In this document: positions 1-44,032 of the stretch, one piece after another
How positions within the stretch are numbered: position 1 is the stretch's first letter
Layout: each line of letters starts with the position of its first letter
Origin: a virus
Lineage: Duplodnaviria; Heunggongvirae; Uroviricota; Caudoviricetes
Reading direction: 5' to 3' (one strand)
Virus record (IMG/VR): IMGVR_UViG_2740892015_000005
Location: 1 to 44,032 of that record
DNA: 44,032 nucleotides
The notes under the pieces: model-generated
What the model saw: only the letters and a program-made list of their open reading frames with translations
Told to the model about the DNA's origin: nothing
The model's database searches: none
Translations under genes and position numbers: made by a program

Positions 1-3000
1 CTATCCCGGGGTTTCCTCCTTCATGTTGTGCTGGCGATGGAGAGCAGTACTGCTGACGCTGTCATGCCATAAGCGGGTATAGAGGCCGCCCGCAGATAAC
101 AGCTGTTCGTGGGTTCCGTATTCCGCAAGTAACCCCTTATCAATAACGGCAATCAGATCGCAGCGTTGCGCGGTGGTCAGACGATGTGCAACAATCAGCG
201 CCGAGTGCTTCCCGGCATGCACGACATCTGTTAACGATGACATCAGTCGTTCTTCGGATGTGCGATCCAGACATGACGTGGCTTCGTCGAGCAGCAGGAT
301 GTGGGCATTCGCCAGTTGCGCGCGGGCCAGCGCAATCAACTGGCGCTGACCTGCGGGCAGATCGGCTCCGCCGTTATTCACCGGTGTCCGGAATCCCTGC
401 GGCAGATTGCACACCATCTCATACAGCCCTGCCCGCTGTGAGGCAATTTCAACGTCTTCATTGGTGGCGGATGGCCGTGAATAACGAATGTTTTCTGCAA
501 TATCACTACTAAACAGTGCTACATCCTGATCGACAAGCCCAATCTGGCGACGATACTCAGTGAGCGAGGCATCATCGAGCATTTGCACACCGATTCTGAT
601 GTTGCCGTGCGTGGGGAAATACAACCCGGCAATCAGCTTAATCAGCGTCGACTTACCCGCACCGCTGCGACCGACGACCGCGACAACCATTCCCTCTGGG
701 ATCGTCAGGGTAAGTTTGTTCAGAGCTGGCTCGTGACTGTCGGGATAACTGAACGTGACCTCATCAAGATGCAGTGCACCGGTGACAGGGAGGACCGAAG
801 AGGACCCGAGGTTCTCAGTGCCTTCTGTCGCCAGTAGTTCATCAATATGTTTGCCGCTGGCTGTCGCCTGCTGCCAGGCGTCGACAATCCCTGATAACTG
901 CTGCACTGGCCCATAGAATTGCCCCAGCAACAGGAAGAAAGCCGCCAGTACCCCGGCAGTCATTTCTCCAGCGGCGACCTGCGAAGCTCCCACTAACAGA
1001 ACAGCGGCATAGGAGGCCTCGGTGCAGAATGTCAGGAACGGAAAATAGACTGCAAGGTATTTTTGTGCTCGCACACGGGTTGCGCGGAAACGCTCCGATA
1101 ACGCGCGCAGCCGGGCGCCCTCCAGTTCCTGCTGACCATGCGATTGCACGACACGCAGGCCAGAGACTTTTTCCTGCAGGGTGCTGTTGACTTTGCCTAT
1201 TTCCAGCCGTGCCTGTGCATAAGCAGGGGTACTGAGGCGGCGATAAATCATGGTTGCCAGTGCGGCCACTGGCACTGCGCTTAATGCCGTCAGCGCCAGG
1301 AACGGGTCGAGCCAGAACATGGTGGCGGCGATTGCGAACATCGTCACCAGACTGGTGGCCGCACCGGCAAGGCCGTTTTGCAGAAAGCGGGCGAGAGAGT
1401 CCACATCAACGGTCATGCGGGTAAGACGCGAATCGGCATGCTTTTCATGCCAGGGGAGTCCAAGACGCAGCATATGGCCGAAGCTGCGCAAGCGCACCGA
1501 ATGCTGAACTGATTCCGCCGCTCTGGCGGCGAAGACCGTCTGCAGAGAATAACTGCACCAGCCCACAATGACCAGGCACAGGGCGAGCAGGGCACAGAGG
1601 CCGATGATCGACATATCGCCTGCGGCGACACCGGAGTCAATGCCGTGCTGCAACAGTATCAGTACCCCTACGCCTGCCGCAGAATCGAGTGCGATCAGCA
1701 GAGCGGCGATGACGAACATCCACGCCACAGGCTTCAGTAGTGACGTGACTTTGCGACCTTTACCGGCCAGCGCCTGCTGTACTGCATTTTCCGGTACGCG
1801 GGTCATACGGGCGACAAAACCTTTATCCCCCGTATCCGTTACATCGTCTTGTGTCGCTGGTTCAGCCGGCCACAATTCGTTGTGGCTATTGTGGGACGTG
1901 GCCAGAAAATCGCTGTCGCCGGTCATCAGTGCGCGGAACGCCGGACAGCGCGCTTCAAGTTCTGCCGGGGTTCCGGTATCCACCATACGGCCCTTATCCA
2001 GCACCACAACCCGGCTGGCTAGCTGAAGTGTTGAACGCCGTCGGGCAATCACCAGCAGCATATGCCCTTCGTCAGCATAGCGACCCAGCGCGGTATTAAT
2101 CTCCGCTTCCGTAACAGCATCAACCGCTGAGGTAGTATCATCCAGGATTAACACGTCCGGTGCAGTAATGAGCGCCCGCGCCAGCGCTATTCGCTGCCTC
2201 TGCCCGCCGGAAAGATTCGTACCCCGTTCGGTTAACAGGCTATCGAAGCCTTTCGGCAGGGCGTTAATAAAATCGCTGGCTCCTGCAGCAGCTGCCGCAC
2301 GGCGAATGTCGTCCGCCGTTGCCTGAGGGTGGCCATAGGCGATATTTTCCGCCACCGTACCGGCAAACAGAAAAGCATCTTCAAATACGATGCCTACCCG
2401 GCGACGAAGCGCCTCCAGTCTGATATCGCGAAGATTTTGTCGGCCTTCGCTGGTGTTGAGCCATATCTTTCCGGAGCAGGGATCATAAAAACGCGCCAGT
2501 AGCATCAACAGGGTCGATTTTCCTGAACCCGATGCGCCCACCACCGCCACGGTTTCACCGGCGCGCAGGGAAAAGGAGATATTGCTGAGGATATGTCTGT
2601 CGCCATGGTGGTAGTCAAAGCTCATATTCTCCAGTTCCAGTCCGACAACCTGACTGTTAATCGACTCCGTCCCGTCCTCCATCTGTGAACGGGTGTCGAT
2701 CAGTGCAAACACCCGCTCCACGGACGCCTGAGTGCGCTGTGCGATAACCAGAAACGATGCCAGTACGCGGGTTGGCCCGGTCAGCATCGCGAGGAAGCTG
2801 GCGAATGCAACGAAGGTACCGAGATCGATCCGCCCGTGCATGACCGACCACCCGCCGTAGCACAGCAGGACGATTTGCCCGAGCACCGGTAGCGCCAGCA
2901 TGGTGGCCCCAGGCATCGCCTGCGAGATAACCGCACCGATGCGTACACGCACAATCTGCCGCGACTGCCTATCGAGCCAGTGCGTTTCACGCATCTCTGC

Positions 3001-3660
3001 CACACAGGATTTTACCACTGAGATCTGTGCCAGCACCTCGCGTATATGTTCGGTGAGATTCGCCAGTTGGTCCGAGGCCAGCCCGGTTTGCGCGAAGACC
3101 CTACGACGCGCACGAAGCGCGGTGATCGCCAGGCATACCAGTACGCACACGACGATAAGCGTCATGGCAGGGGACATCCACAGCATCACGGCAATGCCGG
3201 CAATGTAATAAGTGAACACTGCCAGCGGCACCGGGCACATCTGCAGCAGGGTATGCACCTGCTGCAGATCGCTGTTGGTCCGTGAAATCACCTGCCCGGT
3301 GCGCAGCGCATCCTGGCCTGCGCCGTCAAGTTTCTGAATACTGTCGAATACCCGTCCTCTGAGGGTATGCTGCACCCAGAGTGAGAGCATCCCGGCATAA
3401 CCACGGCGCACATAGTTACCGATGAAATCAAAAAAAGCGATCAACAGTAACCCGCAGGCCAGCCACGGCAGGCGGGCCGGATTGCCCGCCAGTGCGTCAT
3501 TCACAGCCTGTCTTGTCAGCAGTGGCGTCAGCGCAGCCAGCAAAATAGTCGATACTGACGCTACCACCACGATGACACTAAGTTTCTTACGTTCCCAGCA
3601 CACGCGCGCTAGGCGAACTATCCATGACTGAGCCGGTGTGGGAGTGTGATTCGCAGGCAT
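1..3660 (-). CDS. Fused ABC exporter (TMD-NBD-TMD-NBD), siderophore/peptide-exporter type (IroC-like architecture); chromosomal flanking gene
   Basis: Two Walker A motifs (GASGSGKST and GRSGAGKST), two LSGGQRQR signature motifs and two hydrophobic permease domains in one ORF. The ORF track extends to 3786, but a GGAGG Shine-Dalgarno precedes the ATG at 3660 (MPANHTP...), giving about 1219 aa. GC content is visibly higher than in the prophage. Confidence 0.8.
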   Translation of the reverse strand: MPANHTPTPAQSWIVRLARVCWERKKLSVIVVVASVSTILLAALTPLLTRQAVNDALAGNPARLPWLACGLLLIAFFDFIGNYVRRGYAGMLSLWVQHTLRGRVFDSIQKLDGAGQDALRTGQVISRTNSDLQQVHTLLQMCPVPLAVFTYYIAGIAVMLWMSPAMTLIVVCVLVCLAITALRARRRVFAQTGLASDQLANLTEHIREVLAQISVVKSCVAEMRETHWLDRQSRQIVRVRIGAVISQAMPGATMLALPVLGQIVLLCYGGWSVMHGRIDLGTFVAFASFLAMLTGPTRVLASFLVIAQRTQASVERVFALIDTRSQMEDGTESINSQVVGLELENMSFDYHHGDRHILSNISFSLRAGETVAVVGASGSGKSTLLMLLARFYDPCSGKIWLNTSEGRQNLRDIRLEALRRRVGIVFEDAFLFAGTVAENIAYGHPQATADDIRRAAAAAGASDFINALPKGFDSLLTERGTNLSGGQRQRIALARALITAPDVLILDDTTSAVDAVTEAEINTALGRYADEGHMLLVIARRRSTLQLASRVVVLDKGRMVDTGTPAELEARCPAFRALMTGDSDFLATSHNSHNELWPAEPATQDDVTDTGDKGFVARMTRVPENAVQQALAGKGRKVTSLLKPVAWMFVIAALLIALDSAAGVGVLILLQHGIDSGVAAGDMSIIGLCALLALCLVIVGWCSYSLQTVFAARAAESVQHSVRLRSFGHMLRLGLPWHEKHADSRLTRMTVDVDSLARFLQNGLAGAATSLVTMFAIAATMFWLDPFLALTALSAVPVAALATMIYRRLSTPAYAQARLEIGKVNSTLQEKVSGLRVVQSHGQQELEGARLRALSERFRATRVRAQKYLAVYFPFLTFCTEASYAAVLLVGASQVAAGEMTAGVLAAFFLLLGQFYGPVQQLSGIVDAWQQATASGKHIDELLATEGTENLGSSSVLPVTGALHLDEVTFSYPDSHEPALNKLTLTIPEGMVVAVVGRSGAGKSTLIKLIAGLYFPTHGNIRIGVQMLDDASLTEYRRQIGLVDQDVALFSSDIAENIRYSRPSATNEDVEIASQRAGLYEMVCNLPQGFRTPVNNGGADLPAGQRQLIALARAQLANAHILLLDEATSCLDRTSEERLMSSLTDVVHAGKHSALIVAHRLTTAQRCDLIAVIDKGLLAEYGTHEQLLSAGGLYTRLWHDSVSSTALHRQHNMKEETPG

Positions 3661-3813
3661 TAAGCCTCCTCCGTCTGTAAAATACGATCCACTGGCCGGA
3701 TCGTTCCGCAAAAAAGCCAGCACGCTCCGGTCCCGCATTGTTATGGATGCATGACTCCTGGATGGGTGCTGGCATATGATGTCCATGCAGGTGTAGGTTT
3801 TGTAACCTGTTGA

Positions 3814-5118
3814 CTATGCTTGTTTAATTACATCCGATCCCACAGCGTGGGGCATGGATGGGGCAAACTCACTCAATTTCTGGTTTAAAATGGATACCTG
3901 ATCCTGATTGTTTTCTGCCATCCACGATCCGTAAACGCGATAAACCATCTGAGCATCAGAGTGTCCCATTTGCTTCGCGATGAAGTTAGGGTTAGCTCCA
4001 GCGGTCAAAGACCAACATGCATAAGTGTGCCTGGACTGATATGCTTTGCGGTAGCGAATCCCGGCGCGTCGCATTGCAGTTTCCCATGACTGATTAATCG
4101 ACCCAACTGCATAATGGTGCCCGGCAAGGCCATTACGCGTAACGATTTGCGGATTGAAAACAAAAGTGCACGGATGCATTTCAGTTCGACCATACTCACG
4201 AAGTTTCACTTCAACCTGATACTGCTTACCAAGCCGTGTCATTTCAGCCTGATTCTTAAGCACGTCTATTGCAGGTTGAATAAGGTTGATAACACGGTTT
4301 GTTCCCGCTTCGGTTTTTGGAAGAGTGAACTCTTTCGTTAATGTGTGGTTTCTTCTGATCGTCATTGTCCCAGCCTTCAGGTCTATATCTTCCCATGCCA
4401 GAGAAACCAACTCTCCGTGGCGAACTCCCGTATAAACAGCCAGTGACCACATATTTTTTAATTGCTGATGCTTAAATGCGTTAATCAACCTGACAAATTC
4501 ATCACGGGTTAACGGATCAGGTTCCGTTCGTGATCTCTTCAGTTGCGAAATGGCTGCGAACGGATTTTCTTTGATGTATCCGCTGTCGGCTGCGAACTGA
4601 AACATCCCCGCCATGGTGTTCATGTAGTTATTAACAGTTGGCACGGAACGTCCCTTAATGGGTGTTTTTTGCCCACGTTTCAGAACGTGATATCCGGTCA
4701 GCAAATCCTTTCGTATGAACAGTAGCTCTTCCTGAGTCACAGCAGATGCAAGTCTGTTGCCTCCGATTCGGGGAACCATATTTCTTACAATGGAGCTGTA
4801 ACGCCCCATCGCATTGGTACTGATTTCCAGCTTTTTCAGATCCAGCCATTTCTCAGCCAGGTCTGCGACGGTAATTTCCTTACTTTCCGCACCAAATTTT
4901 CTCAGGTTGGGAGAGTCCGGAAACTGAGCGGCATAGTCGAAATTACCCGTCTTAATGGAAAAACAAACAGATGCTCGTAGCTCGCCAGCTATTTTCCTGT
5001 TTTTTGGTGTATCCGGCACACCGAGACTTTCCCGCACTCGTGTGCCTTTATACATGAACCATATGCGGAGTGATCCGCCATGGTTCTCAACGCCTGTTGG
5101 GTATGCTGTCTTAGCCAT
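3814..5118 (-). CDS. int: Phage integrase (tyrosine recombinase)
   Basis: 434-aa ORF at the prophage edge with a C-terminal tyrosine-recombinase-like region (...HTYACWSL...). It lies next to an excisionase-like gene and marks the left boundary of the phage genes. Confidence 0.85.
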   Translation of the reverse strand: MAKTAYPTGVENHGGSLRIWFMYKGTRVRESLGVPDTPKNRKIAGELRASVCFSIKTGNFDYAAQFPDSPNLRKFGAESKEITVADLAEKWLDLKKLEISTNAMGRYSSIVRNMVPRIGGNRLASAVTQEELLFIRKDLLTGYHVLKRGQKTPIKGRSVPTVNNYMNTMAGMFQFAADSGYIKENPFAAISQLKRSRTEPDPLTRDEFVRLINAFKHQQLKNMWSLAVYTGVRHGELVSLAWEDIDLKAGTMTIRRNHTLTKEFTLPKTEAGTNRVINLIQPAIDVLKNQAEMTRLGKQYQVEVKLREYGRTEMHPCTFVFNPQIVTRNGLAGHHYAVGSINQSWETAMRRAGIRYRKAYQSRHTYACWSLTAGANPNFIAKQMGHSDAQMVYRVYGSWMAENNQDQVSILNQKLSEFAPSMPHAVGSDVIKQA

Positions 5119-5163
5119 TGTTCCCTCCTGACGCCCAAGAGCGCATTAAGCATAAACGGTTCT

Positions 5164-5409
5164 TCATCGACGCGCACCAGGCTGTTTTTTTGACATACTC
5201 TCAACCCACTGGTCGATAGCCTTGCGGTTATACATGCATTCGCTGTTTTCTTTTGGAATACCGTCCGGTGCAACATGGAGATATTCACGACCGACAAGCC
5301 AGGATTGTTTACGTGCTCTCTCAATGGTTCCTGGGCGTAAACCTGTAATTTCGATCAGTTTTTGCTCTGTCACCCAGTCGTTGGGCACAATTAAGTTAAC
5401 TTCGCTCAT
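5164..5409 (-). CDS. xis: Excisionase-like small DNA-binding protein
   Basis: Small ORF immediately upstream of int on the same strand. The ATG at 5409 is preceded by GGAGAAAACA; the basic, HTH-like sequence (MSEVNLIVPNDWVTEQKLIEITGLRPGTIERARKQ) fits an excisionase. Confidence 0.6.
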   Translation of the reverse strand: MSEVNLIVPNDWVTEQKLIEITGLRPGTIERARKQSWLVGREYLHVAPDGIPKENSECMYNRKAIDQWVESMSKKQPGARR

Positions 5410-5482
5410 TGTTTTCTCCGGTGCTGGAATGAAAGGGGGGGTTAACATGCCTCATTGGGGTTGAGGCTGTGTGATTCCATGG

Positions 5483-5827
5483 TTAGTCCTTGCGTAGCTC
5501 GCTGATTCTTCTGTAAGTCTCTGGTGCTTTGTTACCGTACGTCTTCATTTCAGACTTCAACAGAGCAACGAGGGAATCCCATTCGTTGAGGATGCCTTTG
5601 AATGCCGGAACGCGCTTTGCAACCTTGTCGAATGAATCTCTGATTTCTGGAATCTGCTCAACAAGTGCAACGCATCGTCGGAAATCGGCTGCGTCATGTG
5701 GAGCGCCGAAGTGATGACCATAGATATTCTTTTTCAGTCCACATGCGATTGAGGCAAGAGTTGCGCTACTGATGCCAACATCGCCAGTTGATTGCCATTT
5801 CAAAACCTTCATAGCCAAATCTGACAT
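5483..5827 (-). CDS. Hypothetical phage protein (114 aa)
   Basis: ORF with GGAGA Shine-Dalgarno before the ATG at 5827, in the integrase-proximal accessory region. No recognisable motifs. Confidence 0.5.
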   Translation of the reverse strand: MSDLAMKVLKWQSTGDVGISSATLASIACGLKKNIYGHHFGAPHDAADFRRCVALVEQIPEIRDSFDKVAKRVPAFKGILNEWDSLVALLKSEMKTYGNKAPETYRRISELRKD

Positions 5828-5840
5828 TTCTTGTCTCCAA

Positions 5841-5868
5841 TAAAAAAACCGCCATCAGGCGGCTTGGT
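5841..5868 (-). terminator. Rho-independent terminator (minus strand)
   Basis: Minus-strand reading GCCGCCTGATGGCGG hairpin followed by TTTTTTT. It overlaps the stop codon of the 55-aa ORF. Confidence 0.5.
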
Positions 5869-6022
5869 GTTCTTTCAGTTCTTCAATTCGAATATTGGTT
5901 ACGTCTGCATGCGCTATCTGCGCCCATATCATCCAGTGGTTATAGCAGTCGTTGATGTCCTCTGCTTCGATAACTCTGTTGAATGGTTCTCCATTCCATT
6001 CACCTGTGACTCGGAAGTGCAT
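5855..6022 (-). CDS. Small hypothetical protein (55 aa)
   Basis: ATG preceded by GGAGATGATAA; translation MHFRVTGEWNGEPFNRVIEAEDINDCYNHW.... It is below the 60-aa cutoff of the ORF track. Confidence 0.35.
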   Translation of the reverse strand: MHFRVTGEWNGEPFNRVIEAEDINDCYNHWMIWAQIAHADVTNIRIEELKEHQAA

Positions 6023-6110
6023 TTATCATCTCCATAAAACAAAACTCGCCGTAGCGAGTTCAGATAAAAGAAATCCCCGCGAGTGCGAGGATAGTTACTT
6101 GTTCATATTA

Positions 6111-6410
6111 TTAATCGTCAATGTATTTTGAGCATTGTGGGCAATCATCGATCCCACAATACGATTCATATGCATCCTTTATTGCGTCGCGGGCTTCAGT
6201 AAGAGTATTGAATAAGTTGCAGCTATTATCTTTTTGATATAGGTAAGTTCCTAATTTATAAGCAGAAGAAGCATCATTTCCGCTGTCTAAAATCACATCG
6301 TTATGGATTCTGCACCTTGCAAGAACTCCTGATCCCATAAGGGTCTGCATAGCCCATTGCTCTTGATCTTCACACAAATCATGAATGCTCATTTCAACAC
6401 CTCTCTTCAC
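6111..6410 (-). CDS. Hypothetical cysteine-containing protein, AT-rich (moron-like)
   Basis: Low-GC ORF followed upstream by an AT-rich intergenic stretch (6411..6506). C-terminal CGIDDCPQC motif. The true start may be the internal MSIHD... (about 6392). Confidence 0.45.
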   Translation of the reverse strand: MKRGVEMSIHDLCEDQEQWAMQTLMGSGVLARCRIHNDVILDSGNDASSAYKLGTYLYQKDNSCNLFNTLTEARDAIKDAYESYCGIDDCPQCSKYIDD

Positions 6411-6506
6411 GTTTCACACACGTTAAGATTAACAGTGTTTTTACATGCTTTGGAAGATTTATTTTATAAAAACTCTTTTAATACAAATAGATATAATAGT
6501 TCACTA

Positions 6507-7061
6507 TTATAGCTCCTTTAATCGAGGCGGTTCTGGTAGAGGCATCCAGTGGGTTACATCGCATTCAGGGATGCTGATATCATCACCAAGCCACCCTTGA
6601 CCTTCAGACCAGCATTGCACGTAATACCTGTATTCTGTGTTCACTACGCACCACTGCGCGTCGTCCGGCATTCGCTCACTACAGCTTATCCAACCATCCG
6701 GAGTTACCGGAGAGTTGCCCGATGGCTCGTTCAACTTGCAAGTTTGGCTTACAGGTTCGGCTTCCAGTTCTGCTATGCGCTTTTTTGCTGCTTCCAGCTC
6801 GCCAAGCAGCGCCAAGACGGTAGCCGGATTGGCTGCGGCGATGAATTCAGCATTGGCCTGCTGTTCCATTTGGAAATCTTCATCGAAACCGCTTTCTGGA
6901 TGCGCTCCCTCAATTCTGCAAATGGGAATATATCCAGCAACTTCACGATGAATTAGCGCATCATCACCATCAAATCGGTCCTCTCCATATTCGAGCGACC
7001 ACACACCACACGTTGCTTTCTCTGCCTTTTCACGCAGTGCCTGATAGTCAATCTTGCTCAT
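6507..7061 (-). CDS. Ea22-like early protein with C-terminal DUF551-like domain
   Basis: C-terminal segment WISCSERMPDDAQWCVV...THWMPLPEPP is typical of DUF551-type domains in lambdoid ea-region proteins. Position between int/xis and the recombination genes fits. Confidence 0.55.
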   Translation of the reverse strand: MSKIDYQALREKAEKATCGVWSLEYGEDRFDGDDALIHREVAGYIPICRIEGAHPESGFDEDFQMEQQANAEFIAAANPATVLALLGELEAAKKRIAELEAEPVSQTCKLNEPSGNSPVTPDGWISCSERMPDDAQWCVVNTEYRYYVQCWSEGQGWLGDDISIPECDVTHWMPLPEPPRLKEL

Positions 7062-7062
7062 G

Positions 7063-7362
7063 TCACATCACCCTGAATCCATTGCATTTACGTAAAAAAT
7101 CGCAGATATAGCCCTTCATTTTTTCATGCCAATCTCGATCATTCCCATTGCACCAACCATCAGGTGGAGTCCAGTTTTCTATCAGAGCAGCAATTTTCTT
7201 TGCTTTCGCCGGAGTAGCTGTTGCGGTATCGCAGTAATGACGAGTGTCAACAAACTTATCCATACCATCGATATCAAGTACGCAAAACCATGTGTGATTC
7301 GGCATTTCAACAGATGGTATTTGTTGCCCACGTCGACGTTTATCAATAAGACATACAGTCAC
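7063..7362 (-). CDS. Hypothetical phage protein (99 aa, GTG start)
   Basis: GGAGG Shine-Dalgarno 8 nt upstream of a GTG start that overlaps the stop of the upstream small ORF (translational coupling). Confidence 0.45.
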
Positions 7363-7526
7363 TGGTTGCCTCCTTTGCGCAACATCGCATTCAGATATTT
7401 TTTGTCATTAACAGAACCGAAACTATTTCTCTTAAGCAATTCCTCTCTCGATGGCATTGGCTTTACGCGTTGGCGAATAATCATTTCTGCCGGAAGAATG
7501 CCGGGATTGTATGCAAGTCCTCTCAT
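7359..7526 (-). CDS. Small hypothetical protein (55 aa)
   Basis: ATG preceded by GGAGAG; start and stop overlap neighbouring genes by 4 nt (ATGA-type coupling). Confidence 0.35.
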
Positions 7527-7804
7527 GATTTACTCTCCACGAACTGGTCAATAGCCATGCTAAGTGACATACCTAAAGTTTCGATATGTTGCTGAATATC
7601 CTGTAGCGTCTGCGCCTGAGATAACAGGATTTCACGGTTGCATAACTCTTTAACCAGATGCTCAAACTTGCTGTAATAACCGATACGGCTTAGTGTTTCT
7701 TTCCCTGCATTCTCGCCTTCTTTGATAATTCCTCTTTCATTAAGAATCAGGTCGTGTTTTGTTCCAGTAATAACGTATTTTCCGAGGTCGATGTTCAGCT
7801 TCAT
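7523..7804 (-). CDS. Hypothetical phage protein (93 aa)
   Basis: ORF within the compact leftward early operon; no recognisable motifs. Confidence 0.45.
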
Positions 7805-7820
7805 TGTTAATTACTCCATG

Positions 7821-8135
7821 TTAATTTATTCGTATGCCTGCTCTTTCTTCATCGAGTTTTTTTAGCTTGTATCGCATAGCTCTTACTGAATAAATTGAGC
7901 GGCAGGTTGCAATTGCTATTTCTTCTGCGGAGAACTTACCGAAAAGTGATACTTCGGCTCTTGTCCAGCGTCTTCCACGAAGTCGGCTAACAATGTCAGC
8001 TCCAATCCTTGTTGCTTTCGCCATTACTGCTTTTTCAGTCCTTTCCAGTTTTTCAGCGATAACTTCAACTGGCATTGTCGCAGCCACTTCGCGCAAGAAA
8101 TCGACTTCCCATTTCTCCCATGGAGTCTTTTTCAT
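7821..8135 (-). CDS. Hypothetical protein with two Myb/SANT-like W-x2-E repeats
   Basis: Internal duplication (TPWEKWEVDFL... and RRWTRAEVSLF...) suggests a tandem helical DNA-binding-like fold. Domain assignment is uncertain. Confidence 0.4.
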   Translation of the reverse strand: MKKTPWEKWEVDFLREVAATMPVEVIAEKLERTEKAVMAKATRIGADIVSRLRGRRWTRAEVSLFGKFSAEEIAIATCRSIYSVRAMRYKLKKLDEERAGIRIN

Positions 8136-8146
8136 AGTCGATACCG

Positions 8147-8635
8147 TTATTTGATAAGAAGTGAAGGTTTCCCAACTTTGAGTTGAGCGCCGGGGATATT
8201 TATTCCTGCTTTTAGTTGGTGTTTGATTGCCAGTTTGTCGGCTTTAATTGTCGTTTCGAACTCAACGTATTCAGGAGGAAGGGCGCTTGAGTCGATGATT
8301 TCTACAATTTCTGACGGTTTGCGGATTGTTACCTGGTGAATGCCTGCTCGAATATTTTTCTTGCCAACCATTTCAAGCGATGACGCTATATATGATTTGA
8401 TGCTCTCAATCTTATTTTGAATTACTGCGGCTCGCTCATTCAGTGACTTTGCCTCTTCCTTGAGGCGTTCGGCATAACCAGATTCATTTTTAATGACGGA
8501 AAGAAGTTGCTCTATTTTATCGGTAAATTCTCCTTCCATGCCTTCTATTGTGTCAGCAATCATCTCTGGCTCTAAATCTGAATCCATCAATTTTGCGTAT
8601 TCATTGGCTATTTCATATAGTTTGCTCACTGGCAA
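8147..8635 (-). CDS. Gp157-like coiled-coil protein adjacent to recT
   Basis: Roughly 160-aa coiled-coil-rich protein immediately downstream of recT. The architecture matches the siphovirus Gp157 family as I recall it. Confidence 0.4.
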   Translation of the reverse strand: MPVSKLYEIANEYAKLMDSDLEPEMIADTIEGMEGEFTDKIEQLLSVIKNESGYAERLKEEAKSLNERAAVIQNKIESIKSYIASSLEMVGKKNIRAGIHQVTIRKPSEIVEIIDSSALPPEYVEFETTIKADKLAIKHQLKAGINIPGAQLKVGKPSLLIK

Positions 8636-9524
8636 CCTCCAGTTTCGCTTTGCATTCTATGTAAATGGCTTGTATGTTCTGCTGCAATTTCATTCCAGAT
8701 GTCAGGCGATATGCTTCTGCAAAATATCTCTTCAAATCATCCATGTTTTCAGCCTGAGCCATTTCATCACAAAGAAGTTGTGCTTTATCCGTTATTTCCT
8801 GCTGGCGTTTCCGTTCATCTTCGCGGATATCTTCCTCTGATTTGTGCGGCATAACTGGTTCAGTCCATACACCTTCTTCTTCGTTTAGTACGTGAATAGC
8901 ACTATCAAGACGTGATGCCTTAGGCCAATACTTGCTTGCACGCTTTACGACCGTCTTTCGCGCCATCTCATTCCAGTGATTTACCCATGGTCCTTTATCG
9001 CTGAATGCCGCCTTGCTTGTTTTCCTTACAGCCTCAATTTCAGCCAGACTCATCTCTTCCGTTAGATAATCACCTGCTGGCGTCTTAACTGTGCAGTAAA
9101 CGCCAACGATATCACCACGATCACCGAAGGCGTTGTATTTATGGGTTGGTGCTTTATCAAGTCCGTTTGACTCATAAGTATCGTTAGCATGAACAAGCTT
9201 TGCCTGACCCCATGAGATAACACCAGACTCCATTGCAATATGTAGCAATCCCATATAGCTGATATCAAGGCAAACCATGCCGTCGCGCGGAACCAGATAA
9301 GCCAGTTTGCTAGCCGGGTTTAAGGTGATACCGATCGCCGCAACATTGATGATGGCGTTCTGTGCGCTGGTTGGATTTGCCAGTGCTGTTTTAGCCAGGT
9401 AATCATTTTTCTGGAAATACTGAATTGCAAACTGGCTTTCCTTAGCCCATGTCACCGTCTGTTCAGTCAATGCCCCGCAGAATAACTGCTCCTGCTGTTT
9501 AACGAATTCAACGATATTGCTCAT
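8613..9524 (-). CDS. recT: RecT/Red-beta family single-strand annealing protein
   Basis: Motif GPWVNHWNEMARKTVVKRASKYWP closely parallels Rac RecT GPWVTHWEEMAKKTAIRRLFKYLP. Size and position in the PL operon fit. Confidence 0.8.
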   Translation of the reverse strand: MSNIVEFVKQQEQLFCGALTEQTVTWAKESQFAIQYFQKNDYLAKTALANPTSAQNAIINVAAIGITLNPASKLAYLVPRDGMVCLDISYMGLLHIAMESGVISWGQAKLVHANDTYESNGLDKAPTHKYNAFGDRGDIVGVYCTVKTPAGDYLTEEMSLAEIEAVRKTSKAAFSDKGPWVNHWNEMARKTVVKRASKYWPKASRLDSAIHVLNEEEGVWTEPVMPHKSEEDIREDERKRQQEITDKAQLLCDEMAQAENMDDLKRYFAEAYRLTSGMKLQQNIQAIYIECKAKLEVASEQTI

Positions 9525-9832
9525 GCTGCTTCTCCATAAATGTGTCTGCGTTTGAATATTGCGAAGGCATATTCAGCCTTAACTCTTTCGGTTATTGCAT
9601 CCCAGAACCATTCAGCGGCTTTTTCCTGATAGTTACAGTCATCATCTTCCAGCCAGTCGATAGCGTCCTTAGTGTGTTCATCTGGTTTATATGAGCGAAG
9701 CATTTCGCTTATTGGGTCGCAACGTTTGCAGAGGCGATCAACTTCACTGTTGATTCGTTCGTAATCTTCATCAGTAAAACTTGCGATTATTTGCGATATT
9801 TCACGCTTATCATTCAGAGTCAGAATCATCAT
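9521..9832 (-). CDS. Hypothetical phage protein (103 aa)
   Basis: ORF overlapping the recT start by 4 nt; acidic protein at the position of kil/gam-type accessory genes. Confidence 0.45.
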   Translation of the reverse strand: MMILTLNDKREISQIIASFTDEDYERINSEVDRLCKRCDPISEMLRSYKPDEHTKDAIDWLEDDDCNYQEKAAEWFWDAITERVKAEYAFAIFKRRHIYGEAA

Positions 9833-9913
9833 CTTTCTCCTGTTCTTTGTGCTGATTGAGCATTTTGTTCATCTGACGAATGAATTCTTCGTCTGACCAG
9901 TTATCTGTAAAAC

Positions 9914-10084
9914 TCATGGACGGCCTTGTTGTTTCAAAATATCCCAAAGCTTTTCGAGCAAGCTTTTCATTCTTGGTTGTTTAAAGTCTGCTCCGGTTAA
10001 AATGTTTTTTCGTGAATGCTGTACCGATAAAATCGGGTTGAAAGGGCGAACCGATGCCGCCCCTGCAATAGCGAACTGTTGCAT
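9914..10084 (-). CDS. cIII: cIII-like protease-inhibitor protein
   Basis: 56-aa product MQQFAIAGAASV...SLLEKLWDILKQQGRP resembles lambda CIII (MQYAIAGWPVAG...SLLERITRKLRDGWKRLIDILNQPGVP). GGAGCATCCT precedes the ATG. Confidence 0.5.
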   Translation of the reverse strand: MQQFAIAGAASVRPFNPILSVQHSRKNILTGADFKQPRMKSLLEKLWDILKQQGRP

Positions 10085-10149
10085 AGGATGCTCCTTCTGT
10101 TTGATTGCATAACGAAAACGCCTCGAGTGAAGCGTTATTGGTATGCATA

Positions 10150-10174
10150 TAAAAAAGCCCTCACATTGGAGGGC
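10150..10174 (-). terminator. Rho-independent terminator (minus strand)
   Basis: GCCCTC-ACATTG-GAGGGC hairpin followed by a T-run on the minus strand, between the 65-aa moron and cIII. Confidence 0.5.
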
Positions 10175-10278
10175 AAAGAAGATTTCCAATAATCAGAACA
10201 AGTCGGCTCCTGTTTAGTTACGAGCGACATTGCTCCGTGTATTCACTCGTTGGAATGAATACACAGTGCTTCTCTGTG

Positions 10279-10476
10279 CTAAATAATTAAATCATATTCT
10301 GATTTGGTTAGTTTATAAGTACCTCCTCTGGTGTAATATGCAAATCTGTCTTTGCTTCCATCAGAATTGTATACCCATCCACCAAATGGAAAGATAGTGT
10401 CTATTTCTCCAATATCTTTTTCACAACTAAATGTCTTTCCATTTTTAGTTGAATATGACTTACCAACTGTCAACAT
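10279..10476 (-). CDS. AT-rich small protein (65 aa), moron-like
   Basis: GAGG Shine-Dalgarno before the ATG; low GC; bracketed by terminator-like hairpins on both sides. Confidence 0.45.
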   Translation of the reverse strand: MLTVGKSYSTKNGKTFSCEKDIGEIDTIFPFGGWVYNSDGSKDRFAYYTRGGTYKLTKSEYDLII

Positions 10477-10497
10477 CTTCGCCTCTGCTGTTTATGC

Positions 10498-10530
10498 CAA
10501 AAATAAAGGCCACCATCAGGCAGCCTTGTT
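10498..10530 (-). terminator. Possible terminator after ral (minus strand)
   Basis: Imperfect hairpin (AGGCTGCC...GGTGGCCT with G-U pairs) followed by TTATTTTT on the minus strand. Confidence 0.35.
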
Positions 10531-10716
10531 TTTCTGTTTACCAAGTTCTCTGGCAATCATTGCCGTCGTTCGTATTGCCCATTTATCGACATATTTCCCA
10601 TCTTCCATTACAGGAAACATTTCTTCAGGCTTAACCATGCATTCCGATTGCAGCTTGCATCCATTGCATCGCTTGAATTGTCCACACCATTGATTTTTAT
10701 CAATAGTCGTAGTCAT
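10516..10716 (-). CDS. ral: Restriction-alleviation protein Ral-like
   Basis: 66-aa product MTTTIDKNQWCGQFKRCNGCKLQSECMV... matches my recollection of lambda Ral almost residue for residue. A 28-aa acidic ORF sits just upstream, as orf28 does in lambda. Confidence 0.6.
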   Translation of the reverse strand: MTTTIDKNQWCGQFKRCNGCKLQSECMVKPEEMFPVMEDGKYVDKWAIRTTAMIARELGKQKNKAA

Positions 10717-10919
10717 ACGGATAGTCCTGGTATTGTTCCATCACATCCTGCGGATGCTCTTCGAACTCTTCAAATTCTTCTTCCATATATCACCTCAAAT
10801 AAGTGGTTTGCTGCCTAATTTCATTTTCTGGCGACCAACACAAGTCACACCCATTTCACTGCGTGGCTTGCGGTAGTAAATACGGTTATTTATGTCATTA
10901 AAAACCAGCGTGAGCGTGG

Positions 10920-11186
10920 TTATTTTTTCTTTCCAAGAGATGGAAGACCTCCAGAATAATCTGGACCACTTGAACGATGCATTTGATACAATATTGCGTT
11001 TTTGTTGGCGTTTAGTGGCTTTGTTGCGAAAGAAATTTTTTCTCGTTTTACATCTCTTATCATCATCAACTCACGTTCTGATGCTTTTGGATGATAATCA
11101 TTGATATGCTTCCATGCTGCCTTGGCGCTGAATTTTCTTCCACATAAAGGGCAATAGCATTTATATGATACTTGTTTGCTAGTCAT
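10920..11186 (-). CDS. Small C2H2-like zinc-finger protein (88 aa)
   Basis: Motif CPLCGRKFSAKAAWKHINDYH (C-x2-C-x12-H-x4-H). Low-GC ORF directly downstream of N. Confidence 0.45.
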   Translation of the reverse strand: MTSKQVSYKCYCPLCGRKFSAKAAWKHINDYHPKASERELMMIRDVKREKISFATKPLNANKNAILYQMHRSSGPDYSGGLPSLGKKK

Positions 11187-11188
11187 TT

Positions 11189-11497
11189 CTATCTCGCCGT
11201 AATTGATTTCATTGACCTGTAACCAGCAGCATACAGTGCAACTTCAGGCAAACAAACGCTTCCGCCATTCGCATCTGTATTTGATTTACTGATGATGCCG
11301 AGTGATATTGCTTTTTCAGAAAGACTTAAACGCTTTCTCGGTTCTTCCTGAACAGCTTCCTCACTGTCTGTGCCGAAGATCGAATCGATGATGTTGCAGA
11401 TGGAATCACGCTCGATAGCCAGCTTTCTGCGCCGCTCATGACGGCGAGTTTTGGCATTTCCTGCAAATGTTGATTTTCCGTACACGATTACCGTCAT
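11189..11497 (-). CDS. N: Antitermination protein N (P22 gene 24 type)
   Basis: N-terminal arginine-rich motif GNAKTRRHERRRKLAIER is the P22 N boxB-binding peptide. GAGGAA Shine-Dalgarno precedes the ATG at 11497; the ORF track's longer 130-aa form is probably an over-extension. Confidence 0.8.
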   Translation of the reverse strand: MTVIVYGKSTFAGNAKTRRHERRRKLAIERDSICNIIDSIFGTDSEEAVQEEPRKRLSLSEKAISLGIISKSNTDANGGSVCLPEVALYAAGYRSMKSITAR

Positions 11498-11616
11498 GAT
11501 GTTTTCCTCATGTGAAATGGCTTTGGTGGTGATGCGCCAGGTGCTGATCTTCTGGTTGCTGTCGTTGCAGCTGCAACTCACATCACCGCCAAACCCATCT
11601 CGTTTGGTATCTGTTT

Positions 11617-11650
11617 GCGCTTTGTCAGCGCCCCATCGAAGTTAAAGAGC
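11617..11650 (-). promoter_or_regulatory. nutL (boxB hairpin plus boxA-like element)
   Basis: Minus-strand GCGCTGACAAAGCGC equals the P22 boxB-left sequence. GGCTCTTTAAC, resembling boxA CGCTCTTTA, lies just upstream in the transcript. Confidence 0.65.
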
Positions 11651-11694
11651 CTGCCAATCTGTTCCGTTTGGCTTCCAGCTTCCTGCTGATGGCT

Positions 11695-11730
11695 AAATAG
11701 TACGATGTGTACTTTATTGAGTCAATACAA
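11695..11730 (-). promoter_or_regulatory. Putative PL promoter with overlapping operator palindrome
   Basis: Minus-strand TTGACT, 17-nt spacer, TACTAT. The palindrome AGTACGATGTGTACT overlaps the -10 region. Coordinates are approximate to within a few bases. Confidence 0.4.
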
Positions 11731-11789
11731 AATGTTCTAAATGCGGTTAGTTTTTTATAACACTTTGTATTTTATTGATTTATATTTTG

Positions 11790-11818
11790 GAAAAAGAAAA
11801 CCCGACGATAAGGTCGGG
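11790..11818 (-). terminator. Terminator downstream of cI (minus strand)
   Basis: CCCGAC-CTTATCG-TCGGG hairpin followed by TTTTCTTTTT on the minus strand. Confidence 0.55.
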
Positions 11819-11850
11819 TTATTGTTGTGTGTTTTAGAGTGGTGAGGCTG

Positions 11851-12510
11851 TTAACTAAATGTCTCTTCAGGCCACTGGCTGGCGATAACTTTCCCTACTA
11901 CGGAACAGCTATCATTGCATGGGATCATTGGATATTGCGGGTTTAGTGGTTGTAGGAACACCTGACCGCTATCCCTGATCAGTTTCTTGAAGGTAAACTC
12001 GTCACCACCAAGTCTGGCTATGCAGAAATCACCTGGCTCAACAGCCTGCTCAGGGTCAACGAGAATTAACATCCCGTCAGGAAAGCTTGGCTTGGATCCT
12101 GTTGGTGCGGTCATGGAATTACCTTCAACTTCAAGCCAAAACGCACAATCACTGGCTTTTTTGGTTGTGCTGACCCATCTCTCCGCATCACCTTTGGTAA
12201 AGGTTCTAAGCTCAGGCGAGAACATCCCGGCCTGAACATGAGAAAAAACAGGGTACTCATATTGTTTTTTAACGGGGGCAGATGAGTATTCGCCAACAGG
12301 TGAAAATGTACCGTCGTGGTTGAATGAGACGTTATCAATACCAAGGTATTTAAACACCACACCAATCTCGTCAAGAGATGGATGACGAGATCCGCGCAAC
12401 CAGTGACCAATTCCACCCTGCGTCATACCAAGCTCTTCAGCTAACTTCTCTTGAGTTATGCCGAGTTCTTTCATTCTGGATCTAGCCAGTTCATACCATT
12501 TCATTTTCAT
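11851..12510 (-). CDS. cI: CI-type prophage repressor (HTH N-terminal domain plus LexA/S24-like C-terminal domain)
   Basis: The C-terminal roughly 130 aa ([39 protein letters not shown]...) is near-identical to the lambda cI C-terminal domain as I recall it. The N-terminal HTH domain is different. AAGGA Shine-Dalgarno precedes the ATG at 12510 (MKMKWYEL...). Confidence 0.9.
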
Positions 12511-12567
12511 ATCCTTATTATTACGCTCTGTACTAAAACCATCCATGCACAAGATGTATTTTTTTGT

Positions 12568-12596
12568 TTGCATTCCAAAAGTACATATCGTATTAT
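12568..12596 (+). promoter_or_regulatory. Putative PR promoter / OR operator region
   Basis: TTGCAT, 17-nt spacer, TATTAT upstream of cro. AGTACATATCGTATT resembles the OL palindrome and overlaps the -10. Confidence 0.45.
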
Positions 12597-12621
12597 TGTT
12601 TCATGGTTACTATGGAGGGCA

Positions 12622-12838
12622 TATGAGCAACCTACGAAAATATCGAGAGTCACTGAATATCTCTCAAACAACACTTGCTAAGGCGGTTGGATGCACACAG
12701 GGAGCTATCGGACATTGGGAATCTGGTCGTCGCTTCCCAGACCTTAAAACATGCCGTGCTCTTGTTGCGTGCCTAAACAAGTTAGGCGCAAAAGTCAGTC
12801 TTGATGACGTGTTCCCACCGGAACACAAAGCCGCTTAA
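12622..12838 (+). CDS. cro: Cro-like HTH repressor
   Basis: 72-aa XRE-type HTH protein (LNISQTTLAKAVGCTQGAIGHWESG) transcribed divergently from cI. GGAGGG Shine-Dalgarno precedes the ATG at 12622. Confidence 0.8.
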
Positions 12839-12848
12839 TAAGCGGATC

Positions 12849-12883
12849 CGCTCTTTATCAATCTGCACCGCCGACAACGCGGT
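12849..12883 (+). promoter_or_regulatory. nutR (boxA CGCTCTTTA plus boxB hairpin)
   Basis: CGCTCTTTA at 12849..12857, followed by ACCGCCGACAACGCGGT, which matches the P22 boxB-right hairpin. Confidence 0.7.
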
Positions 12884-12947
12884 AACTAATTAATCACTCA
12901 TCGAAAGATGAGTATTAGTGATTATTTACCTATGGAAATAGTAAGAA

Positions 12948-13244
12948 ATGGAACAAACAAGTTACAGCAAACTATCACAGCGCGACGTTGATCGCGCAGA
13001 AACAGATTTACTCATCAACCTGTCAACGCTTACCCAGCGCGGTCTGGCAAAGATGATTGGCTGTCATGAATCGAAGATCAGTCGTACCGACTGGCGGTTT
13101 ATTGCTTCGGTCTTGTGTGCTTTCGGAATGGCATCAGACATCAGTCCGATTAGCAGGGCTTTTAAGTATGCGCTTGATGGACTCACCAATAAAAAACGCC
13201 CGGCGGCAACCGAGCGTTCTGATCAAATACAAATGGAATTTTAA
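12948..13244 (+). CDS. cII: CII transcriptional activator
   Basis: C-terminus LTNKKRPAATERSDQIQMEF is near-identical to the lambda CII C-terminus (ILTNKKRPAATERSEQIQMEF); central HTH region. Confidence 0.8.
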   Translation: MEQTSYSKLSQRDVDRAETDLLINLSTLTQRGLAKMIGCHESKISRTDWRFIASVLCAFGMASDISPISRAFKYALDGLTNKKRPAATERSDQIQMEF

Positions 13245-13266
13245 CAACATCCAACGAGGTAATTAT

Positions 13267-13539
13267 ATGCGAAACAAAGGCTTTAATCCACCTGATACAC
13301 ACAAAGAAGCTAAGCGTTTGCGCTTCCTTCGTTCCATTGATGAAAGAACTCAAATCTCTTTTGTGAAAGTTGCCAGAACTGAGCTTCTGAAGGCTGAGGC
13401 GAGGGCGTTGCTCCCGTCTCTACCAAAAGAGGAGGGATATACGTTCATTCCAAACGCATTTCTGGAAAAGCTTCTCAAAGAAGACATATCCGTAAGTCAG
13501 TTTAACGATGTTCTTAAGGTCTTTCGTCAAGGCAGGTAG
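13267..13539 (+). CDS. Hypothetical protein (90 aa) between cII and O
   Basis: ATG preceded by GAGG; occupies the cII-O interval, which is usually gene-free in lambda. Confidence 0.4.
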   Translation: MRNKGFNPPDTHKEAKRLRFLRSIDERTQISFVKVARTELLKAEARALLPSLPKEEGYTFIPNAFLEKLLKEDISVSQFNDVLKVFRQGR

Positions 13540-13541
13540 TT

Positions 13542-14489
13542 ATGAGCAATACAGCAAAAATCTACGATTTCAGCGCCGCACACGAGCGCAGGAGCAACAG
13601 GATGGAGAACCAGAAAACTGGTTACATTCCGTTGTACCGGAGCATTCTGAAACAGTCATGGGCGAAAGATGTTTATCTTCGCACCCTGTGGGAAAACCTT
13701 CTCCTGAATGCTGCCAGAAAGCCATACAAAGCGAATTTCAAAGGTCATGAATGGCATCTGCAACCCGGTCAACTGGTTGTGACAGCAGCTGATTTAGGTC
13801 TTCAGTTATGCGACAGGCATGGCAAGCCGGCAAGCCGTGATCAGGTTGAGCGGATGCTTCAGGTTTTTGTGAAAGAGGGGATGATCTCCATTGATGGAGA
13901 GAAGCAAAAAGGTCGTGTGATCACCATCACAAATTACCATGAATATGCTCAAAAAATGGACGATTCACCCGCACATGAAGCCGCACAAACAACCGCACAT
14001 GAAGCCGCACATGATGAAGCCAGTAATGGCGCGGCTTTCAGCGTACATGCCACACATGAAAGCGCACATGAAGCCGCACAAACAACCGCACATCATGAAC
14101 AAGAAGGTATTAACAAGAATATAAATAATACCCCCCTACCCCCCAATGGGGGAGGCGATGGGCAGGTTAAACCTGAACGTCGCAAGGCAGAACGAATCGA
14201 CTACGAATCCTTCCTGAACGCCTACAACACCGAAGTCGGTGACAGACTGCCACACGCTGTTGCGGTCAACGAGAAACGAAAACGCCGCCTGAAGAAAATC
14301 ATCCCGCAACTGAAAACGCCAAACGTTGACGGTTTCAGAGCGTATGTCAGGGCGTTTGTGCATCAGGCTAAGCCGTTTTACTTCGGAGACAACGACACGG
14401 GCTGGACGGCCGATTTTGATTACCTGCTGAGGGAAGACTCGTTAACGGGAGTTCGGGAAGGGAAGTTTGCAGACAGGGGGATTGCATGA
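13542..14489 (+). CDS. Replication initiation protein (O-like, helicase-loader-interacting type)
   Basis: N-terminus [10 protein letters not shown] resembles lambda O (MTNTAKILNF). Internal iterons lie within the gene; it is immediately upstream of, and overlapping, a DnaB-like helicase gene. Confidence 0.7.
13960..14160. repeat. Putative replication origin: iterons, AT-rich tract and GC palindrome inside the O-like gene
   Basis: At least five copies of about 12 bp (CGCACATGAAGC variants), then an AT-rich stretch (AAGAATATAAATAATA), then CCCCCCAATGGGGG. Confidence 0.55.
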
Positions 14490-15862
14490 GACAGGATATC
14501 GAAGCGAGCGTTATCGGTGGCCTGCTGATTGGTGGATTAACTCCAACCGCCAGCGACGTTCTGGCAACGCTGGAGCCGGAAGCGTTTTCAATTCCGCTCT
14601 ACCGGAAAGCCTTCGAGGTTATCCGCAAGCAGGCGCGAAACAGAAACCTAATCGACGCACTGATGGTTGCCGAGGCGTGCGGAGAGGAGCATTTCACGTC
14701 AATCCTGATGACCAGCAAAAACTGCCCGAGTGCCGCAAACCTGAAGGGATATGCCGGAATGGTCGCGGATAACTATCACCGCCGTCTGGTGCTGGAAATC
14801 ATGGATGAAATGCGTGAACCAATTCAGAGCGGAACCATCGACGCATCGAGTCAGGCGATGGATGAACTTGTAAAACGTCTCTCAGCCATCAGAAAGCCCC
14901 GTGACGAGGTAAAACCTGTACGGTTAGGGGAAATCATTACTGACTACACTGACACGCTTGACAGGCGTCTGAGGAACGGAGAAGAGTCAGATACCCTGAA
15001 GACCGGAATCGAAGAACTTGATGCCATCACCGGAGGGATGAACGCGGAAGACCTGGTGATTATCGCTGCTCGTCCTGGTATGGGGAAAACCGAGCTGGCG
15101 CTGAAGATTGCCGAAGGCGTTGCAAGCCGCGTTATTCCTGGTTCTGACGTCCGGCGCGGGGTATTGATTTTCTCAATGGAAATGAGCGCATTGCAGATTG
15201 CAGAGCGAAGCATTGCCAACGCCGGGAGAATGTCGGTTAGCGTGCTGCGAAATCCTGCATCGATGGATGACGAGGGCTGGGCACGTGTTGCTAACGGCAT
15301 GAGTCAGCTTGCGGATTTGGATGTATGGGTAGTCGATGCCTCGCGGTTATCGGTCGAAGAAATACGCTCAATCGCAGAACGGCACAAACAGGAAAATCCA
15401 AACCTGTCACTCATCATGGCGGATTATCTTGGCCTGATTGAGAAGCCGAAAGCAGATCGCAACGACCTCGCAATTGCTCACATCTCCGGAAGCCTTAAGG
15501 CGATGGCGAAAGACCTGAAAACGCCTGTTATCTCCCTGAGTCAGCTTTCACGCGATGTTGAGAAGCGACCAAACAAACGCCCGACAAACGCAGATTTGCG
15601 TGATTCAGGAAGCATTGAGCAGGACGCAGACTCAATCATCATGCTCTATCGGGAAGCGGTATATGACGAGAACAGTAGCGCCGCGCCATTTGCTGAAATC
15701 ATTGTGACGAAAAACCGTTTTGGCTCGCTTGGTACGGTTTACCAGCGGTTCTGTAACGGACACTTTGTTGCATGTGACCAGGATGAAGCCAGACAGATTT
15801 GCACAGCATCAAATGCACCTGCTGCGCGTGGCAGACGATATGCACAAGGGGCGGACGTATGA
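14486..15862 (+). CDS. DnaB-type replicative helicase (phage-encoded)
   Basis: Walker A GMGKT, RecA-like core and DnaB-type C-terminal motifs ([13 protein letters not shown]..., IIMLYRE). Confidence 0.9.
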
Positions 15863-15940
15863 CCATCTACATCACTGAGCTAATAGCATGGTTATCGTTA
15901 CTAATGGTTCTTACTGTATATATTATTAAGTATATTCTTT

Positions 15941-16552
15941 ATGCGAATAAAAAAACTAATTGATCACGATGAGCTTCTGTCAACATTATCATATGACTCA
16001 GAAACAGGAATATTTAAATGGCTAAAAACAAATTCAGTAGTAAGAGTAAAAGGTAGTATTGCTGGAGGTGTTAGTGGTGGTTATATATGCATTAGCATAA
16101 ATAATGTTTTGTATTATGCGCATAGACTTGCTTGGTTCTATGTATACAAAAAATGGCCTCCTAAGTTTATTGATCATGTAAATGGGAACAGACTTGACAA
16201 TAGGATTTCAAATCTAAGACTGGCAACAGAAGAGCAGAATGCAAGAAACATTGTAGGGAATAGATTAAACACATCCGGTGCAATTGGAGTGTCTTGGTAT
16301 AAGCCAACTGGCAGGTGGAAGTCTTATGTTGGTTATAAAAATAAGACAATATCGTTAGGGTATTTCGATAGCAAAGAAGATGCAGCATTCATAGCAGCAC
16401 TAGCAAGAAAGAAACTATATGGAACTTATGCGAGTAAAGCACTTAATTGCGAGCATGAGCTTTTATCTCAATTTAATAATGATGAGGATAAACTTGCGGA
16501 ATATCTTAAGGAAAAATCTAAAAGGACTCGAAAGCGTGTTAAAAACAGATAA
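15941..16552 (+). CDS. HNH homing endonuclease (HNH plus AP2-like domain)
   Basis: Motifs YAHRLAW...IDHVNGNRLDNRISNLRLAT (HNH) and GVSWYKPTGRWKSYV (AP2-like). Strongly AT-rich and followed by its own terminator. Confidence 0.8.
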   Translation: MRIKKLIDHDELLSTLSYDSETGIFKWLKTNSVVRVKGSIAGGVSGGYICISINNVLYYAHRLAWFYVYKKWPPKFIDHVNGNRLDNRISNLRLATEEQNARNIVGNRLNTSGAIGVSWYKPTGRWKSYVGYKNKTISLGYFDSKEDAAFIAALARKKLYGTYASKALNCEHELLSQFNNDEDKLAEYLKEKSKRTRKRVKNR

Positions 16553-16583
16553 AGGCCTGCTGGTAATCGCAGGCCTTTTTATT
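16552..16583 (+). terminator. Rho-independent terminator
   Basis: AGGCCTGC-TGGTAATC-GCAGGCCT hairpin followed by TTTTTATTT. Confidence 0.65.
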
Positions 16584-16599
16584 TGGGGGAGAGGGAAGT

Positions 16600-16926
16600 G
16601 TGGCTGACTGGCAAATTCCAATCATCATTCTTGCCGGAGCTTCGCTGGTTGCTGGCTTTATCCTTCTGAAAAAGCATAAAGACCGTGATCAAAAAGTCGA
16701 AGTTCTCTATGGGTATCCAGCGAACAGCACAACATGGCTGACCATTTACCACTACCGAAAATCAGGCCGCTGGGTATTCGAATGGGATGATCTGTTCGCT
16801 GAAAAGCGACCAAAGTCATGGGGAGACATCAGCGAATGCGTGATGTTTGAAGAAAGAAAATCCGGCGCAACCCGAGAAGAGTTTAACGAAGCGTGGGCGC
16901 GATTAAGTGAGAGAGGGTATTTGTGA
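16600..16926 (+). CDS. Hypothetical nin-region protein with N-terminal transmembrane helix (GTG start)
   Basis: GGGGGAGAGGGAAG Shine-Dalgarno before GTG; hydrophobic N-terminus IPIIILAGASLVAGFILL. Confidence 0.45.
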   Translation: MADWQIPIIILAGASLVAGFILLKKHKDRDQKVEVLYGYPANSTTWLTIYHYRKSGRWVFEWDDLFAEKRPKSWGDISECVMFEERKSGATREEFNEAWARLSERGYL

Positions 16927-17123
16927 GCAAGTACGAAAAATTAGATCAAAACATTCTTTCAATGCTGAGTGAAAGACCAACACCTGTTTTTGATATCTGG
17001 CTTAAATGGCGGAGCAATGGAATGTATATCGAAACCATCGATCGCCGTATGCAATACCTGAGAAAGAAAGGGCTTGTTGCAAATGTGCGTGGGAAGGGTT
17101 GGGTGAAAATTAACCTGTCATAA
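16923..17123 (+). CDS. Hypothetical nin-region protein (66 aa)
   Basis: Start overlaps the preceding stop; basic small protein. Confidence 0.4.
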   Translation: MSKYEKLDQNILSMLSERPTPVFDIWLKWRSNGMYIETIDRRMQYLRKKGLVANVRGKGWVKINLS

Positions 17124-17134
17124 CGGGGATTGAT

Positions 17135-17449
17135 ATGGACGAATCAAGAAAGAAGTTTGAGGAATACGTTGCCAAAAAATTGAGATTACCATTCGAGATG
17201 ATAACCGAGGCAAGAAATGGTGATAGGTACTTCGCATTTTCAAGCATGGATATTCGTCACTCCTTAAATGAGTGGTGGGCTTTATGGCAGGCATCGCGAG
17301 CAGCTATTGAAATAACCGCGCCAAAGTTTATCGACAGCAGAGAAGCATTAGCCAAAGGGTTTACTGTTGATTATTCCAATGGCTTCGGTGATGCAATGGA
17401 TGCTTATGAGGAAAACATCCGCTCTGCTGGAGTCAAAGTGAAGGAGTAA
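17135..17449 (+). CDS. Hypothetical nin-region protein (104 aa)
   Basis: ATG preceded by GGGGA; no recognisable motifs. Confidence 0.45.
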   Translation: MDESRKKFEEYVAKKLRLPFEMITEARNGDRYFAFSSMDIRHSLNEWWALWQASRAAIEITAPKFIDSREALAKGFTVDYSNGFGDAMDAYEENIRSAGVKVKE

Positions 17450-17451
17450 CG

Positions 17452-17862
17452 ATGAAGCAAACAATCTTCCTCCGAACTAAGCAACAACAGCAAGCTGCAA
17501 TAAATGCCATCCTCGCAACACCACTCGATAAAGACAAGCCAGTCACCATCCGCATTACTGACTACAAGCGAAATCTTGACCAGAACGCAAAATTTCACGC
17601 GATGCTGGCGGATATCGCTCGTCAGGTTCAATGGTGCGATAAGTGGTTAAAACCAGAACAATGGAAGGTTTTGTTGATTAGCGGTCATGCAGTGGCAACA
17701 AAGCAGGAAGCTGATGTTTTGCCCGGGCTTGAAGGCGAATACGTCAACATTCGCGAAAGCAGCGCGCAGATGAGCGTGAAGCGTATGGCAAGTCTGATCG
17801 AGTACACAACAGCATGGGCTATTGGTCAGGGAGTCAGATTTACCGACAGGAGGTACGAATGA
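17452..17862 (+). CDS. ninB: NinB (Orf-family recombination mediator)
   Basis: Alignable by eye with lambda NinB (RSLDQNRKLWACLGDVSRQVEWHGRWL versus [27 protein letters not shown] here). Confidence 0.8.
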
Positions 17863-18035
17863 GACGACAGCGACGAAGTTTCACCGACATCATCTGCGAA
17901 AACTGCAAATACCTTCCAACGAAACGCACCAGAAATAAACCCAAGCCAATCCCAAAAGAATCTGACGTAAAAACTTTCAATTACACGGCTCATCTGTGGG
18001 ATATCCGGTGGCTAAGACATCGTGCGAGGAAATGA
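17859..18035 (+). CDS. ninE: NinE
   Basis: [52 protein letters not shown] matches my recollection of lambda NinE. GGAGG Shine-Dalgarno; start overlaps the ninB stop. Confidence 0.65.
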
Positions 18036-18439
18036 CAATGCTTTTAATTCAACCTGGATTTGGCCTTAGCATCAAAAAAGGGCACATGTTTGGCGAGAAA
18101 GAGTCACAACGAAAAATGGTGTCTATCCGGTTGCCATTTATCAGTATTTATTGGCTAAACAGGGAGGCAACAAATTATTGGTATACATGTGCCAGAGCAG
18201 CATTTAACGACCCTGACTGGTTTGTGAAAAACCACCACGCAGTTCGTCAGGCAAAGAGAAAGGCCAATACGACATACATGAAGGCGTATCGAAAAGCATG
18301 GAAAGAACACCGCGATCGATACCAGCAAGACATGGAAAAGCTTGAATCAGAAAACATGGAATTAAGACGAAAGCTTGGTGAAGCAAAACGAGACATTGAT
18401 GCTTACAAGCGACTTTTTAATGGTGAAAGCCATGCTTAG
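18032..18439 (+). CDS. Hypothetical nin-region protein (about 135 aa) with C-terminal coiled coil
   Basis: ATGA overlap with the ninE stop; C-terminal heptad-like region ([27 protein letters not shown]). Confidence 0.4.
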
Positions 18440-18608
18440 TCCATCCCAATCTCTTCAATACCAGAAAGAAAGCGTCGAGCGAGCTTTAACGTGCGCTAAC
18501 TGCGGTCAGAAGCTGCATGTGCTGGAAGTTCACGTGTGTTCCGATTGCTGCGCAGAACTGATGAGCGATCCGAATAGCTCAATGTACGAGGAAGAAGACG
18601 ATGAGTGA
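18432..18608 (+). CDS. ninF: NinF
   Basis: [36 protein letters not shown]...ELMSDPNSSM matches my recollection of lambda NinF. Confidence 0.65.
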   Translation: MLSPSQSLQYQKESVERALTCANCGQKLHVLEVHVCSDCCAELMSDPNSSMYEEEDDE

Positions 18609-18813
18609 TTACCTGAAATGGTATCTCTGCCACCGCTGGTTAATTAAGTTTGCTGTAAAAGACTGGATGACAGCGGATGCCAACAAGCTTAAGCAAAGAA
18701 AGGACTATTACTACGCCAGAATGAAGGAAAACTACTGCTCAATTCGCACTCGCATATTTATTAAAAAAGACCTTCAGTCAATTCTTCAATTGCGAGGGAA
18801 GGTAAATGGCTAA
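18601..18813 (+). CDS. Hypothetical nin-region protein (70 aa)
   Basis: ORF overlapping its neighbours at both ends; no recognisable motifs. Confidence 0.4.
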   Translation: MSDYLKWYLCHRWLIKFAVKDWMTADANKLKQRKDYYYARMKENYCSIRTRIFIKKDLQSILQLRGKVNG

Positions 18814-19096
18814 CCTACGCAAAGAAGCACGCGGCAGAGAATGCCAGGTACGTATTTACGGCGTATGCAATGGCAATCCTGAAACTACAGTTCTGGCACA
18901 TTATCGGATGGCTGGAATTTGCGGAACTGGAATGAAGCCTGACGACCTGATCGGCGCATGGGCTTGTAGCGCGTGTCACGATGAAATCGACCGACGCACC
19001 CATAACCTCGACAACAAAGACGCCAGACTTTACCACCTGGAAGGCGTGATCAGGACGCAGGCGATACTGCTGAAGGAGGGGAAGATTAAGCCATGA
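18806..19096 (+). CDS. YbcO-like DUF1364 protein (putative nuclease)
   Basis: 96-aa cysteine/histidine-rich protein (CQVRIYGVC...CSACHDEID) immediately upstream of rusA, as ybcO is in DLP12. Confidence 0.6.
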   Translation: MANLRKEARGRECQVRIYGVCNGNPETTVLAHYRMAGICGTGMKPDDLIGAWACSACHDEIDRRTHNLDNKDARLYHLEGVIRTQAILLKEGKIKP

Positions 19097-19455
19097 ACGA
19101 ATATCAGTTTGTGCTTCCATACCCGCCGTCGGTGAACACCTACTGGCGAAGACGGGGAAGCCAATACTACATCAGCGATAAAGGCCAGAAATACCGAAAA
19201 GACGTTCAGCAAATCATCCGCCAACTTAAGTTAGACATTTTCACCAAATCACGACTCCGCATCAAAGTCATCGCAGACGTTCCAGACTCCCGCCGCCGCG
19301 ACCTCGACAACATCCTGAAAGGTTTACTCGACTCCCTTATCCACGCCGGATTTGCGGAAGACGACGAGCAATTCGATGACATTCGCGTAATTCGTGGTGT
19401 GAAAGTACCAGGCGGAAGGCTTGGAATAAAAATCACCGAACTGGAGAACGTATGA
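19093..19455 (+). CDS. rusA: RusA Holliday junction resolvase
   Basis: 120 aa; alignable with E. coli RusA (LPYPPSVNTYWRRRG..., DxxRRRDLDN motif, GGRLGIKITEL). Confidence 0.85.
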   Translation: MNEYQFVLPYPPSVNTYWRRRGSQYYISDKGQKYRKDVQQIIRQLKLDIFTKSRLRIKVIADVPDSRRRDLDNILKGLLDSLIHAGFAEDDEQFDDIRVIRGVKVPGGRLGIKITELENV

Positions 19456-19640
19456 ACGCCACAATTCAAACGATACCAGAGCTTCTTATCCAGACACGAG
19501 GCAATCAGACCGAAGTGGCGAGGATGCTTTCCTGCGCAAGAGGAACAGTGCTCAAGTACAACCGAGACAGCAAAGGCGAGCGTCACGTAATAGTTAACGG
19601 CGTCCTGATGGTCAAACAGGGCAAGAGGGGAAGACGATGA
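19452..19640 (+). CDS. ninH: NinH-like protein
   Basis: IPELLIQTRGNQTEVARMLSCARGTVLKY...VLMV resembles lambda NinH (IPDMLVEAYGNQTEVARRLKCSRGTVRKY). Confidence 0.65.
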   Translation: MNATIQTIPELLIQTRGNQTEVARMLSCARGTVLKYNRDSKGERHVIVNGVLMVKQGKRGRR

Positions 19641-20155
19641 GTATAAGAGAACTAAACCTCACCAAAGAACAGCACGATTGGCTGAATGGCTGGCTTGAAC
19701 TGTGGGGCGCATGGGTTTATTCAGGCCGCCTGGAAAAGCGCATGAGCAGCGTAATAGCGAAGTTCATGGAGAGCGTAGAGCCGGGAAGAGTTATGACAAG
19801 GCCAATGTGTAATGATGATGATGGAATGTTGATTTCTCAGGTCGTCGATTCCGTGATGTACATTGACAAGAAAGCCTTTGGCATCCTCCTCAGCTACTAC
19901 GCTCATGGTTCATCTAAGCGAGCAATTGCATCCTACTATCACGCGACTGCAAAGCCACGCAAGATGTGTGGGCGTGGTGGCGAGGGATGGAGAAAACCTT
20001 CACTGGCAACCTGTAGAAACGAAATTGACGATATCCTGAAAGCGTCATTATTTGTTTTGTACCAACCAATGCAAAATGCTTTCAAAATGCGTAAACGTGT
20101 TGAGAAAGTTAAGCATGTTGCTGTTAAAAGCCTTGACATGCAATTAGCCATTTAG
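19637..20155 (+). CDS. Q: Late antitermination protein Q (phage 82 type)
   Basis: Position immediately upstream of the PR'/tR' elements and the lysis cassette. N-terminal LELWGAWV-type motif and cysteine cluster as in Q proteins I recall. Confidence 0.65.
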   Translation: MSIRELNLTKEQHDWLNGWLELWGAWVYSGRLEKRMSSVIAKFMESVEPGRVMTRPMCNDDDGMLISQVVDSVMYIDKKAFGILLSYYAHGSSKRAIASYYHATAKPRKMCGRGGEGWRKPSLATCRNEIDDILKASLFVLYQPMQNAFKMRKRVEKVKHVAVKSLDMQLAI

Positions 20156-20162
20156 CCATAAT
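20133..20162 (+). promoter_or_regulatory. Putative late promoter PR'
   Basis: TTGACA, 17-18-nt spacer, CATAAT overlapping the Q stop codon; about 50 nt upstream of the tR' hairpin. Confidence 0.45.
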
Positions 20163-20202
20163 ATTCACATATGCTGCTGCTTTTGTATTCAGCAACCATC
20201 AC

Positions 20203-20228
20203 AAGCCCACCTCCTGTGGGCTTTTTTG
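20203..20228 (+). terminator. tR'-like terminator (Q antitermination target)
   Basis: AAGCCCAC-CTCCT-GTGGGCTT hairpin followed by TTTTTT, directly downstream of PR'. Confidence 0.6.
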
Positions 20229-20349
20229 CATTCGCGTGCAATCAAAACAAGAGTCTTAGTGATATGGGCCTGAGATATGGTGGTGGAAACATCGCTCCGC
20301 TCTTGGCTGTCATATCTACGCGAACAGGCTCTATCCCTAAGGTAAAGCG

Positions 20350-20862
20350 ATGAAAGAAATAAAATTAACGCCAGAAATGGTGCTTTCTGTTGTTGATTAC
20401 AATCCATCATCAGGCGACTTTCACTGGAGATGGAGGCAGGGGAGAGAGAGGACCACTTTGACATGGAACTCTCGTTTTGCTTTCAAGAAATGCTCATCAA
20501 TAAATTCTGATGGGTATTTAATGATTATGATTAATGGTAAAGCATACCCTGCTCACAGACTGGCATGGTTGATTGTTTATGGCACCATGCCCGATGGTTT
20601 TATTGATCACATCAACAGGGTAAGAACAGATAACCGGATATCAAATCTTCGTCTTGTCACTCATTCCGAAAATATGCAAAACAGGAAAATTCAGAAGAAT
20701 AATAAATCTGGATACCGTGGCGTGTCTTGGGATGCTAAGTACGGGAAATGGAGAGCAAGAATTAATGCGTCTGGAAAGTGTATTAACCTTGGATACCATG
20801 ACACTGCCGAACTTGCCGCTGCGGCTTTTGAGGCAGCCAGAATGAAATATCATACCGTTTAA
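20350..20862 (+). CDS. HNH homing endonuclease (HNH plus AP2-like domain) in the late leader
   Basis: AHRLAWLIVYG...IDHINRVRTDNRISNLRLVT (HNH) and GYRGVSWDAKYGKWRARI (AP2-like). Paralogous to the ORF at 15941..16552; AT-rich. Confidence 0.8.
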   Translation: MKEIKLTPEMVLSVVDYNPSSGDFHWRWRQGRERTTLTWNSRFAFKKCSSINSDGYLMIMINGKAYPAHRLAWLIVYGTMPDGFIDHINRVRTDNRISNLRLVTHSENMQNRKIQKNNKSGYRGVSWDAKYGKWRARINASGKCINLGYHDTAELAAAAFEAARMKYHTV

Positions 20863-21429
20863 AGATGTAAGCTGCCGTTAGTGACTCTTAAGTTGCAACG
20901 GTGGCTTTTTTGTTTGCACAACAGGTAAGAGCATTGAACCCGCAGACCTCGCGGAATTGGTGAAAGGTGCCGCGCAGTACTCTTATCGTTGTGGTGAATA
21001 CGCAGGCTGATGCGTTAATCAGGTGAACGAGACACCCGCCGGTCCGTGATATGGCACACCGTGCCGGTCATATCTGCCGCGGTTAGGTTTACGAGGATTT
21101 CGTAAAGCTGGTCTAGGGTGAAGCCGTGAAAGCGGAGGAAGTAAAACGAGGCGTCGGTACACGCCTATCGTCATTAAGTCGGAGTTCAGCACCGACCGCC
21201 ACAACCCAAACTGAGCCGTAGCCACTGGCTGTCCTGAATTCATCAGTGATAGTTATGCTGCGGCCTTCTACACATGACCTTCGTGAAAGCGGGTGGCATG
21301 AGGTTGCGCTAACAACCTCATGCCGTTTTGCCCGTGCATATCGGTCACGAACAAATCTGATTACTAAACACAGTAGCCTGGATTTGTTCTATCAGTAATC
21401 GACCTTATTCCTAATTAAATAGAGCAAAT

Positions 21430-21443
21430 CCCCTTATTGGGGG
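21430..21443 (+). promoter_or_regulatory. Stem-loop overlapping the S ribosome-binding site (sdi-like translational control element)
   Basis: CCCC-TTATT-GGGG hairpin immediately 5' of the tandem starts ATGAAGATG of S, as in lambda S107/S105 dual-start regulation. Confidence 0.45.
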
Positions 21444-21449
21444 TAAGAC

Positions 21450-21773
21450 ATGAAGATGCCAGAAAAACATGACCTGTTAGCCGCCATTCTCGCGGCAAAG
21501 GAACAAGGCATCGGAGCAATCCTTGCGTTTGCAATGGCGTACCTTCGCGGCAGATATAATGGCGGTGCGTTTACAAAAACAGTAATCGACGCAACGATGT
21601 GCGCCATTATCGCCTGGTTCATTCGTGACCTTCTCGACTTCGCCGGACTAAGTAGCAATCTCGCTTATATAACGAGCGTGTTCATCGGCTACATCGGTAC
21701 TGACTCGATTGGTTCGCTTATCAAACGCTTCGCTGCTAAAAAAGCCGGAGTAGAAGATGGTGGAAATCAATAA
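21450..21773 (+). CDS. S: Holin S (class I, dual start)
   Basis: Sequence [62 protein letters not shown]... is essentially lambda S as I recall it. Confidence 0.9.
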
Positions 21774-22233
21774 TCAACGTAAGGCGTTCCTCGATATGCT
21801 GGCGTGGTCAGAGGGAACAGATAACGGACGACAGAAAACCAGAAATCATGGTTATGACGTCATTGTTGGCGGAGAGCTATTCACTGATTACTCCGATCAC
21901 CCTCGCAAAGTTGTCACGCTAAACCCCAAACTCAAATCAACAGCGGCCGGACGTTACCAGCTTCTTTCCCGTTGGTGGGATGCCTATCGTAAGCAGCTTG
22001 GCCTGAAAGATTTCTCTCCGAAAAGCCAGGACGCTGTGGCATTGCAACAGATTAAGGAACGTGGCGCTTTACCGATGATTGACCGCGGTGATATTCGTCA
22101 GGCAATCGACCGTTGCAGCAATATCTGGGCTTCACTGCCGGGCGCTGGTTATGGTCAGTTCGAGCATAAGGCTGACAGCCTGATTGCAAAATTCAAAGAA
22201 GCAGGCGGAACGGTCAGAGAGATTGAGGTATGA
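21757..22233 (+). CDS. R: Endolysin R (lytic transglycosylase)
   Basis: [51 protein letters not shown]... is essentially lambda R as I recall it. Confidence 0.9.
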
Positions 22234-22667
22234 GCAGAGTAACCGCGATTATCTCCGCTCTGGTTATCTGCATCATCGTCTGCCTGTCATGGGCTGTTAA
22301 TCATTACCGTGATAACGCCATGACCTACAAAGAGCAGCGCGATAAAGCCACATCCATCATCGCTGACATGCAGAAGCGTCAACGTGATGTAGCAGAACTC
22401 GACGCCAGATACACAAAGGAGCTTGCTGATGCTAACGCGACTATCGAAAGTCTCCGTGCTGATGTTTCTGCTGGGCGTAAGCGCCTGCAAGTCGCCGCCA
22501 CCTGTGCAAAGTCAACGACCGGAGCCAGCGGCATGGGCGATGGAGAAAGCCCAGGACTTACAGCAGATGCTGAACTCAATTATTACCGTCTCCGAAGCGG
22601 AATCGACAGGATAACCGCGCAGGTTAACTACCTGCAGGAATACATCAGGACGCAATGCCTTCGATGA
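22230..22667 (+). CDS. Rz: Spanin inner-membrane subunit Rz
   Basis: N-terminal transmembrane helix ([18 protein letters not shown]) plus coiled coil; position after R. Confidence 0.8.
22423..22614 (+). CDS. Rz1: Spanin outer-membrane lipoprotein Rz1 (embedded in Rz, +1 frame)
   Basis: Signal peptide with lipobox VSAC and a proline-rich mature region ([16 protein letters not shown]), wholly within Rz. The exact start is uncertain. Confidence 0.6.
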
Positions 22668-22821
22668 TAGCGATAATTTTACTCATCATCCTTCACATCT
22701 GGCTCTGTAGACAGGGTGGTGATCACTTCTGGAGTAAATCCAGATTAAACATCTCATTGCTGATGCTTGATATTGAGCATCTGGCGCGCTGTAAGGGGCT
22801 GCGTTGAGATAAGAGCCAGTT

Positions 22822-22863
22822 CATTACAAAGCCCATCTACGGGTGGGCTTGATAATGAAACCG
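22822..22863. repeat. Hairpin-containing repeat element, copy A (TTACAAA-stem-loop-TTGATAATG)
   Basis: TTACAAAGCCCA-tctacggg-TGGGCTTGATAATG; a second copy lies at 23484..23528. Confidence 0.4.
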
Positions 22864-23104
22864 TGATTTACATCCCTCACAATCCAGGTATGTAAAAGCT
22901 GGATCATGCGAGAACGGATTTAACTAAATCTGTGCACCACCAGTTACGGCAGTACAGCGAAACAACCCAAGCCAGTAAGTGGGGAAATAACACTGGCAGC
23001 CACTGAAAGATGAACCTCCTGCCTTATGGCAAAAAAGATTCTTTGTGGTGGCGGACTGATGGAAAGACATCCTAATCAAGCAACCACTCCACAGGGTCAT
23101 AATT

Positions 23105-23485
23105 ATGAACGACCAGCAAATCGAAAAAGAAATCGTTGAGAAAGGCAAAACGGCACCGCGAATCACCCCGCAGCACATCGAAGACGTGATTAAAAGCGAG
23201 CATTACTTTACTGCTTATGATGGACGTAATGGTGCCATTTCCAGCAACGAATATTGTGGCAGAGAAAAACCAGAAGAAGGCGATCGTGATTTATCACCAT
23301 TGAAGTTGCTCACTTTCTGCGTACTGGTGCTGAAGAATGGCTTCACCGTCACCGGAGAGAGCGCCTGTGCAAGCCCGGAAAACTTTGATGCAGAAATTGG
23401 TCGGAAGATTGCCCGGCAGAATGCTGTAAACAAAATCTGGATGCTCGAAGGTTACTTGCTGAAGCAGAAGCTAAGCGAACAGTAG
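23105..23485 (+). CDS. Hypothetical phage protein (126 aa) between lysis and packaging genes
   Basis: ORF bracketed by the two hairpin repeat copies. Any family assignment (for example N15 Gp49-like) would be speculative. Confidence 0.45.
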   Translation: MNDQQIEKEIVEKGKTAPRITPQHIEDVIKSEHYFTAYDGRNGAISSNEYCGREKPEEGDRDLSPLKLLTFCVLVLKNGFTVTGESACASPENFDAEIGRKIARQNAVNKIWMLEGYLLKQKLSEQ

Positions 23486-23528
23486 TTATTACAAAAGCCA
23501 TTCCCTACAGAGTGGCTTTGATAATGGC
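23484..23528. repeat. Hairpin-containing repeat element, copy B
   Basis: TTACAAAAGCCA-ttccctacagag-TGGCTTTGATAATG, starting at the stop codon of the 126-aa gene. Confidence 0.4.
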
Positions 23529-23588
23529 TTATACCCTACACGGGATAACTTAACTGATATCCCTTTTAACGGATAAACGGAGCCAATA

Positions 23589-23831
23589 ATGGCAGAGATT
23601 ATTCCCATGACTGAAGAACAGAAATTCCAGTTAGAGATTTACAAGCTGGTCATGAACCAGAACGCAGCCGCAGAAGAAGCATTTCAGTTCATTGGCACTG
23701 ACGAGCTGAGGCTTGAGCTATTCAAAATTCACTTCCAGTCAGGTGGCGCTAATTCGGATATCACGATCCGCACATTTGAAGCGGTGCGTAAATCGAAGGA
23801 AGCGTTAGACCTGTTCACTACCGGAGCATAA
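23589..23831 (+). CDS. Hypothetical protein (80 aa) upstream of terminase small subunit
   Basis: ATG preceded by GGAG; stop is adjacent to the TerS start. Confidence 0.4.
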   Translation: MAEIIPMTEEQKFQLEIYKLVMNQNAAAEEAFQFIGTDELRLELFKIHFQSGGANSDITIRTFEAVRKSKEALDLFTTGA

Positions 23832-23833
23832 AC

Positions 23834-24274
23834 ATGGCGCGCCCAACAAAGTATCAAGAGGCGTACGCCGAACAGGCACGCAAACTGTGCTTGCTGGGCT
23901 ACACCGATGCAGAGCTTGCTGATTTCTTCGAAGTTAGTGAGTCAACTATTAACAAGTGGAAGCTTGATTATCCTAAGTTTTCGGAGTCCATAAAAAAGGG
24001 TAAGGCCGTCGCTGATGCAGAAGTTAGTGATCGTCTTTATCAACGCGCTATGGGCTTCGTGGCTCCAGACATCGATATTCGTGTTATTGAAAACAGAATT
24101 GTCGAAACTCCGCTTGAGAAGTATTACCCGCCTGATACAACCGCCGCCATCTTCTGGCTTAAGAACCGACAGAAGGATAAATGGCGCGACAAGGTTGATC
24201 ACGAGCTAACAGGCAAAGACGGCGGCGCAATCCAGATTGAAACATCACCGATGAGCAATCTATTCGGAAAATGA
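23834..24274 (+). CDS. Terminase small subunit
   Basis: N-terminal HTH-like region (LGYTDAELADFFEVSESTINKWK) and position directly upstream of, and overlapping, the large terminase gene. Confidence 0.7.
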   Translation: MARPTKYQEAYAEQARKLCLLGYTDAELADFFEVSESTINKWKLDYPKFSESIKKGKAVADAEVSDRLYQRAMGFVAPDIDIRVIENRIVETPLEKYYPPDTTAAIFWLKNRQKDKWRDKVDHELTGKDGGAIQIETSPMSNLFGK

Positions 24275-25686
24275 CCTCGATTAATCCTATCTTTGAACCG
24301 TTCATTGAGGCGCATCGCTACAAAGTCGCCAAAGGCGGTCGAGGTAGCGGTAAGTCATGGGCAATTGCGAGGCTTCTTGTTGAAGCGGCGCGTCGGCAGC
24401 CTGTGCGTATTCTCTGCGCTCGTGAACTGCAAAACAGTATCAGCGATTCAGTAATCCGGTTGCTTGAAGACACCATAGAGCGGGAGGGGTATTCGGCTGA
24501 GTTTGAAATTCAGCGTTCCATGATTCGTCATCTCGGAACGAATGCTGAGTTCATGTTCTACGGCATCAAAAACAACCCGACGAAGATTAAATCGCTCGAA
24601 GGCATTGATATCTGCTGGGTGGAAGAAGCGGAAGCGGTAACAAAGGAATCGTGGGATATCCTGATACCAACCATCCGCAAGCCGTTCTCTGAAATATGGG
24701 TGAGCTTTAACCCGAAGAACATCCTCGACGATACCTATCAGCGATTCGTTGTAAATCCTCCCGATGATATTTGCCTGCTGACGGTGAACTACACCGACAA
24801 CCCGCATTTTCCTGAAGTTCTCTGTCTGGAGATGGAAGAGTGCAAACGCAGAAATCCGACACTGTATCGTCACATCTGGCTTGGTGAGCCGGTAAGCGCA
24901 AGTGATATGGCAATCATCAAACGTGAATGGCTTGAAGCTGCTACCGATGCGCACAAGAAACTCGGATGGAAAGCGAAAGGCGCTGTTGTCTCTGCGCATG
25001 ACCCATCAGATACAGGGCCAGATGCTAAAGGTTATGCATCGCGTCACGGTTCGGTGGTTAAGCGCATTGCCGAAGGTCTACTGATGGACATCAACGAGGG
25101 TGCTGACTGGGCTACTTCTCTGGCGATTGAAGACGGCGCTGACCACTACCTGTGGGATGGCGATGGCGTTGGTGCCGGGCTACGCAGACAGACAACGGAA
25201 GCATTCTCCGGTAAGAAAATCACCGCCACGATGTTTAAGGGCAGCGAATCGCCGTTCGATGAAGATGCACCGTATCAGGCCGGAGCATGGGCTGATGAAG
25301 TCGTGCAGGGCGACAACGTTCGCACTATTGGCGATGTGTTCCGCAATAAGCGAGCGCAATTCTATTACGCGCTGGCTGACAGGTTGTATCTGACATATCG
25401 GGCGGTTGTCCACGGTGAGTATGCAGACCCCGACGACATGCTGAGCTTCGACAAAGAAGCGATAGGCGAGAAGATGCTGGAGAAGCTGTTTGCAGAACTG
25501 ACGCAGATTCAGCGCAAATTCAATAACAACGGGAAGCTGGAGCTAATGACTAAGGTCGAAATGAAGCAGAAGCTCGGTATTCCATCTCCTAACCTGGCTG
25601 ATGCGTTGATGATGTGTATGCATTGCCCGGAGTCGGTTGCGCAACCAGACTATTCCAGTTACTCAATTCCTTGTGGTGTAGGTTGA
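24271..25686 (+). CDS. Terminase large subunit (ATPase/nuclease)
   Basis: Walker A KGGRGSGKSWA, Walker B-like ICWVEEAEA and a C-terminal nuclease-like domain. The 471-aa size is similar to Sf6-type TerL. Confidence 0.9.
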   Translation: MTSINPIFEPFIEAHRYKVAKGGRGSGKSWAIARLLVEAARRQPVRILCARELQNSISDSVIRLLEDTIEREGYSAEFEIQRSMIRHLGTNAEFMFYGIKNNPTKIKSLEGIDICWVEEAEAVTKESWDILIPTIRKPFSEIWVSFNPKNILDDTYQRFVVNPPDDICLLTVNYTDNPHFPEVLCLEMEECKRRNPTLYRHIWLGEPVSASDMAIIKREWLEAATDAHKKLGWKAKGAVVSAHDPSDTGPDAKGYASRHGSVVKRIAEGLLMDINEGADWATSLAIEDGADHYLWDGDGVGAGLRRQTTEAFSGKKITATMFKGSESPFDEDAPYQAGAWADEVVQGDNVRTIGDVFRNKRAQFYYALADRLYLTYRAVVHGEYADPDDMLSFDKEAIGEKMLEKLFAELTQIQRKFNNNGKLELMTKVEMKQKLGIPSPNLADALMMCMHCPESVAQPDYSSYSIPCGVG

Positions 25687-25687
25687 T

Positions 25688-27886
25688 ATGGCAGAAAAAA
25701 AGATGACTGACTGGCATCGCAAGGTGCTGTGCAACTTTGATAATGCCTGGTCAGCAACGCAGGATATGCGTGAGCAGATTATTGAGGCTCAACGTTTCGT
25801 CCGGGTATCCGGCGCACAGTGGGAAGGCAGCACAAACGCTGGTTACTCATTTGATGAAGGCAGGTTTGAGCATTATCCGCGCTTTGAACTGAATAAGATT
25901 GCCCGTGAATGTGATCGCATCATTGGCGAGTATCGACAGAATCGCATAAGCGTTAAATTCAGGCCGAAGGACGATAAGGCATCGGAAGCGTTAGCCGAAA
26001 AGATGAACGGCAAATTCCGCGCTGACTATCAGGAAACATCCGGTGGCGAAGCGTGTGATAACGCATTTGATGATGCTGTAACGGGCGGATTCGGTTGTTT
26101 CCGCATGTGTGCCGATTACGAAGATGAAATGGACCCAAGTAACGAGCAGCGACGCATCAGCCTTCTTCCTGTTTACGACCCAGCGACATGCGTTTTCTTC
26201 GATCAGGACAGCAAGCAATATGACCGCTCTGATGCTATGTGGGCTATGGAAATGTTCTCCATGACGCCTAAAGCGTTCGAGGCTGAATACCCTGATTCCA
26301 TCGCGGCAAGCCTTTCTCGTGATGACACTGGTACTCAGTATGACTGGTCAACGCCCGATGCCATCTATGTTGGACGCTACTACGAAGTTCGCATAGAGAA
26401 GGTGAAGCTCACGGCGTGGCGCAACCCTGTTAGCGGAGAAACGGCAATTTATGATGAAGAGCAAATCAAAGATATTGTCGACGAGCTGACCGATGGTGCA
26501 TTCGAACTGATTGGCGAGCGAACGGTGAAGAAGCGCCGCGTTTATTGCGGTCTTCTGTCTGGCGCTGAATGGCTGGAAGAACCGAAGCGTATTCCGGGCG
26601 AACATATTCCTCTCATCCCGGTATATGGGCGTCGATCATTTGTTGATAATCAGGAGCGAATCGAAGGTCACGCAGCAAAAGCGATGGATGCACAGCGTCT
26701 TGAGAACCTGATGGTTTCCATGATTGCAGATAACGCTACTCAGGCTGGCGGTGATGGCATTCCTATCGTGGATGTTGATTTCATTCCCGGTCCATTAATG
26801 AATTACTGGGCAGAGAGGAATAAGAAAAGACCTGCAGTTCTTCCCATGACCAGCAAGAAGGACAAAAACGGAACGGTCATTTCAGAGGCTCAGGTTGCTG
26901 GCTGGACACCTCCGACACAAATGCCTCCAGCTCTTGCCGGGCTATTGCAGTACACCGGAACGGCTATTCAGCAAATTACAGGTGCGTCGCAGCTTGAGAA
27001 CATGCCGAGCAACGTCGCCACCGATACCGTTGATAGCATTTTTAACCGGATGGACACGCAGTCCTATATCTACATGGACAACATGGCTAAATCCATGCGT
27101 CGCGCTGGCGTTGTGTGGCTTTCTATGGCGCGTGAGGTCTATGGCAGTGATACGCCGATGCGTATCGTTAATGAGGACGGCAGCGATGACGTGGCGCTAA
27201 TGACTGGTGAAGTGGTTGACCGTCAGACAGGGCAGGTTATCGCGCTTAACGACCTTTCGCAGGGTAACTATGAAGTGACTGTCGATGTTGGTCAGTCGTT
27301 CGCTACTCGCCGTGATGCAACGGTTAAGTCGTTACTTTCCATGCTGGCACTTATCCCGCCCGGAACGCCGAAACACGACCTTGTATCGTCGATGATCCTC
27401 GACAATATGGACGGCGAAGGGATGGACGACCTTAAAGAATACAACCGCAATCAGTTGCTTCTGTCTGGCGTTATCAAGCCGAGAACGCCTGAAGAACAGC
27501 AGATGGTTGAACAGGCGAAACAACAACAGGCCAGTCAGCCAGATCCGGCTATGGTTGCTGCGCAAGGTCAGCTTCTTGCTGGTCAGGCTGAATTGCAGAA
27601 AGCGCAGAACGAGCAGGCAGCCATTCAGGTTAAAGCATTCCAGGCACAGACTGATGCTCAGGTTGCAGCGGCAAACGTTGTGAAAATCCTCGCATCTGCC
27701 GATAGCCAGCAGAAATCTGATATCCGCGAGGCTCTGAAACTGCTCGGACAGTTCCAGCAACAGCAAGGAGACAATGCCCGTGCTGATGCAGAGCTTGTCC
27801 TGAAAAGTCAGGCACAGGGCCATGCGCAGCGCATGGACATCAGCAGCATCCTGCAAAAATCAACTCAGCAACAACCACAGCAGTAA
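25688..27886 (+). CDS. Portal protein (P22 gp1-like)
   Basis: Segments alignable with P22 portal (GEHIPLIPVYG versus GEHIPIVPVFG; PEEQQMVEQAKQ...DPAMVAAQGQLLAGQAELQKAQN versus [41 protein letters not shown]); C-terminal glutamine-rich barrel region. Confidence 0.9.
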   Translation: MAEKKMTDWHRKVLCNFDNAWSATQDMREQIIEAQRFVRVSGAQWEGSTNAGYSFDEGRFEHYPRFELNKIARECDRIIGEYRQNRISVKFRPKDDKASEALAEKMNGKFRADYQETSGGEACDNAFDDAVTGGFGCFRMCADYEDEMDPSNEQRRISLLPVYDPATCVFFDQDSKQYDRSDAMWAMEMFSMTPKAFEAEYPDSIAASLSRDDTGTQYDWSTPDAIYVGRYYEVRIEKVKLTAWRNPVSGETAIYDEEQIKDIVDELTDGAFELIGERTVKKRRVYCGLLSGAEWLEEPKRIPGEHIPLIPVYGRRSFVDNQERIEGHAAKAMDAQRLENLMVSMIADNATQAGGDGIPIVDVDFIPGPLMNYWAERNKKRPAVLPMTSKKDKNGTVISEAQVAGWTPPTQMPPALAGLLQYTGTAIQQITGASQLENMPSNVATDTVDSIFNRMDTQSYIYMDNMAKSMRRAGVVWLSMAREVYGSDTPMRIVNEDGSDDVALMTGEVVDRQTGQVIALNDLSQGNYEVTVDVGQSFATRRDATVKSLLSMLALIPPGTPKHDLVSSMILDNMDGEGMDDLKEYNRNQLLLSGVIKPRTPEEQQMVEQAKQQQASQPDPAMVAAQGQLLAGQAELQKAQNEQAAIQVKAFQAQTDAQVAAANVVKILASADSQQKSDIREALKLLGQFQQQQGDNARADAELVLKSQAQGHAQRMDISSILQKSTQQQPQQ

Positions 27887-27976
27887 TTAACCCATAACGT
27901 GCAATGGCTGTCTTTATGAGGCCTGGCACCCTATTGCCTTCCGATGGGCTGAACATCGAGTAAACAGGGGTAACAA

Positions 27977-28870
27977 ATGGACCAGATGGCAGAAAACACA
28001 CCAGAAGTTGAAATCGAAACCGACGCGTCAGAGCAGATTCCTGATGATGTCGAACTGGCTGAAGAAGTCGAAACAGAAGATGGCAGTGAGTCCTCCGGTA
28101 ATGATGCAGAGGAAGCTACTGAAACTGATGACGACGAATCAGAACAGGAATTCTACTTTGGTGACGAAAAGCTGGATTCGCCAACCAGCGAAGATGGCGC
28201 AGAGCATGGACTGGTAAAACACCTGCGCAAGACGATTAAAGAGAAAGACCGTGAGCTGAAAGAGCTGATGCGTCAGTCCCAGAAACCCGTCGAGCAGCAG
28301 CCGGTAATCACTCAACCGCCGCGAATGCCAAAACTGGATGATGAGGACATCAGTTTCGATGAAGAAATCTACCAGCAACGCATGGCTAAGTGGGCAGAGG
28401 ATAACGGCAAGTACCAGCAACAGGAGATGGCTCGCAAGCAGAAGGAGCAGGAGCTTCAGGCTGCTTATCAAGAGCGATTATCCAAATATCAGCAACGTGT
28501 TAAGGCTCTCAAAGTTCCTGGCTATCAGGAAGCTGAGCAGGCCGTACTCGAGGAAATCCCCATCGAGACACAAAACGCGATCTTGTTTGAGTCAGAGAAG
28601 CCGGAAATCGTTGTTCTGGCACTCGGTCGCAACGCTGAACTGCGCAAGCAACTGGCAGAAGTTACCAACCCCGTAGCAATTGGTCGTCTGCTGGAACGTA
28701 TCGAATCGAAGGCCAGAATCATGCCAAAAGCAAAAACCACGGCAGCCACAACCCCGACAGTTAAGGGGAGCAACGGCGCAGTAATCAACAACCTCGACAA
28801 ACTGAAAGCCAAGGCGCTGGAAACTGGTGACTGGACGCCGTATTTCGCCGCTAAAAAGGCAAAAAAATAA
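27977..28870 (+). CDS. Scaffolding protein (P22 gp8-like)
   Basis: Acidic N-terminus and highly charged helical protein between the portal and coat genes. Confidence 0.75.
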   Translation: MDQMAENTPEVEIETDASEQIPDDVELAEEVETEDGSESSGNDAEEATETDDDESEQEFYFGDEKLDSPTSEDGAEHGLVKHLRKTIKEKDRELKELMRQSQKPVEQQPVITQPPRMPKLDDEDISFDEEIYQQRMAKWAEDNGKYQQQEMARKQKEQELQAAYQERLSKYQQRVKALKVPGYQEAEQAVLEEIPIETQNAILFESEKPEIVVLALGRNAELRKQLAEVTNPVAIGRLLERIESKARIMPKAKTTAATTPTVKGSNGAVINNLDKLKAKALETGDWTPYFAAKKAKK

Positions 28871-28888
28871 CCTATCGGAGCATTAAGC

Positions 28889-30142
28889 ATGGCTAACCAA
28901 TTAGCAAAAGACCTTGAAATCATGTTCGAAAACTACGTTGAAGGCTTTGAGGCCGCCTGCGTAGTTTCCCGTAACGCTAAAAAATTCCGTCCCGGTGATA
29001 CAGCAATGCAGCGAGCAGGTGATGTTCTGTATCGTCCGCAGCATTACCACATGAACATTGAGGAAGGCCTAGACCTCAGCGGCAAAACGCCAACAGCACT
29101 GGTTCAGCGCCTTGTTCCTTCTGTGTTCAAGGAGCCGAAAAACATTCTGTACACTCTGGATGCGCGTGAAATGCGTGACCCGGAACATAAAACTGAAGCT
29201 GGTCGCGCCGCAGGTATGCGCCTTGCTGCACAGATTGACTCTGACCTGATTTCCATGGTTACGCAGCGTGCTACTAACGTGATCACGATGGCTGACTCAA
29301 CCACAGGTTCACAGGGCCGTGATTTGTGGAACTGTGCGGCAGGTATTGATGCCACCATGACGGCGATTGGTGTACCTCAGGGTATCAACCGTCGCTCTTT
29401 CTGGAACCCCTTCAACTACAAAGACCTTGCTGGCGAGCTTGGTCACCGTGCCTATGCCCAGGGCGCAACCCTGACAGCATACGAAAAAGCGCAGATCCCT
29501 CCGGTTGCGTCATTCGATAGCTACAAGACCGATATTTCTGGTCGTGTTCCGAAGGGTACAGCAACTTCCATTACGCTGGCAGCAGCACCTGCGCACAAGG
29601 TTGAAGCGAAAGATGCTAACGATATGCCAGTGGATAACCGACAGGGGACCATTACGGTATCTACTGAAGGTTTGCAGGTTGGCGATGCGTTTACCATCGC
29701 AGGGGTGAATTCCGTACACCAGATCACCAAAGATACCACCGGGCAGCCGCAGGTATTCCGCGTTCTGGCAGTTAGCGGAACGACAGTAACTATCTCTCCG
29801 AAAATTCTGCCGCCTGACAACGCGGATGTCGCCAGCCGTCCATATGCAAACGTTGATGCTAATGCGGCAAGTAGCGCAGCAATCACCATTCTCAACAAAA
29901 ATGCCGCACCGGCTAACCTGTTCTGGGCTGATGGTTCTGTTGAACTGATGTACGGCAAACTGGCATTCCCGACTGGTCAGGGTCCACAGGTAATGACAGC
30001 AACCACCGAGCAGGGCGCTACGCTGATCATGTCTTACGCCTTCGACCACATCAAAGGCGTAACCACTGCTCGTTTCACCACTCTGTACGGTTGCTCTGTA
30101 CTTGTTCCTGAATATACGGGCATCGTTATTGCCGGGCAGTAA
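28889..30142 (+). CDS. Major capsid (coat) protein (P22 gp5-like)
   Basis: 417 aa between scaffold and gp4. Local similarity to P22 coat (NLFWADGSV versus NVFWADDAI). Followed by a strong terminator. Confidence 0.85.
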   Translation: MANQLAKDLEIMFENYVEGFEAACVVSRNAKKFRPGDTAMQRAGDVLYRPQHYHMNIEEGLDLSGKTPTALVQRLVPSVFKEPKNILYTLDAREMRDPEHKTEAGRAAGMRLAAQIDSDLISMVTQRATNVITMADSTTGSQGRDLWNCAAGIDATMTAIGVPQGINRRSFWNPFNYKDLAGELGHRAYAQGATLTAYEKAQIPPVASFDSYKTDISGRVPKGTATSITLAAAPAHKVEAKDANDMPVDNRQGTITVSTEGLQVGDAFTIAGVNSVHQITKDTTGQPQVFRVLAVSGTTVTISPKILPPDNADVASRPYANVDANAASSAAITILNKNAAPANLFWADGSVELMYGKLAFPTGQGPQVMTATTEQGATLIMSYAFDHIKGVTTARFTTLYGCSVLVPEYTGIVIAGQ

Positions 30143-30145
30143 TTT

Positions 30146-30170
30146 GGGTGGGGCTTCGGCCCCATTTTTA
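30146..30170 (+). terminator. Rho-independent terminator after the coat gene
   Basis: GGGGC-TTCG-GCCCC hairpin followed by ATTTTTATT. Confidence 0.6.
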
Positions 30171-30183
30171 TTGGGAGAAGACA

Positions 30184-30372
30184 ATGGCACGAACAATGCT
30201 CTATAAGCCGGGCAACATGATCACCTGTGGTCAGTTTGCTGTCGATTACATCATTGTTGATGACGAAGAAGTTAAATCTCACCTGAAAAAAGGCTGGGTA
30301 AAAACTCCTGAAGAAACCGCAACGAAGCAAAAAGTGGCTAAGGCGGAAGAAGATGGCGAAAACGAAGGGTGA
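30184..30372 (+). CDS. Small hypothetical protein between coat and gp4
   Basis: GGGAGAAGACA Shine-Dalgarno before the ATG at 30184 (MARTMLYKPG...); overlaps the gp4 start. Confidence 0.4.
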   Translation: MARTMLYKPGNMITCGQFAVDYIIVDDEEVKSHLKKGWVKTPEETATKQKVAKAEEDGENEG

Positions 30373-30814
30373 TCTCGTTCTTAAGGCTTTACGAAAAGCC
30401 GGGCTGTATTCCAATGCCACGTTGACAGATGCCGACCCTCAGGCAATTGAAGATGCCATTAATGACCTCGAAGACATGATGGCAGCATGGCAGGCGAAAG
30501 GTATCGAGCTTGGATATCAGTTTGCGGATACAGAAAACGGCATCATGCCGTTACCTGACGATGATTCAGGTATCCCTGCATGGGCAAATGATGGCGTCGC
30601 TTTGAAGCTCGCTGTGCAAGTGTGCATGGATAACGTCATTCAGCCGTCAGACGCTCTCCTTACCGCTGCTGACAGTGCATATCAGACAATCTGCATCGCT
30701 TTAACCAAAATACCACCACTTGAGCGGCGAAATGACATGCCTCGCGGTAGTGGTAACAAAAGCGCGTTTACGTGGAATCGGTTTTACATCGAGAAAGATG
30801 ATCCGAGTACGTGA
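30353..30814 (+). CDS. Head completion / tail adaptor protein (P22 gp4-like)
   Basis: Synteny (coat, gp4, gp10, gp26) and size of 153 aa. Confidence 0.65.
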   Translation: MAKTKGDLVLKALRKAGLYSNATLTDADPQAIEDAINDLEDMMAAWQAKGIELGYQFADTENGIMPLPDDDSGIPAWANDGVALKLAVQVCMDNVIQPSDALLTAADSAYQTICIALTKIPPLERRNDMPRGSGNKSAFTWNRFYIEKDDPST

Positions 30815-30823
30815 GGTGAATAA

Positions 30824-30928
30824 ATGCCGATTCAGCAACTTCCGCTTATGAAAGGTGTCGGCAAAGACTTCCTAAACGCCGACTATATCGACTATCTGCC
30901 AGTGAATATGTTGGCAATTTTGATATAA
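30824..30928 (+). pseudogene. Remnant 5' fragment of gene 10 (first 31 codons, then premature stop)
   Basis: MPIQQLPLMKGVGKDFLNADYIDYLPVNMLA matches the P22 gp10 N-terminus as I recall it, then runs into ILI-stop. GAGGTGA Shine-Dalgarno. The intact gene resumes at 31497 with a recoded copy of the same codons. Confidence 0.6.
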
Positions 30929-30964
30929 TAAGTACATGAAAAATCGAAACTTTAAGGAGTAGAT

Positions 30965-31549
30965 ATGCTTTCTGAGAATGCTAAAGATATACCTGGATTT
31001 GAAGGTGTTTATGCCGTAACAGAAGATGGCAGGGTATATTCTCACTCACGTGTTGTTAAGGCTGCGCATGGCAGCACGCAACTCAGAAAGGGGCGCTGGT
31101 TAAAGCCTAAAATCAATCAGGGAAGGGTGCTTTATAATATCGGAGCAAAATGGACTTTTGCCCATCGAATCGTTGCAATGACATTCCTGCCAAATCCTGA
31201 AAACAAGCCTCAGGTAAATCATATTGATGGCAATCCACTCAATAATAACGTCAATAATCTTGAGTGGTGCACTCAAAGCGAAAACATCAAACATGCATAC
31301 GCCACCGGATTAAAGAAACCAATCAAGTTTTTCGGAACCAAGCACCCAAAACACAAGTTGAGTGATGACGATGTTCTTGCAATCAAGTCATCAAAAGAAA
31401 GCTTGTCAGTAATTGCGGCTAAGTACGGAATATCTAAGACCTGGGCAAGTAGGCTAAAGCGTGATGCTAACTGGGTTCATATAAAGGCTGATTCCAATGG
31501 CAATACAACAACTACCACTAATGAAGGGATTGGGGAAAAGTGCGGTTAA
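30965..31549 (+). CDS. HNH homing endonuclease (NUMOD4-like N-terminus plus HNH)
   Basis: N-terminal [19 protein letters not shown] module and HNH motif (FLPNPENKPQVNHIDGNPLNNNVNNLEWCTQSEN). AT-rich. The 3' end overlaps the gene 10 start. Confidence 0.8.
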   Translation: MLSENAKDIPGFEGVYAVTEDGRVYSHSRVVKAAHGSTQLRKGRWLKPKINQGRVLYNIGAKWTFAHRIVAMTFLPNPENKPQVNHIDGNPLNNNVNNLEWCTQSENIKHAYATGLKKPIKFFGTKHPKHKLSDDDVLAIKSSKESLSVIAAKYGISKTWASRLKRDANWVHIKADSNGNTTTTTNEGIGEKCG

Positions 31550-32915
31550 TGCTGATTATATAGACCAACTTCCAGTCAATCTTTTAGCTACGCCCAAGGA
31601 GGTGTTGAATTCATCGGGATATCTTCGCTCATTCCCGGGCATTGCAAAACGTTCCGACGTGAATGGCGTATCGCGGGGCGTCGAGTACAACATGGCGCAG
31701 AGTGCTGTTTATCGTGTGTGTGGTGGCAAGCTGTACAAAGGAGAAAGTGAAGTCGGTGATGTTGCCGGAAGTGGTCGTGTATCAATGGCGCATGGTCGGA
31801 CATCACAGGCGGTAGGAGTTAATGGTCAACTGGTCGAGTATCGTTATGATGGCACGGTTAAAACCGTCTCAAACTGGCCAACAGACAGCGGATTCACGCA
31901 GTATGAATTAGGTTCGGTCCGTGACATTACGCGCTTACGTGGGCGTTATGCGTGGTCAAAAGACGGCACTGATTCATGGTTTATCACTGACCTTGAAGAC
32001 GAATCGCATCCTGACCGATACAGCGCACAATATCGCGCAGAATCGCAGCCTGACGGCATCATCGGCATCGGAACATGGCGAGACTTCATCGTATGCTTTG
32101 GTTCATCAACGATTGAATATTTCTCCCTGACTGGTGCAACCACCGTTGGTGCCGCTTTGTATGTCGCACAGCCATCGCTGATGGTGCAGAAAGGTATTGC
32201 CGGGACTTACTGCAAAACGCCATTCGCTGATTCTTATGCGTTCATCAGCAATCCGGCAACAGGTGCGCCGTCTGTATATATCATCGGCTCCGGTCAGGTA
32301 TCACCAATCGCCAGCGCGAGCATTGAGAAAATCCTCCGCTCCTACACTGCTGATGAACTTGCTGATGGTGTGATGGAGTCTCTGCGATTTGATGCGCATG
32401 AGCTGCTGATTATTCACCTGCCGCGCCATGTCCTCGTGTACGACGCATCTTCAAGCGCCAATGGTCCGCAATGGTGCGTACTGAAAACAGGCCTGTATGA
32501 CGATGTGTACCGCGCTATCGACTTCATTTACGAAGGCAATCAGATAACGTGCGGCGATAAGCTGGAGTCCGTGACCGGGAAACTGCAGTTCGATATATCT
32601 TCACAATACGAAAAACAACAAGAGCATATTTTATATTCCCCTCTAATAAAGGCAGATAACGCTTTAATAAATGACCTTGAATTAGAAACATCTGGCGGCG
32701 TGTGTGATAGAATAGATAAAATATTTATATCAGCCACTACAGATGGAATTAGTTACGGTCGTGAGCAAATGGTCGTATTACAAAAACCATTTGTATATGA
32801 CAATCGCGTTTTATGGCGAAAGGTTGGTCGAGTTAGACGCCTCATCGGATTTAAATTCAGAGTTATTGCAAAAGGTCCTGTCACATTATCAGGCCTTTCT
32901 ATTCGTGCAACATAA
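31497..32915 (+). CDS. Gene 10 product (P22 gp10-like tail hub protein)
   Basis: 472 aa, co-linear with P22 gp10 as I recall it. The first roughly 30 codons and the last roughly 110 codons are AT-rich (recoded) relative to the middle. Confidence 0.8.
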   Translation: MAIQQLPLMKGLGKSAVNADYIDQLPVNLLATPKEVLNSSGYLRSFPGIAKRSDVNGVSRGVEYNMAQSAVYRVCGGKLYKGESEVGDVAGSGRVSMAHGRTSQAVGVNGQLVEYRYDGTVKTVSNWPTDSGFTQYELGSVRDITRLRGRYAWSKDGTDSWFITDLEDESHPDRYSAQYRAESQPDGIIGIGTWRDFIVCFGSSTIEYFSLTGATTVGAALYVAQPSLMVQKGIAGTYCKTPFADSYAFISNPATGAPSVYIIGSGQVSPIASASIEKILRSYTADELADGVMESLRFDAHELLIIHLPRHVLVYDASSSANGPQWCVLKTGLYDDVYRAIDFIYEGNQITCGDKLESVTGKLQFDISSQYEKQQEHILYSPLIKADNALINDLELETSGGVCDRIDKIFISATTDGISYGREQMVVLQKPFVYDNRVLWRKVGRVRRLIGFKFRVIAKGPVTLSGLSIRAT

Positions 32916-32936
32916 ATCGAAACTCAAGGAGTAGAT

Positions 32937-33470
32937 ATGTTAAGTGAAAACGCAAAAGATATCGAAGGATATGAAGGACTGTACGCCATCACTAATGATG
33001 GTAGAGTTTACTCGCATTCAAGAGTAAATTTGAGGGGACGCCTTATTAAGGGTAGGTGGCTAAAGCATAATCATAACGTAAATGGATATAAGTATGTGTG
33101 TTTATATAAGGATGGCGTAAAAAAGAACATACTAATACATAAGCTTGTTGCATCTCACTTTGTTGGTGGATTTGCTGAAGGGTTACAGGTAAATCATATA
33201 GATGGTGATAAATATAATAATAACTATCTAAATCTTGAATGGGTTACTCCATCAGGAAACATCTCACACTCATATGGATTGGAGTCGAGAGGTAATGTAA
33301 AAGGAGAAAGGAATGGTAATTCTAAAATATCTAATGATGATGTCATAAAGATAAAAGAAATGGTTGCCAATGGATTTCCTCAGTGTGAAGTTGCTAAATT
33401 ATTTGGAATTCACAATTCAAAGGTTAGTAGAATTGTAAATGGCAAGGCATGGAGGCATGTTAATGGCTGA
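32937..33470 (+). CDS. HNH homing endonuclease (NUMOD4-like plus HNH plus C-terminal HTH), paralogue of 30965..31549
   Basis: Shares the upstream sequence AAATCGAAACT..AAGGAGTAGATATG and the N-terminus [25 protein letters not shown] with the other gene-10-associated HNH. Motif [22 protein letters not shown]. Confidence 0.8.
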
Positions 33471-34164
33471 TTCGAATCTCAACACCCCTGTTATTGTGCA
33501 GGCTACACGGCTCGACACATCAGTCCTTCCACGCAATATCTTCTCGCAGTCATATCTGCTGTACGTTATCGCACAGGGTACTGATGTTGGTAATGTGGCG
33601 AACAAGGCCAACGAGGCCGGACAGGGCGCTTACGATGCTCAGGTGAAAAACGATGAACAGGATGTCGAACTGGCTGATCACGACGCAAGAATCACCGCAA
33701 ACACAAAAGCGATAAATCTCCTTGAGGTCAGGTTAACAACCGCCGAAGGGAAGATAGTCGTACTGCGTAGCGATGTTGATTACTTGCTGGATGAGGTTAT
33801 CGATATTCAGGCGCATCTGGTCACTGTTGACCAAAGACTGGATGACGTAGAAAACGATGTCTCTGGCATTAAGAGTGATTACGTATCGAAAACCGTAACC
33901 GAATTGCAGTCTCTTGAGTCACCGCTGGATGTAAAAACATCATATTCAGTTGATGGAATTCAGGTTGTTGGAGCAAGAAATACCGGATGGACTGCAGCCA
34001 CAGGTACGCCACTTCTTGGCTCATTCAACGCTAACCAGTCATACACGGTCGGCACTACGTACACACAATCCGAAGTCGCAGCTCTCGCTACAGGTTTGCA
34101 GCAGGCGCGGCAGCGTATTCTGGCGCTCGAAACGGCACTTAGATTACATGGGCTGATTGACTGA
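33463..34164 (+). CDS. Tail needle protein (P22 gp26-like)
   Basis: 233 aa, alignable with P22 gp26 ([37 protein letters not shown]...; C-terminal [22 protein letters not shown]). Confidence 0.85.
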
Positions 34165-34619
34165 TGATTACATTCAAACCAACGCGAAACATCGACCTGA
34201 TCGAAGCTGTCGGAAATCACCCTGACATTATTGCCGGGAGCAACAACGGTGATGGATACGACTACAAGCCTGAATGCCGTTACTTTGAGGTGAACGTGCA
34301 CGGGCAGTTCGGCGGCATTGTTTACTATCAGGAGATTCAGCCGCTTACATTCGATTGCCACGCCATGTACCTGCCAGAGATTCGCGGCTTCAGCAAGGAA
34401 ATAGGGCTGGCGTTCTGGCGATACATTCTGACTAACACCACCGTTCAGTGCGTCACATCGTTCGCCGCACGCAAATTCCGCCACGGTCAGATGTACTGCG
34501 CAATGATTGGCCTTAAGCGTGTAGGAACCATCAAGAAATACTTCAAAGGCGTGGATGACGTGACGTTTTACAGCGCCACACGCGAAGAACTAATCGACTT
34601 CCTGAATCACGGGAGATAG
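34164..34619 (+). CDS. P22 gp14-like head/ejection-associated protein (assigned by synteny)
   Basis: Position between gp26 and gp7 homologues; size 151 aa. Confidence 0.45.
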   Translation: MITFKPTRNIDLIEAVGNHPDIIAGSNNGDGYDYKPECRYFEVNVHGQFGGIVYYQEIQPLTFDCHAMYLPEIRGFSKEIGLAFWRYILTNTTVQCVTSFAARKFRHGQMYCAMIGLKRVGTIKKYFKGVDDVTFYSATREELIDFLNHGR

Positions 34620-34621
34620 CC

Positions 34622-35314
34622 ATGTTATATGCATTTAAGCTGGGCAGAAAACTGCGCGGCGAGGAACCTTATTGCCCTGAAAAAGGCGGAAAAGGTGGCA
34701 GTTCTGATAAAAGTGCAAAGTATGCCGCAGAAGCTCAGAAGTATGCCGCAGACCTGCAAAATCAGCAGTTCAACACCATCATGAATAACCTAAAGCCGTT
34801 TACTCCTCTGGCTGATAAGTATGTCGGCAGCCTCGAGAACTTATCGTCTCTGGAAGGGCAAGGTCAGGCGCTAAACCAGTATTACAACTCTCAGCAGTAC
34901 AAAGATCTTGCTGGTCAGGCTCGCTATCAGAGTCTGGCGGCAGCGGAAGCAACAGGTGGATTGGGTTCCACCGCAACCAGTAATCAGTTAGCAACAATCG
35001 CACCAACGCTTGGTCAGCAATGGCTATCTGGACAAATGAACAATTACAACAACCTGGCAAATATCGGTCTTGGCGCTCTTCAGGGGCAGGCAAACGCCGG
35101 GCAAACATATGCCAACAACATGAGTCAGATTTCACAGCAAAGCGCGGCGCTGGCTGCGGCAAACGCCAACCGACCGTCAGCATTGCAGCAGGGGGTTAGT
35201 GGTGCTGCATCCGGTGCGCTTTTGGGTGGTGGCATAGCCAGTGCTCTCGAGCTATCAACTCCGTGGGGTGCTGGTATCGGTGCTGGTCTTGGTCTGCTTG
35301 GCTCGTTGTTTTAA
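34622..35314 (+). CDS. Ejection (internal virion) protein, P22 gp7-like
   Basis: Synteny and size (230 aa versus 229 in P22); Gln/Ala/Gly-rich low-complexity sequence typical of ejection proteins. Confidence 0.6.
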   Translation: MLYAFKLGRKLRGEEPYCPEKGGKGGSSDKSAKYAAEAQKYAADLQNQQFNTIMNNLKPFTPLADKYVGSLENLSSLEGQGQALNQYYNSQQYKDLAGQARYQSLAAAEATGGLGSTATSNQLATIAPTLGQQWLSGQMNNYNNLANIGLGALQGQANAGQTYANNMSQISQQSAALAAANANRPSALQQGVSGAASGALLGGGIASALELSTPWGAGIGAGLGLLGSLF

Positions 35315-35324
35315 GGGGTAATCA

Positions 35325-36674
35325 ATGGCTACGTGGCAACAGGGTATTAATTCTGGTGGGTTTCTTGCTGGCATCGGTGCGCAAAATGAGAATGCGCCAA
35401 AGGCAAGCGACATTAACGCAACGCTTGGTCTGATCCGCGAAAACAATGAACTGGCTCGCTCAGGTGCAAATAACGTTGGTCTGACCGCGTTACGTGGTCT
35501 GGCTGGAGTTGCTGATATTTACAATCAGGAACAGCAACAGAAAGCGATTAGTGCGTTCAATAAGGTTCACGCTGATGCATGGGCTTCTGGTGATCCATCG
35601 GGACTATTTAAGTTTGCCCAGGAAAATCCAGCGTTTGTTGCACAGGCACAACAGGCGTTTTCCGGTCTTAATGATCAGCAACGCAACGATATGGGCGATT
35701 TAGCCATGAGGGCTAACGTCGCTCTTTCTCAGGGACCGGAAGCCTACAGTAAATTCATTACTGATAACAAGGACAGGTTAAATCGCGTGGGTGCGAATGC
35801 TGACTGGATGATTCAGACAGGTATCCAGAATCCAGAGCAGCTATCACACATGCTGACTACTATGTCTCTCGGTGCGCTTGGACCAGAAAAGGCGTTTGCT
35901 GTTCAGGATAAGATGGTTGGTCGCCAACTAGAGAAAGGGCGATTGGATGAAAGCATTCGTCAGGCTGATATGGAGAATGCGAGAGGATGGGCAAATATCC
36001 AGAACGCTCAACTAGACAGGGCTCAGCGGGCACAAATGCATAATGATAACGTAGCCCTGAAGTTGCAGGAATTAGGGATGAAACAACAGGAAAGCGGAAA
36101 GATTGACCCAAAACTTGTTCGAGATCTGAATAGTGATATTAATGGGTTCTCAAAGAATTATTCTGCAATGCGCAGTGCTTCTGACAACCTACAAGCCCTT
36201 GGGAAGCGCAACACTCCAGCCGCGCAGTTGGGAATGATTTTCAACTATATGAAATCGCTGGATCCGCAATCTGTGGTACGCGAAGGTGAGCAAGTGCAGG
36301 TAAAACGCACTGATGGAATATTCGGCACACTTGGTAACTATGTTAGCCAATTATCTAACGGCAAGATGCTGAATAATGAGCAAGTCCAAGACTTAATCAA
36401 CACCTCAAAACTGATGGCAAATACTGAAGGCGAAAAGTTTAATCAGCAAATGGATGATTACCTTTCAACTTATGGAGACTCTCTCCCCAGCGGACTAACT
36501 AAGCAATTGCAATCCAGAAAAGCCAAGCTGTATGAAGATATTCAGCAGCCTGCGCAACAACAGACACAACAAGCAACATCTGGCGGTCAAACATTTCGAG
36601 AAGGTATGACCGCGAAAAATCCTAAAACTGGTCAGAAAATTATTTACAGGAACGGACAATGGCAACCAATGTAG
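35325..36674 (+). CDS. Ejection protein, P22 gp20-like
   Basis: Synteny and size (449 aa); coiled-coil-rich. Confidence 0.6.
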
Positions 36675-38782
36675 GTTTACCAGAGGGGTTTGTTCTGGAT
36701 GAACAGCCTGATAACTCACAACTTCCTGATGGCTTTGTGCTTGATTCCCAACCAGAACAGCAGCAATCTCCTTTGGTTTCACCAGAGGAAAATTCCAGAC
36801 AGGAAAATGTTGTTAATAATGCTAACGGTTTCGACCGTTTTATGTATGGCGTTCTCAGTGGATTGATGGATGTTGGTAAAGGTGTTGGCCTGTTTCAGGA
36901 TATGACACCAGAAGAGCAAGCCGCAATTCAGTCTCTACAGCAGAAGTTAGCGGCAAAACCATCAACCGCACAAGATGTTGGTGAGTTTGTTGGACAAGCA
37001 GCGCCATTTGTTAGTGGTGGTGGGATTATTTCTCAGGTTCCGAAAGGGGCGGCAAGGCTGGCTGCCGCCGCAGGGCTTGGTGCTGGAGAAGGGGCTATTG
37101 TAGCCAATGGAACAAATAGCGATGTTGCTTCCGGCGCTGCTATTGGCGCTGTGGCTGGCCCTGTAGCCGAGATTGTTGGTCCAGCGCTTGGGAAGATTGC
37201 AGGGAAAATTAAAAATAGTGCCGGGGATATTTATCGCTCATCCGTAGGGATGGGGAGTAAATCATCTAAAGCAACGTTAAAGAAAGCTGCTGGCGCAATG
37301 GATAATAAATTTATTGGCGGGCAACGAGCTATTCAAGGTTTCGCCGATGAAGTTAATCCTGATTTTAACGCGATAAATGCCATCCGTGAGCTAGAACTGG
37401 AAAATTATGCCACTCCAGGAATGATCTCTAATAATCCTGCTGTCAGGGCTCTTGATAATGCAGTGGCAAGTCTCCCTGGAACAGAGATTAGTGAGGCGCA
37501 TAAGCGCTTTATTACTGAATTAGGAAGAAAAGCTGATGAAATGATAACTTCATTTGGGGGAAACCTTGATAAGCAACTGGTTTCTGACAGGCTTGCAGAT
37601 AATTTTGATAAAACCATTTCATCATTACAAAATCAGTCAGATAACATCTACAACAAAATTGCCGAAAAGGTTCCAGTAAGAGACCGTATTGAGGCAACCA
37701 ATACATTGAATTTTTTAGAGGATTTTGCTGATGACATAGGTGGAATTGATGAATTATCTCCAATAATGAAGCGGACATTGAACCGACTTGATCCAAACAC
37801 CTTGCCAACGTATGGGCGTTTAGATCTCGCTAGAAAGCAGGTTGGGCAAGCTATTGGCAAAGGCTCTGGCCCATTCAAGGATGAAGAAACAGGTGTTCTT
37901 AAAAAGTTATATGCAGCTATAACAGATGACCAACAGGCTGTCGCAGAAAAATATGGCGCAGGGGAGTTATGGACGCTTGGTAAGGAGTTGGTAAAAAAAC
38001 GAAAATACATTGAAGATGATGCCGTAACCGTTTTGGGTAGAAAACTTCAGCAATCAGCAATTCCAAAAGTTGAAAGTGCCGTTGTTAATATGGCAAAAGG
38101 AAACGGTGGTGACTTTAGGCAATTAATGAAGTCAATTCCAAAGGATATGCGGCAGGAAGTTGCGCTCACCTCAATGAATAAAGCATTTACCAGCTATGCT
38201 AAATCACCAGGTCAGCAATTAGGGGTTGATGGATTTGTAAAATGGTATAACGGAATGTCACGCAATGGGGCCAATATGAAGGCTCTCCGTGATGCTATTG
38301 GCACAGATGCATCAAAGCGCCTTGATACGATTTATCAAGCAGCCAAGGCTATGAATAGACTCAATACTGGTAAGCAGTATGCTAGCAGCCTTGTGGATCA
38401 GCAAGTTAATAACTTTCTGAAGGAAAAGGGTAGTCTAGCAAAAATTTATGGAATAGCCTCAAAAGCTGCTGCGGCGGAAGGTGTTACAAGCTTATCTGGT
38501 CTTCCTGGTGTAGGTGCAACAGGGGTGATAACGTCCGCATTGATGTCAGGGAAAACAAGCAGGATAAAGGCTGCTGATGCTCTACTGTCTTCTCCTGAGT
38601 TTAAATCAATGCTATTTCGCCTGCAAAACGCACCAGTAGACAGAGCAGAAGTGAGACGCGTAATAGAAAGGAAACTGATGCAATCTGGGGCATTTAAGAG
38701 ATGGGAGAAAACCTTATCAACAGATGAAGCAAAAACCATTGCCCGCACGGGGATTATTACATGGCTCGCTAGTGACAGTTAG
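36659..38782 (+). CDS. Ejection protein, P22 gp16-like
   Basis: Synteny; last large gene of the head-to-ejection cluster (707 aa). Confidence 0.55.
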
Positions 38783-39006
38783 TCAACTTTGGTTATTTTG
38801 CCTTCTTTTTCTTGATGAACTTTGCATCCATCATCTTTTGATAGCCAAACTAAAAACTTTAAAACCTTAAACACAAGTACGGCTACTGCAATGAAAGCAC
38901 CAATCGCAATTATTGCTAGTGAAATTATTTGCATTGGTGCTTTTAATGCTGGGAAAACAGTGTAAATGAGCAAAAAAACAGCAATTATGATGATCCATTG
39001 CTTCAT
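38779..39006 (-). CDS. Small two-helix membrane protein (75 aa), last gene of the mnt-linked cassette
   Basis: Two hydrophobic segments (WIIIIAVFLLIYTVFPAL and IISLAIIAIGAFIAVAVLVF); AT-rich; convergent with and overlapping the gp16 stop. Confidence 0.5.
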   Translation of the reverse strand: MKQWIIIIAVFLLIYTVFPALKAPMQIISLAIIAIGAFIAVAVLVFKVLKFLVWLSKDDGCKVHQEKEGKITKVD

Positions 39007-39034
39007 GTTGTCCTCCCTGGTTTTATTGGTAAGA

Positions 39035-39595
39035 TCACTGCTTTATTTTGGTATCATGGGTTTCACTAGCGGCTTCCTTCGCAGTCGGCTCAGAAACCTT
39101 GAAGTAAGATTGAATCTGCGGAAGCGTTATGATTACCGCAAGCATAGCGAGAACCGCACCAACGAGCCATTGGGTCGCGGTCATGGATGTTTTAATGCCA
39201 TCAATTTGACCTTTGAGCCCTGCAACTTCGCCATTGCTAGCGAATATCTGTCCCTTAATTTCATTAAGTGACTGATTCATAGCTGTAAATTGCTTAGATT
39301 GGAATTCTCTGAAAGCTGAAATTTCAGCGCGCATGTTAGCAGATATTAACTCAATTTCTGCTTTGTTTTGACCAAGCTTCGCGTCAATCTCTTCTCTTGA
39401 TGGGCTGCCCATAGCATGCTCCTCAGTGTATTGTTTTCCAAGATAAGCGATATTATTGTTTTTGGTTATATCATTCTTGGTAACTGGAGGCGAAGCATTG
39501 GACTTTTCTCCGAAGCCACCTGTCGACCCCATACGACCAAGTGTTCTCTTTTTCTCCGCTGCATGATCAGCATTTACGGCAGGAAAAGTAATCAT
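39035..39595 (-). CDS. Coiled-coil protein with C-terminal transmembrane anchor (186 aa)
   Basis: Central heptad-like coiled coil (EIDAKLGQNKAEIELISANMRAEISAFREF...) followed by a transmembrane segment (QWLVGAVLAMLAVIITLP). The true start may be internal. Confidence 0.5.
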   Translation of the reverse strand: MITFPAVNADHAAEKKRTLGRMGSTGGFGEKSNASPPVTKNDITKNNNIAYLGKQYTEEHAMGSPSREEIDAKLGQNKAEIELISANMRAEISAFREFQSKQFTAMNQSLNEIKGQIFASNGEVAGLKGQIDGIKTSMTATQWLVGAVLAMLAVIITLPQIQSYFKVSEPTAKEAASETHDTKIKQ

Positions 39596-39602
39596 GGCTC
39601 TG

Positions 39603-39881
39603 TCAGCTTAATTTTTTTGATTCTTCGTGTTGAGAAACTATATACTTAGCCAGTTCAAGAAGTTGATTTTCACTCATGCGAATGTTGGCAATTTGGTATC
39701 TAACTGGCTGAATCTCCTCATTATTAACCCAGTCTGAAACATGCTTAAAAAATGCTATTGAACCAAATCTTGCTCCGACATCCCCAAAAGACGAGTAAGC
39801 AAATCCATCAGCATACTCATTTACAGCATCACTTGAGTCCTTGAAGATGGTTTCTCTGAAGTTCACTTTGGTATCTGTCAT
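39603..39881 (-). CDS. Hypothetical soluble protein (92 aa), first gene downstream of mnt
   Basis: ATG 3 nt after the mnt stop (same strand), implying co-transcription with mnt; AT-rich. Confidence 0.5.
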   Translation of the reverse strand: MTDTKVNFRETIFKDSSDAVNEYADGFAYSSFGDVGARFGSIAFFKHVSDWVNNEEIQPVRYQIANIRMSENQLLELAKYIVSQHEESKKLS

Positions 39882-39883
39882 AT

Positions 39884-40132
39884 TTATTTATCCTTACCAT
39901 ACATGGTCTTTAGCGTCTCAACATCGTGTTCAAGATCTATCAATCGTGATGCTATAGTTGCAAGGTCTAGTGCTTGAATGTGTTTATTTTTTTCGGTCCA
40001 CGCTTCAAGTGCCGCGACCATCTCAGCATTTAATGAACGAGAATTAGCCTCAGCCAGTTCAATAAGACGTTCCTTTATCTCTACAGGAAGCCTCAGATTC
40101 ACTTGAGGGTTTTTGTACTTACGATCAGACAT
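39884..40132 (-). CDS. mnt: Mnt-like ribbon-helix-helix repressor
   Basis: N-terminal RHH motif (NLRLPVEIKERLIELAEANSRSLNAEMVAALE) comparable with P22 Mnt/Arc; divergent from arc-ant. Confidence 0.7.
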   Translation of the reverse strand: MSDRKYKNPQVNLRLPVEIKERLIELAEANSRSLNAEMVAALEAWTEKNKHIQALDLATIASRLIDLEHDVETLKTMYGKDK

Positions 40133-40236
40133 CGGCGCATCCTGAATAATTATTTACCACAGGATATGTAGGTATCTATTGACTATCAATGCGTACCTAA
40201 ATACTATGTATGCGTACCACATACAAAGGAGCAAAA
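40133..40236. promoter_or_regulatory. Divergent mnt / arc-ant promoter-operator region
   Basis: Intergenic region between divergent RHH repressor genes containing two direct copies of ATGCGTACC and flanking TACTATGTA-type half-sites. Confidence 0.4.
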
Positions 40237-40383
40237 ATGAAAGTTAAGACATTAAGGATGCCAGAATGGCTGGAAAAGGCTTTGGAGCAGTCCGCGAAAA
40301 AGGATGATCGGTCGTTCAGTAATGAGGTATTGAGGAGACTAAAGGAGTCAGTAGCTAAGGATGGAATTGTTTGTCCAGAATGA
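40237..40383 (+). CDS. arc: Arc-like ribbon-helix-helix repressor (48 aa)
   Basis: AAGGAG Shine-Dalgarno; MKVKTLRMPEWLEKALEQSAKKDDRSFSNEVLRRLKE fits the Arc RHH pattern (compare P22 Arc ...PQFNLRWPREVLDLVRKVAEENGRSVNSEIYQRV). Below the ORF-track size cutoff. Confidence 0.6.
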   Translation: MKVKTLRMPEWLEKALEQSAKKDDRSFSNEVLRRLKESVAKDGIVCPE

Positions 40384-40449
40384 GTAAAGCCCAAGCTATT
40401 GCGAGTAGCTCGGGCTTAAATCGCCAGTAAATTTTGAGGAAAAACTGAC

Positions 40450-41379
40450 ATGAAAAGTATAGCAACAGCAGTATCTACTATCAACGTGCCATTCCACGGC
40501 GCAGAGCTTTATGTCGTCAATCACAACGGTGAGCCGTACACCCCAATGAAACCTATCGTTGAAGGTATGGGTATGGATTGGGCTTCACAGTTTACGAAAA
40601 TAAAGCAACGGTTTAAAACCTCCATTGTGAAAATCACAATGCAGCTTCCTGGTGATGAACAGTGCCGTGAGATTATTTGTTTGGCACTTCGCAAACTTGC
40701 TGGCTGGCTGCAAACCATCAGTCCAAACAAAGTCCGCCCTGAAATCCGCGACAAGGTAATCCAGTATCAGGAAGAGTGTGACGATGTGCTATACGAGTAC
40801 TGGACTAAAGGCCATGTAGTTAACCCACGCAAAGCTAAAAAGGCGTTGCCGGGTAAAATCACCACTGAACAGCAGGAAGCCATTAAACAACTCGTCATGA
40901 GTCGCGGTCAGTCTCTGCCAAAGGAAAAACAGGCTAAGGCGATGATCACCATGTGGTCGTCACTGAAATCCCATTTTGGATGTTCATACAAAGAAATCAG
41001 TGAGGAGCAGTTTACCGAAGCACTGTCACTTGCAGCTCGAGTTCCGCTTGAAGGTGAGTTCATTGGCAAACAAGAGAAGAAAACCAACGAGCTTTCTGCA
41101 AAAGAAGCAAACAGCCTTGTATGGCTATGGGATTATGCCAACCGCTCACAGGCATTATTCCGCGAACTGTATCCGGCATTAAAACAAATTCAATCGAACT
41201 ATTCCGGCAGATGCTACGACTACGGTCATGAATTCTCGTATGTTATCGGAATGGCGAGAGACGTTTTAATCAATCACACACGAGATGTTGATATCAATGA
41301 GCCAGACGGACCAACGAATATTTCCGCATGGATGAGACTTAAGAATAAAGAATTACCTCCTTCAGTACATAACTACTGA
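40450..41379 (+). CDS. ant: Antirepressor (P22 Ant-like)
   Basis: Position downstream of arc; 309 aa (P22 Ant is about 300 aa); N-terminal segment [32 protein letters not shown] fits the P22 antirepressor N-domain pattern. Confidence 0.65.
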
Positions 41380-41397
41380 CAGATAACCAACGCAACG

Positions 41398-41423
41398 ACC
41401 CAGCTTCGGCTGGGTTTTTTTAT
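41398..41423 (+). terminator. Rho-independent terminator after ant
   Basis: ACCCAGC-TTCG-GCTGGGT hairpin followed by TTTTTTT. Confidence 0.65.
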
Positions 41424-41557
41424 GCCCAAAATTCACCGCAGCAACTAAGCGGCGATGGCCTTGATGGATAGCACTACACAAAAAGTGTAGTGCAAAAAGC
41501 AAACAAATACTCACCGTAGCTACGCTGCGGCGATTCATTGTATCTGGAGCAAATTAA

Positions 41558-44032
41558 ATGACAGACATTACAGCCAATGTTGTGGTCAGCATGCCTTCGC
41601 AACTCTTCACTATGGCTCGTTCTTTTAAAGCCGTAGCCAATGGCAAAATTTATATCGGTAAAATTGACACTGACCCGGTAAATCCTGAAAACCAGATTCA
41701 GGTTTATGTGGAGAACGAAGACGGTTCTCACGTCCCTGTTTCGCAACCAATCATCATTAACGCTGCTGGATATCCGGTATATAACGGACAGATTGCCAAG
41801 TTCGTAACTGTGCAAGGCCATTCTATGGCTGTTTATGATGCATATGGTGCACAGCAGTTTTATTTTCCTAATGTGCTGAAGTATGACCCCGATCAGCTAC
41901 GGCCGCAATTAGAAGATCCAGATGGCGCTAAAAAATATCCTGAGTTGCAGATGGCACGATGGAGAGATTGTGGAGATGTTAGAGGGTGGGGAGCAAAAAT
42001 AGATGGGGTAACAGATGATTCAGATGCTTTTATTAAAGCTTTAAACTCTGGAAGGTCGGTTATAACAATTCCTGAAGGAATATGCATCATCAAGAAGAAT
42101 ATTAACATTCCGGAAGGATGTTCACTGGTTGGATCTGGCATTGATTATTGGGACACATATAGACCAGCGCCTGAAAGATTATTAAAAAGTTGGAGTAAAG
42201 GAACCCATCTTGTATTTACTGGTGATGGAGAAAAAAACAAATATTTTTTTAACATCTCTAATGAAAGACCAGCTAAAATTGTTGAAGGGATATCTTGTAA
42301 GTTCACTGAGTTTACGAATGAAGATTCTGTAGGTGTTACTCCTGCTACACCAAAAGCCATGAGCGTAGCTGTTAGTATCAACAGGGCATCACAGTTACGC
42401 AATCTGAGAATAATGGTAAGTAAAAATGGTATTGAAGGATACAATAACCCTGATTCTTATTCATTGGGTGATAACTGGGATATAGGGTTGCATGTATACG
42501 ATAGCTGTGATTCAGTTATTGATAACGTACAGATTGTCGGCTATTGGAGGGTAAAAGGACTACTACTGACAGAAAATGACGGGAGCCTTTCAATGAAGGG
42601 AAATCCTGAAAAAACGCACTTTAATAACGTTTATGTCCAGTCAGGAATCGCGATAAGGAATAGCCCTCAGATTGATCTTGTAAGTAATACTGAAAGCTCA
42701 GTGACATTTAAACATAAAAAGTCGATGAGAATAACTTCAGTTAAACAGTTTAAAATTGCTGGCAGTGAATCAGTATATACGTATTCAGATGCATCATTTG
42801 ATGGAACTAACATCACACTATCTGGTATTTCTCCTGAAATACAAGGTACAATAAGTGTAATCAGGTTTCCGTCAATTGGTAATAATTTTAGCGGGACTGT
42901 TTTTGAGAATACAGTAGCCACTACTCTTGATCATACATCAGGTAAGCCATCAGAATACTTTGGCCTTCCTGCATCCTTTGCATTAGAGGTTGATGGTTTC
43001 CCTGTTCGTAATTTAAGGTTTGATAAATTCAAAGCTCAAACAACATTTGATAAAGGAAATTGCATTTTTGGTGATTGCCGTGATGTTAAAATAACATCAT
43101 CTGAGTTTGAAAATGGAATTATGATTGCGTATAACCTGACCGAGACTCAGGGTTATACAGGAAATCTTAGATTTTTTGCTTCTGATCTTCAGAGCAGCGT
43201 TAACACAAGTGAGTTTAAACCAAGAGACGCATTTGTAGACAATAGACAAATAAAAACGGAGTTTACTGATGGTTCGTTCATTATAAAGAACTGGAGGCCT
43301 ACAGATACAAAAATACAATGGTCGTCTGGAGTAGATGCTATTGTTCTTAGAGAGTCACCTGACGAACAATCAAACGGAAATATTTACGGGTATCACATTG
43401 ATGGTAAAAGATGGATTAATGTTAGTGGATATAACAAAGATATAAATATTTCATCAAGAAACTTAAGCGTAAAAAACCATGGTGATGACTCTGCAGTTAT
43501 TAATATATTCGGCGACTCTGGAAATATTGCCATTAAAGGTAATTTTTCACCAATTATTGATAACAGCAAATCTCTTGGTGCACCATCATTTAGATGGGCT
43601 CAGATTTATTCTGCATCCGGGACTATAAGCACATCAGATGAAACACTTAAAACAATATATGACATTACTCAGGCAGAGCGTGATGCTGCGCTGGAAATAA
43701 AGGGAATTATATGCAAGTTCAGGTTTAATGAGTCGATTAATTTTAAAGGATTGGAGTTATCAAGGTATCATTTTGGAGTTGGCGCTCAAACCGTAGGAGA
43801 TATTCTTAGAAAGCATGGTTTAAATCCTGAGCAATATGCTTTTTGGTGTTACGATGAATGGCCAGACGTATGGGATGAAGAGGTGATAACTGAAGAGAGC
43901 ACAGATCCTGATACAGGTGAGAAAATTTATTCTCAATATAAAACAGGAAATATGATTCTTGTAAAAAAAGCAGGTGGACGCTACGGAATTCGTTATGACG
44001 AATTGGCTATGTTTATATTAATGGCAATGTAG
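41558..44032 (+). CDS. Tailspike: P22-type head-binding domain, beta-helix depolymerase-like domain and C-terminal intramolecular chaperone domain
   Basis: The first roughly 115 aa ([50 protein letters not shown]...VLKYDPDQ) are highly similar to the P22 gp9 N-terminus. This is followed by a [18 protein letters not shown] pectate-lyase-type motif and a low-GC body. The C-terminal region ([15 protein letters not shown]...) resembles S74 auto-cleaving chaperone domains. Confidence 0.85.

Follow-up and report, generated by a model that had tools for sequence, protein, structure and literature searches.

The endosialidase tailspike SiaK1 of the P22-like phage CUS-3 (ABQ88383.1, 981 aa) combines a P22-type head-binding domain with a C-terminal chaperone of the Peptidase S74 type, and the literature presents it as an exchange of modules behind a P22 N-terminus (PMC5380687). 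The tailspikes P22 gp9, Sf6 gp14 and HK620 gp9 consist of a head-binding domain and a receptor-binding body folded as a right-handed beta-helix. To our knowledge, classical P22-family tailspikes have no released C-terminal chaperone. Such chaperones are found in the K1F endosialidase (3GW6), T5 pb1 (4UW8), phi29 gp12 (3GUD) and Klebsiella phage Kp7 gp51 (7Y5S). The autoproteolysis of T5 pb1 implicates Asp1239, Arg1250, Thr1263, Ser1264 and Lys1269 (PMC4690869), and a dyad of Ser and Lys at +5 is likewise described in PMC3742443.

The window analysed here covers positions 1 to 44,032 of the virus record IMGVR_UViG_2740892015_000005, and its last gene encodes a tailspike (Table 1). Like SiaK1, this gene is placed after ant. 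The two proteins are 88% identical across the head-binding domain and junction (aa 1-163), and both end in a stalk and S74 chaperone of one kind, in which the identity is 34% (aa 661-816) and CUS-3 has the motif TSDGTLK. In contrast, the centre of SiaK1 is a sialidase, to which aa 164-660 give no significant alignment, and the tailspike gene of CUS-3 is followed by the capsule-modifying locus neuO. The architecture of a P22 head-binding domain with an S74 chaperone is already known from the CUS-3 tailspike, and at least six other protein clusters join PF09008 to PF13884. The sequence-only reading had considered this combination unusual for P22-type tailspikes; the combination is indeed present, but it is less unusual than this reading implied.

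In the case of P22 gp9, Sf6 gp14 and HK620 gp9, the likeness comprises the head-binding domain (E 1e-45 to 1e-66), the right-handed beta-helical body and the gene position, whereas the beta-helices show no detectable sequence kinship beyond about aa 120-139, and no S74-type C-terminal match to these three proteins was found. The four chaperones listed above resemble aa 663-821 in sequence and fold, and share with it the Ser/Lys +5 pair, the Thr, and the Arg and Asp of the stalk. They differ in their cargo (a sialidase propeller, a 'bullet' domain or other beta-helices), the identity is only 20-35%, and the processing shown for those four proteins is predicted here from sequence.

The tailspike gene and its prophage

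The gene is a single intact open reading frame with an ATG start, and the window ends with the three bases of its stop codon. The gene for WP_021533500.1 in the E. coli RefSeq genome NZ_OZ040490.1, annotated as "phage tailspike protein", has the same sequence (100% identity); the window and this genome differ by only 2 substitutions across 10.5 kb. A difference had been suspected at the antirepressor gene, which is split by PGAP, but the reading frame is intact and 309 aa long in both. Upstream of the tailspike lie the integrase, the terminase, the P22 portal, the P22 coat, a gp10-like protein (Phage_stabilise) and the P22 antirepressor, as in P22, and the annotation of the identical RefSeq locus adds ejection (DNA transfer) proteins and Arc/Mnt-type (Arc-family) regulators. 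The tailspike follows the ejection proteins and the mnt/arc/ant region, the placement of P22-like genomes, and about 325 nt separate its stop codon from the repeat bounding the prophage. The hairpin in front of the gene is a pattern match only, obtained from a consensus scan of the identical RefSeq locus (L001, 7840-7859) and from reading of the sequence. A search of NCBIfam with the tailspike matched zero models. Taken as a whole, the data are best explained by a host-recognition (receptor-binding) tailspike of a complete P22-like E. coli prophage, which we consider probable.

Table 1. Features of the tailspike locus (positions in the window; aa numbering of the tailspike)
Feature	Position	Strand	Remarks
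Terminator-like hairpin, GACCCAGCTTCGGCTGGGTT then T run	41397..41416	+	between antirepressor and tailspike genes
Shine-Dalgarno-like GGAG	41546..41549	+	8 nt 5' of ATG; read from sequence
Tailspike gene	41558..44032	+	824 aa, 91.6 kDa; final gene of P22-like prophage
P22-type head-binding (tail-attachment) domain, aa 1-113	41558..41896	+	PF09008; Sf6 gp14 and P22 gp9 structures
Junction module, aa 114-192	41897..42133	+	linker helix, cap and first beta-helix coils; PF12708 at aa 141-196
Recently exchanged receptor-binding block, aa 193-694	42136..43640	+	gene nt 579-2083; epsilon15-like prophage match
Right-handed parallel beta-helix body, aa 196-650	42143..43507	+	presumed glycan-binding or glycan-cleaving domain
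Stalk before cleavage site, aa 650-692	43505..43633	+	contains Asp668 and Arg679; PF12219, alignment with solved relatives
Ser693 codon	43634..43636	+	predicted nucleophile; putative scissile bond Thr692-Ser693; alignment
Intramolecular chaperone (Peptidase_S74 type), aa 693-824	43634..44029	+	15.3 kDa; predicted release after trimer folding
Lys698 codon	43649..43651	+	predicted general base of Ser-Lys dyad (Ser + 5); alignment

The gene is found in a chromosome and not in an isolated phage, and the sole isolated-phage record with the same central block is an 'unverified' contig, as might be expected of a decaying relic in a defective prophage that has lost its functional spike. This is very improbable, since 20 complete genomes (from human, cattle and chicken sources) have the reading frame intact at 98.3-100% identity, the structural genes are intact throughout the prophage, integrase to tailspike, the pN/pS ratio in the shared block described below is 0.38, and a ribosome-binding site and flanking terminator-like hairpins are present.

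N-terminal part of the protein

The Pfam profile Head_binding (PF09008) matches aa 1-113 over its positions 1-113 of 113, with E 2.7e-67 and 224.6 bits (cut-off 24), which places the protein in this family of P22-type tailspikes. Among PDB sequences, Sf6 gp14 (7sg7) is matched over aa 1-120 (E 6.6e-66) and P22 gp9 with E ~1e-50, and no P22-like similarity was found in this search past about aa 139, in agreement with the initial view that only the N-terminal ~115 residues are P22-like. The region of aa 1-113 is ~90-96% identical at the nucleotide level to tailspikes in roughly 1150 E. coli genomes, and most of these matches stop near nt 339 of the gene. A search with aa 1-113 for architectures ending in S74 gave almost only fragments shorter than 200 aa.

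The junction that follows contains a pectate-lyase-superfamily-type motif (aa 145-162), already noticed in the bare sequence and now found to lie within a match to PF12708 (Pect-lyase_RHGA_epim, 28.3 bits versus a cut-off of 27). It is common to the tailspikes of CUS-3 and K1-type prophages as far as gene nt 437, matches aa 220-291 of 9vvr, a solved unrelated tailspike, and is found again, joined to different centres, in spikes of Kayfunavirus, Justusliebigvirus and Phapecoctavirus.

Stalk, chaperone and predicted cleavage

In Pfam, Peptidase_S74 (PF13884) matches aa 693-755 with 21.4 bits, just short of the cut-off of 22, while homologues of the protein score 30-54 bits. With phmmer, aa 663-821 match the solved chaperones 7y5s (E 3e-17), 9vvr (7.5e-15), T5 pb1 4uw8 (6e-13), 6eu4 (9e-12), endoNF 3gw6 (1.6e-10) and phi29 gp12 3gud (8e-7), and a profile of 48 homologues lifts these matches to E 1e-29 to 1e-65, which assigns the region to the Peptidase S74 intramolecular chaperones by sequence. 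The model of this domain has pLDDT values of 84-95. Its best Foldseek match is 3gw6 (E 2.6e-9), 4uw8 is also among the top matches, and 3gud aligns with a TM score of 0.75-0.78, normalised to the target; the S74-like C-terminal domain proposed by the sequence-only reading is thus found at the level of fold as well.

The stalk matches the final 43 positions of PF12219 (End_tail_spike) with 20.4 bits, which does not reach the cut-off of 25, and aligns with the segments that precede the cleavage site in T5 pb1, endoNF and Kp7 gp51. Residues 674-690, including Arg679, have pLDDT values below 50 in the monomer model, and an interdigitated trimeric triple beta-helix in the stalk is therefore predicted from the alignment.

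The proposed Ser/Lys motif, TSDETLK, is located at aa 692-698. Asp668, Arg679, Thr692, Ser693 and Lys698 align identically with Asp1239, Arg1250, Thr1263, Ser1264 and Lys1269 of T5 pb1, so that both members of the dyad, the Thr in front of it and the two stalk residues are found in place. Ser693 is also aligned with the Ser of 7y5s (the T5 pb1 residue is Ala in the 4uw8 mutant). Ser and Lys are each kept in 44 of the 48 homologues, Arg679 in only 30 and Asp668 in only 31.

The spike is predicted to trimerise and to undergo autoproteolytic cleavage. Three chains would fold together, with the S74-type chaperone (aa 693-824) trimerising first and templating the stalk and the beta-helix. The Ser693/Lys698 dyad, aided by Arg679 and Asp668, would then cut Thr692-Ser693, releasing a fragment of 15 kDa and leaving a mature spike of 76 kDa. 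The P22-type head-binding domain (aa 1-113) would plug the trimer into the tail hub, and the beta-helix (aa ~140-650) would bind, and probably cleave, an E. coli surface polysaccharide, and would therefore set the host range.

The C-terminal domain might instead be retained, forming a distal knob or receptor-binding tip of the mature spike. The marginal Pfam score for S74 points in this direction, as does the chaperone itself, only 35% identical to the one carried by the same beta-helix elsewhere. On the other hand, the Ser-Lys dyad, the preceding Thr, the Arg and the Asp are all in register, and the characterised relatives release the domain unless the Ser is mutated (PMC4690869, PMC3742443). 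Retention is accordingly improbable, and release of the chaperone is the preferred reading.

Mosaic joints and the exchanged block

Recombination has assembled the gene from at least four segments: aa 1-113, 114-192, 193-694 and 695-824. A block of 1505 nt is 98.7-98.9% identical, with 19 mismatches and zero gaps, to the tail-fibre gene of unrelated epsilon15-like prophages (L005, L013) and of phage Phi05_1387 B (L004). The boundaries of the block are sharp. In the corresponding epsilon15-like (Uetakevirus-type) protein (WP_001531864.1, 918 aa), aa 193-694 are 97.8% identical (98.7% at the nucleotide level) and the C-terminus is also an S74 chaperone, at aa 758-918, but the N-terminal 210 aa are unrelated, and the flanks of the block, the first beta-helix coils and the chaperone, are only 47% and 35% identical in amino acids. 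The epsilon15-like prophage belongs to another phage lineage and is integrated at another site, adjoining yfgI and guaA. Segment 193-694 was exchanged recently between the two prophages, and the horizontal exchange of a receptor-binding module, at first only suggested, is seen directly in the block.

The 3' joint coincides with the cleavage motif. As far as the cleavage site, two co-resident prophages have the same spike body at 98% identity, whereas their chaperones are only 35% identical, and the recombination joint is at Thr-Ser-Asp of the motif. The chaperone of the present gene is 86-89% identical at the nucleotide level to the 3' end of a gene of phage YDC107_2.

The coding part of aa 120-824 has a GC content of 36.7% (GC3 26.5%), in comparison with 47.3% in the remainder of the window, and no other 2.1-kb stretch of the window has so low a GC content; the AT-rich body described earlier is thereby confirmed in numbers.

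In general, the gene is a clean but ordinary case of the well-known mosaicism of phages, and the understanding of tailspike architecture is unchanged by it. A further-reaching reading, to which we give only tentative weight, is that the locus is a natural chaperone-swap experiment and that its beta-helix represents an uncharacterised glycanase family with a receptor not tied to a single O serotype. If both spikes fold, the S74 chaperone would be essentially independent of its cargo; the conserved cleavage motif would in that case also serve as a linker for recombination, and receptor-binding bodies could move without their own chaperone. The locus gives, at the level of base pairs, the joints of an exchange between two unrelated lineages of temperate E. 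coli phages. Tailspike bodies determine the strains that are open to infection by a phage or prophage, so that cataloguing the exchangeable modules, with their joints mapped, aids the prediction of host range and the engineering of spikes.

Beta-helix body, enzyme type and receptor

The structure prediction, proposed as a check on the beta-helix, was run in silico and shows the right-handed parallel beta-helix (pectate-lyase-like) fold for the body. The central 541 aa have no match among PDB sequences apart from the 9vvr junction, and no sequence relative of known activity was found for the catalytic core. Similarity to an endorhamnosidase of the P22 gp9 type is absent from the beta-helix (the matches to gp9 chains end at about aa 139), as is the sialidase domain of the endosialidases (GH58), of which only the stalk part of PF12219 (positions 118-160 of 160) is matched. 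Across the 48 homologues (31-81% identical), R436, H459, E477, R484, Q494, D509 and E518 are among the invariant residues; E477, D509, E518, R436, H459 and R484 are candidate catalytic residues.

The beta-helix is a putative depolymerase (enzyme). It could also be an adhesin that only binds the glycan, but we regard this as unlikely, as most of the fold neighbours are enzymes or enzymatically active tailspikes and the six invariant candidate residues look more like an active site than a binding groove. The locus points to an uncharacterised beta-helix family as a candidate depolymerase.

Regarding the type of enzyme, it is possible, although rather doubtful, that the spike is a polysaccharide lyase whose substrate is a capsule or exopolysaccharide containing uronic acid (a K antigen or a colanic-acid-like polymer) and not an O-antigen hydrolase. 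The fold neighbours include the K5 lyase 2x3h, RbmB (9ozd) and alginate lyases, the invariant residues include Arg and His, and spikes that bear S74 are often specific for capsules, such as the K1 endosialidases (PMC5380687). However, hydrolases are equally well represented among the fold neighbours. The 29 complete carrier (lysogen) genomes comprise 6 of type O25, 3 of type O15 and 20 of neither, a spread over O types which fits a receptor independent of O serotype, although a lysogen's serotype informs on the receptor only indirectly. A match to PHROG 8280, 'colanic acid degradation', extends over aa 1-368, and phi92 gp150 is a characterised colanic-acid-degrading enzyme (PMC13450770). Colanic acid nevertheless found no support as the target, as the PHROG match is carried mostly by the head-binding domain and phi92 is absent from the 9 phage records with the same central domain.

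Two O antigens were rejected as the sole receptor. An O25-family wzx was found in the near-identical host genome, and one host genome has an O25b-like O-antigen gene content, yet O25 wzx is present in only 6 of the 29 carriers (counted with a chimeric query of the tailspike block and O25 wzx). In the case of O15, strain O15_8X has the O15 cluster, yet O15 wzy is found in only 3 of the 29. A literature search for host data on phage DIJ06P1, which is among the closest phages, found nothing.

The beta-helix family comprises 243 representative clusters, and in other proteins the module of aa 120-824 follows N-termini of the Head_binding, Tail_spike_N, Phage_T7_tail or Phage_tail_fib type.

Domain architecture of the tailspike

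The last gene of the P22-like prophage encodes an uncharacterised mosaic tailspike of an already known type, annotated as a tailspike in RefSeq. The head-binding family PF09008 covers aa 1-113 (E 2.7e-67), and alignment to the structures of Sf6 gp14 and P22 gp9 spans aa 1-120, with none past about aa 139, in agreement with the sequence-only reading that P22 likeness is limited to the N-terminus. The remainder (aa 120-824) is AT-rich as described there, with a GC content of 36.7% (GC3 26.5%) vs 47.3% elsewhere in the window, and is the lowest-GC 2.1-kb stretch there. The 18-residue pectate-lyase-type motif noted earlier lies at aa 145-162, within a PF12708 match at aa 141-196 (28.3 bits, cut-off 27). 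[quoted passage not shown] In a Foldseek search of the PDB, the best match is the endoNF chaperone 3gw6 (E 2.6e-9), followed by T5 pb1 and phi29 3gud (TM 0.75-0.78 on the target); after the chaperones, the remaining matches are beta-helix enzymes. Model and matches thus show both folds on which the earlier proposal depended, the beta-helix and the S74-like domain, a pairing that is common in the viral model library.

The C-terminal chaperone and its predicted cleavage site

Although the PF13884 score of the tailspike is 21.4 (cut-off 22), the proposed S74-like C-terminus is recovered at aa 663-821, which match six solved intramolecular chaperones with E 3e-17 to 8e-7. A profile of 48 homologues matches the solved chaperones with E 1e-29 to 1e-65, and weakly reaches human MYRF. 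The suggested cleavage motif TSDETLK is located at aa 692-698. Because aa 674-690, directly before the cleavage site, have pLDDT below 50 in the model, the putative stalk upstream of this site takes its assignment from the alignment alone; low model confidence is expected where the segment forms an interdigitated trimer in relatives.

T5 pb1 is cut between Thr1263 and Ser1264, with the Ser activated by Lys1269, and the oxyanion hole is provided by Arg1250 of the neighbouring chain, placed by Asp1239, so that cleavage depends on correct folding of the trimer; with S1264A the protein is left uncleaved (PMC4690869). Endosialidases and MYRF are also described as having a Ser/Lys +5 dyad together with an Arg (PMC3742443). 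In HMMER alignments, Thr692, Ser693, Lys698, Arg679 and Asp668 of the tailspike occupy the exact T5 pb1 catalytic positions. Ser693 and Lys698 are each conserved in 44 of the 48 homologues, Thr692 in 43, Asp694 in 42, Asp668 in 31 and Arg679 in 30. The tailspike would be expected to cleave itself at the predicted Thr-Ser site, with computed products of 76.4 kDa (aa 1-692) and 15.3 kDa (aa 693-824).

Exchange of the spike body

Likeness among E. coli tailspike genes stops at a few recurring points. In most of about 1150 genomes the shared part is limited to nt 1 to about 339 of the gene, where the head-binding domain ends (aa 113), and CUS-3 and K1-type prophages have nt 1-437 in common with the tailspike. 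The horizontally exchanged module postulated from the sequence is found at nt 579-2083 (aa 193-694), 98.7-98.9% identical in the gene for the 918-aa tail fibre (WP_001531864.1) of epsilon15-like prophages, with 19 mismatches and zero gaps. The prophage counterpart is annotated 'tail fiber domain-containing protein', and the block matches phage Phi05_1387 B (classified Uetakevirus) at the same level. On either side of the block no nucleotide-level similarity to epsilon15-type genes is detectable. Protein identity is 18% for aa 1-113, 47% for 146-192, 97.8% for 193-694 and 35% for 695-824; the 3' joint falls at the Thr-Ser-Asp cleavage motif, and differences are concentrated in the last dozen residues ahead of it. 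Such a contrast between body and chaperone, with the joint at the cleavage motif, indicates that the mature spike body moved without its chaperone. The main interest lies here, in a body exchanged between two prophage lineages of one host and delimited at base-pair resolution. The 3' end of the gene (nt 2026-2474) is 86-89% identical to a phage YDC107_2 gene.

Among 29 complete genomes with the central module, 16 have it in the P22-type gene only, 9 in the epsilon15-type only, and 4 in both (Combat2C1, E57, ECE170 and NZ_OZ040490.1, the RefSeq genome near-identical to the window, where the second copy lies within the 918-aa tail-fibre gene). Co-residence of both prophage types is an obvious opportunity for exchange, without indicating its direction or place. 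O15_8X, an O15 strain, carries the P22-type tailspike at another chromosomal position, and at guaA an epsilon15-like prophage remnant with a 911-aa tail fibre. Rather than the near-identical block, this fibre represents a diverged relative, with 81.6% nt identity across 70% of the gene.

Known systems and wider relatives

Among described systems the nearest is the endosialidase tailspike of the P22-like phage CUS-3, whose gene occupies the corresponding genome position. The two proteins share 88% identity over residues 1-163 and have a stalk and chaperone of one kind (34% identity, with TSDGTLK as the CUS-3 motif), whereas the catalytic centre is unrelated. In the review literature, CUS-3, HK620, Sf6 and P22 already serve as the classic example of modules exchanged behind a shared N-terminus (PMC5380687). 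PF09008 and PF13884 also occur together in at least six further protein clusters, including a 264-member E. coli cluster and one from Rahnella. The sequence-only reading, confirmed in its observation and supported in its interpretation, therefore overstated how unusual this architecture is for a P22-type tailspike.

Sequences more distantly related to aa 120-824 (40-80% identity) stand behind Head_binding, Tail_spike_N, Phage_T7_tail or Phage_tail_fib N-termini; the isolated phages that have them are Justusliebigvirus SD2 (57-62%) and Vectrevirus DIJ06P1 (46-54%). Since the junction (aa ~120-195) and the chaperone each recur in many further spikes around unrelated centres, a role of these conserved flanks as recombination linkers would fit. 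The family of the central domain (aa 196-650) is small: out of 1.84 billion representatives, 243 clusters match at E <= 1e-3, falling to 60 with a threshold of E <= 1e-30, only 9 phage records contain it, and no solved or characterised sequence relative was found. In one database protein (P0030, 826 aa), a T7-type portal domain (Head-tail_con, aa 7-281) is followed directly by the last two-thirds of the spike module, a fusion that may be an artefact of assembly or gene calling.

Gene and prophage surroundings

The whole P22-like prophage is contained in the window (Table).

Coordinates of the tailspike gene, its prophage and related loci
Feature	Sequence	Position	Strand	Remarks
Integrase gene	window	3814-5118	minus	P22-like prophage
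Large terminase, P22 portal, P22 coat, gp10-like 'stabilisation' protein	window			P22-like prophage
Ejection ('DNA transfer') proteins, Arc-family regulators, P22-type antirepressor, then tailspike	window			P22-like prophage
Antirepressor ORF	window	40450-41379		309 aa
Terminator-like hairpin	window	41397-41416		between antirepressor and tailspike genes
Antisense ORF	window	41474-41821	minus	115 aa, overlaps tailspike start
GGAG	window			8 nt 5' of tailspike ATG
Tailspike ORF	window	41558..44032	+	ATG start, 824 codons, stop is the window's last triplet
171-nt repeat, first copy	window	3773-3943
171-nt repeat, second copy	L001 (NZ_OZ040490.1)	10800-10969		about 325-494 nt past window end
emrE, ybcL, ybcM, then IS200 transposase and fragments	L001 (NZ_OZ040490.1)	10476-13026		just past window
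Tailspike gene	NZ_OZ040490.1	2078244-2080718		100% identity
Second block copy	NZ_OZ040490.1	1403987-1406743 (L013 9001-11757)		adjoins yfgI
O15_8X tail-fibre locus	L010 (NZ_CM182542.1)	14278-17013
Frameshifted O25-family cluster gene	NZ_OZ040490.1	1888754-1889816 (L009 26755-27817)		between GT4 glycosyltransferase and wbbJ

The window differs from NZ_OZ040490.1, in which the gene is labelled 'phage tailspike protein' (WP_021533500.1), by two substitutions across the last 10.5 kb, and the full-length gene is present in 20 of 5426 complete E. coli genomes (98.3-100% identity). The antirepressor ORF (P22_AR_N and P22_AR_C) is unbroken here and in the RefSeq genome, but is split in the RefSeq annotation into a partial pseudogene and a separate CDS. 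The antisense ORF, taken from a mechanical listing and absent from the RefSeq annotation, is probably spurious.

The prophage is flanked, and probably bounded, by a 171-nt direct repeat (97.7% identical) overlapping the integrase gene 3' end and a host ABC-transporter gene 5' end, which probably contains the attachment sites or what is left of an earlier integrase gene. The window has no tRNA gene. The prophage may adjoin older prophage debris, because emrE, ybcL and ybcM are genes of the DLP12 cryptic-prophage region of K-12. No receptor-modifying gene (gtr- or neuO-type) is found 3' of the tailspike, where ~325 nt lead to the repeat and then to these genes.

Catalytic candidates and receptor

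The invariant residues of the central domain include E477, D509, E518, R436, H459, R484 and Q494, plausible candidates for the active site; as a set they would be compatible with hydrolase and lyase alike. An endosialidase was ruled out by PF12219/CUS-3 comparison, and a P22 gp9-type endorhamnosidase by the extent of the gp9 similarity.

The O types of the 29 carriers were tested by chimeric-query searches: 6 have O25 wzx, 3 have O15 wzy and the other 20 have neither gene. As all three situations occur, the receptor does not seem confined to one O type, and would be either a glycan independent of any single O type or an epitope common to several; evidence in favour of colanic acid was not found. 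The O-antigen cluster of NZ_OZ040490.1 is of the O25 family, with rhamnose genes and wbbJ and without fnl genes, an O25b-like gene content. One gene of this cluster is annotated as frameshifted; should it encode the polymerase, polymerised O antigen might be scarce or absent in the strain.
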